Positions 1 through 64,000 of a DNA stretch of 64,000 nucleotides are shown piece after piece. The position numbers and the translations under genes were made by a program. The notes under the pieces are model-generated. The model made no database searches and was not told where the DNA came from. It saw nothing but the letters and a program-made list of their open reading frames with translations. The stretch is taken from positions 96,001 to 160,000 of the forward strand of contig JAWAKK010000002.1 of NCBI GenBank assembly GCA_038887515.1. Reading direction: 5' to 3'. Each line of letters begins with the position of its first letter. Within the stretch, counting starts at the first letter, position 1. Source of the stretch: Candidatus Nezhaarchaeales archaeon. Lineage in GTDB: Archaea > Thermoproteota > Methanomethylicia > Nezhaarchaeales > WYZ-LMO8.

Positions 1-384
1 TATACCTTGAGCCAAGTCTATTTCGATTAAGTCCCCTTCGTTCGTCTTCTCTGATATACCTCTGACCTCAAGAACTGGGAGACCTATATTTATTGAATTT
101 CTAAAGAAGATTCGTGCAAAGCTTTCTGCAACTACAGCAGCTATGCCCGCAGCCTTTATGGCTAATGGAGCTTGTTCCCTGCTAGATCCGCAACCAAAGT
201 TCTTACCTGCAACTATTATATCGCCGGGCCTCACCTTTTTGGGAAACTCGGGGTCTACTCCTTCCATAACGTGTTGAGCAAGCTCCTTTGGATCAATAGT
301 TCTAGCTTTGTACTTGAAGGGTATTATTACGTCGGTATCTATATTGTCGCCAAACTTCCAAGCAGTACCTCGAATCACATTCAT
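1..384 (-). CDS. leuD: 3-isopropylmalate dehydratase/homoaconitase small subunit (runs off window)
   Basis: Manual translation from ATG at 384: [22 protein letters not shown]; ATGA overlap with leuC stop. Confidence 0.9.
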
Positions 385-1661
385 AGGAAGTCCCTCGGAT
401 CAGCTATAGCACCTCTTATGGCTGACGCAGCAACTGTTGCTGGAGAAGCTAAATAAACTTTAGAGGTGGGATGCCCCATCCGGCCGACAAAGTTCCTGTT
501 ACTTGAAGAAATAGCTACTTCGCCCTCACCTAAAATTCCTAGGTGGGTGCCAACGCATGCTCCGCATGTAGGGTTAGTCACTATTGCACCTGATTCTAGG
601 AGCGTTTCTATTATCCCGAGTCTTAGTGCTTCACGATAAACTTTCGTAGATGCCGGGGTTACTATGAGTCTAACACCCTCTTTGACCCTTCTCCCCGCAA
701 GTATTTTAGCGGCCTCTATGAGGTCTTCGAGGCGACCATTCGTGCAACTACCTATGAAGGCTTGGTCTATAGGTGTTCCCTCTACTTCGGCTACTGATTT
801 GACGTTATCTACTTTATGGGGAGTAGCCACGAGAGGTTCAAGTTTCGAGCAGTCTATGTGTATCTCGTCCTCCACTTCCGCTCTTCGGCCCGACCTCACT
901 ACAATGCTAGGACTCCTACCAACTTCGTTGAGATAACTTTCTGTGACGGAATCGTACTCTACCATGGCGTTCTTAGCTCCAGCTTCCATACTCATGTTGC
1001 ACAGCGTAGCTCTAGAAGCTACGGAGAGTCTTGAGATCACTTCCCCCCTCCATTCAATCGACTTGTAATTTGCACCATCGCTACCTACGCTCCCTATGAA
1101 GCTTAGCGCTACGTCCTTGGCGTAGACACCTTTAGTTAAGTAGCCGTCGAGATAGACCCTTATAGTTGACGGCACTTTAAGCCATATATTTCCTTCAAGC
1201 ATTACTGCCGCAAGTTCTGTACTTCCTATACCTGTAGCGAACGCACCTAGAGCGCCATGAGTTGTGGTGTGAGAGTCCGCGCCCACTATAAGCATTCCAG
1301 GCGTAGCGTAATCTTCAAGTATTACTTGGTGGATTATGCTACCTTCAACGACCCTTATGCCTTGCTTACGAGCAAAAACCCTCATCATTTTATGGAGATT
1401 CGAGATCTCTGGTGATGATGATGGATACGTGTGATCTATAACAAATAGTATCTTGCTTGGATCCCAAACTCTTCCTCCCCCCATTTCTTCAAAGACTTTT
1501 ATTGCGAGGGGGGTCGTGCCGTCTTGGCCAGCAGCCAAGTCCACTGAGACTACTGCGATCTCTCCAGATCTTTTCACGTTTCTCGAATCGGTTTGCTTTA
1601 TAGTTATGATCTTTTCCGCGAAAGTCAGGCCTTCATCGTTTAAAACCGTTTTTAAATCCAT
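381..1661 (-). CDS. leuC: 3-isopropylmalate dehydratase/homoaconitase large subunit
   Basis: DSHT, GSCTNGR, CGAC and SNRNF aconitase-family motifs. Confidence 0.92.
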
Positions 1662-1773
1662 AACTAGGCCCTCGCCTTGAGAAGGCAGACATGTTATGAG
1701 AGGTCTAATACTTGCCGTATTTAAACCTTAATGTTGCCTTAGTGCTATGAGAAAGCGGACTAGAGGGTTATAT

Positions 1774-1831
1774 GGGTCAGCTCGTCGCGAGATCTTCATG
1801 TCTCAGTAGCCTGGGACGGCTTCTTCATCCC
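1774..1831 (-). ncRNA. C/D-box methylation guide sRNA overlapping the pop5 3' end
   Basis: ggg-ATGAAGA-15nt-CTGA-gac-ATGAAGA-12nt-CTGA-ccc, with terminal stem. Confidence 0.85.
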
Positions 1832-2191
1832 CGATTCGAGTTCCTCTAGGTAGGATTTAAGTTTTTCAGCAAACCTATTAGCTATGGATCTTGCTTTTTT
1901 GAGAGTACCGCTCACCCTCACTACATGTGCCGCTAACGGCCCGTCTCGTGTCGAGCTGAGGAGAGCTATAGCTGCCCTAATCATCGTGAGGGAATTGTGG
2001 GGACACTTCAAGATGCCTATCTTACTTAGTTCATTGTATGCTACGATCTTGAATGGATGTTTTGAAAGACCATAAATTCCCAGGAAAGATCTAAAGTGCT
2101 TCCTTAATATATCGCTCAAGTCCTCGCCCTTCAAGTTGAGCGGAGAATGTATGTGGATGATTAAATATCGCCACCTGACTTCCTTCACCAT
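1796..2191 (-). CDS. rnp2: RNase P protein Pop5/Rpp14
   Basis: N-terminal RWRYL and C-terminal VSGTLKKA motifs; next to Rpp30. Confidence 0.88.
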   Translation of the reverse strand: MVKEVRWRYLIIHIHSPLNLKGEDLSDILRKHFRSFLGIYGLSKHPFKIVAYNELSKIGILKCPHNSLTMIRAAIALLSSTRDGPLAAHVVRVSGTLKKARSIANRFAEKLKSYLEELESGMKKPSQATET

Positions 2192-2907
2192 TCTTTTACC
2201 ACCTTGACTCCGGGTAATATGAAGCTTTGGCTAAGCTTCTCTCGGTTTGCTTGCACAAGTCTTAATGGTACTGACGAAACCATTTCTCGCGCGTATTCTT
2301 CATCCTCTAAGATTATGGACGCTAAAGCTGAAAGCTCCCGAGGGGCTCTCATGTCTACGATTTTCGTAGCTCCCGAGGAGATGATTATAGGTATACCTTT
2401 CTTCTTAACTTTTTTAAGCGCTAAACCATAGTGCCACAATGCTTTAGCCTGCTTTTCGGGGCTAATACCTAGTAGGTCGGAGAGATTAACCTCGACGCAG
2501 TGGCCGCTCTCGAGAAGTAAGTTCACCTGTCTTTCATCAAGTATTGAGAGAATGTTTTCTGGATCGTAAAAAGTTATGTCAACTCTACGGTCACGCGCCG
2601 CTGTCCTCGCGACCGCTACATTATAGCAATAGACCGCCATTATTTCTACGCTACGTCTAAACTTTCCCAAGCATTTTTTTAACTCCTTAGGACTTGAAGG
2701 TTTTAAGTCCAACCTTAACGCTATGTCGACGCCGAAGTCCTTTCCAGCGCCTTTGACGGTCCCTAGACGGTTTAGCTCGTAAGGTTCATCGAGCGATAAT
2801 GCTATGAGTGAAAAGCCTAGGTGTTTTGCCATCTTGATTAAGAGCTCTGGCGCGTCGCCTCCGCTTGTAACCTTGATGTGTAGATCCGCATATCTTCTCC
2901 TAGGCAT
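2185..2907 (-). CDS. rnp3: RNase P protein Rpp30
   Basis: YADLHI start, ISSGA...MRAPREL motif. Confidence 0.9.
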   Translation of the reverse strand: MPRRRYADLHIKVTSGGDAPELLIKMAKHLGFSLIALSLDEPYELNRLGTVKGAGKDFGVDIALRLDLKPSSPKELKKCLGKFRRSVEIMAVYCYNVAVARTAARDRRVDITFYDPENILSILDERQVNLLLESGHCVEVNLSDLLGISPEKQAKALWHYGLALKKVKKKGIPIIISSGATKIVDMRAPRELSALASIILEDEEYAREMVSSVPLRLVQANREKLSQSFILPGVKVVKEW

Positions 2908-2924
2908 GTTACATGCGCCTCACA

Positions 2925-3365
2925 TTATAAACTGAGCAGGAGGGCCCTTATTGCATCTTGAGAAGGACCCTTAAAGCTGAATACCACTTTAACTACGTCA
3001 TCACCAAACGATAGTTTAACTAAGCCTAGGAAGGCCCCTTGCTTGTCGAGCCTTACGTGGAGCCTCATCTTCTCGTCTATGTGTAGGTCTAAGTTCGTAA
3101 GTATGTACGTCTTTTCCTCGCTAGAGAGGGCGTTCCAGATCCATGAGAGAGCTTGATTGGCCTGCTCTGGGTTCCTAAAAGATACTTTGGCTATCCTTAT
3201 CGGATTGTTGTAGTGTCCAAGTGTTTCCTCTACCTTGATACTCATTCTCGACCTGATTTTTGGAGGTAATAGGTTTTCAACTGCTTTGATTACTTTATTG
3301 TAGTCCTCCGTGGCATGTATAAAGACTGTATATTCGACTGAGGTGAGCTTCGCGTTAAGGCTCAT
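2925..3365 (-). CDS. DUF54 (UPF0201) RNA-binding protein
   Basis: HATED, GHYNNPI and RLDKQ motifs. Confidence 0.85.
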   Translation of the reverse strand: MSLNAKLTSVEYTVFIHATEDYNKVIKAVENLLPPKIRSRMSIKVEETLGHYNNPIRIAKVSFRNPEQANQALSWIWNALSSEEKTYILTNLDLHIDEKMRLHVRLDKQGAFLGLVKLSFGDDVVKVVFSFKGPSQDAIRALLLSL

Positions 3366-4174
3366 GACTTGATCAATCCATCGTTATGGCTTAAAGCACG
3401 CGCCCTCTCCCATCTTCGATTAAAGGCATCAATAAATACCTTTATTAGCCCTAGGTTTTCGGTGTAATGAGGTCTGTAGTAAGACGTCTTTTTCTCCGTA
3501 ACCCATATCAGAAAGACAAGTTTGCTCTCATCAACTAGAGTACCCCTAACTGGGTACCACTCTTCAACCGCGTACCTAACTTCCGCCCCATTCTCGACGA
3601 GGTCCTTAGCGGTCTCCACAGATTGATTGCTTCCTGCTTTCATTAAGACTCTAATTCTAACGCCGCGCTGAATAGCGCTCAGAAGTAGCTCTCTCACCTT
3701 GCGGTACCACTCGAACGACGCCGTGAAAATAGAGATGTTACGTTGTGCTTGTGAAATGATCTCTGCGGTTTTAATCTCCATAGATCTCAAGTCGTCTAGA
3801 GGCTCTATCAGTAGCTCGTCCCTTATGCCATACCTCTTCTCCCAATACTTGCCCTCTAAAGCTTCTCTTACGACATGAAGGCTCTCTCTAAGCTCAGCCA
3901 GCTCGCTCTCTAAGTATCTAGTCTTAATTCCTAAGAGTATCTCTACGGTTTTTGACGGGGGAATCACGTCGTACCTGTCATGGTTTAACTGCTTTACGAG
4001 CCCTTTAGTTATAAGTGATGCCAATGCTTGTCTCACATCACTCAAGGATGCTCTTAGAGCACTACACAGTTCCGCTTCTCCTTTTTGGGGATTTTCATTC
4101 AAGAAGACGTATATCTCCGACTCAAGCTGTGTAAGTCCAGATTTCTTGAGGTTCTCTACAATGGTTGATGACAT
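3362..4174 (-). CDS. TrmB family transcriptional regulator
   Basis: N-terminal winged HTH (GLTQLESEIY...LITKGLV) plus PLD-like effector domain. Confidence 0.85.
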   Translation of the reverse strand: MSSTIVENLKKSGLTQLESEIYVFLNENPQKGEAELCSALRASLSDVRQALASLITKGLVKQLNHDRYDVIPPSKTVEILLGIKTRYLESELAELRESLHVVREALEGKYWEKRYGIRDELLIEPLDDLRSMEIKTAEIISQAQRNISIFTASFEWYRKVRELLLSAIQRGVRIRVLMKAGSNQSVETAKDLVENGAEVRYAVEEWYPVRGTLVDESKLVFLIWVTEKKTSYYRPHYTENLGLIKVFIDAFNRRWERARALSHNDGLIKS

Positions 4175-4224
4175 GCTAGGAGTTCACCGTGAAATAACTA
4201 CTTGGAATACCTTATTAACACATC

Positions 4225-5160
4225 TTAGAAGGTGTCTCGCAGAGCTTTAAAGACCTCTTCGGCTATCATGAACCCAGCTATCGTCTGAGCCTCCAAAGTT
4301 TGAGAAGCTATGTGAGGTGTCGCTACAACGTTTGGTAACCTTATAAGTTCCCATTCCTCTTCAGTTTTAGGAGGTTCGTTCTCAAAGACGTCCAACGCGG
4401 CTCCTGATAACTTGCCATTCTTTAACGCTTTGAGGAGGGCTTTTGTATCGACTATTCCTCCTCTTGAAGTGTTTACCAGAATTGCTCCATCCTTCATGAG
4501 AGAGATCTCTCTTTCACCTATCATACGTCGCGTGTTTTCGTTAAGCGGTATATGTAAGGTTACTATGTCGCTCTCCTTTAGTAACTCTTCGAGTGTTGAT
4601 GCTACCTTGACCCCCATGCTCTCAGCTTCCTTTCTAATATCTCTTATATCATAGGCTATTACCTTCATCTCAAATGAAAGGGCCCTCTTAGCAACCGCTT
4701 TGCCTATACGCCCAAAACCTATGATTCCTAGAACTTTCCCCCTAAGTTCAAATCCCATGAATTTATTCTTTAACCATAAGCCTTCCTTCAAAGTCCTAGT
4801 AGCTTCAGGTATCATTCGAGCGAGTGATAGAATGAGAGCCACGGTAGCTTCTGCGACAGCTACGGTTGAAGCTTGAGGGGTAGAGACAACCTTTATGTTC
4901 TTCTCTGAAGCAGCCTTGATATCTATGTTATCAAGCCCAACGCCAGCTCTCCCTATAACTTTGAGGTTACAGGCCTCCATTATTATGTCTCGAGTAAGTT
5001 TCGTTTTTCCCCTTACTATTAGGGCATCGTACTCTTTGACTGCTCTTATTAAATCCTCCTTACTTAATGAGGGCTTTACGTCAACTATGCAACCCTTGGA
5101 CTTAAAGAAGTCAGCGCATGATTCATGAACGTCGTCTGTTATCAATATTTTGAAGGTCAC
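4225..5160 (-). CDS. D-isomer 2-hydroxyacid dehydrogenase (SerA-like, no ACT domain)
   Basis: GVGLDNID, GFGRIG, NTSRG, LDVF, TPHI motifs. Confidence 0.9.
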   Translation of the reverse strand: MTFKILITDDVHESCADFFKSKGCIVDVKPSLSKEDLIRAVKEYDALIVRGKTKLTRDIIMEACNLKVIGRAGVGLDNIDIKAASEKNIKVVSTPQASTVAVAEATVALILSLARMIPEATRTLKEGLWLKNKFMGFELRGKVLGIIGFGRIGKAVAKRALSFEMKVIAYDIRDIRKEAESMGVKVASTLEELLKESDIVTLHIPLNENTRRMIGEREISLMKDGAILVNTSRGGIVDTKALLKALKNGKLSGAALDVFENEPPKTEEEWELIRLPNVVATPHIASQTLEAQTIAGFMIAEEVFKALRDTF

Positions 5161-5306
5161 ATCATAGCACCTCGATGTCGAGCTCTCACAAGTGCCTACA
5201 TATCATTGAGGCCTCTTATATTTTTAATTCTAGTTAAAATGAAAAGCATAGAAAGCTAGCCGACAAGAATTTACTAAACTAAAAAATTAATAATACGTGT
5301 TTTAAA

Positions 5307-6527
5307 ATGCCAGAAGTAGCAATAGTAGGAAAGACGAACGTCGGTAAGAGTACGCTATTTAGTGCTTTGACTATGTTACCGGTTAAAATAGAGGCAAGAC
5401 CGTTTACGACCATAAAACCCAACGTTGGGATAGCATATCTAAAGGTTAATTGCGTTTGTAAGGAAATGAACGTTAAGGATAATCCCAAAAACTCCATATG
5501 CAAAGACGGTGTTAGATACATCCCGGTTAAGGTAATAGATCTCGCAGGACTTATACCAGGAGCCCACGAAGGAAGAGGGCTGGGGAACAAGTTTTTAGAT
5601 GAAATGCGAACAGCTGATGGAATAATACACGTAGTCGATGCCTCAGGTTCTACAGACTTTGAAGGAAGGCCTTGCCCCCCAAAGTCTCATGACCCCCTTC
5701 TTGACGTTGAAATGATAGAAAGAGAAGTGAACTTTTGGATTTTAGGAATGTTGAAGCAGGATTGGGCCAAGATTTCGAGATCGGCAGAACACGGTAAGTC
5801 TAAGGCTGAAGAGGTCATAGCTTTAAGGCTCAGCGGCTTAAAGATCTCCGTTAAACATGTTAGAGAGACTCTTGAAGAATTGGACCTTGTAAATAAGAAG
5901 CTTAGCGCGTGGAGTGAAGACACTATCTTGACCTTCATCAGACACCTTTTTAGGAGAGCCAAGCCCTTCGTCATTGCTGCGAATAAGAGCGATATACCTG
6001 AAAGCGTGGAAAACGTAAAGAGACTTAGAGAGCTCTACGGTTATGACACAGTAATACCTTGTAGCGCGGAAGCCGAATTAGCTCTTCGAAGGGCTGCTGA
6101 GAAGGGTTTAATTGAATATACGCCAGGCGATAGCTCATTTAAGATAATAAGTCGTGAGAGGTTAACTAATGAGCAAATTAAAGCCTTAGAGACAATTAAG
6201 CAAAGAGTCTTAGATGTTTGGGGATCAACTGGGGTCCAAGAAGTCCTAAATACCATGTACTTCAAGAAGCTAAACATGATACCGGTGTATCCAGTCGCAG
6301 ATCCCGATAAGTTGACCGATAGTGAAGGCAATGTACTACCGGACGTCTACTTAGTCCCACGAGGCACTACGGTTCGAGAGTTGGCTTACCTAGTCCATTC
6401 AGAGCTAGGTGAAAGCTTCGTATATGCTATTGATGCAAGGAGTAAGATAAGGCTAGGCGAAGATACCGTTTTAAAGGAGAATGATATAATATCAATCGTG
6501 GCAGCTAAAAAGCTAAAGAGGAAGTAG
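5307..6527 (+). CDS. ychF: YchF/Obg family ATPase/GTPase with TGS domain
   Basis: GKTNVGKST, PFTT, DLAG, GRGLGNKFL, NKSD. Confidence 0.92.
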   Translation: MPEVAIVGKTNVGKSTLFSALTMLPVKIEARPFTTIKPNVGIAYLKVNCVCKEMNVKDNPKNSICKDGVRYIPVKVIDLAGLIPGAHEGRGLGNKFLDEMRTADGIIHVVDASGSTDFEGRPCPPKSHDPLLDVEMIEREVNFWILGMLKQDWAKISRSAEHGKSKAEEVIALRLSGLKISVKHVRETLEELDLVNKKLSAWSEDTILTFIRHLFRRAKPFVIAANKSDIPESVENVKRLRELYGYDTVIPCSAEAELALRRAAEKGLIEYTPGDSSFKIISRERLTNEQIKALETIKQRVLDVWGSTGVQEVLNTMYFKKLNMIPVYPVADPDKLTDSEGNVLPDVYLVPRGTTVRELAYLVHSELGESFVYAIDARSKIRLGEDTVLKENDIISIVAAKKLKRK

Positions 6528-6528
6528 T

Positions 6529-6876
6529 ATGATAGACATCGATCTTGAAGAACTTAGAAGGAAGTACCCTCATTTAGCTCGAGAATTAGAGGAGAAGCTG
6601 ATGTGCATTAAGATTAGGGGTTCTAGGACTAATGAAGAGGACCTCGAAGTCGGCATGCCTGATGCCGTCGATTATATAAGGCGCTGCAAGAGCTTTCAAG
6701 AGGCTGAAGAGGTCATAAACTTCTTGGAGAAAACCGATCAGATTTCGAAGTCGAAAGCGGAAGAGTTAAGAGAACAACTTTATTCTCAAGGGCTAGAGAG
6801 TTTTGGTCCCCGCAAGGAGTTTGGCTACTACGTTAAGAGGTACTTAAATGAGAAGACTACAGACTCCTCGACCTGA
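6529..6876 (+). CDS. DUF2095 family protein
   Basis: KYPHLARE, DYIRRC, SFGPRKEFGYY pattern. Confidence 0.8.
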   Translation: MIDIDLEELRRKYPHLARELEEKLMCIKIRGSRTNEEDLEVGMPDAVDYIRRCKSFQEAEEVINFLEKTDQISKSKAEELREQLYSQGLESFGPRKEFGYYVKRYLNEKTTDSST

Positions 6877-6936
6877 TAACACTTAAATGTAGGACCCAAA
6901 ATATAAACGATAGCTTTAGCCCAGCTAGGGGGGAAC

Positions 6937-9327
6937 ATGAAAGAGAGAGCTTACGTCTTATGGATCGAAGAGATCGACAAGGGCGACATAATGCTAGTTG
7001 GAGGCAAGAGCGCTAACCTCGGAGAGCTTACTAAAGCAGGAATACCAGTGCCTCCTGGATTTGCTGTTACTTCATACGCGTATAAAGAGTTTATTGATAG
7101 AACAGGTATTAAGAGAAAAATAGAGGAGTTTTTAAAGGAGGTTGAAGGAAAAAAGGACCCTCAACTGTTCGAGGAAGTTAGTGCAAATATCAGGAAACTT
7201 ATAGAGAATAGCAGGATTCCTGAAGAAATAGCAGACGCCATAAGAGAAAACTACAGAAAACTGTGCAACAAAGTGGGGTTATCCAACGTCCCTGTCGCAG
7301 TAAGAAGTTCAGCTACAGCCGAGGACTTACCAGATGCTAGCTTTGCAGGACAACAAGACACGTATCTCAACGTTGAAGGTGAGGAGGAAGTGCTGTCAAA
7401 GGTAAAGAAGTGCTGGTCATCCCTATTCACTCCGCGTGCCATATTCTATAGACAAGAAAAGGGGATAGAGCACAACAGAGTGTTGATGAGTGTAGTGGTA
7501 CAAAAGATGGTTAACGCAAGAGTTGCTGGCGTAATGTTCACCATACATCCGATAACCGGCGAACGAGACAAAATCGTTATAGAGGGAAGTTGGGGTCTAG
7601 GCGAGGCAGTTGTAAGCGGTTCAGTCACCCCTGACGTTTACGTGGTAGATAAGAAAGCGCTTAAAATAGTAGATAGGAAGATTGCTGAAAAGACGCATGA
7701 ATTAGTCAGAGACGCATATTCTGGACGAACCGTGAAAGTTGAAGTCCCTTCAGAGAGGAGGAAGATACCATGTCTATCCGATGAAGAGGTCCTAAAGCTA
7801 GCCGAGCTAGCTATCAAGATAGAGCAACATTATGGGCAACCTCAAGACATAGAATGGGCTATTGATGCTGATTTGAAGTTTCCGAACAACATTTTTGTCG
7901 TGCAATCGAGGCCGGAGACGGTATGGTCTTTAAGAGGGAAAGTGGAAGAGAAAGCCGAGGTTAAAGTGAGGGGTAGAAGAGTAATAGTTAAGGGCTTGCC
8001 AGCAAGTCCGGGCGTATGGTCTGGTAAAGCCAAGGTAGTCAAGAGCGTTGAGGAAGCGTCAAGACTCATTGAGAAAGGGGACATATTAGTAACTATGATG
8101 ACCAATCCAGATTGGGTTCCATACATGCGGCTCGCTGGTGCTATCGTGACGGACGAAGGAGGTATGACGTGCCATGCCGCTATAGTTAGTAGGGAGCTAG
8201 GGATACCGGCCATAGTCGGTACGGGCAATGCAACTAAGGTCTTAGAGACTGGTAAAGAATATACAGTTGAAGCCACGACGGGAGTAGTCTACGAGGGTAC
8301 GGTTGAAGAGTTCGTAAGAGGAGGAGGGGAATTTAAAGCTACGATGTCGCCAACGACTATGTCAACGGTGGAGCACTTCATTCCTACGGGAACAAAAATT
8401 TACATGAATTTAGGAGTACCAGAGAAAATAACAGATTACATGCATCTGCCATTCGATGGAATAGGCTTAATGCGTATAGAGTTCATAATGACTTCTCACA
8501 TAGGAGAGCACCCCCTCTATTTGCTTGAAAAGGGCGAGGAAAGCAAATTCGTGGATAAGCTGGCTGAAGGGGTAGCAATGGTAGCAAGACAGGTTCAACC
8601 TAGACCGGTAATAGTGAGATTCAGCGACTTAAAGACCAATGAATACAAGAAGTTAAAGGGTGGCGAAAGCTACGAACCTAACGAACATAATCCAATGCTC
8701 GGATATCGAGGTGCATCACGCTACATAAGCCCTCAATACGAGAAGGCATTCAGGCTAGAGTGCAAGGCTATAAAGAAGGTCAGAGATGTATGGGGGCTAA
8801 AGAACGTATGGGTGATGTTACCTTTCGTCAGAACCACTTGGGAAATGGAGAGGGCCTTGCAGATTATGAAGGAAGAGGGGCTCGAAAGGGGAAGGGACTT
8901 CAAGGTATGGTTGATGGCTGAAGTTCCTAGCGTCATATTCTTAGCCGATGAGTTTTGTAAGTGCGTTGATGGGTTTAGCATAGGTAGCAACGATCTAACA
9001 CAATTAATCCTCGGAGTCGATAGAGACTCTGAAATATTACCTAACTTAGACCCTCGATACTTCGACGAAAGAGACCCAGCAGTTTTAAGGGCTATAAGTC
9101 ACCTAATTAAGACAGCCCATAAACACGGAGCAACGGTAAGCATATGCGGTCAGGGACCCTCATACCTAGAAGACTTTGTTGAATGGCTCGTACGTCAGGG
9201 CATAGACAGCGTATCCGTTAACCCTGACGCAGTCATGAGGGTGCGTCGTTTAGTGGCACAAGTCGAAAGAAGAATTTTACTTGAAAACGCGTTAAACAAA
9301 AAGTCTAAAAGAGCGCTGAGCAAATAG
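6937..9327 (+). CDS. ppsA: Phosphoenolpyruvate synthase
   Basis: GGKSANL, RSSATAED, TCHAAIVSRE phospho-His motif, SIGSNDL. Confidence 0.95.
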   Translation: MKERAYVLWIEEIDKGDIMLVGGKSANLGELTKAGIPVPPGFAVTSYAYKEFIDRTGIKRKIEEFLKEVEGKKDPQLFEEVSANIRKLIENSRIPEEIADAIRENYRKLCNKVGLSNVPVAVRSSATAEDLPDASFAGQQDTYLNVEGEEEVLSKVKKCWSSLFTPRAIFYRQEKGIEHNRVLMSVVVQKMVNARVAGVMFTIHPITGERDKIVIEGSWGLGEAVVSGSVTPDVYVVDKKALKIVDRKIAEKTHELVRDAYSGRTVKVEVPSERRKIPCLSDEEVLKLAELAIKIEQHYGQPQDIEWAIDADLKFPNNIFVVQSRPETVWSLRGKVEEKAEVKVRGRRVIVKGLPASPGVWSGKAKVVKSVEEASRLIEKGDILVTMMTNPDWVPYMRLAGAIVTDEGGMTCHAAIVSRELGIPAIVGTGNATKVLETGKEYTVEATTGVVYEGTVEEFVRGGGEFKATMSPTTMSTVEHFIPTGTKIYMNLGVPEKITDYMHLPFDGIGLMRIEFIMTSHIGEHPLYLLEKGEESKFVDKLAEGVAMVARQVQPRPVIVRFSDLKTNEYKKLKGGESYEPNEHNPMLGYRGASRYISPQYEKAFRLECKAIKKVRDVWGLKNVWVMLPFVRTTWEMERALQIMKEEGLERGRDFKVWLMAEVPSVIFLADEFCKCVDGFSIGSNDLTQLILGVDRDSEILPNLDPRYFDERDPAVLRAISHLIKTAHKHGATVSICGQGPSYLEDFVEWLVRQGIDSVSVNPDAVMRVRRLVAQVERRILLENALNKKSKRALSK

Positions 9328-9496
9328 ATGATAAATTAATTTTAACATTATTTCTTAAATTAACTTACACTTATTCCTCAACCTTGAGGCTATCATTAAT
9401 AGCCAAGTTCCTTCACCTATTGTAGTAAATTTACTATTTGTATTAAGGAAGGCTGATCACAATATTTATTAGCGTTCCACACAAGTACCTTGCAAG

Positions 9497-9748
9497 GTGA
9501 TTAAGACGTCTACCAAGAAGAAGAGGGCTGAAGAAGTAGGCGTTTCAAATCACAGGCATTGCATAATATGCGGAGGAGTTGTGCCGTCCGACAGGAACCC
9601 GCCAGTTTGTGAAGGTCCTTGCGAAGAAGAGCTTACTAAGAGGGAGAAAAGGTCTAGAACCTTCAATTTAGTATGGATGTTAATGATTTTTGGCCTCCTA
9701 GCTATAATGATGATTAGCCTATTTGGACCGGCCATTCCTAAGAGCTAG
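9497..9748 (+). CDS. DUF2116-like Zn-ribbon membrane protein
   Basis: HRHCIICG...C...C plus C-terminal TM helix. Confidence 0.75.
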   Translation: MIKTSTKKKRAEEVGVSNHRHCIICGGVVPSDRNPPVCEGPCEEELTKREKRSRTFNLVWMLMIFGLLAIMMISLFGPAIPKS

Positions 9749-9751
9749 CTA

Positions 9752-10267
9752 TTAGCTTTTGCTAACTTCCTTTACGACCCTTATTTCACAAGGTACTGGG
9801 AGCTTTGAAGCAGCTCTTCTTACGGCTTCCCTCGCCACCCCCTCCTTGTCTACGGGGACTTTAACCGTGAGTATTACATCTCCGGCACTAACTCTGGCGG
9901 CTGTACCAACAGGGTCTCCGAATGCAAGCCGCATGCCGTCTTGAAGTCTGTCGGCACCGGCAAACGCCATCATTTTGTTTTCTCGCAAGACGTGGTGAGG
10001 ATATGGATGTATCTTAAGGAAATAGTTGTTCTCGCCGAGGTTTGAAGACAAATATTTACTGCAGGTAACCCTCATAGCTTCTAATGCGTTGTGCCTTATC
10101 TGTGCCGGCTCTTTAGCTACTAATTCAACAGTCAATTGGAAGTCTGCCTTCGTGTTCCCCATAGTGAACTTCGTTATCTTAGGTGGTGGAATACCGTGTA
10201 TGTATTCTTTCCTCGTGTAGGCTGGTCCTTTCACGAGCCTATAGCAGCGAGCCGGTCTTAGAGGCAA
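9752..10267 (-). CDS. rpl10e: Ribosomal protein uL16 (L10e)
   Basis: [22 protein letters not shown]. Confidence 0.97.
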
Positions 10268-10305
10268 TTTTAAACACCTTCCCCTATAATTGAGGGGGGT
10301 GCCTT

Positions 10306-11016
10306 TTAGCTTTTCTTTGCAGCGGAATCCATAAGCTTTAAATGTACTTTATGGAGGAAGGCTAGCAGGATGTGTATCTCTTTTTGAGAAATGAAGGATT
10401 TTCCAAGTATCCTTTTGAAAACTATTTTGGCTTTTTCCTCCTTCTCTGGGAGGAAGTTTATCGATTTGAGTATGTCTGAAAAGTACTTTAAAGCGACTCT
10501 TCGCAACCTTTCGTTTGCTAGTCTTACCTTGGGCCTCACGTGACTTCTTGAGAGCTCATATAGTATTATAGCTATCGCGTGCGTAATGTTCATTACTGGG
10601 TACTCGTCGCTTGTAGGTATATTTACGACCATATCACACATCGAAAGTTCGTCGTTTGTGAGACCTATGTCTTCACGACCAAAAATCAGAGCTACCTTAC
10701 CATCGAGCTTCAACAGCCCGCGTAAATGCCAGGGGGGTACAACCGTCCTCACGACGTTTCTGGGTCCTGCCAGCTTACCTGTTGTACCAATTTTTATATC
10801 AAAACCTTTTACCGCCTCCTCCAGACTATCAACTATAGTTATTCTTTCAAGTAGGTCTGAAGCTTTTACAGCAAACCTTCTTGATACATCTGAAATGTTA
10901 GTTCGAGGCCTTACGAGACATAAGTCTTTGAAGCCAAAGTTCTTCATAACCCTACACGTAAGACCTATGCTCATTTCGTAGAGAGGTTCAACTAGGACTA
11001 TCCTGAAGTCGGGCAT
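10306..11016 (-). CDS. trmJ: TrmJ family SPOUT tRNA methyltransferase
   Basis: [23 protein letters not shown]. Confidence 0.88.
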
Positions 11017-11618
11017 GCCCTCACCTCTACTAAGAAAAGCTCTTCAAGCCAAAATCTCTTCTTGGCTAAGATCGAGTACTGAAGATTCGTAGATTTTAAG
11101 GTCGATAATATTTTGTCGTTCTCTGTAAAAGATGATGTCACGAAGTATAATCTACCGTTTTTGCTCAGAACCCTGTAAACGTCTTTGATAACCCTTAAAA
11201 TCATAGAAGTACCATCGATGCCCCCGCTCCATGAAGGCTCGTCTATGCGTGGATCTCCGGTAGATGGCAAGTATGGGGGATTCATGATTATTGCATCGAA
11301 TTCACAATTGTCTCTTAGAGCCGATGTGACGTCAGAACATAGAAAAGCCGTACGCTCTTCGACTTTATTTATTTTTGCATTATATTGGGCATTACGAACT
11401 GCTACCTTACTCACATCTATTCCAACGACGTAGCAACCACTTAACGCATAATTTATAGCTAAGATACCGCTCCCAGTACCTACATCAAGCACCAATTCTC
11501 CGCAGTTCAGCTTCAAGTTATCTAACAGCATAAATGTATCATCTGATGGCTGGTAGACCCCTTCCCAGACATGAATTACCATATTGTCGAACGACAGCTT
11601 CACGTGAATGCACCTCAA
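10998..11618 (-). CDS. HemK2-type N5-glutamine methyltransferase
   Basis: VYQPSDDT, DVGTGSG, NPPY. Confidence 0.88.
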   Translation of the reverse strand: MRCIHVKLSFDNMVIHVWEGVYQPSDDTFMLLDNLKLNCGELVLDVGTGSGILAINYALSGCYVVGIDVSKVAVRNAQYNAKINKVEERTAFLCSDVTSALRDNCEFDAIIMNPPYLPSTGDPRIDEPSWSGGIDGTSMILRVIKDVYRVLSKNGRLYFVTSSFTENDKILSTLKSTNLQYSILAKKRFWLEELFLVEVRACPTSG

Positions 11619-12451
11619 TGTATTACGTAATCCCCGATGATGTTGGATATGTAAGCAAAGTCCGAAGGACTTAAGTCCTTAACCCTTGAGTTCATGTATT
11701 TCTTTAGCCTCTCATCATAGTATACTTTCTCGTCAACCTTGAATTGCATGAGCTTAGTTACAGCTACGCGCAGAGCCTTCCTTAAAACCCTGTTGCGCTG
11801 GGTGAAAAGCGACCTAACGACCTCTAAGTGAAGGTCTATATTTTTGATTTCGTAAGGTGGGCTTCGTCTTTCCAGCTTTAATAGGGCTGAGTCAACGTCT
11901 GGTTCAGGATAGAAGTTCTTCCTTTTAATTGTCATCAATAGTTGAGTAGCAAAAAAGGCATCTAAGGAAACGGTTAATCTGCCGTAATCCCTAGTACCGG
12001 GCTTTGATAATATTCGCAATGCAAGCTCTTTCTGCAGAGTGAGGAGGGCCCTGCTAAACGTGCAGTCTCGAGCTAACTTAAAGAGCATTGGTGTAGCGAT
12101 GCTGTACGGCACGTTTGAAACTACGACGTCAACCGGTGGTGGCCTTATGTTTAGGAAGTCCGCCTCCATTACTACTACGTTATTGTGGTTCTTTAGAACG
12201 TCTTCACGTAATGCTTTACTCAATACTGGGTCGACTTCAATTGCGTATACTAGCCTAGCTTTTGAAGCAAGTATATCAGTTAAAGCTCCGAGGCCTGCAC
12301 CTACCTCTAGGACGACGAGGCCTTCTACTTCAGATAACTCGATTATGCGTCTCGCTATCCGATCGTTAATTAAAAACGACTGGCCTAACTCTTTTTTCGG
12401 TGATATTGAGTGCTTCTTAATTAGAATCAGAGTACGTTGTAGTAAGTTCAT
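11615..12451 (-). CDS. ksgA: 16S rRNA adenine dimethyltransferase
   Basis: LGQSFL, EVGAGLG, SNVPY, YGRL. Confidence 0.93.
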   Translation of the reverse strand: MNLLQRTLILIKKHSISPKKELGQSFLINDRIARRIIELSEVEGLVVLEVGAGLGALTDILASKARLVYAIEVDPVLSKALREDVLKNHNNVVVMEADFLNIRPPPVDVVVSNVPYSIATPMLFKLARDCTFSRALLTLQKELALRILSKPGTRDYGRLTVSLDAFFATQLLMTIKRKNFYPEPDVDSALLKLERRSPPYEIKNIDLHLEVVRSLFTQRNRVLRKALRVAVTKLMQFKVDEKVYYDERLKKYMNSRVKDLSPSDFAYISNIIGDYVIH

Positions 12452-13044
12452 GGTTCCGTCGTCTTCTCTTTAGAAACCGGAGCAACCGTAAATAAGTAGT
12501 ACTTCTCGTTGCCCTTCAGTTCAGTTAAGATTCTCTCCGTCAATATTTCAACTATGTTGCTTATCCCGGTTCTTTTTTCAAAGTCTTCATAGCTAGTGAA
12601 GGGGGCTTTCTCTCGTTCCTTGATTATGAGCCACATAGTTTTCTTTCCTATCCTAGGTAGGAGTTCGAGGGAGTGCATTTTCGTAGTTAGCGGCGAAGCG
12701 TTGTTTAGAAAATCTACGAACCTGACTTCATGTTCTCTAACTATCTTTTCTACTATTCTGGGTAGCTCGTCTTTAGCCAAAGCTGTTAAGTCGTCGTAGC
12801 TTAATCGCCTTGTTATCCTATCAATTTTCTCCCTAAAGCCTTTCCCTATGAATACCTTTTCGCCCGGCGATAGAAGAACGTTAGGTTTGGGGACTAGCTC
12901 GAGCAACATAAAGAAGTCTTCGCCTACGGCTTGAACTATAGGTTTGCCCATAAACTGGGGACGGCTTTCCCTGAGATAACCTCTAGGCAAAAAATCTAGG
13001 ACATAAGCGTATTCCTCAAACTTCTTTTTATGCATAGTCAACAA
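12448..13044 (-). CDS. DUF655 family protein
   Basis: EEYAYVLDF, HSLELLPRIGKK HhH motif; usual position between rpoF and ksgA. Confidence 0.88.
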   Translation of the reverse strand: MLTMHKKKFEEYAYVLDFLPRGYLRESRPQFMGKPIVQAVGEDFFMLLELVPKPNVLLSPGEKVFIGKGFREKIDRITRRLSYDDLTALAKDELPRIVEKIVREHEVRFVDFLNNASPLTTKMHSLELLPRIGKKTMWLIIKEREKAPFTSYEDFEKRTGISNIVEILTERILTELKGNEKYYLFTVAPVSKEKTTEP

Positions 13045-13073
13045 AATCTAACACCTATGTATAAGGCTAAAGA

Positions 13074-13403
13074 TTATTGAAGGTAGCTACGGATTAGCTC
13101 TAACATATTTTCAAGGTCCTCAGTTAAGAAGACCCTACCTTCCTTAGCGAGTAAAACTCTTAGTTCCTGCACGGATCCTGGCGAGACGTTCACTACTTGA
13201 ACAGCAGTAGTCCTAGAAACCTTAAATTTCTCCACAAGGTCTTCTACTAGTTTCTCAGCTTTATCGGAGGGGATCTTAGAGAATTTGGAAGCATGATGTA
13301 GGGCAGCTGCTTGATATGGCTCTAGGGGGCCTTGCTTTTGTCTAACTTCAAGTAAATCGCGTACTTTAGGTAGGGGTATCTCCTTAATGCTTATAACTTT
13401 CAT
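13074..13403 (-). CDS. rpoF: RNA polymerase subunit Rpo4 (RpoF)
   Basis: KFSK...AVQVVNVSP...ELR pattern and gene context. Confidence 0.9.
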   Translation of the reverse strand: MKVISIKEIPLPKVRDLLEVRQKQGPLEPYQAAALHHASKFSKIPSDKAEKLVEDLVEKFKVSRTTAVQVVNVSPGSVQELRVLLAKEGRVFLTEDLENMLELIRSYLQ

Positions 13404-13411
13404 TCCTAAGC

Positions 13412-13454
13412 TCTCCCCGAGAGGAATTTAGCTATGAAGTATTTCTCGGGGAGA
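13412..13454. repeat. Perfect 11-bp inverted repeat between divergent rpoF and rpl21e
   Basis: TCTCCCCGAGA (13412-13422) / TCTCGGGGAGA (13444-13454), 21-nt spacer. Confidence 0.85.
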
Positions 13455-13497
13455 AAATAAATATATTTATAGTTCAGAAGGCCTATTCGAACAGTAC

Positions 13498-13830
13498 TTG
13501 AACTCGAGCCTGACGTTAGGGGCGAGGGCTTTGAAGAGATCAAAGGGTTTAAGGAGTAAAGGTAGAAGTTTATTATCAAAACATCCGCGTAAGCGTGGCA
13601 TAAGAGGGCTAAGCTACCTTTTGTTAGAGTATAAGGTAGGTGATAAAGTCGTCCTCGATATAGATTCGTCCAACATAGGAACGGCACCTCATAGAAGATA
13701 CCACGGCCTCACAGGAGTTATCGTGGGCAAGAGGGGTAGGGCCTACGTTGTTGAGACGAAACTTGGGGATAAAACTAAAATAATAATAACGACGCCTGAG
13801 CACATAAGGCCACTTAAGGCTACAGCCTAG
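13498..13830 (+). CDS. rpl21e: Ribosomal protein eL21 (start probably TTG at 13531); inverted relative to its operon
   Basis: SKGLRSK, PHRRYHG, PEHIRP. Confidence 0.95.
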   Translation: MNSSLTLGARALKRSKGLRSKGRSLLSKHPRKRGIRGLSYLLLEYKVGDKVVLDIDSSNIGTAPHRRYHGLTGVIVGKRGRAYVVETKLGDKTKIIITTPEHIRPLKATA

Positions 13831-15167
13831 CCCTCAACTTCAATGACGTCGAGTTCTAAGACCTTTAGCTTAGTGCCGAGGAACTCTTGGAAACTTGGCG
13901 TCGTTCTACCCTCATCTCCATGAATGAGTTCTTTGACATATAGCCCACCTTGACACTTTATCATTACCTCAAAGGTTCTACCACGAACATCCAAGACTTT
14001 TACTTCATACACCTTCTTGGTCCGCAACTTATCGGCTCGACGATGTAAAACCCTTCGTGGAGTCAATTGTTTTATAGTCTTTTCTTTAAAGTAATTAATC
14101 AGAGCTTCGATCTTCTCTTTGTCTACGGGGTCCTCCGCTTCTATAAGTGCCCTGTAAGTCTTTCTTTTCACCTTGGCAGATAATTTTAGCATTCCAACCA
14201 TGGATTTATTTGTGTATGACATCTCAGAAACTTCGATTATACCTTGCGATTTTTCATTTATGTCCCTTTGAAGCTCCGTAAGATCGATGAACCTCTTTTT
14301 GGGTTCGATTACCTCTACAACGAATGGTCTTCCTGAACCTAAAACCCTAACATCTATATCCTCCCTTCCAGCTCCGTGAAACTTGGCCTTAGACGCCTCA
14401 AACCTTTCGATTATGGGTTTCGTTATAAGTTCTTCAACCGAATACTTGTAACGTCTTCCAGTCCAATCGCATTCAGGGCAACCAGACCCCCTACACTTAG
14501 AGCAAGGCCACTTCGATTGAGGTATCCCACGCACTAGTTTCTTGTACCGACCATATATGAAGATGGGATAAGGCTTTACATCTACGTTCATCTTGTGAAA
14601 GTCTAATACTATGAGTATGTCCGGTCGTTGGAAATCAACGTTCTTTCCAATCTTAGATCCTATGGCCGAGCCCGCTTCTCTATTGACCTCCCTCTTTATC
14701 GACTCTCCCCACTCTATTCCTATATACGACCTTAAGGCATCTTCCTTCTCGATAATATCGCCGGGTATTCTGCACCCAACAATATACGTATTAAATTCGT
14801 ATTCCAAGAGGCGAACAATAGCTTTGTTTATTAGACTGTGTAACGGCTCGAAAAGAAGGCCCTTACACACTTCACAAGACGATACCTCAGGCACTTCAAA
14901 ACCACTTTTTGTAAGGAGCTTCCTTGCAGGCTCAAAGCCAGTTTTCGCGATGTTTTGTAGTATTTTAACAGCCTCTTCTTGATGACCTCTACTTATAAGG
15001 TTCGAAGAGAGCATGCAAAGTAGCGTCTTTAAGCTTACTCCTCTAGCTTCATTAGTTAGTGCAACCCCTAGACTAGCGAAAAAGCGACCAAAACACTTAT
15101 CGCATAACACAGCTTTTTCCGCTAACTTTATGGATTTCTCGACGATCTCGGATGCAACATCTAACAT
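13827..15167 (-). CDS. pus10: tRNA pseudouridine 54/55 synthase
   Basis: GAGREDIDVR catalytic motif, GLYVKEL, GRTTPS. Confidence 0.95.
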   Translation of the reverse strand: MLDVASEIVEKSIKLAEKAVLCDKCFGRFFASLGVALTNEARGVSLKTLLCMLSSNLISRGHQEEAVKILQNIAKTGFEPARKLLTKSGFEVPEVSSCEVCKGLLFEPLHSLINKAIVRLLEYEFNTYIVGCRIPGDIIEKEDALRSYIGIEWGESIKREVNREAGSAIGSKIGKNVDFQRPDILIVLDFHKMNVDVKPYPIFIYGRYKKLVRGIPQSKWPCSKCRGSGCPECDWTGRRYKYSVEELITKPIIERFEASKAKFHGAGREDIDVRVLGSGRPFVVEVIEPKKRFIDLTELQRDINEKSQGIIEVSEMSYTNKSMVGMLKLSAKVKRKTYRALIEAEDPVDKEKIEALINYFKEKTIKQLTPRRVLHRRADKLRTKKVYEVKVLDVRGRTFEVMIKCQGGLYVKELIHGDEGRTTPSFQEFLGTKLKVLELDVIEVEG

Positions 15168-15193
15168 GCGCTATACCTCGTCTTTGATGGACC

Positions 15194-16525
15194 TTAGGAC
15201 CTAAAAGGTAATGGTAGACGACCTTTCCGCTGCTTCCTCATGAAGGTCTTGATCATCCGCCTAATCCCTTCGTAAGCGTCGAGAAGGTCTTTAACATCTT
15301 TAACCTTAACTCCACTACCTCGAGCTATCCTCCTCATCCTAGACCTATTTATTACCTCGGGGTTTTCTAGCTCTTCTTTTGTCATGGATTTAACTATGAC
15401 GGTCCACTTGTCAAGCTTTTCTTGTGCTACATCCGCAATTTCGTCGGGTAAGCTTAAACCGAATCCCGGTATCATTTCAAGAACCTTCCGTAGAGGTCCA
15501 AGCTTCTTTAATCTCTCTAGCTGATGAATCATGTCTTTTAAAGTAAGCTTACCGCTAAGTATGTTCTTCATTTCCTCTTCTTTTAACGAAGCTTCTTTTA
15601 CCTTCTCCGCTAACGACTTAAGGTCCCCCATGCCTAGTAGTCTGCTAACAAAACTTGAAGGATCAAAGATTTCAAATTCTTCGATTTTTTCTCCTACACC
15701 CACAAATTTTATTTGGGCACCTGTAGCGACGACAGCTGATAGTGCTCCTCCACCTCTTGCAGCTCCATCTAGTTTTGTTACAACTATCGATCCTATCTTC
15801 GTCGAATTATTGAAGGCTTCTGCCTGAACTCTAGCTTGTTGTCCTATAGTAGCGTCGATGACTAAGATCACTTCGTCAGGGTTTATGGTTTCACTTAGTT
15901 GCTTCATTTCCTCCATTAGCGCTGACTCGTTCTTATGTCTCCCAGCGGTGTCGATGATTATGACGTTACAGCCGTTCTTCTTAAGCTCGTCAACTCCTCT
16001 TAGAGCTATCTCTACTGGATTACTAGACTTATCACCATAAAATGGGACGCCCACCTTTAGCGCTAACTGTTTTAGTTGATCGTAAGCCCCGGGTCTAAAG
16101 GTGTCGGCGCAAACTATTCCTGGACGGTGCCCCCTGCTCTTATAAAACCACGCCAACTTTGCGGCGGTTGTAGTCTTGCCAGAGCCTTGTACCCCCACAA
16201 GCATAATTACTATCGGTTTAGCTGTGGGAAATAGTATGTTAGGTTGTTTTTCTCCACCTAGAGACTCTAAGAGGGATTCGTAGAGAACCTTAAGGGTAAC
16301 ATCCCTTCTAGTGAAGCCCGGAGGAACCGGTTCTTTAAGCGCTTTCTCCTCAATTTTTTGCGTTATCTTAAGTACCAAGTCAACATTCACATCAGCCAGA
16401 AGGAGTGCCCTCTGAACATCCCTAATTAACTCCTTAACTGCAAGTTCATCTGCTACCGGTCTCCCTAAGAACTTCTTTACAGCCTCTCGAAGTGAAGTGC
16501 CTAGTTTTCCTAGCATCAACCTCAA
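15194..16525 (-). CDS. ffh: Signal recognition particle protein SRP54
   Basis: GSGKTT, DTAGR, TKLD, Met-rich M domain. Confidence 0.96.
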   Translation of the reverse strand: MRLMLGKLGTSLREAVKKFLGRPVADELAVKELIRDVQRALLLADVNVDLVLKITQKIEEKALKEPVPPGFTRRDVTLKVLYESLLESLGGEKQPNILFPTAKPIVIMLVGVQGSGKTTTAAKLAWFYKSRGHRPGIVCADTFRPGAYDQLKQLALKVGVPFYGDKSSNPVEIALRGVDELKKNGCNVIIIDTAGRHKNESALMEEMKQLSETINPDEVILVIDATIGQQARVQAEAFNNSTKIGSIVVTKLDGAARGGGALSAVVATGAQIKFVGVGEKIEEFEIFDPSSFVSRLLGMGDLKSLAEKVKEASLKEEEMKNILSGKLTLKDMIHQLERLKKLGPLRKVLEMIPGFGLSLPDEIADVAQEKLDKWTVIVKSMTKEELENPEVINRSRMRRIARGSGVKVKDVKDLLDAYEGIRRMIKTFMRKQRKGRLPLPFRS

Positions 16526-16559
16526 ACCCTTTATAAGTGAATATGCTTAAATTTATTTA

Positions 16560-17654
16560 GTGATCCCTATTTTTCGCTATCACGTGTACGATCTGAGGGT
16601 TAACGATGTCGCAGCCTTCATAGACAAACAGCATATAAAGAAAGTACTACTTCAATTTGCCGATGGATTAAAGCAATATTCCTGTTACGTTTATGAAGAG
16701 CTAGGCGAGAGGAAACCTAACGTCGAAGTCTACCTATCAGGTTCCAGCTGCTACGGTGCGTGTGATGTTGCTTTTGATGAAGCGGTAAACATAGGTGTTA
16801 ACGGTATAGTGCATTATGGTCATACATCTTTTCCTGAAAGCTTTACCTATGCTGATAAGCTAGGGGTCAAATTACTCTTCGTAGAAGCATTTTCAAGAGT
16901 TGACATAAGTAAGGCGCTTGATAAAGCCCTTGATATCATAAGTTCTATGGGAAATGTGACTAACGTAGGTCTCACGGCATCTCTTCAGGAGATCCCTCAA
17001 ATTCCTATTGTAAAGCAACTCTTAGAGAGGGAGGGTTACCAAGTCCATGTAGGTATAGGCTCTGACAGAGTTAAATATCCAGGTCAGGTCTTAGGTTGCG
17101 ACTATACGTCAGCTCTATTAATTAAGGATAGCGTAGAGACTTTCTTGCACATAGGAGGAGGGCTCTTTCATGCTATAGGTCTTAGCATAGCGGTTCAAAA
17201 GCCCGTAGTATTATGCGACCCCTACCGAAGCGAGGCGAGAGATGTCGAAAGCGAGGCTAGGCGCGTAAAGGCTGTGAGGTTACATGAAGTCCTAAAAGTT
17301 ATGGATGAAGCAAGACATTTCTGTATAGTTGTAGGATGTAAGTGGAGGCAGAGGCACGTAGGCTCTGCTATGAAAATAAAAAGGCTACTTGAAAGGAAGG
17401 GTAAGAAGGCGAACCTAATGATGTTGTACGAGGTAACTCCGCAAACATTAGAGAACGTGGCTGAACCTGATGCTTTCGTGATAACAGCTTGTCCAAGAAT
17501 ACCGATAGACGACTACATGAACTATAGAAGGCCTATACTGACGGTCCTTGAAGCGTTAATTGTAGCGGGAGAATTAAAGCTTGAGGAGTGGTCTTTGTGT
17601 GATTGGACGTTTAACGAAAAAGCAGCTCGCACTATTACTTTCAAGGGTAGGTGA
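16560..17654 (+). CDS. dph2: Diphthamide biosynthesis protein Dph2
   Basis: CYGACD, GQVLGC, TACPR Fe-S cysteines. Confidence 0.93.
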   Translation: MIPIFRYHVYDLRVNDVAAFIDKQHIKKVLLQFADGLKQYSCYVYEELGERKPNVEVYLSGSSCYGACDVAFDEAVNIGVNGIVHYGHTSFPESFTYADKLGVKLLFVEAFSRVDISKALDKALDIISSMGNVTNVGLTASLQEIPQIPIVKQLLEREGYQVHVGIGSDRVKYPGQVLGCDYTSALLIKDSVETFLHIGGGLFHAIGLSIAVQKPVVLCDPYRSEARDVESEARRVKAVRLHEVLKVMDEARHFCIVVGCKWRQRHVGSAMKIKRLLERKGKKANLMMLYEVTPQTLENVAEPDAFVITACPRIPIDDYMNYRRPILTVLEALIVAGELKLEEWSLCDWTFNEKAARTITFKGR

Positions 17655-18225
17655 ACATCCAGCACCTAAGGTTACACTCGAGCAGTATACCCTAGTAAGC
17701 GAAGAGGTAAGCGAGATATTATGGACTATAGAAACTGCATTTGGTGATATAGGTGGGAAAGTACTCGTCGATTTAGGTTGCGGGACGGGTAGGCTAGCAA
17801 TAGGCTCAGCCTTGCTAGGTGCTGGCTACGTAATCGGTGTAGACATAGATAAGTCGGCGTTGAGTGTGGCCGTAAGGTCGGCTAAAGAGCTTAGGGTTGA
17901 TGATCGGACTTCCTGGATCTTAGCCTCAGCCCACGCCATCAATTTAAGAGCTGACGTCGTAGTCCAGAACCCGCCCTACGGCGTAAAAAGGGAAGGAGCT
18001 GATAGGCCTTTCTTAGAAGCTGCACTTAGAATAGCTCCAATAGTCTACAGCCTACACAAGTCAGGTCGAAAAAATAGGCTATTCTTAAAAAGATATATTG
18101 AGAGTTTAGGAGGGGTTATTGATAGGGTTATACCTCTTGAAGTGACTATAAAGCCAATATTTGAGTTTCACATCAAGAGGAATTACAAAGTTAAAGTAGA
18201 TCTATACAGGATATTGAGGAAATGA
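17581..18225 (+). CDS. METTL5 family methyltransferase (start uncertain)
   Basis: LEQY, DLGCGTG, NPPYG, YSLH. Confidence 0.88.
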   Translation: MRSGLCVIGRLTKKQLALLLSRVGEHPAPKVTLEQYTLVSEEVSEILWTIETAFGDIGGKVLVDLGCGTGRLAIGSALLGAGYVIGVDIDKSALSVAVRSAKELRVDDRTSWILASAHAINLRADVVVQNPPYGVKREGADRPFLEAALRIAPIVYSLHKSGRKNRLFLKRYIESLGGVIDRVIPLEVTIKPIFEFHIKRNYKVKVDLYRILRK

Positions 18226-18240
18226 ATGAGGTAAGGAGAG

Positions 18241-18819
18241 ATGAATGAGAAAGTACTAAAAGAAGTCGTCGTTCCGGGAGAGGAAATAGGGGTAATAGAA
18301 GAGTTCTTGCCAGGAGAAGGGACGTACATCGATGGAAGCTTAATAAGGTCAACGATGCTAGGCGTTGCAACACTGGATATTAAAGAGAGGAGAGCAAGCA
18401 TCAAACCATTGCTCAAGAAGATTCCACTCCCCATAGAAAGGGGGGACATCGTGATAGGCGAAGTCGTTGGGATGAAAAGGGATACGGCAACGGTCCTCAT
18501 AAAAAAGAACGAAAGCAAAGGACTGGCTATAAACAATCCGTTTCATGGATTACTTCATGTAAGCCAAGTTAGTAATAAATTTGTGGAACTCTTGTCCGAT
18601 GCGGTGAAGGTAACGGACGTTTTGATAGCTAAAGTATTAAACAGCAAGCCGCCTTATCAACTGTCAATAAAAGAAAAGGGATTAGGCGTGATTCTAGCCT
18701 TTTGCCCTAATTGTCAAGCCCCTATGTCTATTAAGAATAGAAAACTTTATTGTATAAAATGTAAAATCCAAGAGACAAGAAAACTCTCTACAAGGTATTC
18801 GACTAATCTAAAACTGTAG
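18241..18819 (+). CDS. csl4: Exosome subunit Csl4
   Basis: VPGEEIG...EEF, S1 domain, C-terminal Zn ribbon and ETRKLS. Confidence 0.92.
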   Translation: MNEKVLKEVVVPGEEIGVIEEFLPGEGTYIDGSLIRSTMLGVATLDIKERRASIKPLLKKIPLPIERGDIVIGEVVGMKRDTATVLIKKNESKGLAINNPFHGLLHVSQVSNKFVELLSDAVKVTDVLIAKVLNSKPPYQLSIKEKGLGVILAFCPNCQAPMSIKNRKLYCIKCKIQETRKLSTRYSTNLKL

Positions 18820-18832
18820 TGGATGATGAGAG

Positions 18833-19117
18833 ATGAAATTGAGGGTTTTGGAAAAGGATGAAAGGAGCTTGAAAATAGAGATAATAGGCGAGGGACATAC
18901 GTTTTGCAACTTACTAAGGGATTTTCTACTAAAGAACCCAGATGTAGAGTTCGCAGCCTATAGGATCGACCATCCATTGGTCTCTAATCCTGTCTTCTAC
19001 GTAAAGACTAGAGAACATAGACCTGAAGAAGCCCTAAGAAGTGCGGCAGAAGAAATGATTAACGCACTTGAGGAATTCAAGAAGTTGCTTTATAACGCTA
19101 TGAAGCAATTGGTTTGA
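18833..19117 (+). CDS. rpoL: RNA polymerase subunit Rpo11 (RpoL)
   Basis: GEGHTFCNLL, AAYRIDHPL. Confidence 0.95.
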   Translation: MKLRVLEKDERSLKIEIIGEGHTFCNLLRDFLLKNPDVEFAAYRIDHPLVSNPVFYVKTREHRPEEALRSAAEEMINALEEFKKLLYNAMKQLV

Positions 19118-19118
19118 A

Positions 19119-19505
19119 GTGGCTTTCATGAAGAGGGAGCAAAGGGTTCTAGCGATAACAGGGAACGGTGATGTCCTTGTAAGTGTCTTGTACAGGGGGG
19201 AATTATTGTTCGAAAGCCTAGACGTAAAGGTACTTAAACAAAAGTTAAGTGTAGAGGAAGCTTTAAAGTCGGAATACTTGTACCAAGCCAGAACTATCGT
19301 GATAGATGAAAATGTCTTTAAAAGCATTGGAGATACTATCAAAAGTCTATTATCGACTTTAATTTCTCAAAAGAGAGTTAAAGTCGTGATTTGGAAGGGC
19401 GGAGCTGGCGAAGTCCCATACCTTCAAGGCGAAATACCAGAAGCTTTAAGAGTAGCGAAGAAGATTTTCTCTGAAATACGCGACATAATTCGGAATGTAC
19501 CTTGA
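19119..19505 (+). CDS. Hypothetical protein, shortened DUF99-like
   Basis: Position between rpoL and tfs; KREQRVLAI and IPEALRVA ends resemble DUF99. Confidence 0.55.
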   Translation: MAFMKREQRVLAITGNGDVLVSVLYRGELLFESLDVKVLKQKLSVEEALKSEYLYQARTIVIDENVFKSIGDTIKSLLSTLISQKRVKVVIWKGGAGEVPYLQGEIPEALRVAKKIFSEIRDIIRNVP

Positions 19506-19514
19506 GGTGAGATT

Positions 19515-19844
19515 CTGCTACCGATATGTCCAAAATGTGGCACGTTTATGACCCTAAAGAAGGAAAATGGAAAATCTTATTGGGCTTGTAAGCGCTGCGG
19601 TCACCTAGAAGAGAACGTGAGAGTAGTGAAGAAGGAACAGATAACTCATACGCAGAAGGAAAAGGTCGTAGTAATCGAGGAAGGCAGTTCATACAAAGCA
19701 ATGCCTAAGATAGCGGCGACATGTCCAGAATGTGGCTACAACGAGGCTTACTACTGGATGGTCCAGACGCGTAGAGCTGATGAAGGTATGACTAGGTTCT
19801 TCCGTTGTGTAAAGTGTGGAAGGACTTGGAGAGAGTATCATTAA
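19515..19844 (+). CDS. tfs: Transcription factor S (probable CTG start at 19515)
   Basis: CPKCG lies in frame upstream of ATG 19548; C-terminal QTRRADE Zn ribbon; SD GAGGTGA at 19504-19510. Confidence 0.92.
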   Translation: MLPICPKCGTFMTLKKENGKSYWACKRCGHLEENVRVVKKEQITHTQKEKVVVIEEGSSYKAMPKIAATCPECGYNEAYYWMVQTRRADEGMTRFFRCVKCGRTWREYH

Positions 19845-19932
19845 TAGCGAGTCGACGGTAGACTATTGTTAAACGCTTAAAAAGTTAAAATTAAGCTAAG
19901 CTACGTATAACTTCTGGTTGGGAGGATAGATT

Positions 19933-20682
19933 ATGTTTAAAGCTGTATTTAGAGATGCCAGATTGTGGTATAGAATAGTTGAAGCATTGTCATCGCTTAT
20001 CGACGAGGGCACTATAAAAATAAGCGAAGAAGGCCTACGCTTGAGGGCTATGGATCCATCTAAGATAGCTATGATAGACTTTGAAATGCCTCGAGATGCG
20101 TTTGATGAATATCAGTGCGATGGAGAGATGACGATAGGTCTTAATTTTGACGAGTTAAATAAGATAGTTAAGAGGGGCAGCGCTAAAGAAAAGGTACAAC
20201 TTGAAGTACCACCTGGTAGCGCAAGACTTAAAGTCATACTGAAAGGTAAGGCTTCGAGGAGCTTTTCAATCCCTTTGATCGACTTAGAGTATGAAGAGTT
20301 GCCAACACCAACGCTCTCATTTAACGTTAAGGCTACCGTAATGGCTGATACTTTTGAAGAGGCTTTAAAGGACGTAGAATTAGTAAGCGACTACGTAAAG
20401 TTAGAGGGGCGACCCAACGCAATCGTGGTTAGAGGTCAAAGTGATAAAGGTGAGGTGGAGGCCACATTAACAGCGGAAACAGGCGCACTTTTAGAATTAG
20501 ACTTGAAAGAAGAGTCTGTTGCATCGTATAGTCTCGAGTACTTAATGGATATGCTTAAGGCAAACAAAGCGGCTGAAGTTGCAACTCTTGAGTTCTCGAC
20601 AAATATGCCCCTGAGCTTGACCTTTCCAATCCCTGGCGGAGGAACCATAAGGTATTACCTGGCCCCTAGATTAGAAGAGTAA
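19933..20682 (+). CDS. pcn: Sliding clamp PCNA
   Basis: AMDPSK, YYLAPR. Confidence 0.96.
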   Translation: MFKAVFRDARLWYRIVEALSSLIDEGTIKISEEGLRLRAMDPSKIAMIDFEMPRDAFDEYQCDGEMTIGLNFDELNKIVKRGSAKEKVQLEVPPGSARLKVILKGKASRSFSIPLIDLEYEELPTPTLSFNVKATVMADTFEEALKDVELVSDYVKLEGRPNAIVVRGQSDKGEVEATLTAETGALLELDLKEESVASYSLEYLMDMLKANKAAEVATLEFSTNMPLSLTFPIPGGGTIRYYLAPRLEE

Positions 20683-21734
20683 TGAGGACCATGATTTTTT
20701 CTAAGCTTGATGCAGCCCTCTATCCATTTATAAGTTTAGCTTCGCAAATAGTAGAGGAATTAGAGAGTAGCTTGGGAGTGAACGTAATCCTAGCGTCTGA
20801 CTCAGAAGTTCTTCGAAGAAGTGTTGAACGTATTAGAGAAGCGGTATATGCTCGGGTTACATCGACCTACGAAAAGGACCTAGACGTTGAAATATTGTCT
20901 CACCCAGTAGCGTTATTGCTTGTAAAGAGCGCAAATAATACTAGGTTACTCAATGTATATGCAGAAGCCGAGAAAAACAGGGTTCTAATGAAATTGTTGC
21001 ACGAAAGCTATGAGAAGCTTATAGAGTTGGCTATTGATGGCTTCAGTTGGCGTGTCCGAAAGGAAGAAAATAGGCTACTTTTACGATTCGACGATTATCT
21101 CAGGGCTTCAATTAATATTGTCGACTCTTACTGGAAACTAGTTAATAGAGAAGTTGCGAATGGATATGTTGAGCTATCTAAAAGGGACTTTTCGAGACTC
21201 ATGGCCGAAGCTTATAGGATGAGGATATTAGATAAGACACAACGAGAAGAGGACATTAAAGTTCCTGAACATATTAAGCTTCTCGCAGAAGAACTAAATA
21301 AAGAATTTCAAGAAGTTCTACCTAAAGGCGATGTAAAGGTAGCGTTTATTGGCGAGTATAATCCTTCGGCGTTTCCTCCTTGTATTTTGAGGATGCTTGA
21401 TGATGCCAATCAAGGTAAGAATATTCCTCACATGGCTCGCTTCACTCTTGCAACGTTCCTCCTATCCATAGGAAAGAGGCCTGAAGAGCTTTTAGAAATA
21501 TTTCGTAAAATGCCCGATTTTGACGAGGACAGAACCTTATATCATTTAAGACATATAGCTGGCGAAATAGGTTCGAGGAAAAAATACCTTCCGCCAAGCT
21601 GTGCAACTCTGAGAACGTTCAATCTGTGTTCATCAGATGGTGGGATTTGCTTTAGAGTTAAGCATCCATTAGTTTACTACAACATCAAACTCAAGAAATT
21701 AAAGAGTGAAGGCCATGAAGGAGAAGCTAGATAA
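20682..21734 (+). CDS. priL: DNA primase large subunit
   Basis: FPPCI, HMARF, YLPPSC Fe-S domain, HPL. Confidence 0.92.
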   Translation: MRTMIFSKLDAALYPFISLASQIVEELESSLGVNVILASDSEVLRRSVERIREAVYARVTSTYEKDLDVEILSHPVALLLVKSANNTRLLNVYAEAEKNRVLMKLLHESYEKLIELAIDGFSWRVRKEENRLLLRFDDYLRASINIVDSYWKLVNREVANGYVELSKRDFSRLMAEAYRMRILDKTQREEDIKVPEHIKLLAEELNKEFQEVLPKGDVKVAFIGEYNPSAFPPCILRMLDDANQGKNIPHMARFTLATFLLSIGKRPEELLEIFRKMPDFDEDRTLYHLRHIAGEIGSRKKYLPPSCATLRTFNLCSSDGGICFRVKHPLVYYNIKLKKLKSEGHEGEAR

Positions 21735-22947
21735 CGAGAGTTTCGTTAAGAGGATGTTCAAAAAATATTATACGGAATGTGAAGTAGAGCCGCCCAGAGA
21801 ATATGAGAAGAGGGAGTACGCCTTCATAGTATCTAAGAAGGGCGAGATTATGAGACATAAATCCTTTGAAGACTGGAAGGATTTTAGGGATTTTCTAAAT
21901 AGGAACGCGCCGTTGCATGTCTTTTACTCATCAGCTTACTACCTACAGCCATCAGCTCCAGACATGGATGCTAAAGAATGGATTGGAGCGGATCTAATAT
22001 TCGATATAGATGTAGACCATATATATACTCCCTGCAAAGAAGATCACGATAAATGGACTTGCTTAGATTGCGGTCTTACTGGAAGCGGAATTCCTCGCGA
22101 ATCATGCCCCCAATGCTTAAGCAAGAGAATAGATGTTAAGGCTTGGTTTTGCGATAGGTGTCTCGAAGTAGCCAAGGAGGAGACCATAAAACTTGTTGAG
22201 GATTTTTTAATTCAGGATTTTGGCTTTTCGACGAAAGAAATATCGATAGCATTTTCAGGGCGAAGAGGCTTTCACGTACACGTAGAGAATGATGTAGTTA
22301 AGGAGTTAGATCAGAGGGCTAGAAGAGAAATAGTCGACTACGTAAAGGGTATAGGACTATCAATTCCAGGCAAAAAGAAGAAAGTTCTTGCTCCTCCATT
22401 AAGTGCTCGAGGGTGGCCAGGAAGGATCGCTAGGGGTGTATACGAGATTTTAAATTCATATAAGGTAGAGGACCTTACAAAGATCTTAGGCATAAAGATG
22501 AGGTCGCGTATCGAAGAGGCTGTAAAGATCGTAATCGAATCATTGGAGAAGTCCAAGAATTATTGGACTCTAGACCGTGTCACACATAAAGTCTGGCTTG
22601 AGGCTGTAAAAAAAGCTATAGAAAACAAGCGATGCGAAATCGATGAAAGGGTTACGACAGATATTAAGAGGTTAATAAGGTTGCCTGGATCCCTTCATGG
22701 GGGGACCGGGCTAATAGTCCTGAAGGTTGCACTAAGAGATATTGACTCCTTTGATCCATACATTCATGCGGTAGCGTTTAGTAAAGGTGAGATTAGGGTA
22801 AGGGCACTGAACGTCCCGAAGATAACGTTTTTAAATCAAGTTTGGGGACCCTACAAAAACGAAATAGTGGAGTTACCACTAGGGTTAGCAATATACTTGC
22901 TTTGTTCAGACAATGCTATTATAGACTGGGTGCCTGATAATGCTTAA
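21706..22947 (+). CDS. priS: DNA primase small subunit with Zn-finger insertion
   Basis: FDIDVD, FSGRRGFH, RLIRLPGSLH. Confidence 0.94.
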   Translation: MKAMKEKLDNESFVKRMFKKYYTECEVEPPREYEKREYAFIVSKKGEIMRHKSFEDWKDFRDFLNRNAPLHVFYSSAYYLQPSAPDMDAKEWIGADLIFDIDVDHIYTPCKEDHDKWTCLDCGLTGSGIPRESCPQCLSKRIDVKAWFCDRCLEVAKEETIKLVEDFLIQDFGFSTKEISIAFSGRRGFHVHVENDVVKELDQRARREIVDYVKGIGLSIPGKKKKVLAPPLSARGWPGRIARGVYEILNSYKVEDLTKILGIKMRSRIEEAVKIVIESLEKSKNYWTLDRVTHKVWLEAVKKAIENKRCEIDERVTTDIKRLIRLPGSLHGGTGLIVLKVALRDIDSFDPYIHAVAFSKGEIRVRALNVPKITFLNQVWGPYKNEIVELPLGLAIYLLCSDNAIIDWVPDNA

Positions 22948-23503
22948 GGAAGTGCTTAACGTCCTTCTTCGAGAGGTGTGTAGTGAAAAGCTTCTATGCA
23001 TACCTCAAAACTTTTACGATTCTGTCTTAAGCTATATTCATGCATTAAAGGTACGAAAGAACAATGAAGTTAACGAGATACAGCGCAAAATATGGGAGGA
23101 AGAAGTTAGGCTACTGGAAGAGGTATTGAAAGCCATTAGAAATGTCAGGGCTAAGAAGATAATAAGCGAGGTCATTAACGGTAATGTTGTAAAAGGATTA
23201 CCGCCGGAGGAAGATGTTTATTACTTAAATCTCAAGAGAGTACTTGACGTTGCGGAGACCAGTATAGGAACGGAGGTATCGGAACCTCGATGTGAGGGCA
23301 AAGTCTTATTGGTATTAAAGAAAGAGCTTGACGCCAATATCGCCGACAAGCTTGGTCTCTCTAATCTTGGACCAGAAGATGTAATCTTTATAAATAAGCG
23401 AGATGGTAGAATGCTCATCGATCTGGGCCTAGCAGAAGAGATAGAAATAGGTGATAGCAGTGAAGGTGCCGAAAGAGATAAACACGTATTGTCCAAAGTG
23501 TAA
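22940..23503 (+). CDS. GINS subunit (Gins51-type)
   Basis: IPQNFY, RAKKI, LPPEE; usual position between priS and rpl44e. Confidence 0.75.
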
Positions 23504-23750
23504 GACGCACACAGCTCATACTGTAATGATCTATAAAGCTGGAAAAAGAAGGACCCTAGCCGAGGGAGAGAGAAGATACGCTAGGAAAAAGAGAGGCTAC
23601 GGTAGCAAGAGAAAGCCCGAACAAAAAAGATTTGCCAAGGTTACGAAGAAGCAGGTCTTGAAATTGGTATGTAAGAAATGCGGTTACACTGTCCATAAGA
23701 GAGGTATAAGGCTGAAGAAACTGGAGCTCATAGAGGTAGTTAAGGGGTAG
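23451..23750 (+). CDS. rpl44e: Ribosomal protein eL42 (L44e)
   Basis: [21 protein letters not shown]. Confidence 0.95.
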
Positions 23751-23757
23751 CTGAGCC

Positions 23758-23958
23758 ATGGTTAGGAGGAGGAAAGAACTAGTACCAATGCCTAAATCTA
23801 AGTTCTACATTGTAAGGTGCCCCGATTGTGGTAATACTCAAACGATATTCAGTCACGCTTCAACTCGCATTAATTGTTTTGTCTGCGGAAAACCCCTAGC
23901 AATACCTACAGGTGGTAAAGCGAAGATAGAAGGTAAAAAGGTTAGCGAATTCGGGTGA
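23758..23958 (+). CDS. rps27e: Ribosomal protein eS27
   Basis: CPDCGN, FSHA, PTGGKA. Confidence 0.96.
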
Positions 23959-23974
23959 AGCCCAGAGAATTAAG

Positions 23975-24784
23975 GTGAAGAGAGTGGTCAGGAAGAGAAG
24001 AGAGTGGCCACAGCAAGGAGAAGTAGTTATAGGGACGATACTGCAAGTATTTGACAAAGGCGCCTACGTAGCTCTTGACGAGTACGGCAATAGAAGAGCG
24101 TATTTACCATTAAATGAAATCTCTTCTTCTTGGTTTCACAACATAAGGGACGTAATACGGGAAGGTCAAAAGACTGCCTTTAAGGTCATTAGGGTAGACG
24201 CCTTAAAGGGCCACGTGGACCTATCTCTCAAAAGAGTGGCAGACGTTGAAAGAAGCAGAAAGATGCTTGAATGGAAGAGGGCCAAGAAGGCAGAAGTTTT
24301 ACTTAACTTTACTGCAAAGAAGCTTGGAAAGAGCCTCGATGAAGCTTATAATGAAGTAGGGTGGAAACTTGAAGACTACTATGGTGAGATTTACGCCGGT
24401 CTTGAGGAGGCAGCTAGGAAGGGGATAAGCGCTTTACTTGTTGCTGGAATCAGCAAGGAGTGGTCAGAGGCCTTAATGGATGTAGTTAAAGAACATATAG
24501 AGATACCCCAAGTTAAGTTATCGATGGTTCTTGAGCTGAAGTGTTATGGATCTAGAGGAGTTGAAGTTATTAGGAAGGCTTTGATAGAAGCCCTAAACTA
24601 CGCTAAGTCCAAGGGGTATAACGTAAAGATTTATAGTGATGGAGCCCCAAAGTATAGGATCGATGCAATGGCAGAGGACTATAAGGGTCTTAAAAACATA
24701 CTAAAAGAAGTCGCAAGCATAGCTCTTAACGTGATATCAAAAGAGGGGGGCAATGGAAGAATCTTAGAAGAACCTAAGAAGTGA
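23975..24784 (+). CDS. eif2a: Translation initiation factor aIF2 alpha
   Basis: S1 domain, KGHVDLSLKRV, GAPKYRI. Confidence 0.95.
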   Translation: MKRVVRKRREWPQQGEVVIGTILQVFDKGAYVALDEYGNRRAYLPLNEISSSWFHNIRDVIREGQKTAFKVIRVDALKGHVDLSLKRVADVERSRKMLEWKRAKKAEVLLNFTAKKLGKSLDEAYNEVGWKLEDYYGEIYAGLEEAARKGISALLVAGISKEWSEALMDVVKEHIEIPQVKLSMVLELKCYGSRGVEVIRKALIEALNYAKSKGYNVKIYSDGAPKYRIDAMAEDYKGLKNILKEVASIALNVISKEGGNGRILEEPKK

Positions 24785-24794
24785 GGTTAAAACT

Positions 24795-24959
24795 TTGAGG
24801 AACTTAATGATGAAGTGCGTGAGTTGCGGAAAATACACGTTAAAGCGGGATGCATGCCCTTACTGTGGCGGCTCTCTTAAGAACCCTCATCCACCTAGAT
24901 ATTCGCCTCACGATAAGTATGTAAAGTATAGGCTTAAGGCTAAACTTTCAAACAGTTAA
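24795..24959 (+). CDS. nop10: H/ACA RNP protein Nop10 (not in ORF track)
   Basis: MRNLMMKCVSCGKYTL...CPYCG...HPPRYSPHDKY..YR, 54 aa; follows aIF2alpha. Confidence 0.93.
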   Translation: MRNLMMKCVSCGKYTLKRDACPYCGGSLKNPHPPRYSPHDKYVKYRLKAKLSNS

Positions 24960-27062
24960 CTAACTTTCATCATAAAGTACTTCATAAACTAGGACCTCTT
25001 GGTTCGGCTCGCTCGCGTACACTAATTTAAAGTATTGAGGTGCTGGAATGTGAAGTAGGCTATAGCTAATTCTGTAACCGCCGTCCTCGCTTTGAGTTAC
25101 ATTAAGATCCCTTAAGTAGAACATTCTGTTACCAACTGGTACATACAGTAACTTATAGAGGGTTGTTTCAGCGGCCTTTGGTCCTTTAGGTACTGGTACC
25201 ATTTGAGATAGGAAGTGAAAGTTGTCGAGGGCTATGTAATCGTTGACGTTAAAACCGGCTATGCTAGCCATAGCCGAGTAACTTATGGCAACGTAGTCGT
25301 GCCCCCACGAGATCCAAAGAGGAATAGGAATGCCTAGGGCTGAACCTATATCGAAGAATATTCCATGCACGACAACATGCGTAATCCCCAAGCTCTTGAA
25401 TATCTTTAGTGCTTCGGTCTCATTAGATAGAAAGGCTTGTGCTATGAGCCTTATTTGAGTTCCATTTATTGTTGCGTTATCGCAGACAGTAGTCCTATTG
25501 CCAACTATCGATATCCAATAACCGTGATCCCACCATGAAGCGACAACAGCATCCGTGGGTAAGTTGTCTCTGATCCAGGTAAGAGCGGAAAGCCAGTCTC
25601 TAGACATTAGAACGGGGCTATCGGCATATGCCACACCGATAGGTATGCCACTTTGAGGGTCAACGAGGTAGAAGCTGGTTACCGAGGGCGTTAGGATAAT
25701 GATGCATGCCAACAAGCCCAAAACTACATATGAAGAGGAGGGCTTAAACGTCTTCTTGGAAGGCTTCGTATGCCTGCCAGCCATGCTCTTTGCGACGTGA
25801 GAAAGGAGCCTTGAAGCAGCAATCCCAGCTAAAATTGAGAAAACCGGTGCTAAAAGCAGGTTTAGCCTTACTAGGTTTGCAGCTACGTAGGCTGTGGAGA
25901 CCCCTAGTAATATTAGGAGGACGTCAACGTCGTTGAGTCTACGTGATAGGAAGAATAGGCCTGCAACACCAAGCAGTAGTATAAAGCCAAATTGCAAGAA
26001 GAAGTGAGACCAGGTTGTCAAAGCATGTTCTGCAACGGACTTCACTAGGGGATCTTCCGACCTAATCCATGGAAGTACGGCCGTTAGATACCTAAGACTT
26101 ACAGAAGGGCCTCTTAGCGCTATAAAGGCCAAGCCAGCTACTATCAGTACAGCTATGTAACCTGTTGTGAATAGGTTTTTAATTTTAAGAGGAATATGCA
26201 TCCTTACCTCACAAACTATTAATGTTACGATTGCTAGAAGGGGTAGTATGGCCATAGGTGAAGTGAGGAGACCTATCCCATTCTTCGGGACCATAGAAGC
26301 TACTAAGAGGCCAACAATTAGCGTGGGCAAGGAGGCTGACAACAGGTTCTTACTATAGCGTTTCATCACTATTAAGATGAGCGTGTATAGAGCGAGGAGG
26401 TTAAGGGGGTATACGAAGGCGCCCCACGTAATGCCCATATAACCTAAAGCTAGGCCTGCTACTACACCGCTAATAGTAGAGTTTTTCTTTAACGCCCTTA
26501 CGTAAAAGAAAAGTGCGATTACTAACATTAATATGCCTACGCTTTCATCATCAAAAAAGCCGAAGATAGTCCTAGAGATATAGGCAGAGTTAACCGCTAT
26601 AAAGAGGCTAGCGAGAATACCCGCTACATCACCTTCGACTTCTCTAACGAGAAAGAAGATAGCTATGGCAGTTATGGCGCCGAGTATTGGCGGTAATATA
26701 CAACAGAAAGTCATTAGGTCGATTTCTAAGCCGAAGGGCTTAACAAGCATGTATAGAAATGCGCCAATAAAGGCTACCCCTGGAAATGATGTCTGTGATA
26801 TAGATCTGCCCCAAGGGGCCCAGAATCGATGATCCACTCCCCACGAAAACCATTCTACAAATCCGCTCCACCCCTTATTAACTACATAGTTAGCCATGTA
26901 ATACTGGTAGAATGGATCGTGTTCGTTTAATACGAAAACCCCATACTTCAAAGGCATTAAGCGTAGCGATAGGGCTATTATGAATACTATTACCATCGAT
27001 GTTGCTACGATAATCAACTTCTTAGAATTCATGCAAGGCACCAGCTTACAACAAACTTTCAT
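24960..27062 (-). CDS. aglB: Oligosaccharyltransferase AglB (STT3)
   Basis: EHDP, DDE, SVAEH, WWDHG, DNATIN; many TM segments. Confidence 0.93.
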   Translation of the reverse strand: MKVCCKLVPCMNSKKLIIVATSMVIVFIIALSLRLMPLKYGVFVLNEHDPFYQYYMANYVVNKGWSGFVEWFSWGVDHRFWAPWGRSISQTSFPGVAFIGAFLYMLVKPFGLEIDLMTFCCILPPILGAITAIAIFFLVREVEGDVAGILASLFIAVNSAYISRTIFGFFDDESVGILMLVIALFFYVRALKKNSTISGVVAGLALGYMGITWGAFVYPLNLLALYTLILIVMKRYSKNLLSASLPTLIVGLLVASMVPKNGIGLLTSPMAILPLLAIVTLIVCEVRMHIPLKIKNLFTTGYIAVLIVAGLAFIALRGPSVSLRYLTAVLPWIRSEDPLVKSVAEHALTTWSHFFLQFGFILLLGVAGLFFLSRRLNDVDVLLILLGVSTAYVAANLVRLNLLLAPVFSILAGIAASRLLSHVAKSMAGRHTKPSKKTFKPSSSYVVLGLLACIIILTPSVTSFYLVDPQSGIPIGVAYADSPVLMSRDWLSALTWIRDNLPTDAVVASWWDHGYWISIVGNRTTVCDNATINGTQIRLIAQAFLSNETEALKIFKSLGITHVVVHGIFFDIGSALGIPIPLWISWGHDYVAISYSAMASIAGFNVNDYIALDNFHFLSQMVPVPKGPKAAETTLYKLLYVPVGNRMFYLRDLNVTQSEDGGYRISYSLLHIPAPQYFKLVYASEPNQEVLVYEVLYDES

Positions 27063-27171
27063 AATAGCTAGTAATAAACTTAAAGTTTTTTAGACCGCTA
27101 TAATCTGGAAACTACAAGCCATCAATATTGAGAAAGGTAAAAGTGTTTGAGGACCTGCGAACTGAATCAAG

Positions 27172-30100
27172 GTGATTCGTATGGAATTGAAATACTATGA
27201 TCCGCTCAAGATCGAGCAGTATGTTAGGGATTATTGGAGTAGAAATAACATAGCAAATAAGTGCTTCAGTCTTAGAAGGGGAGGAAAGCTATTTAGCTTC
27301 CTAGAGGGGCCCCCTACGACTAATGGTTTTATGCATGTTGGTCATGCTAGGGGTAGAACCCTCAAGGACGTTATAATTAAGTTTAAGCTTATGCAGGGAT
27401 TTGACGTTTGGCGCCGCGCTGGTTGGGATACGCAAGGCCTACCCGTTGAGCTTGAAGCTGAGAAAAGCTTAGGTTTAAAGTCGAAGAAGGAGATAGAGAC
27501 CATAGGATACGAAAGGTTTGTAGAAGAATGTAATAGGCTTGTAGATTTTTACTTGAGCCATTGGAGGAAAGCTTCTGAGCTATTAGGGCTATGGCTAGAC
27601 TATGACAATGCTTATGAGACGAGGAAGAAGGAGTACATAGAGTTCATATGGTGGGCTCTAAAGCAAGCCTACGATAAAGGGTTATTAGTTGAGGACCTTA
27701 AGGTGATAGCGTTTTGCCCTCGCTGTGAAACTCCTCTATCCGATCAAGAGGTTGCTTTAGGCTACATGAGCATAGATGATCCCTCAATTTATGTCAAAAT
27801 ACCATTATCGGCTCAAGGCTCTACCTACATAATTATCTGGACGACGACTCCTTGGACTTTACCTGCAAACGAGGCCGTGTGTTTACATCCTGACGAACAT
27901 TACGTCGAGGTCGAAGTACAAGGCGAAAAGTGGATATTAGCTGAAAAGCTTGTAGAGAAAGTTATGAGTGAAGTAAAAGTAGCAAACTACAAAGTTCTTA
28001 GAAGATTCCTCGGATCAGAGATCGAAGGCGTGAAATACGTTCATCCACTGCTAGACGAAGTTCCCGAACATAAGTGTCACGAGAGTTCCCACATAGTAAC
28101 GTGCGACCAAAGAGTAAGTATGGAGGAGGGGAGCGGTTGCGTTCACATAGCTCCTGCACATGGACCCGAAGACTTTGAGATAGGCAGGAAATACTCTTTG
28201 CCGGTATTCTGCCCAGTCGACCTCAATGGTGGTTATACTGATAAGGCTGGAAAGTACAGGGGACTATACGTAAGAGAAGCGAACAAATTAATAATTGACG
28301 ATCTAAAAAGAAGGGGGCTGTTGGTATACGAAGGAATTATAACTCATGAGTACCCTCATTGTTGGAGATGCAATACTCCTTTAATTTACAGAGCCGACAA
28401 GCAGTGGTTTTTACGGATAGAGCCTGTAAAGGAGGTAATTCTGGAAGAAAACAAGAAAGTAAAGTGGGTTCCTCAGTGGGCTGGAGAAGCTAGATTTCAC
28501 AACTGGATAGTTAATGCGAGGGACTGGTGTATCTCACGTCTAAGAGTATGGGGCTCTCCATTAAATATTTGGACGTGTACTAAATGTGCTAATAGAGTTT
28601 GCGTAGGTTCTATTGAAGAGCTCAAAAGCTTGGCCGTGACGGTAGTAGAGGATCTAGAATTACACAGACCGTGGATCGACGCTGTAAAGCTTAGATGTCC
28701 AAAATGCGGTGGAGATATGGTAAGAGAGCCACACGTCTTAGATTGCTGGCTTGACTCGGGCTTAGCGCATGCAGCTAGCGTCAATTACTTAAAAGATAAA
28801 TCTATATTTCAGGTTGTTTTCCCCTACGATTTTATAACTGAAGCTGTAGACCAGACGAGAGGATGGTTCTTTTCTTTGATATTCACGAGTGTAATGCTTT
28901 TCAATAAATCGCCCTATAAGAGCGTGCTATGTCAAGGACACGTACTCGACAAGCTAGGCCAGAAAATGTCGAAGAGCAAAGGCAACGTTGTTTGGGCCCT
29001 TGACGTTATGGAAAGAGAGGGGACGGATCCTCTACGTCTCTACTTAGTCATGAAGTCCGCTCCTTGGGATTCATTGAACTTCGATATTGAAGAGCTAAGA
29101 ACTGTTAAGCGCCTCTTAAATACGATATTCAATGTATTTAAGTTTGCAAGTACGTACATGGAGTTAGATAAGTTTAACTATGGAAAGAATCCGATAGACA
29201 ACTTCGTCGATAAATTAAAACCAGAAGACCAATGGATCCTTTCAAGGATTCAAACGACTATTGAAAACGTCACATCAAATATTGAAGCTTTTAACGTACA
29301 TGAAGCCTCAAAAGCCGTCGTAAACTTTATGATAGAAGATTTAAGTCATGGTTATATAAGGTTCATAAGAAGGAGGGTTTGGCTGGAAGAGGAGAATATC
29401 GAAAAACTGATGACGTACAGCGTTTTGTACTACGTCCTTGATAAGGCTCTAAGGTTATTGGCGCCCTTCACCCCTCATATAGCAGAATGGCTGTATCAAG
29501 TCTTTTTAAGGAAGTTCGGCGATTGGAAGGAAGAAAGCATATTTATGCTTGAGTGGCCGCATGCGGAACCTCGATTTATTAATAGAGAGCTTGAGGAGGG
29601 AGGAGAACAACTCATAAGCACCTTGACCCTTGTCGCTAGTGCAAGGCAAAAAGCTAGACTTAAGAGTAGGTGGCCAGTATCTGGAGTAGTCGTAGTATTA
29701 TTTAATGAAGACTTATCTAAGAAGCTCGAAAACTTCTTAAACCTACTCCGTGAACAGGCCAATGCGCGAAGCGTGGCCATAACTAGTAACATACCCGCTG
29801 ATTTAAAGTTGAAAGTAAAGATTCAAGAAGGAAAGGTTAAGAAATTTGGAGAAAAGGTTAAGAGTTTAAATGAGTTCTTGGAGAATGTTGAAGCTGGAAG
29901 GCTCATACGAGAGTTGTGCGTCTACGGTAAGACGTGTATCAATTTAAGCGGTGAAGAAGTTTTCTTGGAAAGTGAAGACGTGGAAGTCGTAAGCGCCGAA
30001 GACGGAGCTAAGTGGGTCTTCGTTTTAGGGAAACATATGGTTGTTTGCTTAAATACTACTCGAGATAAAGAGTTAGAAGCTGAAGCTATTACTAGGGAAA

Positions 30101-30363
30101 TAGTCCGCAGAGTACAATACATGCGTAAAGAACTTGACCTGAAAATCGAGGATTACATAGACTTAATTCTTGAAGCTGAAGAGGGATCGCTAGACATCTT
30201 AGATTTAAAGAACATCAGTTACTTAAAGAGCGAAGTTAGGGCGAAGGAGTTTAAGATAATCACTAGTGGAGTAGCCATAAATAGGGGAAAGGGATGGCAT
30301 ACCAAGGAGTGGGACATTGACGGTTTAAAAGTCACCATACACTTACGAAGGACAGAAGGTTAA
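27172..30363 (+). CDS. ileS: Isoleucyl-tRNA synthetase
   Basis: HVGH, WTTTPWTL, DQTRGWF, KMSKS. Confidence 0.96.
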   Translation: MIRMELKYYDPLKIEQYVRDYWSRNNIANKCFSLRRGGKLFSFLEGPPTTNGFMHVGHARGRTLKDVIIKFKLMQGFDVWRRAGWDTQGLPVELEAEKSLGLKSKKEIETIGYERFVEECNRLVDFYLSHWRKASELLGLWLDYDNAYETRKKEYIEFIWWALKQAYDKGLLVEDLKVIAFCPRCETPLSDQEVALGYMSIDDPSIYVKIPLSAQGSTYIIIWTTTPWTLPANEAVCLHPDEHYVEVEVQGEKWILAEKLVEKVMSEVKVANYKVLRRFLGSEIEGVKYVHPLLDEVPEHKCHESSHIVTCDQRVSMEEGSGCVHIAPAHGPEDFEIGRKYSLPVFCPVDLNGGYTDKAGKYRGLYVREANKLIIDDLKRRGLLVYEGIITHEYPHCWRCNTPLIYRADKQWFLRIEPVKEVILEENKKVKWVPQWAGEARFHNWIVNARDWCISRLRVWGSPLNIWTCTKCANRVCVGSIEELKSLAVTVVEDLELHRPWIDAVKLRCPKCGGDMVREPHVLDCWLDSGLAHAASVNYLKDKSIFQVVFPYDFITEAVDQTRGWFFSLIFTSVMLFNKSPYKSVLCQGHVLDKLGQKMSKSKGNVVWALDVMEREGTDPLRLYLVMKSAPWDSLNFDIEELRTVKRLLNTIFNVFKFASTYMELDKFNYGKNPIDNFVDKLKPEDQWILSRIQTTIENVTSNIEAFNVHEASKAVVNFMIEDLSHGYIRFIRRRVWLEEENIEKLMTYSVLYYVLDKALRLLAPFTPHIAEWLYQVFLRKFGDWKEESIFMLEWPHAEPRFINRELEEGGEQLISTLTLVASARQKARLKSRWPVSGVVVVLFNEDLSKKLENFLNLLREQANARSVAITSNIPADLKLKVKIQEGKVKKFGEKVKSLNEFLENVEAGRLIRELCVYGKTCINLSGEEVFLESEDVEVVSAEDGAKWVFVLGKHMVVCLNTTRDKELEAEAITREIVRRVQYMRKELDLKIEDYIDLILEAEEGSLDILDLKNISYLKSEVRAKEFKIITSGVAINRGKGWHTKEWDIDGLKVTIHLRRTEG

Positions 30364-30405
30364 AGTAAAAGTTTTTAGTTAAGCGAGGGACTTGAAGTAT
30401 TTTGA

Positions 30406-30490
30406 GCCGGGATGGCCGAGTGGACCAAGGCGCCAGCCTTGAGAGCTGGTGTCCCCATGGGACGCGCGGGTTCGAATCCCGCTCCCGGCG
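30406..30490 (+). tRNA. tRNA-Ser(TGA), no intron, CCA not encoded
   Basis: GCCGGGA/TCCCGGC acceptor stem, CCAGC-CTTGAGA-GCTGG anticodon arm, long variable arm, GGTTCGAATCC. Confidence 0.96.
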
Positions 30491-30534
30491 CTATAATAAA
30501 GCAATCCCGATAATCACTTAATGGTGGCCCTATA

Positions 30535-30960
30535 ATGAGTATAAGGTTCTTGGATCATCCTTCAGACGTGTACGTTGAAGTAAGGACCAAGAGTTTAAAA
30601 GATGCTTTAGCTCTTTGCGGAGTAGCAGTTTACGAAATAATGACCGATATAAATCGTGTAGGTAGAGTAGAGAAGGTAGAGGTAGCTGTTGAAGGATTTG
30701 ACCTTTATTCTTTACTTTATAATTGGCTAGAAGAGCTCATTTACCTCTTCGATGCAAGAGGGTTCCTAGGATCTGAAGTACACATTGAAGAGTTAATCGA
30801 AACAGAGGCAGGGTTTAAGCTTAAAGCTACCATTATTGGTGAAAGATACGATCCGCAACGTCACGAGTCTAAGACCGCCATAAAGGCTGCCACTTACCAC
30901 TTGATGGAAATAAGGAGGGAGGGGGAAGAGTACGTTCTAAGATTTGTCTTAGACATATAA
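30535..30960 (+). CDS. Archease
   Basis: LDHPSD, IKAATYH, terminal VLDI. Confidence 0.92.
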   Translation: MSIRFLDHPSDVYVEVRTKSLKDALALCGVAVYEIMTDINRVGRVEKVEVAVEGFDLYSLLYNWLEELIYLFDARGFLGSEVHIEELIETEAGFKLKATIIGERYDPQRHESKTAIKAATYHLMEIRREGEEYVLRFVLDI

Positions 30961-31016
30961 CTTAATACACATAGCTTAATGAACGTATAATCCATGCAGT
31001 AATTTGCCTGAACCTC

Positions 31017-31745
31017 CTACTTCGACTTAATGTACATCTCCCTTTTCCTTAAGAATTCTACTATATTGCTGAATGGTTTAGCCGGGACGCCTTTAACTGC
31101 AACGCCCCTAGGGACGTCTCTTGTCACTACGCTTCCTGCTGCAATAAATGACTCCTCTCCCACTTCTACTCCTGCAACAATTATGGCGTTAGCGGCTATT
31201 ATTGCCCCCCTACCTATCTTTGTTGAAACTATTCTTCTACTAGGAGGATACTTATCATTAGTTATGACTACCTTAGGACCTAGAAAAACGTCGTCGCATA
31301 TTATGGTACCCCTAGGTATAAAGACGCCTGATTGTATGTTAACTCTTTTACCTATGCGAGTCTCCCCTTCTATAATTGTATAAGAGCCTACACTCGAATG
31401 GTCGCCTACCTCAGTGTCTTCGCGAACAAGTACGTTATGCCCAAAGTGCACCTCGTCGCCTACCTTAACTCGTTCATAAACTACGCAGCCGCTACGTAAA
31501 ATACATCTTTCCCCCACTATACAGCCTTTACTTACCTCGTCAAAAGCGGAGTCGATGCTCCGCCCTTGTATACTTGACTCTAATAACTTAGCTAGGCTCT
31601 GGCGTGTAGGATACCCCAGTATAACCATGTCGTCAATGATCGTATCTTTGCCTACGAAAGTACTTCCATAAACCTTTATCAGGGATCCGAGGATACAAGC
31701 GTTTACCAAGGCTCTACTGGAAATATACCGCAACAAGGTTACCAC
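31017..31745 (-). CDS. Hexapeptide-repeat acetyltransferase
   Basis: Left-handed beta-helix repeats, TNDKYP, AGSVVTRDV, GVPAK. Confidence 0.88.
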   Translation of the reverse strand: MVTLLRYISSRALVNACILGSLIKVYGSTFVGKDTIIDDMVILGYPTRQSLAKLLESSIQGRSIDSAFDEVSKGCIVGERCILRSGCVVYERVKVGDEVHFGHNVLVREDTEVGDHSSVGSYTIIEGETRIGKRVNIQSGVFIPRGTIICDDVFLGPKVVITNDKYPPSRRIVSTKIGRGAIIAANAIIVAGVEVGEESFIAAGSVVTRDVPRGVAVKGVPAKPFSNIVEFLRKREMYIKSK

Positions 31746-31755
31746 CTAATTTGAG

Positions 31756-31816
31756 GGCCTCAGGTCATGAATGGTCTTTCACGGTAATTCAACACTCGGC
31801 AAGCTCTTCATCGGCC
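31756..31816 (-). ncRNA. C/D-box methylation guide sRNA
   Basis: ggccg-ATGAAGA-12nt-TTGA-attacc-GTGAAAG-12nt-CTGA-ggcc; TATA-like element near 31840. Confidence 0.8.
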
Positions 31817-31869
31817 AGTTAGACTTGTGTAGGAGGGACTTATATCTCTTTAGTAAAGGTGTATATGTA

Positions 31870-32724
31870 GTGAGGCTCGTAGTTGCATTACCATCAACTG
31901 TAGTCGCTGAGGCCAATTCTCTATTAGAAAAGACCGTTAAAATAGGGTTTATGGCTCGGGCCCTCTCTATATTTAAAGTCAAGGAGTTACTAATTTATCG
32001 TGATGTCAGTACAGAGGTGGACGAGGGAAGGCTCGTAGGAAAATTGTTTGAATACGCTATTTGCCCCCAATATCTCAGAAAGAAACTCTTCCCTTTAGAC
32101 CCAGATTTAAAGTACGTCGGTATCTTACCACCCCTCAATACCCCTAACCATCCGATGGAGAAAAGTATTGAAGAGTTGCCCGATGTAACTTACCGAGAAG
32201 GACTTGTGGTTAGTAGGAAAGGTAGGAAGTGTTTGGTAGATGTAGGGCTCGATAGGAACGTGGTCCTTTATAACGCAGGAGAATTGAAGAAAGGGGACAG
32301 AGTAGTTCTAAAGATAACTAAGAAGAATGGTACTATCGAAGCGTACAAGGTTAAGAGGGAAGATGTCCCCCAGTACTTTGGATACGAAGTTTGTATTACC
32401 GACTTTAACCTTAAAGGAGTAATATCTTCCTTTAAAGGTCGCGCGCTAATCGTAGCAACTTCAAGATATGGAAGGAACATAAATGAGGATGCTCCTATTC
32501 TTGTAGAGAGGATGAAGGAACACCGTTATAGCGTGCTTTTACTTTTCGGCTCACCATTTAGAGGACTTTATGAGCTCGCAAAGAGGGAGGGATTTGATCT
32601 AGATAAAACGGTGGACATGGTCTTGAATTTTGTTCCAGAGCAAGGGGTTAGAACGGTTAGGGTTGAAGAGGCTTTGTACTCAACGCTCGCAATAATAAAT
32701 TTCCTCTATCATTACTTTAAGTAG
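31870..32724 (+). CDS. SPOUT RNA methyltransferase (DUF171/C9orf114); GTG 31870 preferred over track start 31771
   Basis: PQYLRK, LPPLNTPNH, FGSP, QGVRTVRVEEA; upstream of rpl3. Confidence 0.88.
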   Translation: MRLVVALPSTVVAEANSLLEKTVKIGFMARALSIFKVKELLIYRDVSTEVDEGRLVGKLFEYAICPQYLRKKLFPLDPDLKYVGILPPLNTPNHPMEKSIEELPDVTYREGLVVSRKGRKCLVDVGLDRNVVLYNAGELKKGDRVVLKITKKNGTIEAYKVKREDVPQYFGYEVCITDFNLKGVISSFKGRALIVATSRYGRNINEDAPILVERMKEHRYSVLLLFGSPFRGLYELAKREGFDLDKTVDMVLNFVPEQGVRTVRVEEALYSTLAIINFLYHYFK

Positions 32725-32837
32725 CTATGAAGGGCGAAGCAGATTCGAATACTTCAAGGAAATAAAGATTAAATAGGGGGCTGGGCATTTTTACTCTCCA
32801 AAACGACGTTAACTTGTAAGGTTAAGAGGGATTAAGC

Positions 32838-33851
32838 GTGGGAAGAGGAGTTCACGCACCACGTCGAGGGTCTCTAGGCTTCTACCCACGAGTAAGGGCT
32901 AGAAGGATAGTTGCTAGAATAAGGAGATGGCCAAAAGTAGAAGTAGAAAGACCTCAATTGCTAGGCTTTGCTGCGTATAAAGCCGGGATGACTCATGCTG
33001 TCATAATTGAGGACAAGCCTACTAGCCCATTTTATGGTAGGGAAGTAGTGAAAGCTGTAACCATACTGGACGCACCACCTCTCTTCGTATTTGGCATCAG
33101 GCTGTACTCCTCGACTACCTATGGTCTTAGAAGTATTTTTGAAGTTATATCAGATAAGTTGCCGAGGGATTTAGGAAGGAAAATACCTATCCCTAAGAAT
33201 TATAATAAGGAGGATGCCATCTCTAAGGCTCAACAATTAATAAGTAAGGCTTCGGAAGTCAGGGTTCTGGCGTGTACCCAGCCGAGATTATCAGGACTGA
33301 AGAAGAAGACGCCGGAAATCGTTGAGATAAAGGTGGCGGCAAAGAGTGTCGAAGACTCATGGAACTATGCTCTATCGTTGCTTGAGAAAGACGTTAGGGC
33401 AACTGACGTCTTTAAGGAGGGACAGTACGTCGACGTCGTAAGTGTAACTAAGGGTAAAGGTTTCCAAGGGGTTGTAAAGAGGTATGGTGTAAAGATAATG
33501 CCCCGCTGGCATAAACATCGTAAAGGACATAGAAGGATAGGTAGCGTCGGTCCTCAGAACCCCTCCATGCCATTCACGATACCAAGACCTGGACAACTAG
33601 GATATCATCAAAGGACAGAGTATAATAAGCGTATAATAAAGATGGGTGAAGATGGGCTATCTATTACGGTGAAGGGCGGCTTTGTAGGTTATGGTATCGT
33701 AAGGGGATCGTACATAATATTACTGGGTTCAGTACCGGGACCTAGGGGAAGGTTGGTAAAGCTAAGGTATCCCATGAGGCCTCCTAAGAGCGTACCTACA
33801 TCTCCCCCGAGAATAGTAAGTATAAACATAGACTCTAAGCAAGGTGGTTGA
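32838..33851 (+). CDS. rpl3: Ribosomal protein uL3
   Basis: PRRGSL, YKAGMTH, TKGKGFQG. Confidence 0.97.
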   Translation: MGRGVHAPRRGSLGFYPRVRARRIVARIRRWPKVEVERPQLLGFAAYKAGMTHAVIIEDKPTSPFYGREVVKAVTILDAPPLFVFGIRLYSSTTYGLRSIFEVISDKLPRDLGRKIPIPKNYNKEDAISKAQQLISKASEVRVLACTQPRLSGLKKKTPEIVEIKVAAKSVEDSWNYALSLLEKDVRATDVFKEGQYVDVVSVTKGKGFQGVVKRYGVKIMPRWHKHRKGHRRIGSVGPQNPSMPFTIPRPGQLGYHQRTEYNKRIIKMGEDGLSITVKGGFVGYGIVRGSYIILLGSVPGPRGRLVKLRYPMRPPKSVPTSPPRIVSINIDSKQGG

Positions 33852-34648
33852 AGTTGCAAAGTTTAACTAAAGTCACCGCTTTATATGACCTTGAAGGCAA
33901 GGAAGTCGGGATAATAGAAGTGCCTAAAGTTTTCAACTACGAAGTTAGATTGGACATCATAAAGCGAGCTTACTTATCAGCTTTCACAGCAAAGATACAA
34001 CCTCAGGGAAGAGACCCTATGGCCGGTAAGAGGACTACAGCTGAGAGCTGGGGGGTAGGCTACGGTATCGCCAGGGTACCCCGAGTCAAAGGAGGAAGGT
34101 ACCCTCGCGCAACTAGTGCAGCATTCGTGACTATGGCTGTTGGTGGTAGAAGAGCTCATGCACCAACAATAGAAAAGAAGGTTCATGAAAAGATAAATAG
34201 GAAAGAGAGGAGACTTGCCATAAAGTCTGCCATAGCGGCGACAGCAGTCAAAGAGCTCATAGAGAGGAGGAGACACGTCCTTCCGCAGAACATCTCTCTG
34301 CCAATAGTAGTAAAGAGGGAAATAGAGGACATTGAGAGTACGAAGCAAGCTAGGGAGTTCCTAATCAAATTAGGTTTATGGAGTGACGTAGAGAGAGTTC
34401 GTGACAAGATAAAGGTAAGGGCTGGTAAAGGGAAGATGAGAGGGAGGAGGTACAAAGAGGGCAAAAGCCTATTGGTCGTATTTTCCGGAAGGTGCAAGGC
34501 CGTAAGAGCTTTTAGAAATCTTCCTGGAGTTACAGTCGCTTATGTAAATAACTTATCGATCTTACACCTAGCTCCCGGAGGAGTCCCTGGACGCTTAACC
34601 TTGTGGAGCGAGGATGCGATAAAAATGTTGGCTAAATTGGAGGAGTAG
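33848..34648 (+). CDS. rpl4: Ribosomal protein uL4
   Basis: AESWG, RAGKGKMRGR, LAPGG. Confidence 0.97.
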   Translation: MKLQSLTKVTALYDLEGKEVGIIEVPKVFNYEVRLDIIKRAYLSAFTAKIQPQGRDPMAGKRTTAESWGVGYGIARVPRVKGGRYPRATSAAFVTMAVGGRRAHAPTIEKKVHEKINRKERRLAIKSAIAATAVKELIERRRHVLPQNISLPIVVKREIEDIESTKQAREFLIKLGLWSDVERVRDKIKVRAGKGKMRGRRYKEGKSLLVVFSGRCKAVRAFRNLPGVTVAYVNNLSILHLAPGGVPGRLTLWSEDAIKMLAKLEE

Positions 34649-34651
34649 TTT

Positions 34652-34930
34652 ATGGGCGAGGAGACAACTATAAAATTTTACGACGTAATCCTAAGACCTA
34701 TAGTCTCGGAGAAGGCACTTTCATTAATTGAGAAAAATAATACCTTAACGTTCATAGTCGATATAAAAGTTAACAAACCCCGCATAAAAGAGGCTATAGA
34801 GAAGTTGTTCGATGTCGAAGTTGAAAAGGTTAACACCCTGATAACGTCAAAAGGGGAGAAGAAAGCATACGTAAAGTTAAAGCCGGAGCATAAGGCGTCT
34901 GATGTGGCGGTTAAGTTAGGCATACTATGA
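34652..34930 (+). CDS. rpl23: Ribosomal protein uL23
   Basis: SEKA, KVNTL, KKAYVKL. Confidence 0.97.
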
Positions 34931-34946
34931 TGAGGAGAGAATCAAA

Positions 34947-35666
34947 ATGGGTAAGCGGATATTAGCCCAACGTAAGGGTCGTGGAGGTTCGGTATTTAGA
35001 TCGCCGAAATGGATTCATAAGGGGCCTGCCAAATATCCCAACCTTAACATGAAGGAAAAGGAGAATGTAATTGAAGGAAAAGTTGAAGCAATAATACACG
35101 ATCCAGGTAGAGGGGCCCCCCTAGCATTGATTAAATTATCTGATGGAACTAGGTTTCTTAACGTAGCTGCCGAGGGTATTAGAATAGGGCAGAAGGTACA
35201 GATCGGAGATAAAGCTGAAGTAGCTCCTGGAAATATCCTGCCTTTAAGGAGCATACCCGATGGGACTAAGGTTTTCAACATAGAGTTAACATATGGAGAT
35301 GGTGGGCGCTTAGTTAGAGGTTCAGGTTGTTACGCTATAGTTTTAGGGCACTCAGCCGAAGGCGTATACGTAAGCCTTCCATCGGGGAAGACCAGGCTCG
35401 TAAGCGGTTTAGCGAGAGCGACGGTAGGCGTCGTAGCAGGTGGTGGTAGAACTGAAAAGCCATTCATAAAGGCCGGAGCTAAGTACCACCTATCCAAAGT
35501 CAAGGCATGGAAGTACCCTGAAGTAAGAGGTAAGGCGATGGGTGCCTATGCTCACCCGCACGGCGGAGGAGCACATCCAAAGGGTGGCACGCCAGTGAGT
35601 CATGGAACACCGCCCGGAGCAAAGGTAGGTCACATCTCTAGTAGAAGGACCGGGAAGAAAGAGTAG
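34947..35666 (+). CDS. rpl2: Ribosomal protein uL2
   Basis: HDPGRGAP, HPHGGG. Confidence 0.97.
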   Translation: MGKRILAQRKGRGGSVFRSPKWIHKGPAKYPNLNMKEKENVIEGKVEAIIHDPGRGAPLALIKLSDGTRFLNVAAEGIRIGQKVQIGDKAEVAPGNILPLRSIPDGTKVFNIELTYGDGGRLVRGSGCYAIVLGHSAEGVYVSLPSGKTRLVSGLARATVGVVAGGGRTEKPFIKAGAKYHLSKVKAWKYPEVRGKAMGAYAHPHGGGAHPKGGTPVSHGTPPGAKVGHISSRRTGKKE

Positions 35667-35768
35667 AAGGGTTATCACATCAGCTCGTAGCATTTAACCT
35701 ACGACTACGAGGAAAAATGCTATTTTGATCATTAATTTCTAAAATTATAGTCTCGTCATAAGTTTAAT

Positions 35769-36161
35769 TTATTTTAAGGGTACGTACATTGAACTTCTCG
35801 TGGCCCTTAGACCGGGCTCACCGTGCTCCACTTTTTTGCACGTTATAGCGAATTCTCCTAAGTAATGCCCTATCATCTCTTCAGTTATAGTTACGGGGAT
35901 GAACTCTTTGCCGTTGTAGACGTGGACCGTTACTCCGACCATCTCCGGTAATATTATCATGTCTCTGATGTGAGTCCTAACAATCGATTTTTTGCCTGTC
36001 TTGAGCTCTCTAATTTTTTCGAGGAGCTTCTTCTTCTCGTCATTAAACCCCCTTGCGAGGGACCTCCTCTGCCTCGCTGGAAGCAACTTTATGAACTCGT
36101 CCATAGGCATCTCCAGCAATTGCTCTAAAGTGTAACCCCGATACGTAAACTTACTCGACAT
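35769..36161 (-). CDS. rps19: Ribosomal protein uS19; inverted within the S10 operon
   Basis: [24 protein letters not shown]. Confidence 0.97.
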
Positions 36162-36294
36162 AGTTTTACCTCTTCCTTCCAGCTTCTTACTTTCAGACTC
36201 CTAGCCTAGTTATAAGAATTACCCTATTTAAGCGGAAACCTAATATTAGAGAGTTTTACTCTTCAATTACTAACAGCACGAGGAAGAATGCTCT

Positions 36295-36756
36295 ATGCCA
36301 GAATTCGGCTATTCCCTTCAAAACTATGAAGCTGACAAGATGGCGAGGGCTAGCGGAAGGGATCTTAGAATAAGCTGGAAGAAGGCTGTAGAAGTTTGCC
36401 GATTCATAAGGGGCAAGAGACTCGTCCAAGCCAAAGAATTACTTGAAAAAGTTTTAAGAAAGGAAGTTATGATACCGTTTACTACTTTTAACAAGAAGCG
36501 TGCCCACCATGGTAGCATAAGTAAGTACTCATGCGGAGGCTACCCAATAAGGGTCGTAAGAGAAGTTTTGAAGATTCTTAGAAATGTGGAGGCTAATGCC
36601 GAAAACAAAGGGCTCGATGTAGAGAAGCTCATTATAGTGCACGCAGCCGCCCATAAAGGACCTATAGTTAAAAAGTATATACCGCGTGCATTTGGCAGGT
36701 CAACTCCATCCTTCCAACAATTAGTGCATATAGAGGTGGCAGCCAAAGAGGTTTAG
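36295..36756 (+). CDS. rpl22: Ribosomal protein uL22
   Basis: ISWKKAVE, PRAFGR, HIEV. Confidence 0.97.
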   Translation: MPEFGYSLQNYEADKMARASGRDLRISWKKAVEVCRFIRGKRLVQAKELLEKVLRKEVMIPFTTFNKKRAHHGSISKYSCGGYPIRVVREVLKILRNVEANAENKGLDVEKLIIVHAAAHKGPIVKKYIPRAFGRSTPSFQQLVHIEVAAKEV

Positions 36757-36767
36757 ATCGAGGTGAA

Positions 36768-37418
36768 ATGAAGGTGCCGGATGTAGAGAAGAATTTCATA
36801 TCGAAGGCACTAAAAAGACTCGATGTGGACTCTTTCTTGGAACAAGAGCTAGCGAGGGCCGGCTATGTAAAGGTTGATTTGCAAAAGACCCCGCTAGGGA
36901 CTAATGTAACGATATTCTCTGAGAAGCCAGGAATGGTTATAGGGAGACATGGTTCTACAGTTCACGAACTAACACAAAAACTGGAAAAGGTTTTTGGAAT
37001 AGAAAGACCGCAAATCGTAGCGGTGCCGGTAGACGTCCCAGAGCTTAATGCTAAAATCATGGCTCAAAGGATTAAGAGCGCTCTTGAGAGGGGTATTCAC
37101 TTCAGGAGGGCAGCTTACATTGCTTTGAATCAAATAATGGAGGCTGGCGCTCTAGGCGCCGAAATAAGAATTAAAGGGAAGCTTAGAACCGAGAGAGCTA
37201 GATACGAAAAACTTCGTACAGGAATAGTTCTAAAATCAGGTCAAATATCCTTAGAAAACGCCGACGTAGCCGTTGAACATGCACTCTTAAAGCAAGGCAA
37301 GATAGGTATAAAAGTTAAGATAGTCTTGCCATCGGCGGCCAAAGCCATAGAGGCGCTAGATAAAGGCAAAGTTGTCTTGAAGGCGGAGGGTGAAGCTAGT
37401 GGCAATACTCAAAGTTAA
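36768..37418 (+). CDS. rps3: Ribosomal protein uS3
   Basis: KH domain PGMVIG, GIKVKI. Confidence 0.97.
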   Translation: MKVPDVEKNFISKALKRLDVDSFLEQELARAGYVKVDLQKTPLGTNVTIFSEKPGMVIGRHGSTVHELTQKLEKVFGIERPQIVAVPVDVPELNAKIMAQRIKSALERGIHFRRAAYIALNQIMEAGALGAEIRIKGKLRTERARYEKLRTGIVLKSGQISLENADVAVEHALLKQGKIGIKVKIVLPSAAKAIEALDKGKVVLKAEGEASGNTQS

Positions 37419-37614
37419 TGACATAAGGAGAATGACAAAGGAGGAAAGGATATCCAAGTTGAAGGAACTTAAGGCAGAGCTCATGAGACTTAGAGCTCGC
37501 CAAGCTTCAGGAGCCCCTCTAGAGAAGCCGGGGAAGATAAGGGCTATAAGAAAAACAATAGCTAGGATTCTAACGATAATAAACGAAGAAGAAAAAAGGT
37601 CTAAGCGTGCTTGA
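37390..37614 (+). CDS. rpl29: Ribosomal protein uL29
   Basis: PGKIRAIRKTIARILT. Confidence 0.95.
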   Translation: MKLVAILKVNDIRRMTKEERISKLKELKAELMRLRARQASGAPLEKPGKIRAIRKTIARILTIINEEEKRSKRA

Positions 37615-38728
37615 ACCTATCTTTAAGTTTCTCTAATATCTTTGGTAGTGTGGTGTATTCCAATTCTTCAGGTCCAACCCTAGCTGGCATAAACTCTCCC
37701 ATCCTTCTAATGTAGTCAGTTATTTGCATCGCAAAGTTCCTAGCTACATCGAAGGCTGGATCATCGAATAAATCGGCAGGCTCAGACCCCCTAAGTCCTA
37801 CTAGCTCTCCATTTGACAGTTGAAATCCCAGAGCTACGACCCTTGGCGGACCGTCAAAAAATGTGCATCTAGCATGTTTTAGGCTAACTGGCATAAGAGG
37901 ACCGTAATGCGAGCCTCTCATCCAGCCTGCCACGAGATGCGGGTAAGCGAATGGCGCTAATATTTCTCCAACGGCTGGAAAGCCATGCTGAGCCCTAACT
38001 ATGAGGGCTGGATCGTCCTTCCCCACGTACTTTCCAGCTATTAGGCTAAGCCTTGTCGTACTTGCTACAGCTGCGATCTCCTTGTCTACCTTTCTAACAA
38101 CTCTCTCAACGACGTATCTACCTGTTGTTCCTAATAGGGCTACTAAACTGTAAAGCTCCTCGGGGCAGCTAAGATCTACTACCTTGCCCTCCATGACGTC
38201 CATAACTCTGAATATGAAGCCTTCATGCATGCTTGGATCTATTACCAAACCTGCGGTGTTGTCAGGCGAAGCGAATATCTTATAGAGGGGGTAATTCCAT
38301 GCTCCCGGCTCCGTCTTGTCTGCAGCAAATACAATTATTGGTTCGCTAGGCCTTTCAACTATCTCCATTTCGGCAACTCCAGGCCCCATGCCTTTGACGT
38401 TACCCGAAAAAGTATCTGAAAGGAGGTCCTGGCCGGCAGCATAAAGCTTTAAAGGTTTAGAAACTCTTTCGGTAACCTCCTTAAAGGTACTCCAAGCCAA
38501 ACCATGTATTTCTGAGCTGGCTTCTCCCTTATTATGTGTCATTAACAGCTCCAAGTCATCACCACAATTGAAAACGAAGTAATCTATTATTAGGCCGCTC
38601 TTCTTAGCTTCCTCAAGTTTCTTATTCGCTACCTCAAGCTGTTTTGGGTGAACAACGTGGTGACCACACAGAGAACCTACATCCGCCTTTATCAAGCTAA
38701 TAGTTATCTTCTGCGGCAAATTTATCAC
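37601..38728 (-). CDS. fbp: Bifunctional fructose-1,6-bisphosphate aldolase/phosphatase
   Basis: KADVG, GDD, DKTEPG, YVGKDDP, GWMRGSH. Confidence 0.96.
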   Translation of the reverse strand: MINLPQKITISLIKADVGSLCGHHVVHPKQLEVANKKLEEAKKSGLIIDYFVFNCGDDLELLMTHNKGEASSEIHGLAWSTFKEVTERVSKPLKLYAAGQDLLSDTFSGNVKGMGPGVAEMEIVERPSEPIIVFAADKTEPGAWNYPLYKIFASPDNTAGLVIDPSMHEGFIFRVMDVMEGKVVDLSCPEELYSLVALLGTTGRYVVERVVRKVDKEIAAVASTTRLSLIAGKYVGKDDPALIVRAQHGFPAVGEILAPFAYPHLVAGWMRGSHYGPLMPVSLKHARCTFFDGPPRVVALGFQLSNGELVGLRGSEPADLFDDPAFDVARNFAMQITDYIRRMGEFMPARVGPEELEYTTLPKILEKLKDRFKHA

Positions 38729-38787
38729 CTAACATAAAGAAGGTATCGAGATGACCGTATAAACCTTTGGCGCTTTACTTAAGAACG

Positions 38788-40596
38788 TTATTGTTCCTCT
38801 TTTTCCTCTACTTCCTCCTTTTCCGGGATGTAATAGTATTCTCCTATGCTCTTCTGCTTCCTATGAAGATAGGAATCAGGCTTATTTATTCTAACCCTTC
38901 CGCTATGTAAATCTCTTCTAAAGGTGACGTCGATCTCCTGCAGGAAGAGGTTAAAGCCACTCCTCAAATCCATGGGGCTTGACGCAATGCCGTAAACTCC
39001 CGGTTTACCGCTGAAAACCATTATCGAATCAGCAACGGCATCCATAACTACAAGATCGTGCTCAACGACGAAAGCTGCTGCCTTCCTTTCCTCTACGATC
39101 CTTCGAATGAGCTTTGCCATGATGAGGCGTTGCTCTACATCTAAGTAGGCGGAAGGTTCGTCAAGTAAATATATGTTAGCCTCCTTGGCTAAGGTACACG
39201 CTATGCTGACTCGTTGAAGTTCGCCACCGCTTAAAGAGGAAAGCCTACGATCAAAAAGTTGTTCAAGCATAAATGGTTGGCATATCTCGCTCTTAAACCA
39301 AGGCGTGAACATTATGTCCCCCAAGTTCCTGTGCATATATTCGTAGACCATCTCCTCGCTCTCAAGAGTTATGTATTGTGGTTTATAACTGAACTTTATG
39401 TTAATATTCTGTTGGTTCGACAATAGATCCACCAGGGCCTTTACAAAGGTCGTCTTACCGATTCCGTTAGGACCTAATATGCCAATGACTTCCCCTTCAT
39501 GTATAACTCCTTGGTTTGCGCTTAGCTCGAAGCTCTCCCCTACCTTGACCTTGAATGAGGGCCACGAAAACAAATCGGTGACGGCGTAGGATTCTCTTGG
39601 TCTAGGTCTCAACTTAAACCTCACGGGCTCGCTCCTGAACTTTATGTTCTCGCTAGGTATGTAACCGTCGAGATATACGTTTATGCCCACTCGAACACCG
39701 TATGGTTGCGATGTAATTCCATAAGCTCCTGGCTTGCCGTACATTATGCAGACCCTGTCTGAAACGTAGTCCAGAATTGCAAGGTCGTGTTCAGCTATTA
39801 TGACCGCTTTACCTTCTTGAGACAGGGATCTTATGACTCTAGATGCTTTGAGCCTCTGCATAACGTCTAGGTAACTAGCCGGTTCGTCGAATATGTAAAC
39901 ATCAGCATCGCGGCAACACGCAGCAACTATAGCTAGTCTCTGAAGCTCCCCACCGCTTAGTGCTGCTACTTCCCTATCAGCTACATCAATTAGGTCGAGG
40001 TCTGTAGCTAAGTCCTTCCACATCCCCCTTTCATCAACTTTATTTAGTAACTCTTTAATGGTACCTTTGACGTATTTGGGTATTAAGTCCACGTACTGTA
40101 CTTTGTGTACAACGCGAAGCTTCCCATGATACAAGTCCCGAAAATAGGGTTGCAGTTCTGTTCCAGCAAAAAAGCGTATCACATCGTCCTTTGTTGGTTG
40201 ATGTTCTATAGCACCGAGGTTCGGTGTAAGTTCCCCTGACAAAATGCGAAGTATTGTAGTTTTTCCCGTCCCGTTGGGTCCTATCAAACCTATAACTTGA
40301 CGTCTTCTAGGGGAAGGAAGTCTATAAAGCCTAAACCCATTAACGCCATACTGATGAACGCATTCGCTTTCCAGTTCTTCGGGTAAATTAACTATTGTTA
40401 TGGCCGAGAAAGGGCACTTTTTAACGCAAATACCGCAGCCAACACATAGGTTCTCTCTTATTACTGGTCTATAGATGTCTTCGTCAAACTCGATGGCCAT
40501 AACTTTATTCTTCACCAATGGACAGAAACGATAGCATTCTCTACTACACTCTTTTGGCTTGCATAGATCTTTATCTATTACAGCTATTCGGGGCAT
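38788..40596 (-). CDS. rli: Ribosome recycling ATPase ABCE1 (start ATG 40596 after AGGAG SD)
   Basis: N-terminal 2x[4Fe-4S] domain, two ABC domains with LSGGELQR. Confidence 0.96.
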   Translation of the reverse strand: MPRIAVIDKDLCKPKECSRECYRFCPLVKNKVMAIEFDEDIYRPVIRENLCVGCGICVKKCPFSAITIVNLPEELESECVHQYGVNGFRLYRLPSPRRRQVIGLIGPNGTGKTTILRILSGELTPNLGAIEHQPTKDDVIRFFAGTELQPYFRDLYHGKLRVVHKVQYVDLIPKYVKGTIKELLNKVDERGMWKDLATDLDLIDVADREVAALSGGELQRLAIVAACCRDADVYIFDEPASYLDVMQRLKASRVIRSLSQEGKAVIIAEHDLAILDYVSDRVCIMYGKPGAYGITSQPYGVRVGINVYLDGYIPSENIKFRSEPVRFKLRPRPRESYAVTDLFSWPSFKVKVGESFELSANQGVIHEGEVIGILGPNGIGKTTFVKALVDLLSNQQNINIKFSYKPQYITLESEEMVYEYMHRNLGDIMFTPWFKSEICQPFMLEQLFDRRLSSLSGGELQRVSIACTLAKEANIYLLDEPSAYLDVEQRLIMAKLIRRIVEERKAAAFVVEHDLVVMDAVADSIMVFSGKPGVYGIASSPMDLRSGFNLFLQEIDVTFRRDLHSGRVRINKPDSYLHRKQKSIGEYYYIPEKEEVEEKEEQ

Positions 40597-40935
40597 AATC
40601 ATATCTCCTGCCTGACGATATATCGAACGCTGATAACTATGCATGTCGAGCCTATACTTCGATCCTAACTACTTCACCTTTTGCTCGTCCTTATTTCATT
40701 ATCGGTCGCATTTTCTCAATAAACTTAGTCCTATAGTGACTTAACGGCCGGGTTATAAAGACCTTCATTCTTCCATGAATGTCCAACTGTTGTCTAATAT
40801 AGTATTATCTAATAGCAGCTGTGTGGATAATGTAAATTCGCGAAGATTATGAAGATTGCCAAGAAAACAGAAATATGTTTTGTTAAAAATTTTAGGTTAA
40901 AAATAGTTGTGTTGTATTGAGTTGAATTAATACGT

Positions 40936-41010
40936 CTACCACTCCTCTTCCCATTCCTCTTCCTCTTCCCATTCCTCTTCCTCTTCCCATTCTTCCCATT
41001 CTTCTTCCAT
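40936..41010 (-). CDS. Candidate 24-aa Glu/Trp microprotein MEEEWEEWEEEEEWEEEEEWEEEW
   Basis: ATG to TAG, SD AGGGGG 7 nt upstream, TATA TTTAAATA at 41053-41060; mixed GAA/GAG codons. Confidence 0.65.
   Translation of the reverse strand: MEEEWEEWEEEEEWEEEEEWEEEW
40951..40986. repeat. Perfect 2x18-bp tandem repeat inside the Glu/Trp ORF
   Basis: CCATTCCTCTTCCTCTTC repeated twice, flanked by degenerate copies. Confidence 0.9.
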
Positions 41011-41110
41011 CTTTCTGCCCCCTGAAACGGTGTCTTAGAAGATTTATGGCTTTATTTAAAGTTACCGATAGGTTTGTGGAGAAGCTTTTAAGAAAAGCCC
41101 TCCTTTAAAC

Positions 41111-41656
41111 ATGCATGCTAAAAGGTGTTTAGCGTTGAAATTTAACTTACTGGTCTCCACGTACAGGAGCAGAGAAGATGAGTGTATAAGCGAGCTATGG
41201 TATTTATTCCGAGAGCTAGGCGACGATCAGGTAGAGATACGTAGAGCACCGGTTCCCGGACTACTGTTCGTAAGAACCAATCTTGATCCTTTTGAGGCAT
41301 CTAAAAAGATTGGAGAGATAGCCAGAGAGAGACCTTGGGACGTAAGGTATACCTTGAAGCTTACTCCAATCGATGCCGTTACTAGCGACGATCTGGATGA
41401 AATTAAGAGTGTAGCAGTTGCACTAGCAAATAAGAAGATACGTGAAGATGAAACTTTTAGGATAACGGTGAACAAAAGGCTTTCCAGCATTAGTAGTAGG
41501 AAGCTTATAGAGGAAGTAGCCAAGGAGATTAATAGGAAAGTTAGCTTAAAGAAACCCGATAAGATTCTACAAATAGAAATAGTCGGGAAAGACGTAGGAA
41601 TAGTCGTGTTAAAGCCAGAAGACGTAGTTTCAATAGTTAAGATAACTACCTCTTAA
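41111..41656 (+). CDS. Stand-alone THUMP domain RNA-binding protein
   Basis: FRITVNKR, VSLKKPDKILQIEI. Confidence 0.85.
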   Translation: MHAKRCLALKFNLLVSTYRSREDECISELWYLFRELGDDQVEIRRAPVPGLLFVRTNLDPFEASKKIGEIARERPWDVRYTLKLTPIDAVTSDDLDEIKSVAVALANKKIREDETFRITVNKRLSSISSRKLIEEVAKEINRKVSLKKPDKILQIEIVGKDVGIVVLKPEDVVSIVKITTS

Positions 41657-42242
41657 TTTTTAAAAGGGCCATCCTCGTTAAAACGCTCTTCAACTCGGCG
41701 CTTAAAACGGACGATTTGTAGCTAGTAGTAGATAGCTCATCGCTCTTAACGTTGAGCATCTTTAATAGAGAACCTGATTCTGGTGCCTTCAAAACATTAA
41801 GTGGCAACAAAACTTCAACGGGCAGGGAAGATAAAGCCGATAGCGATTCTTCTAAGACGTCCTTGTTAGGAGATATGATGTAAAGGCAAAACTCTCTAGC
41901 CCTATCATCTAACCCAGCAATTTTAAGAGCATTAGTTATCTGATCTTCACATGTAAGGCGTACCAAGAACTCTATGTTAAACTTGTTACTTATGTTATCT
42001 CTAGTGACAAATGCTTTTAGAGTATGATAAAAGACGTGCAAGACGTGGACCGGCGATATTGCAAGTCCGGGGCGTGTTACCGCCCATAAAACCTTGAAAG
42101 GTTTGAAAACCTTCTCCAATGATTGGATTATTTCCTGCGATGGAAGTTCACTTCTTAACTTTATGTATATGATGCCTAAGCCTGTTTGATCCTTGTTGCT
42201 TATAAGGAGAGATAGCAATTCCCTTGCGAAATCAATGTTCAT
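41646..42242 (-). CDS. cgi121: KEOPS subunit Cgi121 (start likely ATG 42242)
   Basis: NIS...IEFLVRL...QITNALKIAG pattern. Confidence 0.8.
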   Translation of the reverse strand: MNIDFARELLSLLISNKDQTGLGIIYIKLRSELPSQEIIQSLEKVFKPFKVLWAVTRPGLAISPVHVLHVFYHTLKAFVTRDNISNKFNIEFLVRLTCEDQITNALKIAGLDDRAREFCLYIISPNKDVLEESLSALSSLPVEVLLPLNVLKAPESGSLLKMLNVKSDELSTTSYKSSVLSAELKSVLTRMALLKIKR

Positions 42243-42531
42243 GATTGGATCCACCATGAACTGATGGTATTAACGATATCTCTTTAATATCGCCTTGAGA
42301 AGTATTGACACCGCCGATGACGTTTACGTCAACGCCGTCAACCATAACTATTATATCGCTCCTTATGTTTCCTCCACTAGGTTCAAAGACCCTCTTAAGG
42401 AGAGACTCGTTGTCTTTGCATGCCAAGCGTATTATGTCTATTATCTTGATACCTTGAGGTACATCCACTTCAATAGAGCTAGACTTCGCTAAACTTCGAA
42501 GCACCGCTAAGAAGTTCACTTTAACTTTCAT
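42232..42531 (-). CDS. Ubiquitin-like Urm1/SAMP (MoaD/ThiS) protein with a 5-aa tail after GG
   Basis: MKVKVNFLA...IVMVDG...IPSVHGG-SNHEH. Confidence 0.85.
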   Translation of the reverse strand: MKVKVNFLAVLRSLAKSSSIEVDVPQGIKIIDIIRLACKDNESLLKRVFEPSGGNIRSDIIVMVDGVDVNVIGGVNTSQGDIKEISLIPSVHGGSNHEH

Positions 42532-42548
42532 ATTTTAAACCTCATAAA

Positions 42549-42605
42549 GAGGTCAGTTGAGGTACATGTCTTCACCTTTCAGTGCAGGTCAGCTTCTTCA
42601 TCCCT
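42549..42605 (-). ncRNA. C/D-box methylation guide sRNA
   Basis: ATGAAGA-12nt-CTGA-aag-GTGAAGA-12nt-CTGA; short terminal stem; ATTTAAAT at 42631-42638. Confidence 0.9.
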
Positions 42606-42653
42606 ACTCCTAGAAGTACTTTGTAAGCATATTTAAATGTTCACGTAGGGTTT

Positions 42654-43871
42654 ATGTTATTGGTGGCTGCAATATCCTATGGTTATGGTAATAAGGAAAG
42701 CCCAGTACTTCTTAAAAGATCCCTACTTAGCATTATAGAGAAGAAGTTAAAGAGAGAGAAACTCAAAGTTGCTAAGAATGATAGCCATTCTAAACGTAAA
42801 CCCATAAGCTGTGGTCTTACGGTACATCCCGGTTCCGGTTGCCCCCTTCAATGTAGTTACTGCTATATTTACGACATGGGATTTAACACGTATGCAACGC
42901 CATACTCTCTTGAAGGGCTTCAGCTCGTGGCAGCCCTTCTTTATAACAAGTATTTTTATCCTACTAGATGGGGTACTTATCTTGCATTCGGTAGCGTAAC
43001 AGAACCCTTCCTTCCAAATATAATGCCTAAAACGTTGGAGTATTTGAAAGCCGTGTCAGAGTATTTAGGCAATCCTTGTCAAGTTTCCACTAAGATGGTT
43101 ATCCACGACGAAGTGATAGAAGAGCTCGTTGGCATAAAGGATTTAAAAATATCATTTTTAATCACGGTAACGAGTCTCAGACAATTCCTCCATCTAGAGG
43201 AGAAAGCTCCTCACCCCTTCAAACGATTGGAGAACTTGAAGAGGTTGAGGAAAAAAGGGTTTAAACCGTTCGTGTTCTTGAGACCCCTCTTGCCTGGATT
43301 AAGCGATGAAGAGCTAAGTGAGATAGTAGACCAAGCACGAGCTTCAGGTGCTTATGGCATTGTTATCGGCAATTTAAGGTTATCACAAAACATAATTAAA
43401 AGGCTTTTAGGCAAAGGTATAAACCTTTCAAAGCTCTTTACAACAGATTTTAGATCTCTAAAAAAGGGATTTATCGATATTAGAGTTAATGGTAGGGTTT
43501 TATCATGCATTAGAGAAAGAGCTTTAGAGAGGGGACTCATCTTCGTGAAGAGGGCGTGCTGTGCCAATACGCTTTCGCAGTACCTCCAAGGACACAGTGA
43601 TGTGGTGTGCCCCTCCTTATGTTTCCTAAACGAAAATGTATGCGAACCAACATGTCCTTCTCAATGTAGAAGAAAGGCTCTAGGAGAACCTAATCACATA
43701 GATATGTATGAGACCATAGGAGAAGTTCTCGGATCAAATAAGTACGAAGTAGACGTGGAGAATCACGTTATTTCCATAAAGCTTAAGGAAAGCTTGAGAG
43801 ATGAAAAGTCAGCATTATTCTCATTGATGTACCTCTTACGGAGGAAAATTAGATTTATAAAATCCACTTAG
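42654..43871 (+). CDS. Radical SAM protein (SplB/COG1533-like)
   Basis: CPLQCSYC, GSVTEPF, STK, RPLLPG; Cys-rich C-terminus. Confidence 0.85.
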   Translation: MLLVAAISYGYGNKESPVLLKRSLLSIIEKKLKREKLKVAKNDSHSKRKPISCGLTVHPGSGCPLQCSYCYIYDMGFNTYATPYSLEGLQLVAALLYNKYFYPTRWGTYLAFGSVTEPFLPNIMPKTLEYLKAVSEYLGNPCQVSTKMVIHDEVIEELVGIKDLKISFLITVTSLRQFLHLEEKAPHPFKRLENLKRLRKKGFKPFVFLRPLLPGLSDEELSEIVDQARASGAYGIVIGNLRLSQNIIKRLLGKGINLSKLFTTDFRSLKKGFIDIRVNGRVLSCIRERALERGLIFVKRACCANTLSQYLQGHSDVVCPSLCFLNENVCEPTCPSQCRRKALGEPNHIDMYETIGEVLGSNKYEVDVENHVISIKLKESLRDEKSALFSLMYLLRRKIRFIKST

Positions 43872-44077
43872 GTTTGTACTTGCTCAGCTACTTTATAGCG
43901 TCTAGCAAGTCTAGTTAAGTACCCGCTAACTCTATTTAAGAAGTGTTTAGCTCTAACAGTTGAAACTTCTAGGACCAACTTCTTGTTTTGTGCGTAATCT
44001 AAGCTCACCTTGTCGTAGTACTGTTGAAATATCTGGATGGCTAACCTTTTCACGGTCAGCGGTCTTATCTTCCCCAT
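43868..44077 (-). CDS. rps17e: Ribosomal protein eS17
   Basis: MGKIRP..VKR, NRVSGYLT. Confidence 0.93.
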   Translation of the reverse strand: MGKIRPLTVKRLAIQIFQQYYDKVSLDYAQNKKLVLEVSTVRAKHFLNRVSGYLTRLARRYKVAEQVQT

Positions 44078-44195
44078 GCGGTCTCGACCTATGCCTATCG
44101 TTTAGGCAGGCTTTATTTAACCTTTTCTTTGAAGAGGTCCTAAGAAAATACTAATAGTAACTAAAGTTCATATTGATATACTGAGGTGGGGTGGT

Positions 44196-44432
44196 CTGGC
44201 AGAACTACCGTTAGCTCCAATAGATAGGATTATTAGAAGAGCTGGTGCTGAGCGTGTGGGAGACGACGCTGTCAAAGCTCTATGTAAAATACTTGAAGAT
44301 GTCGCACTCGACATTGCGCGGGAAGCCGTGGAACTGGCTCGTCACGCCGGTAGAAAGACCGTCACAGCTGAAGACGTCAATTTAGCTGTTAAACATGTCC
44401 TCCGCTGGCTTAGCGTAAGTATGTATAAATGA
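44196..44432 (+). CDS. Archaeal histone (HMf type), CTG start, not in ORF track
   Basis: MAELPLAPIDRIIRRAGAERV...ARHAGRKTVTAEDVNLA; SD GAGGTG at 44183-44188. Confidence 0.93.
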   Translation: MAELPLAPIDRIIRRAGAERVGDDAVKALCKILEDVALDIAREAVELARHAGRKTVTAEDVNLAVKHVLRWLSVSMYK

Positions 44433-44558
44433 TGAAATGCAGTTTTTATATACCGCAAGATAGTGATGTAGCAATTTTCTTTTCATAAGAAAAAGTTATA
44501 TAGAAGCCCTTTCTCATAACTCTCCGAAGAATATATCTTGAGGTAGAGGTGGCTCGCT

Positions 44559-46223
44559 ATGGTCGCAACAGTAGGCCAGGTTGGTCAAGTTGGTGGCATG
44601 CCCGTCTTAATTCTAAAGGAGGGCTCTACTAGGACATATGGCAGAGAAGCTCAGAGAGCTAACATAGCGGCTGCGAGGGCTATTGCTGAAACTCTAAGGA
44701 CTACCTTGGGACCTCGAGGAATGGATAAGATGCTCGTAGATAGCTTAGGGGATGTCACGATAACAAATGACGGGGCTACTATACTTGACGAGATGGATGT
44801 ACAACATCCTGCCGCTAAGATGCTTGTAGAGATAGCTAAAGCTCAAGATGAAGAGGTTGGCGATGGGACCACGACTGTTGTAGTTTTAGCTGGCGAACTT
44901 TTAAAGAGAGCTGAAGAGCTGATGGCCAAGAACATCCACCCAACGGTAATAATCGACGGATATGGCAAAGCCCTTGAGTTCTGCCAAAAAGAAGTTGAGA
45001 AGTTAAGTTTCCCTATAAGCCTTCAAGACGAAGAGCTCCTAAAATTGATAGCTAAGACTTCTATGCACGCTAAAGTAGTAAGTGCTGCACGCGATTATTT
45101 AGCAGATTTAGCTGTTAAGGCTATCAAACAAATAGTCGAAGAGAGGGATGGTAAGTTCGTTGCTGACGTAGAGCAAGTACAACTAGTTAAGAGACAGGGA
45201 GGTAGCATAACCGATACAAAGCTAATTCAAGGAGTCATAGTAGATAAAGAGGTCGTTCACACAGGAATGCCAAGACATGTAGAGAAGGCAAAGATTGCTC
45301 TACTTGATTGTCCATTAGAGGTTGAAAAGACGGAGATAGATGCAGAAATTAGGATAAGTGATCCGGCTCAAATGAAGGCATTCATCGAAGAAGAAGAGAA
45401 AATATTGAAAGGAATGGTCGAAAAAATAAAGAGTGTAGGCGCTAACGTTGTCTTCTGTCAGAAAGGTATCGATGACATGGCGCAGCACTACTTAGCTAAA
45501 GCCGGAATTTTAGCCGCTCGTAGAGTTAAGAAGTCAGACATGGAGAAGCTTGCGCGCGCAACTGGTGCAAGGATTGTTACGAACATCGAAGATTTAACGC
45601 CCAACGACTTAGGATACGCCGAGCTCGTAGAGGAAAGAAAAGTAGCCGATGAAAAGATGATATTTGTTGAGAATTGCAAGAACCCCAGGTCAGTGGCTAT
45701 ATTGATTAGAGGGGGACTAGAAAAGTTCGTAGACGAAGCTGAAAGGGCGCTGAAAGACGCTTTAAGTGCAGTTGCAAGCGCCGTTGAATGCGGGCGCTAC
45801 GTAGCTGGTGGTGGAGCGACAGAGATGGAGTTGGCCAAAAGACTACGTGAGTATGCTGCTAAAGTTGGAGGTAAAGAGCAGCTAGCAATAGAGGCTTTCG
45901 CCAACGCTCTAGAGGTCGTACCAAGGACACTCGCAGAAAACGGAGGACATGATCCAATAGATGTTATAATGGCTCTACGCGCAGAGCACGAAAAAGAAAA
46001 CAACTACTATGTCGGTGTAGACGTCTATGCTGGAAAGCCGGTAGACATGCTTAAGCTGGGTGTCATAGAGCCGTTGAGCGTTAAGTTGACAGCGCTAAAA
46101 TCCGCTACCGAGGCTGCGGCAATGATTTTGAGGATAGACGACGTCATAGCTGCTGCTCGAAGCGAAGCAGGAAAGGAAAAAGGAGGAACTAAAGAAAAAG
46201 AGGAAAAAGAGAGTGAAGAGTAA
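44559..46223 (+). CDS. ths: Thermosome subunit (group II chaperonin)
   Basis: [22 protein letters not shown]. Confidence 0.97.
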
Positions 46224-46256
46224 GACATAACTTTTTTGTTCCATTTGTTTTTATTT

Positions 46257-46889
46257 ATGGACGTTAAACCTCTAAGGATATTGATAGCTGGGACACCTTC
46301 TGTAGGTAAAACTACTATCGCAAAGAAGCTCGCTGATATTATTAACTATCATTATGTTGATGTGGCTAAAGTTGTAGTCGAAAACCAGCTGTACAAGGGG
46401 AAGGACTTTAAGAGAGGTAGTTTAATAGTTGATATTAAGAGGGCTAGGGAGTTCTTTTCTGACTATATCGTAAGACTTGGAAATGTTGTCTTAGACAGCC
46501 ATGTAGTAGAGATTTTTCCTAAACGCCTTGTAGACAGGGTGATAATACTAAGAGCACATCCATTGTTAATCTTTAAAAGATGTATCGAAAGAGGATGGTC
46601 GCTAGAGAAAAGTTTAGAAAATGCTCAAGCGGAACTCTTGGGTGTTTGTTTATTTGATGCGATAAGGGTTTATGGTGTGAGAAAAGTTTGGCAGATTGAC
46701 TGTACGTGTCGACCTATGGAAGATATAATTTCGGAAACTCTAAAAGTCCTCAGGGGCAAGAAGCGGAGAGAGTACGTCGATTGGCTTAAGAGGATTGAGT
46801 CGGAGGAAAAGCTGGACTTGTTACTAGAGCTAGAAAAGGCTCGAGATTTGCCTAAAGATTTCTTCGAACTTTTGGGCGACTGTAGATAA
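46257..46889 (+). CDS. AK6/Fap7-type adenylate kinase
   Basis: GTPSVGKT, LDSH, RGW...ENAQAE. Confidence 0.87.
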   Translation: MDVKPLRILIAGTPSVGKTTIAKKLADIINYHYVDVAKVVVENQLYKGKDFKRGSLIVDIKRAREFFSDYIVRLGNVVLDSHVVEIFPKRLVDRVIILRAHPLLIFKRCIERGWSLEKSLENAQAELLGVCLFDAIRVYGVRKVWQIDCTCRPMEDIISETLKVLRGKKRREYVDWLKRIESEEKLDLLLELEKARDLPKDFFELLGDCR

Positions 46890-47063
46890 GAAATCTCCAA
46901 CAGACTTACTTGCATTACCAAGCGTTGTATTGACCCCTCCCAAGAGCCCTATTATCATTGATAGAATTATCGATAGCACTACTACAGAAATTCCTATGAG
47001 CATACCTTCTTCCAGTAATATAGATCCTCTAACCCCTCGCTTATTATCACCCATCTCAATCAT
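46830..47063 (-). CDS. Putative Flp-like type IV pilin
   Basis: Class III signal RG/SILLE (Glu at +5) followed by a hydrophobic helix; last gene of secretion-ATPase operon. Confidence 0.65.
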   Translation of the reverse strand: MIEMGDNKRGVRGSILLEEGMLIGISVVVLSIILSMIIGLLGGVNTTLGNASKSVGDFLSTVAQKFEEIFRQISSLF

Positions 47064-47089
47064 CGTTTTTAAATAGAAATTAACGGCTC

Positions 47090-47903
47090 TTAAACTCCCT
47101 CATAAGGGGGTAGTACTATGAAGGCTATAAGAATTAGTAGAGGGATGACGAGTTCTTTAGATGAAGGGTAACGTAGTTGAACGAAAGATGAGAATATCAC
47201 GGAAAGGACTATGGAGAAGAAAGCAAAAGCTATGATAACTAAAAACCCGTTGATAAACTTGTATACGAGAACTCTATAAACATGAGAAAAGTCTTTATCA
47301 TGAACCCTAAGGTCATCGCGGAGGCTGTTTGTAGTACTCGGTACTTCATCCGCTCGGCTACAATTAGATCCTTTAATTTTTTGCGTTGGAATACACTGAA
47401 AAGCTAAGATTGTGAAATGAAATAACAAGACTTCTTAGTGAAAACTCGTCAGCGAAGTCTAGCCTTCTAATGATTGAGAGTATAAAGTTGGTTAAGGGCG
47501 ATGAAACTTTCGTTTTATTTGCTAACTTCAAGTTTTTAATCGTAAGTAACTTTTTATAAAGTAAGGTTCTTAGAGTATCCCTCATCCTTAAGGCAGTAGA
47601 CGGCGTGTTTTGAGTGTCTCTATAGGCCCCTTTTAGGAGGGAAAGCACGTTTCTCCGACCTTCAGCAATGGAAGAGACGAGCCTATTAGAGAGGAAGTAA
47701 AGAAATTCGTAATCTGCTAAACGATCATTCAGTTTTATTATAAATTTTAAGCAATCTCTTATAGTTGTGTAAATAAAGAAGGTGACAATTAAAGAGCATG
47801 CTATGGACAATAAAGCGTTTGACGATATTGAAAGAGATAGAGTGAAAAAGCTTAATCCAAATAAGGAGACCCAAAACAACATTTTTATCGAATTTAAGAC
47901 CAT
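47090..47903 (-). pseudogene. Frameshifted membrane platform protein (TadB/C-like)
   Basis: Overlapping ORFs 47373-47903 and 47090-47428; adding one base at each of two homopolymer runs gives one 271-aa membrane protein. Confidence 0.55.
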
Positions 47904-47912
47904 TTTAATCGC

Positions 47913-48512
47913 CTAAACGAGAATTTTCGTGTATCTCCTTAATATTATGACGACAAGTTGCAGAGAAACCCCGTAAAACATTGATGCTACGATTGGTAAT
48001 GTGAGTAGTACGTTTTGCTGATAAAATAACGCCATTAGGGTTATGGGGATTGGAGTTATGGTAATACCCGATACTATTAACGTGGTAATACTTCGTATGT
48101 TAGATGTAAAAAGCTTCCTTCGAATATTCCTAAGAGATTCTTGAAACATATAATCGCTCATAAGCTTTCTTTGCAAGAAGATATAAGAATGAAAGTTAGA
48201 TAAAGGCGTTGAGGATTTAAGTTTCTCAACGTCGTAACCTAGAGACACCTTTTGGGCAACCGACCTTAGTGATGGACTTATTAATCCATGTCGATGGCTG
48301 AGCCTGGTTAAGGCGAGAAGAACTGAAGGGACATTCCTGTGAGTGTAGGATAGCATGGATGCTATTTTAAGCGTCAATGCGTCAAAATCTGCTAAGTAGC
48401 TTTGACTTTTTAAGTCCATAAGCTGATGCTTGAAGACTAGGCTAAAAGTAACGATAAAAAATGTTGAAAAAAGCAGAGTTACTGAACTAAATTCAAACAG
48501 CATAAAACCCAT
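47913..48512 (-). CDS. Membrane protein, probable TadB/C-like platform subunit
   Basis: One N-terminal and two C-terminal TM segments; directly after the ATPase. Confidence 0.55.
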   Translation of the reverse strand: MGFMLFEFSSVTLLFSTFFIVTFSLVFKHQLMDLKSQSYLADFDALTLKIASMLSYTHRNVPSVLLALTRLSHRHGLISPSLRSVAQKVSLGYDVEKLKSSTPLSNFHSYIFLQRKLMSDYMFQESLRNIRRKLFTSNIRSITTLIVSGITITPIPITLMALFYQQNVLLTLPIVASMFYGVSLQLVVIILRRYTKILV

Positions 48513-50648
48513 CCTCTACGAACCGCTGAATGTAAGAATCAAACATTTTAGTAAAAGACGCGACGTCTGGAGGATGTGTAGTTATTAAAGATTCTAACAG
48601 TGTTTTGAGAACTTCGTATTCTCTAACCAATAATTCGTAGCTGACTCCCAGTTCCATGATTTTAAGTATCGATGGCGATTTAAGGACATTGTCGATGGTT
48701 GCTTTGTGAACATCGTCTTCGGGATCCCACTTAAAAACTAAAGTTAAGGGTATATCTACATCGCTTAGAGGACCTTGAATTAAAGAACCAACTGCCCATA
48801 TTTCTGCTACACGACGTAAGAGTTTAGAGCCTTTATAGCACTTTACCACGTGGACTATTAAATCTATACCTACTATATCTTCCTTTGAAATCCCACAGTG
48901 AAATAACCAGCGCCTCATTAAACCGAGAACCGAAGAGGCGTGACACGTATGTATTCCTCGAAGACCGGCCGATATTGCGTGAAACAAAGCTTTAAAGTGT
49001 TCTTTTGTTTGTAGTTCTCCCATGCAAATCCAATCAGGCGATCTGTGTAGAAGCTTTATCATTTCTGCAGATTTCTTTCGAGTATTCTTATGTGTTTCAA
49101 AGGGTTCAACATATAACCTGAGCTGATGGCGACCTTGAACCCTCTGATCGAGGCTTTCAACTACATCTTCTACGTATACCTTATGCCAATTTTTTGGTGT
49201 ACATAAGTCGAGGGCGTTCATTAAGGTTGTTTTCCCTGTCCCAGGTTCGCCACATATTATGATGTTCCTTCTATTTAGAATATGAAGAATGAGGAAAGCT
49301 GCTTCTTCCAGCGAAAGGGTATTGTTAAGTACTAAGTTTAATATCGTATAGTTTCTATGCTTAATCTTTCTAAGGTCAAGCGAAGGACCTTCATGCGACA
49401 AGGGTGGTATGTCAACTGAAGCCCTAATGGTGAAGTCGTCGATCTTAATGTTCCACTTTAATGAAGGATTTGAAGGATTTAATGGTAATTTGCTTTCCAA
49501 CATTATGTGGTTTATAAAACGTTGTGCCTCCCTGCACGTCATGGTTATATTGCTCACGCATCGTCCTACATCGACATGATCTAGATATACTTTCGTTCCA
49601 GGCTTATCTAGGTATACCTCGTCGACATCTCTATCTAATAGAAAAGGCATTAACTTGTGGATACCCAAGATCTTGTAGGCTGAGTACGAAGCTAACTTCT
49701 CAACTACAGAACTATCCTTGTTAGAGAGATCTATGGTCTTCATATGGTCTTCAACTGTTCTCTAAACTTTTCTTTTAAGAAAAGTATCTTCTCCTAGAGG
49801 GAGTCTAGCTTGACTACGTGATCTAAGATGACTCTATTAATACCGTTGATTAACATATTGGAAATTAGCTTAATAGAATAAGGGAAATGTACTGAGACTT
49901 GATATACGTGTTCTAGCTCTTGAGACCTAAATATTCTTATCCGGTAAGTGTCTACAAAGTACTCTTTGACTAACGACAACTCATTAAAGTTCTTCAAAGA
50001 AACCCTTTCTATTACTTTATACGGACGAAAAATTTCGTGATAAACGCCCTCATTAACTCGTCTATAACGGTCCTTGAATAAATATATCAATTGAGATCTC
50101 TCAACTTCCCTTAGCGATAGCATGAGAATGGCTGTTAACTTTTTAAAGCACTTATTATTACGACACCAAGGCCTATCGATCCTACTAATAGCAGTCTTTA
50201 AGCATTCGAAGAAACCGAATGGATCTACATAAGCCATACCTATGCGATGAAAAAAGAAGAGATGCTCTCTGCACGATAAGATTTCTTGAAGCAACTTGCA
50301 TGAACCATAGCAGGACTGCTTACTACCAGTTAAGTGGTTATAATCTCCTCTCTCGATACATAAATTAAAGAAGTGCTCTCTAATCTTCGAAAGCCTAGAC
50401 GAATAATCGCATAACATCTTCAACGTGGAGGGACCATACTCTATTATGAAATCACCTTTCTGGACTAAGAGTCCAAGTTTTTCCGGGCTTTTCTTTAAGA
50501 CTGATAGCTTTAAAATAAGCTTCCCCCTACAATTACCGTTGTTTACCAAGTCTGGTTCGCGATAATTACATTTCATTAGAAAGAGAGCTTTTCCACCTTT
50601 AAATAACATCCTTATACAGTTATCTGAAAGGCATGCAAACGACATCAC
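48493..50648 (-). pseudogene. Split VirB11/CpaF-type pilus assembly ATPase
   Basis: GEPGTGKT, PDWICMGE, HTCHA; in-frame TAG at 49794-49796 and 11-bp duplication at 49732-49753 separate the two halves. Confidence 0.8.
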
Positions 50649-50856
50649 TACAATCTTTAAATTAAAGCAATTTATAGAGCCACATAAATTCTTAGAAGTT
50701 GACTTATTTTTGTAAAATCCCTACTGTAGATGTTTAAGGCCGTCGAATGTTAAAAATGGTTAGCTTCACATCACATCGTTGATTTCTTATCGATGGTAGA
50801 GAGCTACCTTTAAGTTTAGCTTTTGATGCTTTAATCTAACTAAGTGGTAAGAGGGG

Positions 50857-51582
50857 ATGACGTGTATGTCGATCAACATTGTCCTCAAAAACGATCTCCC
50901 TAAAGATGCAATATTCGTCACTGGGTTCCAGGGAATGGGATTAACGGGTTACATAGCAGTTAGACACATGGTATCTACGCTAAACGCTAAACCACTGGGA
51001 TTTGTAATGTCGAAAAGAATGCCTCCTTACGTATGGATGGAAGATGGTAGGTTAGCTACTCCGATACAGCTCTTTAGGTACCAAAACCACGTATTTATGC
51101 TCGTAGAATTCATACCGCCAATGCCAGACCTTTACAAGTTTATAGACGAAGTCTGCCGGTGGGTATCAAGGAGTTTCACAGAGGCATTTCTAGTAGGAGG
51201 GCTTGACTTAAGAGTTAAGAAAGAGGGAGAGGGAGAAAAGGCTAAATTTGCTGCCACAACAAGAGCCGTAGACAGAATAGTAAATCGAGGGTATAAGATG
51301 TTAGATAAGGGTCTATACGTAACGGGACCCCTTGCATTGATGCTCATGAAGTTTGAACAGTTAGATTTTCCGGCACTAGCAGTACTAGCTTACGCAAATG
51401 CTTCGAGACCAGACCCTATGGCTGCTGCAATCGCAATAGAGTACTTTAGCGAAATCTATGGAATTAAAATAAGTGTGGAACAACTCATTAAGGATGCTCA
51501 AAGAATAGAAGCAGAAATCGAAGAGAGCCTAAAGATGAGACAAGAGAGAATGAAAGCTGATGTAAGTACGCTCTACATTTAA
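50857..51582 (+). CDS. PAC2 family proteasome assembly chaperone
   Basis: TGFQGMGLTGYIA, PDPMAA. Confidence 0.88.
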   Translation: MTCMSINIVLKNDLPKDAIFVTGFQGMGLTGYIAVRHMVSTLNAKPLGFVMSKRMPPYVWMEDGRLATPIQLFRYQNHVFMLVEFIPPMPDLYKFIDEVCRWVSRSFTEAFLVGGLDLRVKKEGEGEKAKFAATTRAVDRIVNRGYKMLDKGLYVTGPLALMLMKFEQLDFPALAVLAYANASRPDPMAAAIAIEYFSEIYGIKISVEQLIKDAQRIEAEIEESLKMRQERMKADVSTLYI

Positions 51583-53192
51583 ATGCTCGACCGATATTGA
51601 TTAAGAAGTTCTTTCATCATGAGCTGTAGCCCTTCTAGATCTTTTATAGAATAAGGTTCTCTCGTAGAGAACACCTTAACGTTCGTACAAGATCTTCTAC
51701 AAGCATTCTCTATATTATTACCCCATCGTTCTATATCGTTATAAAGTAGTATGCTTTTAGGGTTTAAGGCTCTTAGGAGCTTAACTAGCTTTGAGCTTAC
51801 AAAAAGTTTGGAAAACGTATCAAGCCTAACAGATGTTTCATATTGTGATAGGGGGAAAACACCTTCAAGTTCTATGGGGATTAAGCAAAAAGGATAATCA
51901 TAGAAGAGAAACTTCACTTTCACGAAATCCTTAACCTCGCCATCATAGCTCTCCAATAGTTTCTTGATGAAAGTGTTTGATGAGACCCCACCCTTCTTGG
52001 GTAAAAGGAATAAAATCTCGTTTCGTAGGCTCGCTAAGCAGTTCCTAAGTTTCTTAAAGTGTCTCCAGACTTTCGGTCTAAAAGCGTCACGATGGTCACA
52101 AAAGAAGAGACCGGATATCGAGGGCTTAGTTATGGGATCTAAACGCTCGAGAAAAATCCTGTAATTTTTAAACTTTAGAAAAGCCGAAAATAGACGAGGA
52201 TGTACTCTGGATCTAGAAGAAACCAGTTCCCACAGCGTCCCTTCTCTTATCGATTGTTTGATGTTCTTAATTTCACTTGCAAGGATGTATAGATTGTGAA
52301 GAGCTATTGTCTTCACTTTCTCGCTATCAGGCATTTCCTTAACGTCCTGTGGCGTATACTTCGAGCATACAGGACAAGAACAGGGAAAGTACTCAAGGTC
52401 TTGTAATTTATAAGTACCAGTGCAAGTCATATACCTCAATTCTTTTGCATATAAAATGTAAGAAGCAGAGTCAAATAAGTCACATCCCAACGCGACAGCT
52501 AATGGAAGCATCATTGGATGTCCTGCCCCAAACAAGTGTACGGGTTTCCCTAAAGGCAGCGTCTTCTTGGCCGCATATATGATGTCAGCTAATACATCAT
52601 AGTTATAAGACTCCATAATGACCGTTGGGCTTCCTATGGCATAAATGTCAAAGTTGAGTGCTGAAAGCTGTTTAGCACAGTATTTTACTAGATCGGTGTA
52701 CGGCGCTCCTTGGACTGGGCCGACCCATAGTATTGATCCATCGACTTTCATAGAATCCAAGGCCTTAGCCCTTTTTATGGTTTCGTTTACTCTACGTAGT
52801 GCCTCATCGAAGGACGTCATTCCTGTTGGGAAATCGAGTATAACCGCTATGTCACTACCACATTTCTCTTGTAGCGCTACTACTTCCTCCGGTGTTATTT
52901 CAACGTATCCATATACCAGTAGTTGGTAAGCCCCTGAATCCGTCATTATCGGGCCTTGAAAACCTAATAGCTCATGGACGTCTACCACACCAAGTTCCTG
53001 GAAAGCCCTTCGAACGTGTAATATGTTCGTTATGAAAGCATTGAAACCTAGTTTTTCTATGTCCTTTACCGTTATTGTCGTGTTAAAGGGGTTTATAACC
53101 GGAAAGAGGTATGGAGTCTCTATACTACCTCTCCTTGTCTTTAATTTCCCTATCCTCCCCGCTAAGTCTTTATCTAAGACTTCGAACGTCAT
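51579..53192 (-). CDS. tgtA: Archaeosine tRNA-guanine(15) transglycosylase (start ATG 53192)
   Basis: GRIGKL, MTDSGAYQ, HLFGAGHP, DLFDSA, CSCPVC. Confidence 0.94.
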   Translation of the reverse strand: MTFEVLDKDLAGRIGKLKTRRGSIETPYLFPVINPFNTTITVKDIEKLGFNAFITNILHVRRAFQELGVVDVHELLGFQGPIMTDSGAYQLLVYGYVEITPEEVVALQEKCGSDIAVILDFPTGMTSFDEALRRVNETIKRAKALDSMKVDGSILWVGPVQGAPYTDLVKYCAKQLSALNFDIYAIGSPTVIMESYNYDVLADIIYAAKKTLPLGKPVHLFGAGHPMMLPLAVALGCDLFDSASYILYAKELRYMTCTGTYKLQDLEYFPCSCPVCSKYTPQDVKEMPDSEKVKTIALHNLYILASEIKNIKQSIREGTLWELVSSRSRVHPRLFSAFLKFKNYRIFLERLDPITKPSISGLFFCDHRDAFRPKVWRHFKKLRNCLASLRNEILFLLPKKGGVSSNTFIKKLLESYDGEVKDFVKVKFLFYDYPFCLIPIELEGVFPLSQYETSVRLDTFSKLFVSSKLVKLLRALNPKSILLYNDIERWGNNIENACRRSCTNVKVFSTREPYSIKDLEGLQLMMKELLNQYRSSI

Positions 53193-53193
53193 T

Positions 53194-53652
53194 TTACGTT
53201 TTACTTTGAGGTTGTCTTGAAGATACAAACTCTTCGTATATCTTTTTGACTCTTTCAGCTATAGGACCAGAACCTTCAATAACTCCTGACTCCGAAACAC
53301 GTATCCTATCCATCACAGTTATGACACCAGCATCTTCGTGTAAAACAACCATATTTGGGAACGATTTTTCAAGAAGTTCGGCTAGTCCTTTCAGGTCGAA
53401 AGGTTCTTCAAGTCTCAATATTTGAGCTACATAATGACCATTTATGAGGACTCTAGCATATGCTCCTCCCTTTTCATCTCTAGCATTTGCAAGTATGAGG
53501 TTAAGGGTACTCTGATCATAAGCTATTAGCTTACCTTCGTAGCATGTCCCGCCTGCCATTACTACCTTCACTTTTTTGTCGAGAAGAGAAGATAGTTCTG
53601 TTGAAAATCTCCGAGATGCTAGAGGTTGAAAGCTACTCACTCCACATGGCAC
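53194..53652 (-). CDS. Sm-like protein with C-terminal domain (SmAP3)
   Basis: Sm fold (YEGKL..D..LNLIL, ING) plus extra domain. Confidence 0.87.
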   Translation of the reverse strand: MPCGVSSFQPLASRRFSTELSSLLDKKVKVVMAGGTCYEGKLIAYDQSTLNLILANARDEKGGAYARVLINGHYVAQILRLEEPFDLKGLAELLEKSFPNMVVLHEDAGVITVMDRIRVSESGVIEGSGPIAERVKKIYEEFVSSRQPQSKT

Positions 53653-53743
53653 CTCACTTTGCTATTTACTGGTTCTAGAGTCAGTAAGTGCGTGCAAATT
53701 AATTTATATTTTCAGATAACTTCTTTCCCGTGAGGTGTAGCAG

Positions 53744-54133
53744 ATGACTAGCAACATACTATTAGATGTTCAGGGCGAGGTGAGCAAAATCGAAAAAAGT
53801 GATTTTAAAGGTATAAGTGTAATCGAAGTTCTGACGCCAGAAGGTATAGAGGTCAAAATGGAGGTCCCCCAGCAACTCCTTCAAATCAAGGAAAACACGA
53901 AAGTGCGATTATTGGTAAGCATGGAACCTTCCATCGAACAGGCTATCGGACAAGAAGTTGACGGCCTATTCCTTTGTACCATATACGGCATCGAGAGGTA
54001 CAAGAAAGGAAAGGAGGAAAGAGCACGCATATATGGATCCATTGGAGGGTTACAGGTAAGAATAGACGGGAAGGGCATACACAAGAAGGTTAAGATGGGG
54101 GATAAAGTTTACGTAGGACTTAAGGTTCTATAA
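53744..54133 (+). CDS. rpoG: RNA polymerase subunit Rpo8 (RpoG)
   Basis: OB-fold pattern, SIGGL, GDKVYVG; next to SmAP3 and tgtA as in Thermoproteota. Confidence 0.75.
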   Translation: MTSNILLDVQGEVSKIEKSDFKGISVIEVLTPEGIEVKMEVPQQLLQIKENTKVRLLVSMEPSIEQAIGQEVDGLFLCTIYGIERYKKGKEERARIYGSIGGLQVRIDGKGIHKKVKMGDKVYVGLKVL

Positions 54134-54287
54134 GAAATACTTTCGCTCATCCCTCTCTATCCACGGTTTTAGAAGTTAATTAATAGAGAGGTTTCGATGA
54201 TTTGTAGTTTCATAATGAAGTTTGTTTAAAGACTACAACACAAACTTTAATTTTTGCTCAGCACGTGATGAGCCTTGGTGACGTTTA

Positions 54288-55251
54288 TTGTCTCAAATTT
54301 TATGCAACGAATGTGGTGGAGGTTTAGTAATTTCAGAGAAAGGAGAGTATATTTGCGAGAGATGCGGACTCGTTTATGAAGATGTCAAGATAACTTCGCT
54401 TACCAATCCGAAAATTGAACTTAAAGAGGCAAATAATCACTTTGAAATACTTAACCGAACTCCTTTCAAAGTTCCGATATCTTGGAATAAAGTTGGCGAC
54501 AAGAATCTTGTAAATGGAGTAAGAGCATTAAGGCAGATTAACAGGTTGGATTTCATTCAACGATATTACCTCGATAAAATTTCAATAAAAGCCGTTAGGA
54601 AGTCTTATGCTGTTCTGCTGTCATTATGTTCCTTAATACCATTACAGTTTTCGGGGACCATCAAAAGGAGAGCTTTGGAAATATACTACATTACTATAAC
54701 GAGGATGAGGCGCGTAAGGAAGAACCACGTAGCATTGATCACTGCTAGCTTCTACATTGCTTTAAGAGAGATGTGTAAAAATTGTGACTTAACGTTAAGG
54801 CAGTTAATGGTACACTTGAAAGGTATGGGCATCAACACGTCGCTTAGCGACGTATTCAAAGCGTTCTTCATGCTAAGGAAGGCGACAGGAGTTGTTCTGA
54901 GGCCTAGAAGGGCTGAGGACTTACTATCAATGGTCATAAGGAAGCTAGTCAATGATGAAAAGCTCAGAAAAAAGCTTGAAAAAACCGGATAGATGTTTCC
55001 TTATATTCGAAGGAGCTCTACGTTAAAGCGGCGTCGTTACTTAAAAAAACATGTCACCATAGAAGCCCTCTATCTCTAGTTGCCACTGCGCTTTATACGG
55101 CCGATAGAATGCTAGCCTTAAAATATCAATGGAAAGAGGTGTTAACACAAAAGGTTTTAAGCTCAATACTGAAGGTTAGTCCCTTCACTATAAGAGAACG
55201 TACTACAAAGCCTTTAGACGATACATTTTCAGTGATGAAAATGAAAAGTAA
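54288..55251 (+). pseudogene. Divergent TFB (TFIIB) paralog, frameshifted
   Basis: CNEC...CERCG Zn ribbon and cyclin repeat 1 in 54288-54992; cyclin repeat 2 (RSPLSLVATALY...LTQK...VSPFTIRER) in the -1 frame. Confidence 0.75.
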
Positions 55252-55543
55252 GACCATAAAAATAACCCTCGAAAACCTATTCGAAGTACTATTAAGTCAC
55301 GGTATCCAGGTCCAGACAGTTGAAGAGATAATGTTGCACTTAGGAGTCCCACGAAGTTACGTTGAAAGAGCCTTGGCAAATATAATCACGATCTTCCCTT
55401 TAAAAGAGGCGAGTAGTAACGCAGAGCATTTACATAGCCGTATTGAATTAGCAACACAATTAAAGGAAGTTAAGGAATTAATAGAGAAAGTTTATAGTAA
55501 GTTATCCTTGCTCTCGCAAGGAAGTGGGCCGGCCCGGACTTGA
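55241..55543 (+). CDS. Hypothetical protein (possible separate gene; 3' end overlaps tRNA-Val)
   Basis: ATG at 55241 overlaps the inferred TFB stop; 100 aa. Confidence 0.35.
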   Translation: MKSKTIKITLENLFEVLLSHGIQVQTVEEIMLHLGVPRSYVERALANIITIFPLKEASSNAEHLHSRIELATQLKEVKELIEKVYSKLSLLSQGSGPART

Positions 55544-55598
55544 ACCGGGGACCTCCCGCGTGTGAGGCGGGCGTTCTGGCCGTCTGAACTACCGGCCC
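55525..55598 (-). tRNA. tRNA-Val(CAC), no intron
   Basis: GGGCCGG/CCGGCCC acceptor stem, CCCGC-CTCACAC-GCGGG anticodon arm, GGTTCAAGTCC. Confidence 0.96.
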
Positions 55599-55631
55599 CT
55601 CAAGAAGAAAGGTCGAATTCGAAAATAGTAG

Positions 55632-55793
55632 TTACTTCTGGACTGAGCGTTTCTTCCACCTTAAGTTGTAGGAGCGACACTTTCTACATCTCTCAGCAGT
55701 AGCAGCATTTCGTGCACCGCATTTTCTGCATACCTTTACTAACAATAGCTTCTTCTGAGCTAGCTGTAATTTAAGAGGGTCTGCTATTGGCAC
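55632..55793 (-). CDS. rpl40e: Ribosomal protein eL40 (not in ORF track)
   Basis: MPIADP...VCRKCGARN...CRKCRSYNLRWKK, 53 aa, GGAGG SD. Confidence 0.95.
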   Translation of the reverse strand: MPIADPLKLQLAQKKLLLVKVCRKCGARNAATAERCRKCRSYNLRWKKRSVQK

Positions 55794-55928
55794 CTTTACA
55801 ACCTCCTACGCTCATTTTAAATGTCTGGCAAATAAATTTATTCTTGATCTTACCCTATAGGCAACAGAAGGTGAGGCCTCGGAAGCGTTTAATCCTAGCT
55901 ATGTTGAAAAGATTTTGAGGAGAAGGCG

Positions 55929-56201
55929 ATGAAAGAGAACGTCGTAATCGTTGGGCAGAAGTCTACGATGAGCTACGTCTTAGCGTGCCTCACTTTGTTC
56001 CACCAAGGTTTTAACGAGGTCGTAATAAAGGCTAGGGGAAAAGCTATATCAAAAGCTGTAGATGTCGTGAATATTGTAAAAGAAAAGTTTATTCCCACGG
56101 CTAAAGTTAAGAGTCTAGAACTTGGTAACGAAAGGCTCGTAACAGAGAGAGGGGATGTCGTTAATTTAAGCACCATAACGATAATGTTATCAAAGGAGTG
56201 A
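55929..56201 (+). CDS. alba: Chromatin protein Alba
   Basis: YVLA, KARGKAISKAVD. Confidence 0.95.
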   Translation: MKENVVIVGQKSTMSYVLACLTLFHQGFNEVVIKARGKAISKAVDVVNIVKEKFIPTAKVKSLELGNERLVTERGDVVNLSTITIMLSKE

Positions 56202-56213
56202 GGGGGTTATGAA

Positions 56214-56714
56214 TTGCAATTTCCAGTATGCAATTTTTGCTTGAAGAGCGGACTCCTGTGTAAGACTTGCGATGAGAAGATGAAGAAGGGTGAGATAACT
56301 GAGCTTGATATAGAAATTGCTAAGTGGTTCTTGAATAATGAAGGGAAGTACCCCCAACTTAAGGACTGTACGTTTCACAAAGCTGTTCAGAGGGATAATC
56401 TTCTGGTAGTCCTCATTGGATGTAAGAATAGAGGTCTAACAACCTTATGGAGGAAAATCGGAAAATTGCTTAGCGAAGAGAGGGGGGTCAACGTAAGGAT
56501 CGTAGAAAAGACTTCTTCTCTAAGAGAGTTTTTAAGTCAATTACTTTTTCCGGCTAAGATTATCTCTTTAAATACGATATGGCTGCCCGACGGCTCTTGC
56601 GAGAATACCGTTAAAGTGGCATATGAGGACTTAAAGAAATTACCAGCCGATGTAAAGGTGCTAGAAGAAACAATACGTGAACTAATTGGAGAAATAGTTT
56701 ATATTGCTACATAG
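56214..56714 (+). CDS. NusA-like KH protein with N-terminal Zn finger
   Basis: PVCNFCLKSGLLCKTC, WLPDGS. Confidence 0.75.
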   Translation: MQFPVCNFCLKSGLLCKTCDEKMKKGEITELDIEIAKWFLNNEGKYPQLKDCTFHKAVQRDNLLVVLIGCKNRGLTTLWRKIGKLLSEERGVNVRIVEKTSSLREFLSQLLFPAKIISLNTIWLPDGSCENTVKVAYEDLKKLPADVKVLEETIRELIGEIVYIAT

Positions 56715-56735
56715 TTAGAACCTCTCTGACCTACG

Positions 56736-58058
56736 ATGCCAAACGTAGATTCCATGGGTTCATGGAGGAAAACGCACAGGAACAACGAGCTCATCCTCTT
56801 GCCCGATGGGACCGAAGTAATATTGATGGGCTGGCTCCACGAGATAAGAGATCTTGGAAGTATAAAGTTCCTAATTTTACGAGACCCAACCGGTCTAGCT
56901 CAAGTAACCGTCAAGAAGGGCTCCGTAAATCAAAGTGTGCTCGAAAAAATAGAGAGAGTCACGCGCGAAAGCGTAATAGCCGTTAAAGGTGTGGTTAAGA
57001 AGAGTAAAATAAGTAAGCTTGGATTCGAGGTCTTGCCTCATGAAATCAAGGTTCTCAATGTATCAAAGGCTCCTTTACCTCTCGAAGTTTCAGGCAAAGT
57101 TCCAGCAGACTTTGAAACTCGCATGAAGTCTAGGTTCATGGACTTAAGAAGGCCAAGCGAGGTATTTGTCTTTAAATTACACCACGAAGTTTTGAAAGTA
57201 ATAAGAAACTATTTAGAGGAAAGAGGATTTATTGAAGTAATAACGCCAAAAATCTTAGTTTCTGCAACAGAGGGCGGTGCACAACTTTTCAAGGTACAGT
57301 ACTTTGAGAAAGTTGCATATCTTGCTCAAAGTCCACAGTTATACAAGGAGGTTTTGACGAGCTGTTTTGAGAAAGTGTACGAAATAGGCGTCTACTTTAG
57401 AGCCGAAGAATCTAACACTCCTTACCACCTCAACGAGTTCACGTCAGTGGATATCGAAGCTGCGTTCATGGATTATAGAGATGTAATGAGAATTTTAGAA
57501 GACTGCATTGTCCATGTGTACGATTACATTAAAGAAAAGTATTACGAAGAACTTAAGAAAATACATGGAGACTTTGCTGAGCCTCGTAAACCCTTTCCAG
57601 TGGTAACATATTTTGAGGCCATAGAGTTGCTGAATAGTAAAGGTTTGAATATAAGGTGGGGTGACGATTTAACTACTCCAGCTTTAAGGCTGCTAAGCGA
57701 AGAATATGGAGACTATTACTTTATAGTGGATTGGCCTATAGAAACTAAGCCTTTCTACATAAAGCCCCATCAAGGCAATGGTAAGATAAGTGAAAGCTTT
57801 GATCTCATATGGCGACATATAGAGCTTGCTAGCGGAGGAAGTAGGATATACCTTCGAGAAGAACTAGAAGACAGTATTCGGCGAAAGGGATTAAACCTTG
57901 AGAACTTCAAGGAGCACTTAACAGCATTCGATTATGGGATGCCGCCGCACGCAGGTTGGGGGCTAGGTTTTTCGAGGCTCTTAATGGTTTTAACGGGGAG
58001 ACAGAATATAAGAGAAGTAGTCTTATTTCCGCGCGATAGAACGAGGTTGACTCCATAA
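56736..58058 (+). CDS. aspS: Aspartyl-tRNA synthetase
   Basis: OB domain, AQSPQLYKE, FRAE, HLNEF, FPRD. Confidence 0.95.
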   Translation: MPNVDSMGSWRKTHRNNELILLPDGTEVILMGWLHEIRDLGSIKFLILRDPTGLAQVTVKKGSVNQSVLEKIERVTRESVIAVKGVVKKSKISKLGFEVLPHEIKVLNVSKAPLPLEVSGKVPADFETRMKSRFMDLRRPSEVFVFKLHHEVLKVIRNYLEERGFIEVITPKILVSATEGGAQLFKVQYFEKVAYLAQSPQLYKEVLTSCFEKVYEIGVYFRAEESNTPYHLNEFTSVDIEAAFMDYRDVMRILEDCIVHVYDYIKEKYYEELKKIHGDFAEPRKPFPVVTYFEAIELLNSKGLNIRWGDDLTTPALRLLSEEYGDYYFIVDWPIETKPFYIKPHQGNGKISESFDLIWRHIELASGGSRIYLREELEDSIRRKGLNLENFKEHLTAFDYGMPPHAGWGLGFSRLLMVLTGRQNIREVVLFPRDRTRLTP

Positions 58059-58065
58059 AAGGTCA

Positions 58066-59940
58066 TTGCGAATGAAAGCCAGCGCTTTATATTGGTGTTT
58101 GAAGTGTAACGTCCCCTTGCTTACGAAAAATTGTGATGTATGTGGTGGGCATAGTATTAAAGAGGTAAAGGTCACGCCTCCCGGTAACATAAAGCCTATG
58201 TTTAATAATGAAAAGGTAAGAATAGAAAATAGCATAGTCAAAGAGTATGGGAAGACGGTAATACCGCTCATAGTTCCCGAGGACAGAATAGTACTACTTA
58301 ACAAGGTACCTCACATGGATGTAGCTTACGAAATAATAGTTGACGGGCACGTAGTGGGATTATGGGAATTTGATGTAGGTTTGCAGAACTTCCGCTTAAT
58401 GCCCTACATGGAAGGAGCGAGAAGAATGGCTATTAGTAGAGCGAGGAAGTGGATCCTTGTTGACCGGGGCGCTGAAAAGGCAATAGCAATGGATGGGAAA
58501 AACCTCTTAGCACCTGGTGTAGTGGAATATGATGAAAGTATCAGCGAAAATGACATAGCCTATGTAGTAAATGAGGACTGGAAAGCTATAGCAGTAGGCA
58601 AGGTTTCCTACGGCTTTAAACAAAGGCTGAAAGAAAGAAGAGGCATGGTGGTTAAGATAAAGCACTTTGGCGAACCTAAAGATGCAGAGATCCTAGAGAA
58701 AAAGGCTACATGGAGCGATGCCATAGCCGCTAACAATAGTTTCTTAGGGGCAAAGGAAAAAGAGGCTATATCTCTAATACAAGATATCTGCGCCAGAAGT
58801 AGTAAACCAATATTAGTATCCTTTTCGGGAGGCAAGGATAGTTTAGCTACGCTTCTATTAGTTAAAAAAGCTTTAGAAGAATCAAGGAAGGACTTTTTCG
58901 TATTATTCTTAGATACTGGAATAGAGTACCTTGAAACTATAACCTATGTAGAAAGGATTTTGAAACAATTGGGCCTTGAAGATAAGACCATAAAAGTTAA
59001 GGCGTTTGCCCGCTTCTTTGATGTGCTCGACGTTTTCGGCCCCCCGGCTAGAGACTTTAGATGGTGCTGTAAAGTGTGTAAACTGGCGCCAATTTCCTAC
59101 GCTGTAAGAAACTTGGGAGGAGAGTGCTTAGCGTTCATCGGTCTACGTGGAGTAGAATCTATAAAAAGAGAGAAGCAAGGTGCTATGTGGAGGGGTATAT
59201 GGGTTAAAGGTCAAACAGGGATATCTCCGATATACGACTGGAGCACGCTCAACATTTGGCTTTACTTGTTCAAAGAGGGTGTTGAGGTAAACCCCCTTTA
59301 CTATAAGGGACTTGAAAGGATAGGTTGCTGGGTTTGCCCAAGTATGGATTTAGCTGAAATGCGGATAGTCGAAGAGTTGCTAGGCGACTCTTGGAAGTAT
59401 TACTTGGAGAAAGTTTCTAAGTTACTACATTTGAGCGAAGAAGAAATGAACTTAGGCTTATGGAGATGGCGCTTTAAGAGACCTGGCTGGTTAAAAGACG
59501 AAGAAAATGTAATACTACGTAGAGACCCAATCCAGCATATACGAAGAAAAAGGAAGATTCTATTGAAAAGCGAGAGGGACTTTGATAAGTTGATTAATAT
59601 ACTGAAGACTCTATATGACGTGCACAAAGAAGGCAGAGATGTAATACTTACTATCGGAGGAAGAAGGGTTGCAATCTTGACGAAGGAAGACATGAAAGTC
59701 TTAGTTAAGGCAGACGAAAAGGAGTGGATAAAGATCTTTAGAAGTGCGTCACGTGCGTTAGAGTGCGTGAAGTGTATGTTATGTTTAGCTACATGCCTTC
59801 GTAACGCCATATCGATAAGCAATGACGGTATCGAAATATTAAGCGAAAGGTGTATTGCTTGTGGAGAGTGCAACTATACATGCCCCATATGGGCTTACAG
59901 CTTGAAGTCCTTGCATATTGCGAAAAGGTTATTAGATTAA
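58066..59940 (+). CDS. PAPS reductase family PP-loop protein with PUA and 4Fe-4S domains
   Basis: SFSGGKDS, RWCCKVCK, RIGCWVCP, PUA domain, ferredoxin C-terminus. Confidence 0.88.
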   Translation: MRMKASALYWCLKCNVPLLTKNCDVCGGHSIKEVKVTPPGNIKPMFNNEKVRIENSIVKEYGKTVIPLIVPEDRIVLLNKVPHMDVAYEIIVDGHVVGLWEFDVGLQNFRLMPYMEGARRMAISRARKWILVDRGAEKAIAMDGKNLLAPGVVEYDESISENDIAYVVNEDWKAIAVGKVSYGFKQRLKERRGMVVKIKHFGEPKDAEILEKKATWSDAIAANNSFLGAKEKEAISLIQDICARSSKPILVSFSGGKDSLATLLLVKKALEESRKDFFVLFLDTGIEYLETITYVERILKQLGLEDKTIKVKAFARFFDVLDVFGPPARDFRWCCKVCKLAPISYAVRNLGGECLAFIGLRGVESIKREKQGAMWRGIWVKGQTGISPIYDWSTLNIWLYLFKEGVEVNPLYYKGLERIGCWVCPSMDLAEMRIVEELLGDSWKYYLEKVSKLLHLSEEEMNLGLWRWRFKRPGWLKDEENVILRRDPIQHIRRKRKILLKSERDFDKLINILKTLYDVHKEGRDVILTIGGRRVAILTKEDMKVLVKADEKEWIKIFRSASRALECVKCMLCLATCLRNAISISNDGIEILSERCIACGECNYTCPIWAYSLKSLHIAKRLLD

Positions 59941-59989
59941 ATACATTATCTTAGGCTGAGCCATCCAATAGCATAAAGGAGGTACATAC

Positions 59990-60721
59990 ATGTTTACGCC
60001 GCCAGGCTTAGGATATGATAGAGCAATAACGGTGTTCTCGCCCGAAGGAAGGTTATACCAAGTTGAGTATGCATTAGAGGCCGTTAAAAGAGGGTGGACT
60101 ACTTTAGGAATAAGATGTAAAGACGGTATAGTTGTTGCTGTAGAAAAGAAGAGGATATCTCCTCTCGTTGATCCTGAAACCATGGAGAAGATATGGAAAG
60201 TAGACGATCATGTAGGGATCGCTTACGCTGGGTTGGCATCTGATGGGAGAGTTCTTATCGATAGGGCTAGGATTGAGGCGCAGATTCACAGGTTAATATA
60301 CGATGAGCCAATAGACGTAGAGGTTTTAACCCGTAGATTAAGCGATATTAAACAACTATATACTCAACATGCGGGTGTTAGACCTTTTGGTGTATCTTTC
60401 ATAATTGCAGGAGTTGATCAGACGGGGCCTAGACTTTATATGACCGAACCTAGCGGGGCATATGCAGGCTATTATGCTGTGGTCATAGGTGCTGGATCGC
60501 AAACCGCTACAGAGATATTAGAGAAGCATTACAACCAAGGCATTAGTGTCGAAGATGGGGTCATGCTAGCTTTAAAGTGTATGGAAGCTGTTGTTGAGGG
60601 TGGGTTGAACGTCGAGAAAATTGAAATAGCAATAGCTGAAGTAAAGAGTGGACGTTTTGACAAGCTTAAAACTCAAGAGGTCAAACATTTAATAGAGAAG
60701 TTTAAGGAACGGATGAAATAG
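59990..60721 (+). CDS. psmA: Proteasome alpha subunit
   Basis: YDRAITVFSPEGRLYQVEYA. Confidence 0.97.
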   Translation: MFTPPGLGYDRAITVFSPEGRLYQVEYALEAVKRGWTTLGIRCKDGIVVAVEKKRISPLVDPETMEKIWKVDDHVGIAYAGLASDGRVLIDRARIEAQIHRLIYDEPIDVEVLTRRLSDIKQLYTQHAGVRPFGVSFIIAGVDQTGPRLYMTEPSGAYAGYYAVVIGAGSQTATEILEKHYNQGISVEDGVMLALKCMEAVVEGGLNVEKIEIAIAEVKSGRFDKLKTQEVKHLIEKFKERMK

Positions 60722-60723
60722 GT

Positions 60724-61425
60724 ATGGGTAGCGAAAGCGAACATTCAGTAGCTAGATTAGTTTTGGGGTCGGAGAGGTTTGAGATCCTCATAAATCCTGA
60801 AAAGGCATGGCAACTAAAACAAGGAGCAAAGGTCGATATAAGAGAGGCTATGATAAGCGACGTTATATATAAGGATGCTAGAAAAGGTCTTAAAGCCTCT
60901 CGAGACGTATTACAGAAAGCCTTCAAGACGTTAGATCCCTACGAAATAGGAAAAACCATAATCCTACGAGGAGAAATCCAGCTGACCGCTAAGCAAAGAA
61001 AAGAACTCATTGAAAGTAAAAGAAGACAGATAATAAATTTCATATCGAGGAATTGCGTGGATTCTAAAACAGGTTTACCAATACCTCCGACAAGAGTAGA
61101 GTTATTATTAAATGACGCCAAGGTTTCCATAGATCCATTTAGAGATGCTGAAGAACAAGCGCTAGAGGTAATTAAGGTTTTAAGAAAAGTTATACCCATA
61201 AAGATATCAAAAGTGGTGTTAGAGTTAAAAGCCCCTCGTCAATATGCTAGCAAAGTTTATGCATTGATACCTCGATATGGAGAGATCTTAAAGAGCAACT
61301 GGTTAGAGGACGGATCGTGGAAAGGTGAGATAGAAATACCAGCGGGGCTACAACTAGAATTACTTGATAAACTAAACAAGATGACTCAAGGCGATGTCGA
61401 AGTAAGGACAGTAAGTAAGAGCTGA
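60724..61425 (+). CDS. sdo1: Ribosome maturation factor SBDS
   Basis: RFEIL, GEIQLT, PPTRVE. Confidence 0.94.
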   Translation: MGSESEHSVARLVLGSERFEILINPEKAWQLKQGAKVDIREAMISDVIYKDARKGLKASRDVLQKAFKTLDPYEIGKTIILRGEIQLTAKQRKELIESKRRQIINFISRNCVDSKTGLPIPPTRVELLLNDAKVSIDPFRDAEEQALEVIKVLRKVIPIKISKVVLELKAPRQYASKVYALIPRYGEILKSNWLEDGSWKGEIEIPAGLQLELLDKLNKMTQGDVEVRTVSKS

Positions 61426-61437
61426 GGGGATAAGTCT

Positions 61438-62127
61438 ATGCCGGTTTACGTTAAAGATTGGGATCTAGTAGTTCCGGGAGAAGTCTTAGCAGAAGGAGAT
61501 TATGCAGCCGGTCCTTACGTGTACAAAGATAATGATAAGTTGTTGGCCATGACTGTTGGGATAGTAGAGAGTAAGAAAGGTGCTATAAGGGTTGTTCCGC
61601 TACAAGGTCCCTACATACCCAAGGTAGGTGACATCGTGATAGGTATAGTGGTAGATTACTCTTCTACTGCGTACATCCTTGACATAAACTCATCTTATAA
61701 GGCTGTATTACAAGCCAATGAAGTCGTACCTCCTCGAAAGAATTTGTTGGCCGAGGATTTAGTAAAGTACCTGGACCTAGGGGATGTTGTCGTTTGTAAA
61801 GTCGCAAGATTTGATAAGTACTCTGACGTCACGCTTACTTGTAAAGGTAAAGAACTAGGTAAAGTAACTGACGGAAGACTTATTAAAATAAGCCCGGCAA
61901 AGATACCTAGGCTCATAGGTAGAAAAGGTTCTATGGTTAACTTAATAAAGAAGGAAACTGGTTGCAAAATAGTTATAGGACAAAACGGCTTAATATGGAT
62001 AAAGGGTAAGGACCGCAAGTCAGAGGAGCTAGCGGAAAAAGTTATACGGAAAATCGATGAAGAAGCTCATATAAGCGGACTTACACAACGAATACAGCTT
62101 ATGTTTCAATTGGAGAAAGGGAGTTGA
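61438..62127 (+). CDS. rrp4: Exosome subunit Rrp4
   Basis: YIPKVGD, RLIGRKGSM, GQNG. Confidence 0.95.
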   Translation: MPVYVKDWDLVVPGEVLAEGDYAAGPYVYKDNDKLLAMTVGIVESKKGAIRVVPLQGPYIPKVGDIVIGIVVDYSSTAYILDINSSYKAVLQANEVVPPRKNLLAEDLVKYLDLGDVVVCKVARFDKYSDVTLTCKGKELGKVTDGRLIKISPAKIPRLIGRKGSMVNLIKKETGCKIVIGQNGLIWIKGKDRKSEELAEKVIRKIDEEAHISGLTQRIQLMFQLEKGS

Positions 62128-62130
62128 TAG

Positions 62131-62886
62131 TTGTTGAGCGCGAAGGGTAAAGAGACCGTACTAATAGATCCAGATGGAAGGAGACTCGATGGAAGGAGAC
62201 CCGACGAGATAAGGAATATTAAAATTAAGGTTGGAATACTCGAAAATGCTGACGGTTCTGCTTACGTTGAACAGGGCAACACTAAGATATATGCAGCGGT
62301 CTACGGTCCCCGAGAGGTACATCCTAGGCACCTTGCATTGCCTAATAGAGCGATCTTGAGATGTAGGTATCACATGACGCCCTTCTCAGTCGAAGAGAGA
62401 AAATCGCCGGCACCAACAAGAAGAGAGATAGAGCTCTCAAAAGTAATAAGAGAAGCTTTGGCCCCTGCAATAATGGTAGAACAATTTCCACTTTCAGCTA
62501 TAGACATCTTTGTTGAAGTAATAAATGCTGATGGAAGTACGCGTTGCGCAAGCATAATAGCTGCATCAGTTGCATTGGCTTCGGCAGGCATACCTATGAG
62601 GGATCTTGTAGCTGCTTGCTCTGTAGGAAAGGTAAATGGCGTACTTGTTTTAGATGTAACAGATGTTGAAGACAAGTACGGAGAAGTAGACATGCCTTTT
62701 GCAATGATGCCTAATCTAAACGAAGTTACACTATTTCAATTAGATGGAGTGTTAAGTCTCGAGGAAGTGGAGAAAGCGCTTTCCATGGCAAGTAAAGCCT
62801 GTAAGGAAATTTATGAAAAGCAGAAAGAAGCGTTAAAGGAAAAATTCCTTAAATTGCGCAAGGTTGTTGAAGGTGACAAAACATGA
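62131..62886 (+). CDS. rrp41: Exosome subunit Rrp41
   Basis: RLDGR, DGSA, YGPRE, DGSTR. Confidence 0.95.
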
Positions 62887-63683
62887 TACCCAAGATACGA
62901 AGGCAACAGATAATTGATCTGCTCTCGTCCGATGTTAGAGTTGATGGTAGGAAGTTGGAAGAGTTGAGGCCAATAGAAATCAAATGTCGATGCGTGGCAA
63001 ACGCCGACGGCTCAGCGGAGGTGAAGATGGGCAAGACCTTAACAATAGCCGGAGTGAAGACTAGTATAGGGACACCATTTCCAGATACCCCTGATATGGG
63101 GGTAATGATAGTTAACGCGGAGTTCCTCCCAATAGCGTCGCCAACTTTTGAGCCAGGTCCTCCAGACGAAAATGCCATAGAGTTAGCGAGGGTTATAGAT
63201 AGAGGGCTGAGAAGAGGCGAATTGATAGATCTAAAGCAACTCTGCATAGTTCCCGGTAAAGCCGCGTGGGAAGTATGGATAGATATCCATGCCTTGAATC
63301 ATGATGGCAATCTCATGGATGCCTCTGCAATAGCAGCGGTTGCAGCGATTTTAACAGCTGAAATCCCCAAGGCAACGGCAAACGAGAAGGGCGAGATAAC
63401 AATAAACAGAAGCGAACGACAAAAGGTGCCAATAAAGGGTATACCCATTACTGTTACCGTGGCTAAAATATGTGACAAGTTGCTTGTCGACCCCTGCTTA
63501 GAGGAGGAAGAAGTGGCCGACGCATTTCTAACTGCAACCTTCGTGGGCGATAGAGTATGCGCAGTCCAGAAGAGGGGTGAGGGAGGTTTAACTATCGACG
63601 AAACATTAAAATGTCTCCAAATAGCACAGCGTAAGTCGCAAGAAATCCTCAAGCTCGTCAAGGAGGCGGTGGGCTATGGGTAG
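62883..63683 (+). CDS. rrp42: Exosome subunit Rrp42
   Basis: PFPDTP, FEPGPP, DGNLMDA. Confidence 0.95.
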
Positions 63684-63903
63684 AACCAAAAAAGTTGGAA
63701 GAGCTGGTAGGTTTGGGGCAAGATATGGTGCAACAATAAGGAAGAGGGTGGCTGAAATAGAGGCAACAATGAAGGCTCTCCATAAATGTCCTTTCTGCTA
63801 CTCAATAGGCAAGGTGAAGCGAAAAGCTGTAGGTATATGGTACTGCAAAAAATGTAAAGCTGTCTTTGCTGGAGGAGCCTATACGCCTGCCACTGGACTA
63901 TGA
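63676..63903 (+). CDS. rpl37ae: Ribosomal protein eL43 (L37Ae)
   Basis: [22 protein letters not shown]. Confidence 0.96.
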
Positions 63904-64000
63904 TTGACTCTCAAATTAACGTAAAGTACCTGATATCAACTTCTCTCAGACCCTCAAGAAGAATGCGTACTTTTGGTCGAGACCTGGCCCACGCATTGAT
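63900..64000 (+). CDS. Brix/Imp4 domain protein (runs off window)
   Basis: [29 protein letters not shown]; usual position after rpl37ae. Confidence 0.75.

Follow-up and report, generated by a model that had tools for sequence, protein, structure and literature searches.

The stretch of DNA analysed here, referred to as the window (64,000 nucleotides), was found to carry on its minus strand a micro-ORF situated upstream of the gene for the ribosome-recycling ATPase ABCE1 (Table 1). Direct reading of the window gives its product as MEEEWEEWEEEEEWEEEEEWEEEW. The 24 sense codons consist of one Met, 18 Glu (12 GAA and 6 GAG) and five Trp, such that the 23 codons after the ATG are exclusively GAA, GAG or TGG, and the formal charge of the 24-residue peptide is approximately -18. 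With a calculated monoisotopic mass of about 3402 Da before processing and neither Lys nor Arg, it would escape tryptic mass spectrometry. An earlier note on this DNA had described the ORF and named ABCE1 as the next gene on the same strand (ORF 40644..38788); when the sequence was re-read, the composition, start and stop, the mixture of GAA and GAG, the Shine-Dalgarno (SD) motif, the TATA box and the neighbouring gene were all as described. Transcription of the micro-ORF is predicted to start near 41030, from the usual archaeal TATA-to-start spacing, and the T5 runs on its 3' side are likely to be an oligo-T transcription terminator. The EEEW-stop pattern has a single occurrence in the 1.29-Mb genome, namely the micro-ORF.

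Table 1 Features at the micro-ORF locus, in coordinates of the window.
Feature	Position	Strand	Remarks
Glu/Trp microprotein CDS, 24 aa	40936..41010	-	ATG 41010, stop TAG 40938-40936
Shine-Dalgarno-like GGGGG	41018..41022	-	7 nt 5' of ATG
TATA-box-like TTTAAATAAA	41051..41060	-	~45 nt 5' of ATG
Two T5 runs	40903-40899, 40889-40885	-	32 and 46 nt past stop
ABCE1 (ribosome-recycling ATPase)	38788..40596	-	~340 nt downstream of micro-ORF, same strand
THUMP-domain gene, divergent	41111..41656	+	Pfam PF02926, E 1.4e-09; shares intergenic promoter region
Weak CGI-121/KEOPS-like gene	41646-42257	-	PF08617, E 0.0011, below cut-off; start overlapped by Urm1/ThiS-like gene
Urm1/ThiS-like gene	42232-42531	-	PF09138, E 1.1e-05; product runs past Gly-Gly (…VHGGSNHEH)
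C/D-box sRNA beside Urm1/ThiS-like gene	42551-42605	-	Rfam sR17, 37.9 bits vs gathering score 36

ABCE1 of the window matches the solved archaeal ABCE1 with an E value of 3.9e-193. The start of its longest ORF lies 16 codons upstream of the MPRIAV at which the orthologues start; the latter start (40596) has its own AGGAG-like motif and is likely the true one, so that annotation by longest ORF would over-extend ABCE1. The THUMP gene is treated purely as genomic context of the micro-ORF. ABCE1, the THUMP gene, the Urm1/ThiS-like and CGI-121-like genes and the sRNA form a cluster connected with translation and the modification of tRNA.

Conservation of the reading frame

The open frame of the tract means little by itself, because a sequence made of GAR and TGG alone allows no stop in any forward frame. 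Tandem Repeats Finder also reports the tract (40939-41008, periods 6, 12 and 18), and both observations would suit a non-coding simple-sequence repeat, either a purine-rich microsatellite or a structured RNA, that is open by chance. ABCE1 was searched in 40 relatives and the DNA between ABCE1 and the THUMP gene was then read. An acidic/Trp ORF was present at the same position in 23 of 30 ABCE1 loci of the class, all 23 ending Trp-stop, and was absent at ABCE1 in seven, those of families f4, f7 and f8. The same peptide is encoded by ten orthologues in the genus and the family, whose ABCE1 proteins are only 72-82% identical; the sole indel is a whole-codon difference, one Glu fewer in seven genus-level and two family-level copies.

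In the codon alignment of these 10 orthologues the variable columns number 0/24, 0/24 and 16/24 at the first, second and third codon positions, respectively. None of the 48 first and second positions is variable, while the third position varies in 16 of the 18 Glu codons, always between A and G (GAA/GAG) and never giving Asp. Within 40 nt past the stop the identity amounts to 20-38% without gaps. ATG, stop, SD and TATA of the micro-ORF are conserved among the orthologues, the TATA being near-invariant (cTTTAAATAaa) across those of the genus, family and class, and a G-run or GGAGG is found at equal distance from the ATG in the class-level ones. Judged from these alignments, the peptide is under frame-specific purifying selection. 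Because relatives carry the ORF in place with only synonymous A/G changes at third positions, the micro-ORF is a gene beyond chance, and the comparison establishes it as a real protein-coding gene with its own predicted expression signals. The distribution of variable columns, together with the whole-codon indel and the conserved start, stop, SD and TATA, excludes a non-coding microsatellite as far as such a comparison can, and the probability left for a repeat open by chance is negligible.

Other candidates for the conserved element were rejected. The +1-frame Arg/Gly ORF 40892..40999 (MGRMGRGRG...) varies freely among the orthologues, and the antisense ORF 41046..41108 meets a stop after 8 codons in the relative L003. 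As to a structured RNA, the predicted transcript folds no better than its shuffles (z +0.70) and Rfam gave no match over the tract at E<=1. The micro-ORF as a RiPP precursor was dismissed, as the radical-SAM gene concerned (42654-43871) is not adjacent and ABCE1, not radical-SAM, recurs in the loci examined.

The earlier note had read the tract as an expressed peptide rather than a satellite, and this reading gains strong comparative support from the frame-specific selection, the conserved start, stop, SD and TATA, the whole-codon indels and a phylum-wide occurrence. The outcomes it had set against its own reading, lack of a syntenic ORF and frame-breaking variants, were looked for in the relatives and neither was found. 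Three hot-spring metatranscriptome runs gave 0 reads on 4.2 kb, the organism itself not being detectable in the reads examined.

Database and literature searches

Neither the window peptide nor three longer homologues matched a Pfam family at a cut-off of E<=10, nor did two further homologues at E<=0.1, and NCBIfam gave no match to the micro-ORF family. A protein homology search gave five weak matches, all unnamed or 'hypothetical protein' and with N-termini over-extended into the promoter, in keeping with the prediction of the earlier note that gene callers would miss the gene. The six-frame HMM search of 62 class genomes recovered solely the forms containing Asp, Phe or Pro (13/62) and missed the ORF of the window itself, and an HMM search of 1.84 billion proteins gave one match. 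No longer, fused forms emerged from a dedicated search, which is weak evidence given a composition ill-suited to profile searches, and scores in the ESM Atlas were 0.81 or less, all to unrelated bacterial clusters. Full-text searches of open-access papers and bioRxiv yielded no description of the peptide family. Neither a known family nor a comparable published system came up in any of these searches.

Distribution of the family in Thermoproteota

As profile searches are near-blind to this composition, the degenerate pattern [DE]x4-Trp-stop was used. It matches 40/62 class genomes and 202/401 sampled genomes of the phylum, and the backwards control also matches (16 of the class genomes), so that the pattern is unspecific by itself and membership was judged by reading the ORFs. 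Short acidic/W ORFs were recognised in this way in 32 of the 40 pattern-fetched class loci and in all 20 loci from 17 further families, hand-picked from the match list at one to three per family, every one of the 20 ending Trp-stop. Named genome records were in addition scanned for EEEEEW-stop (at least 120 stretches, 80 fetched), and at least 38 archaeal micro-ORF loci were present among the matches listed, the records being those of Ignisphaera, Hyperthermus, Pyrodictium, Sulfolobales, Thermoproteus, Thermofilum, Bathyarchaeota and Methanomethylicia. By this reading of ORFs the micro-ORF of the window belongs to a family of short acidic W/F-rich ORFs spread through Thermoproteota, seen in Methanomethylicia, Desulfurococcales, Sulfolobales, Thermoproteales, Thermofilales and Bathyarchaeia, with the W-stop end in most.

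The peptides range from 18 to about 56 residues and their Trp number varies widely. In family f5 the corresponding position is taken by longer versions with Asp, Phe and Pro, such as MEEDFDDDWTEDEEEDEWPEDEEEDEWPEDEDEDFEEEEW (40 residues) in L026. Among 68 distinct ATG-started members an SD-like 4-mer lies at -18..-4 in 52 (0.23 at random positions) and a TATA-like hexamer at -80..-21 in 57 (0.17 at random positions), and 43 have a T5+ run no more than 60 nt past the stop. Some genomes hold two or three diverged copies, as in G073 (L086-L088), G203 (L089-L091) and G031 (L052, L080); these copies occupy separate places, at most one of them beside ABCE1. The region past the stop also differs between members. 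A C5-6 run complementary to the G5 SD run follows the stop by a few nt in L006, L007, L009 and L011, and in members from f3 and f5 a post-stop pyrimidine stretch is complementary to the last Glu codons, which places UGG-stop in a hairpin loop. Neither the C5-6 run nor the complementary pyrimidine stretch follows the stop in the window.

The eukaryotic protein Lto1 has a C-terminal Trp, and a C-terminal tripeptide is recognised by the cytosolic Fe-S targeting complex. The constant C-terminus of the family could analogously make the peptide an Fe-S maturation adaptor, with its acidic-Trp end as a docking signal aiding [4Fe-4S] delivery to ABCE1. Agreeable to such a role are the cluster of conserved cysteines at the N-terminus of ABCE1, which is described as having two [4Fe-4S] clusters (PMC6125642), and the Trp-stop end of the 23/23 class members beside ABCE1 and the 20/20 sampled phylum members. 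Several Desulfurococcales copies, however, lack the terminal W and finish with -WE, -EEF or -EEEEE; the antepenultimate position holds Glu and not the hydrophobic residue of the eukaryotic motif, five Trp and 18 Glu far exceed the needs of a terminal signal, and none of the partner machinery was identified. This function is highly improbable.

Association with ABCE1

In 11 of the 20 loci fetched by pattern alone, and in 24 of the 38 archaeal micro-ORF loci among the matches listed, which were likewise fetched without reference to ABCE1, the flanking DNA contains ABCE1; the chance adjacency of a random gene is estimated at well under 1% (~4 kb out of 1.5 Mb). The divergent THUMP arrangement is conserved in relatives, THUMP and Sua5 genes being frequent divergent neighbours. 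The linkage to ABCE1 and THUMP raised in the earlier note is thus confirmed, far beyond the genus.

In the usual layout the micro-ORF precedes ABCE1 on the same strand; the gap measures ~56 to 390 nt, apart from one of 944 nt. Among the matches listed the micro-ORF is also found divergent from ABCE1 in five loci and downstream of it in three. ABCE1 is the most conserved neighbour gene of the family, in three orientations. A layout that varies in this way points to joint regulation or a common function and speaks against translational coupling. Ten genomes from pattern-poor families were inspected; in nine of them no acid-rich frame was found within 1.5 kb of ABCE1, and ABCE1 therefore does not universally need such a neighbour; the tenth (f15) has near ABCE1 an acid-rich frame ending LEEEW, which the pattern had missed.

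Position upstream of ABCE1 raises the question of a cis-acting leader peptide (uORF), as acidic runs are reported to destabilise or stall ribosomes in bacteria and eukaryotes. The poly-acidic N-terminal tract would in that case act on the ribosome translating it and so set the expression of the downstream gene, which is ABCE1 or, in some Thermoproteales loci, AdoMet decarboxylase. It would thereby sense how stable ribosomes are or how much recycling capacity is available. The likeness to acidic-run leader peptides, among them the Mg-sensing leader of enterobacteria that works by intrinsic ribosome destabilisation, lies in a very short ORF with an acidic run near the start, often upstream of a gene. 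In the family the acidic run begins directly after Met and most ORFs end Trp-stop, the micro-ORF ends ~56-120 nt before the start of ABCE1 on the same strand in many lineages, the T-runs past the stop could serve as attenuators, and AdoMet decarboxylase is directly 3' of the micro-ORF in two Thermoproteales loci.

A co-directional downstream gene is, however, not common to all members. Three loci among the matches listed have the micro-ORF downstream of ABCE1, and a convergent gene ends 3-150 nt past it in the five divergent loci and in three loci of family f7. At these eight loci the micro-ORF is monocistronic and nothing downstream is left to regulate, which indicates that it is not merely a leader peptide and points to action in trans. 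In the genus of the window, ~210-340 nt and T-runs separate the micro-ORF from ABCE1, and selection is equally strict there; most copies have a TATA-like motif of their own. The family also differs from leader peptides in being free-standing, monocistronic at eight or more loci, and in the strict conservation of Trp positions and Glu identity. A leader role is possible where the micro-ORF abuts ABCE1 or AdoMet decarboxylase; it cannot be the common function of the family, and as the explanation of the micro-ORF it is quite improbable.

Other neighbourhoods and acidic tails of other proteins

About a third to a half of the family members are away from ABCE1, in varied contexts. A second recurrent neighbourhood besides ABCE1 is that of Ogg/HhH-GPD DNA glycosylase genes, directly 3' of which, on the same strand, the micro-ORF is found in three lineages (L050 and L052 of f7; L093; L126). 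In the Thermoproteales loci L128 and L161 it lies ~100-150 nt upstream of AdoMet decarboxylase (PF02675) on the same strand; regulatory uORFs are known in eukaryotic AdoMet decarboxylase mRNAs. PhoU-type regulators are beside the micro-ORF in Thermofilales.

In most of the class outside the genus of the window and outside family f3 of its order, the micro-ORF and ABCE1 are separated by a small zinc-ribbon gene. The N-terminal ribbon of its product is of RPB9/TFS type (PF02150), and the best solved match is RpoM-2 of entry 7oqy. Examples occur in related genera of the family and in f2, f5 and f9 (L008 1163-1456, L026 1186-1488, L055 1555-1845), and the protein of ~100 aa comprises the N-terminal ribbon, a charged middle and an acidic tail, without the C-terminal ribbon of TFS. 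The orthologue in the genome of the window (47% identity) is relocated to contig 1 of G000 (L225 1477-1776, minus strand).

Tails similar to the micro-ORF product were noted on other proteins. LysW amino-group carriers use a C-terminal Glu as attachment site, and family f4 has a ribbon of this LysW/FYDLN_acid type (PF21344, E ~5e-07; also PF09538) fused to a poly-Glu/Trp tail. In L075-L078 (f4) and L130 the tail has ~45 residues, ends EEEW and the gene is next to TldD/PmbA peptidase genes; no free micro-ORF was seen at ABCE1 in the f4 genomes. LysW-like CxxC ribbons with a long acidic tail ending in Trp, not Glu, occur in L117, L120, L158 and L160 (Clostridia and Anaerolineae/Chloroflexota records), and an acidic tail ending in Trp, with no ribbon visible in the part printed, in L113 (Thermoflexus). 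The window peptide differs from LysW in having no Cys or CxxC pairs and no globular domain, in being unmatched by PF21344, which finds the fused f4 forms only, and in its last residue, Trp as in 23/23 class orthologues; no LysX-type ligase gene was seen beside the micro-ORF. Outside this phylum, a Thermococcus protein of ~191 aa (L125, L163, L166), recognised from its sequence and presumably the TATA-binding protein, thus a DNA-binding factor, ends in an acidic tail …EEEEEW.

The disordered, Trp-containing eukaryotic protein DSS1/Sem1, which has conserved aromatics, binds several partners and is described as a DNA mimic, is likewise very small and strongly acidic. It uses the full amino-acid alphabet, as opposed to three residue types in the window peptide, and its Pfam model (DSS1_SEM1) does not match the micro-ORF peptides.

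The earlier note had suggested that the peptide could imitate single-stranded nucleic acid and titrate histone, Alba or ribosomal proteins. More broadly, a general polyanionic decoy or chaperone, a nucleic-acid mimic or basic-surface shield without specificity for ABCE1, could bind or escort ribosomal proteins, chromatin proteins, DNA glycosylases and RNA polymerase factors. The extreme composition and the variable length and Trp number would fit such a multivalent, fuzzy binder, as would the unlinked copies 3' of glycosylase genes in three lineages, the TFS/RPB9-type gene 3' of the micro-ORF in this class, and the acidic Trp-ended tails on DNA- or protein-binding modules, namely the Thermococcus protein and the LysW-like ribbons. 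A decoy of this kind leaves unexplained the recurrence of ABCE1 as neighbour, across many orders and in three orientations. In the clade of the window, moreover, Glu, never Asp, occupies 18 positions despite saturated third positions. Tolerance of Glu alone suggests that the bound state has requirements beyond charge and is more specific, possibly helical. A general decoy appears rather unlikely, with a low yet appreciable probability.

Comparison with ligands of ABCE1

The N-terminal region of eIF3j is acidic and contains Trp, in a protein of roughly 250-300 residues; Archaea are known to lack eIF3. According to PMC7780240, this N-terminus touches ABCE1 close to NBD1 and the HLH, where it may influence the ATPase; the position is similar to that of the stalk tail, and the authors term it a 'multivalent interaction patch'. 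The likeness to eIF3j/Hcr1, which the earlier note had pointed out, consists in an acidic stretch with Trp that touches ABCE1 in the one case and is encoded next to ABCE1 in the other. In addition, eIF3j has a dimer formed by a helical bundle, and its C-terminal tail occupies the mRNA channel (PMC7780240), whereas the archaeal peptides have 18 to ~56 residues and no other domain. The Pfam eIF3j model, which covers the helical core, matched neither the window peptide nor the homologues tested.

The C-terminal tail of the ribosomal stalk protein aP1 offers a second comparison. Its C-terminal 18-mer binds the NBD1 cavity of ABCE1 via L103, L106 and F107, the tail activates the ATPase, and the ABCE1 mutants I170S, V174S, A223S and R227A impair this binding (PMC6125642). 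Like the micro-ORF product, the tail is acidic and flexible with hydrophobic or aromatic anchors near the C-terminus; it differs in being tethered to a ribosomal protein and in its Leu, Leu, Phe anchor, which is held in a helix (PMC6125642). A separate gene encodes the window peptide, which is untethered and contains five Trp. The window peptide consists of M, E and W alone, so that the Leu/Leu/Phe anchor is not present, and it is not the C-terminus of aP1 or aP0, being a 24-codon ORF with its own ATG, SD and TATA and no Pfam match. As the eIF3j N-terminus and the acidic-hydrophobic tail of the stalk both bind NBD1 of ABCE1, the eIF3j parallel is a reasonable functional lead, by analogy.

The four positions of the stalk-tail pocket are kept in the ABCE1 of the window (I, V, A and R). 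This is a prerequisite for binding of the peptide to ABCE1 and not evidence of it, because conservation of the pocket is expected anyway from the generality of the stalk interaction.

Discussion

The linkage of the micro-ORF to ABCE1 is one of gene neighbourhood, which is distinct from physical interaction. Our tentative proposal, to which we give somewhat less than an even chance, is that the peptide works in trans, as a soluble ligand with acidic and aromatic residues, on the apparatus of translation and ribosome recycling, with ABCE1 as the most probable target. Its binding site would be a protein surface able to recognise peptides that combine acidic and aromatic residues, and ABCE1 has such a surface in its NBD1 patch. 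The Glu/Trp peptide could fill this patch or contend with other ligands for it, and its occupancy could tune the activation of the ATPase; competition with the stalk could damp futile ATPase activity off the ribosome. Alternatively, the peptide might adjust how readily ABCE1 leaves the small subunit after recycling and before re-initiation, or act in an eIF3j-like manner on the 30S-bound state of ABCE1. Glu has a higher helix propensity than Asp, and the use of Glu, never Asp, in the clade of the window would fit a helical bound state of the peptide.

Several observations speak against ABCE1 as the target. Many family members are away from ABCE1, some genomes have three copies, and most of the genomes inspected from pattern-poor families show no acid-rich frame near ABCE1. 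The cluster also holds THUMP and Sua5 genes and, in this class, the TFS-like zinc-ribbon gene; and the anchor of the stalk tail consists of helical Leu and Phe, in contrast to Trp in a poly-Glu context. A complex prediction for ABCE1 (601 aa) with a cognate 40-aa family member gave a score of 0.00 and, made without controls, counts neither for nor against. A bolder form of the proposal, distinctly unlikely as it stands, would make the peptide a dedicated Thermoproteota cofactor of ABCE1 with a two-letter alphabet (Glu, Trp), a soluble mimic of the stalk tail that gates the ATPase or the 30S dwell time, and the archaeal counterpart in function of the acidic-Trp region at the N-terminus of eIF3j/Hcr1, which might even have evolved from it.

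A gene of 24 codons and three residue types falls below the length cut-offs of annotation pipelines and is masked as low complexity, and these pipelines miss it; low-complexity filters conceal real genes, as the micro-ORF demonstrates. Its signature of purifying selection is among the cleanest possible, and it is found beside an essential translation factor across orders of Thermoproteota. Should the peptide prove to be a polyanionic decoy of general kind, no smaller genome-encoded decoy would be known. If it acts on ABCE1, it would be a new component of archaeal ribosome recycling and of the hand-over to initiation, a poorly understood step which bears on the origin of the eukaryotic system of eIF3j, P-stalk and ABCE1.
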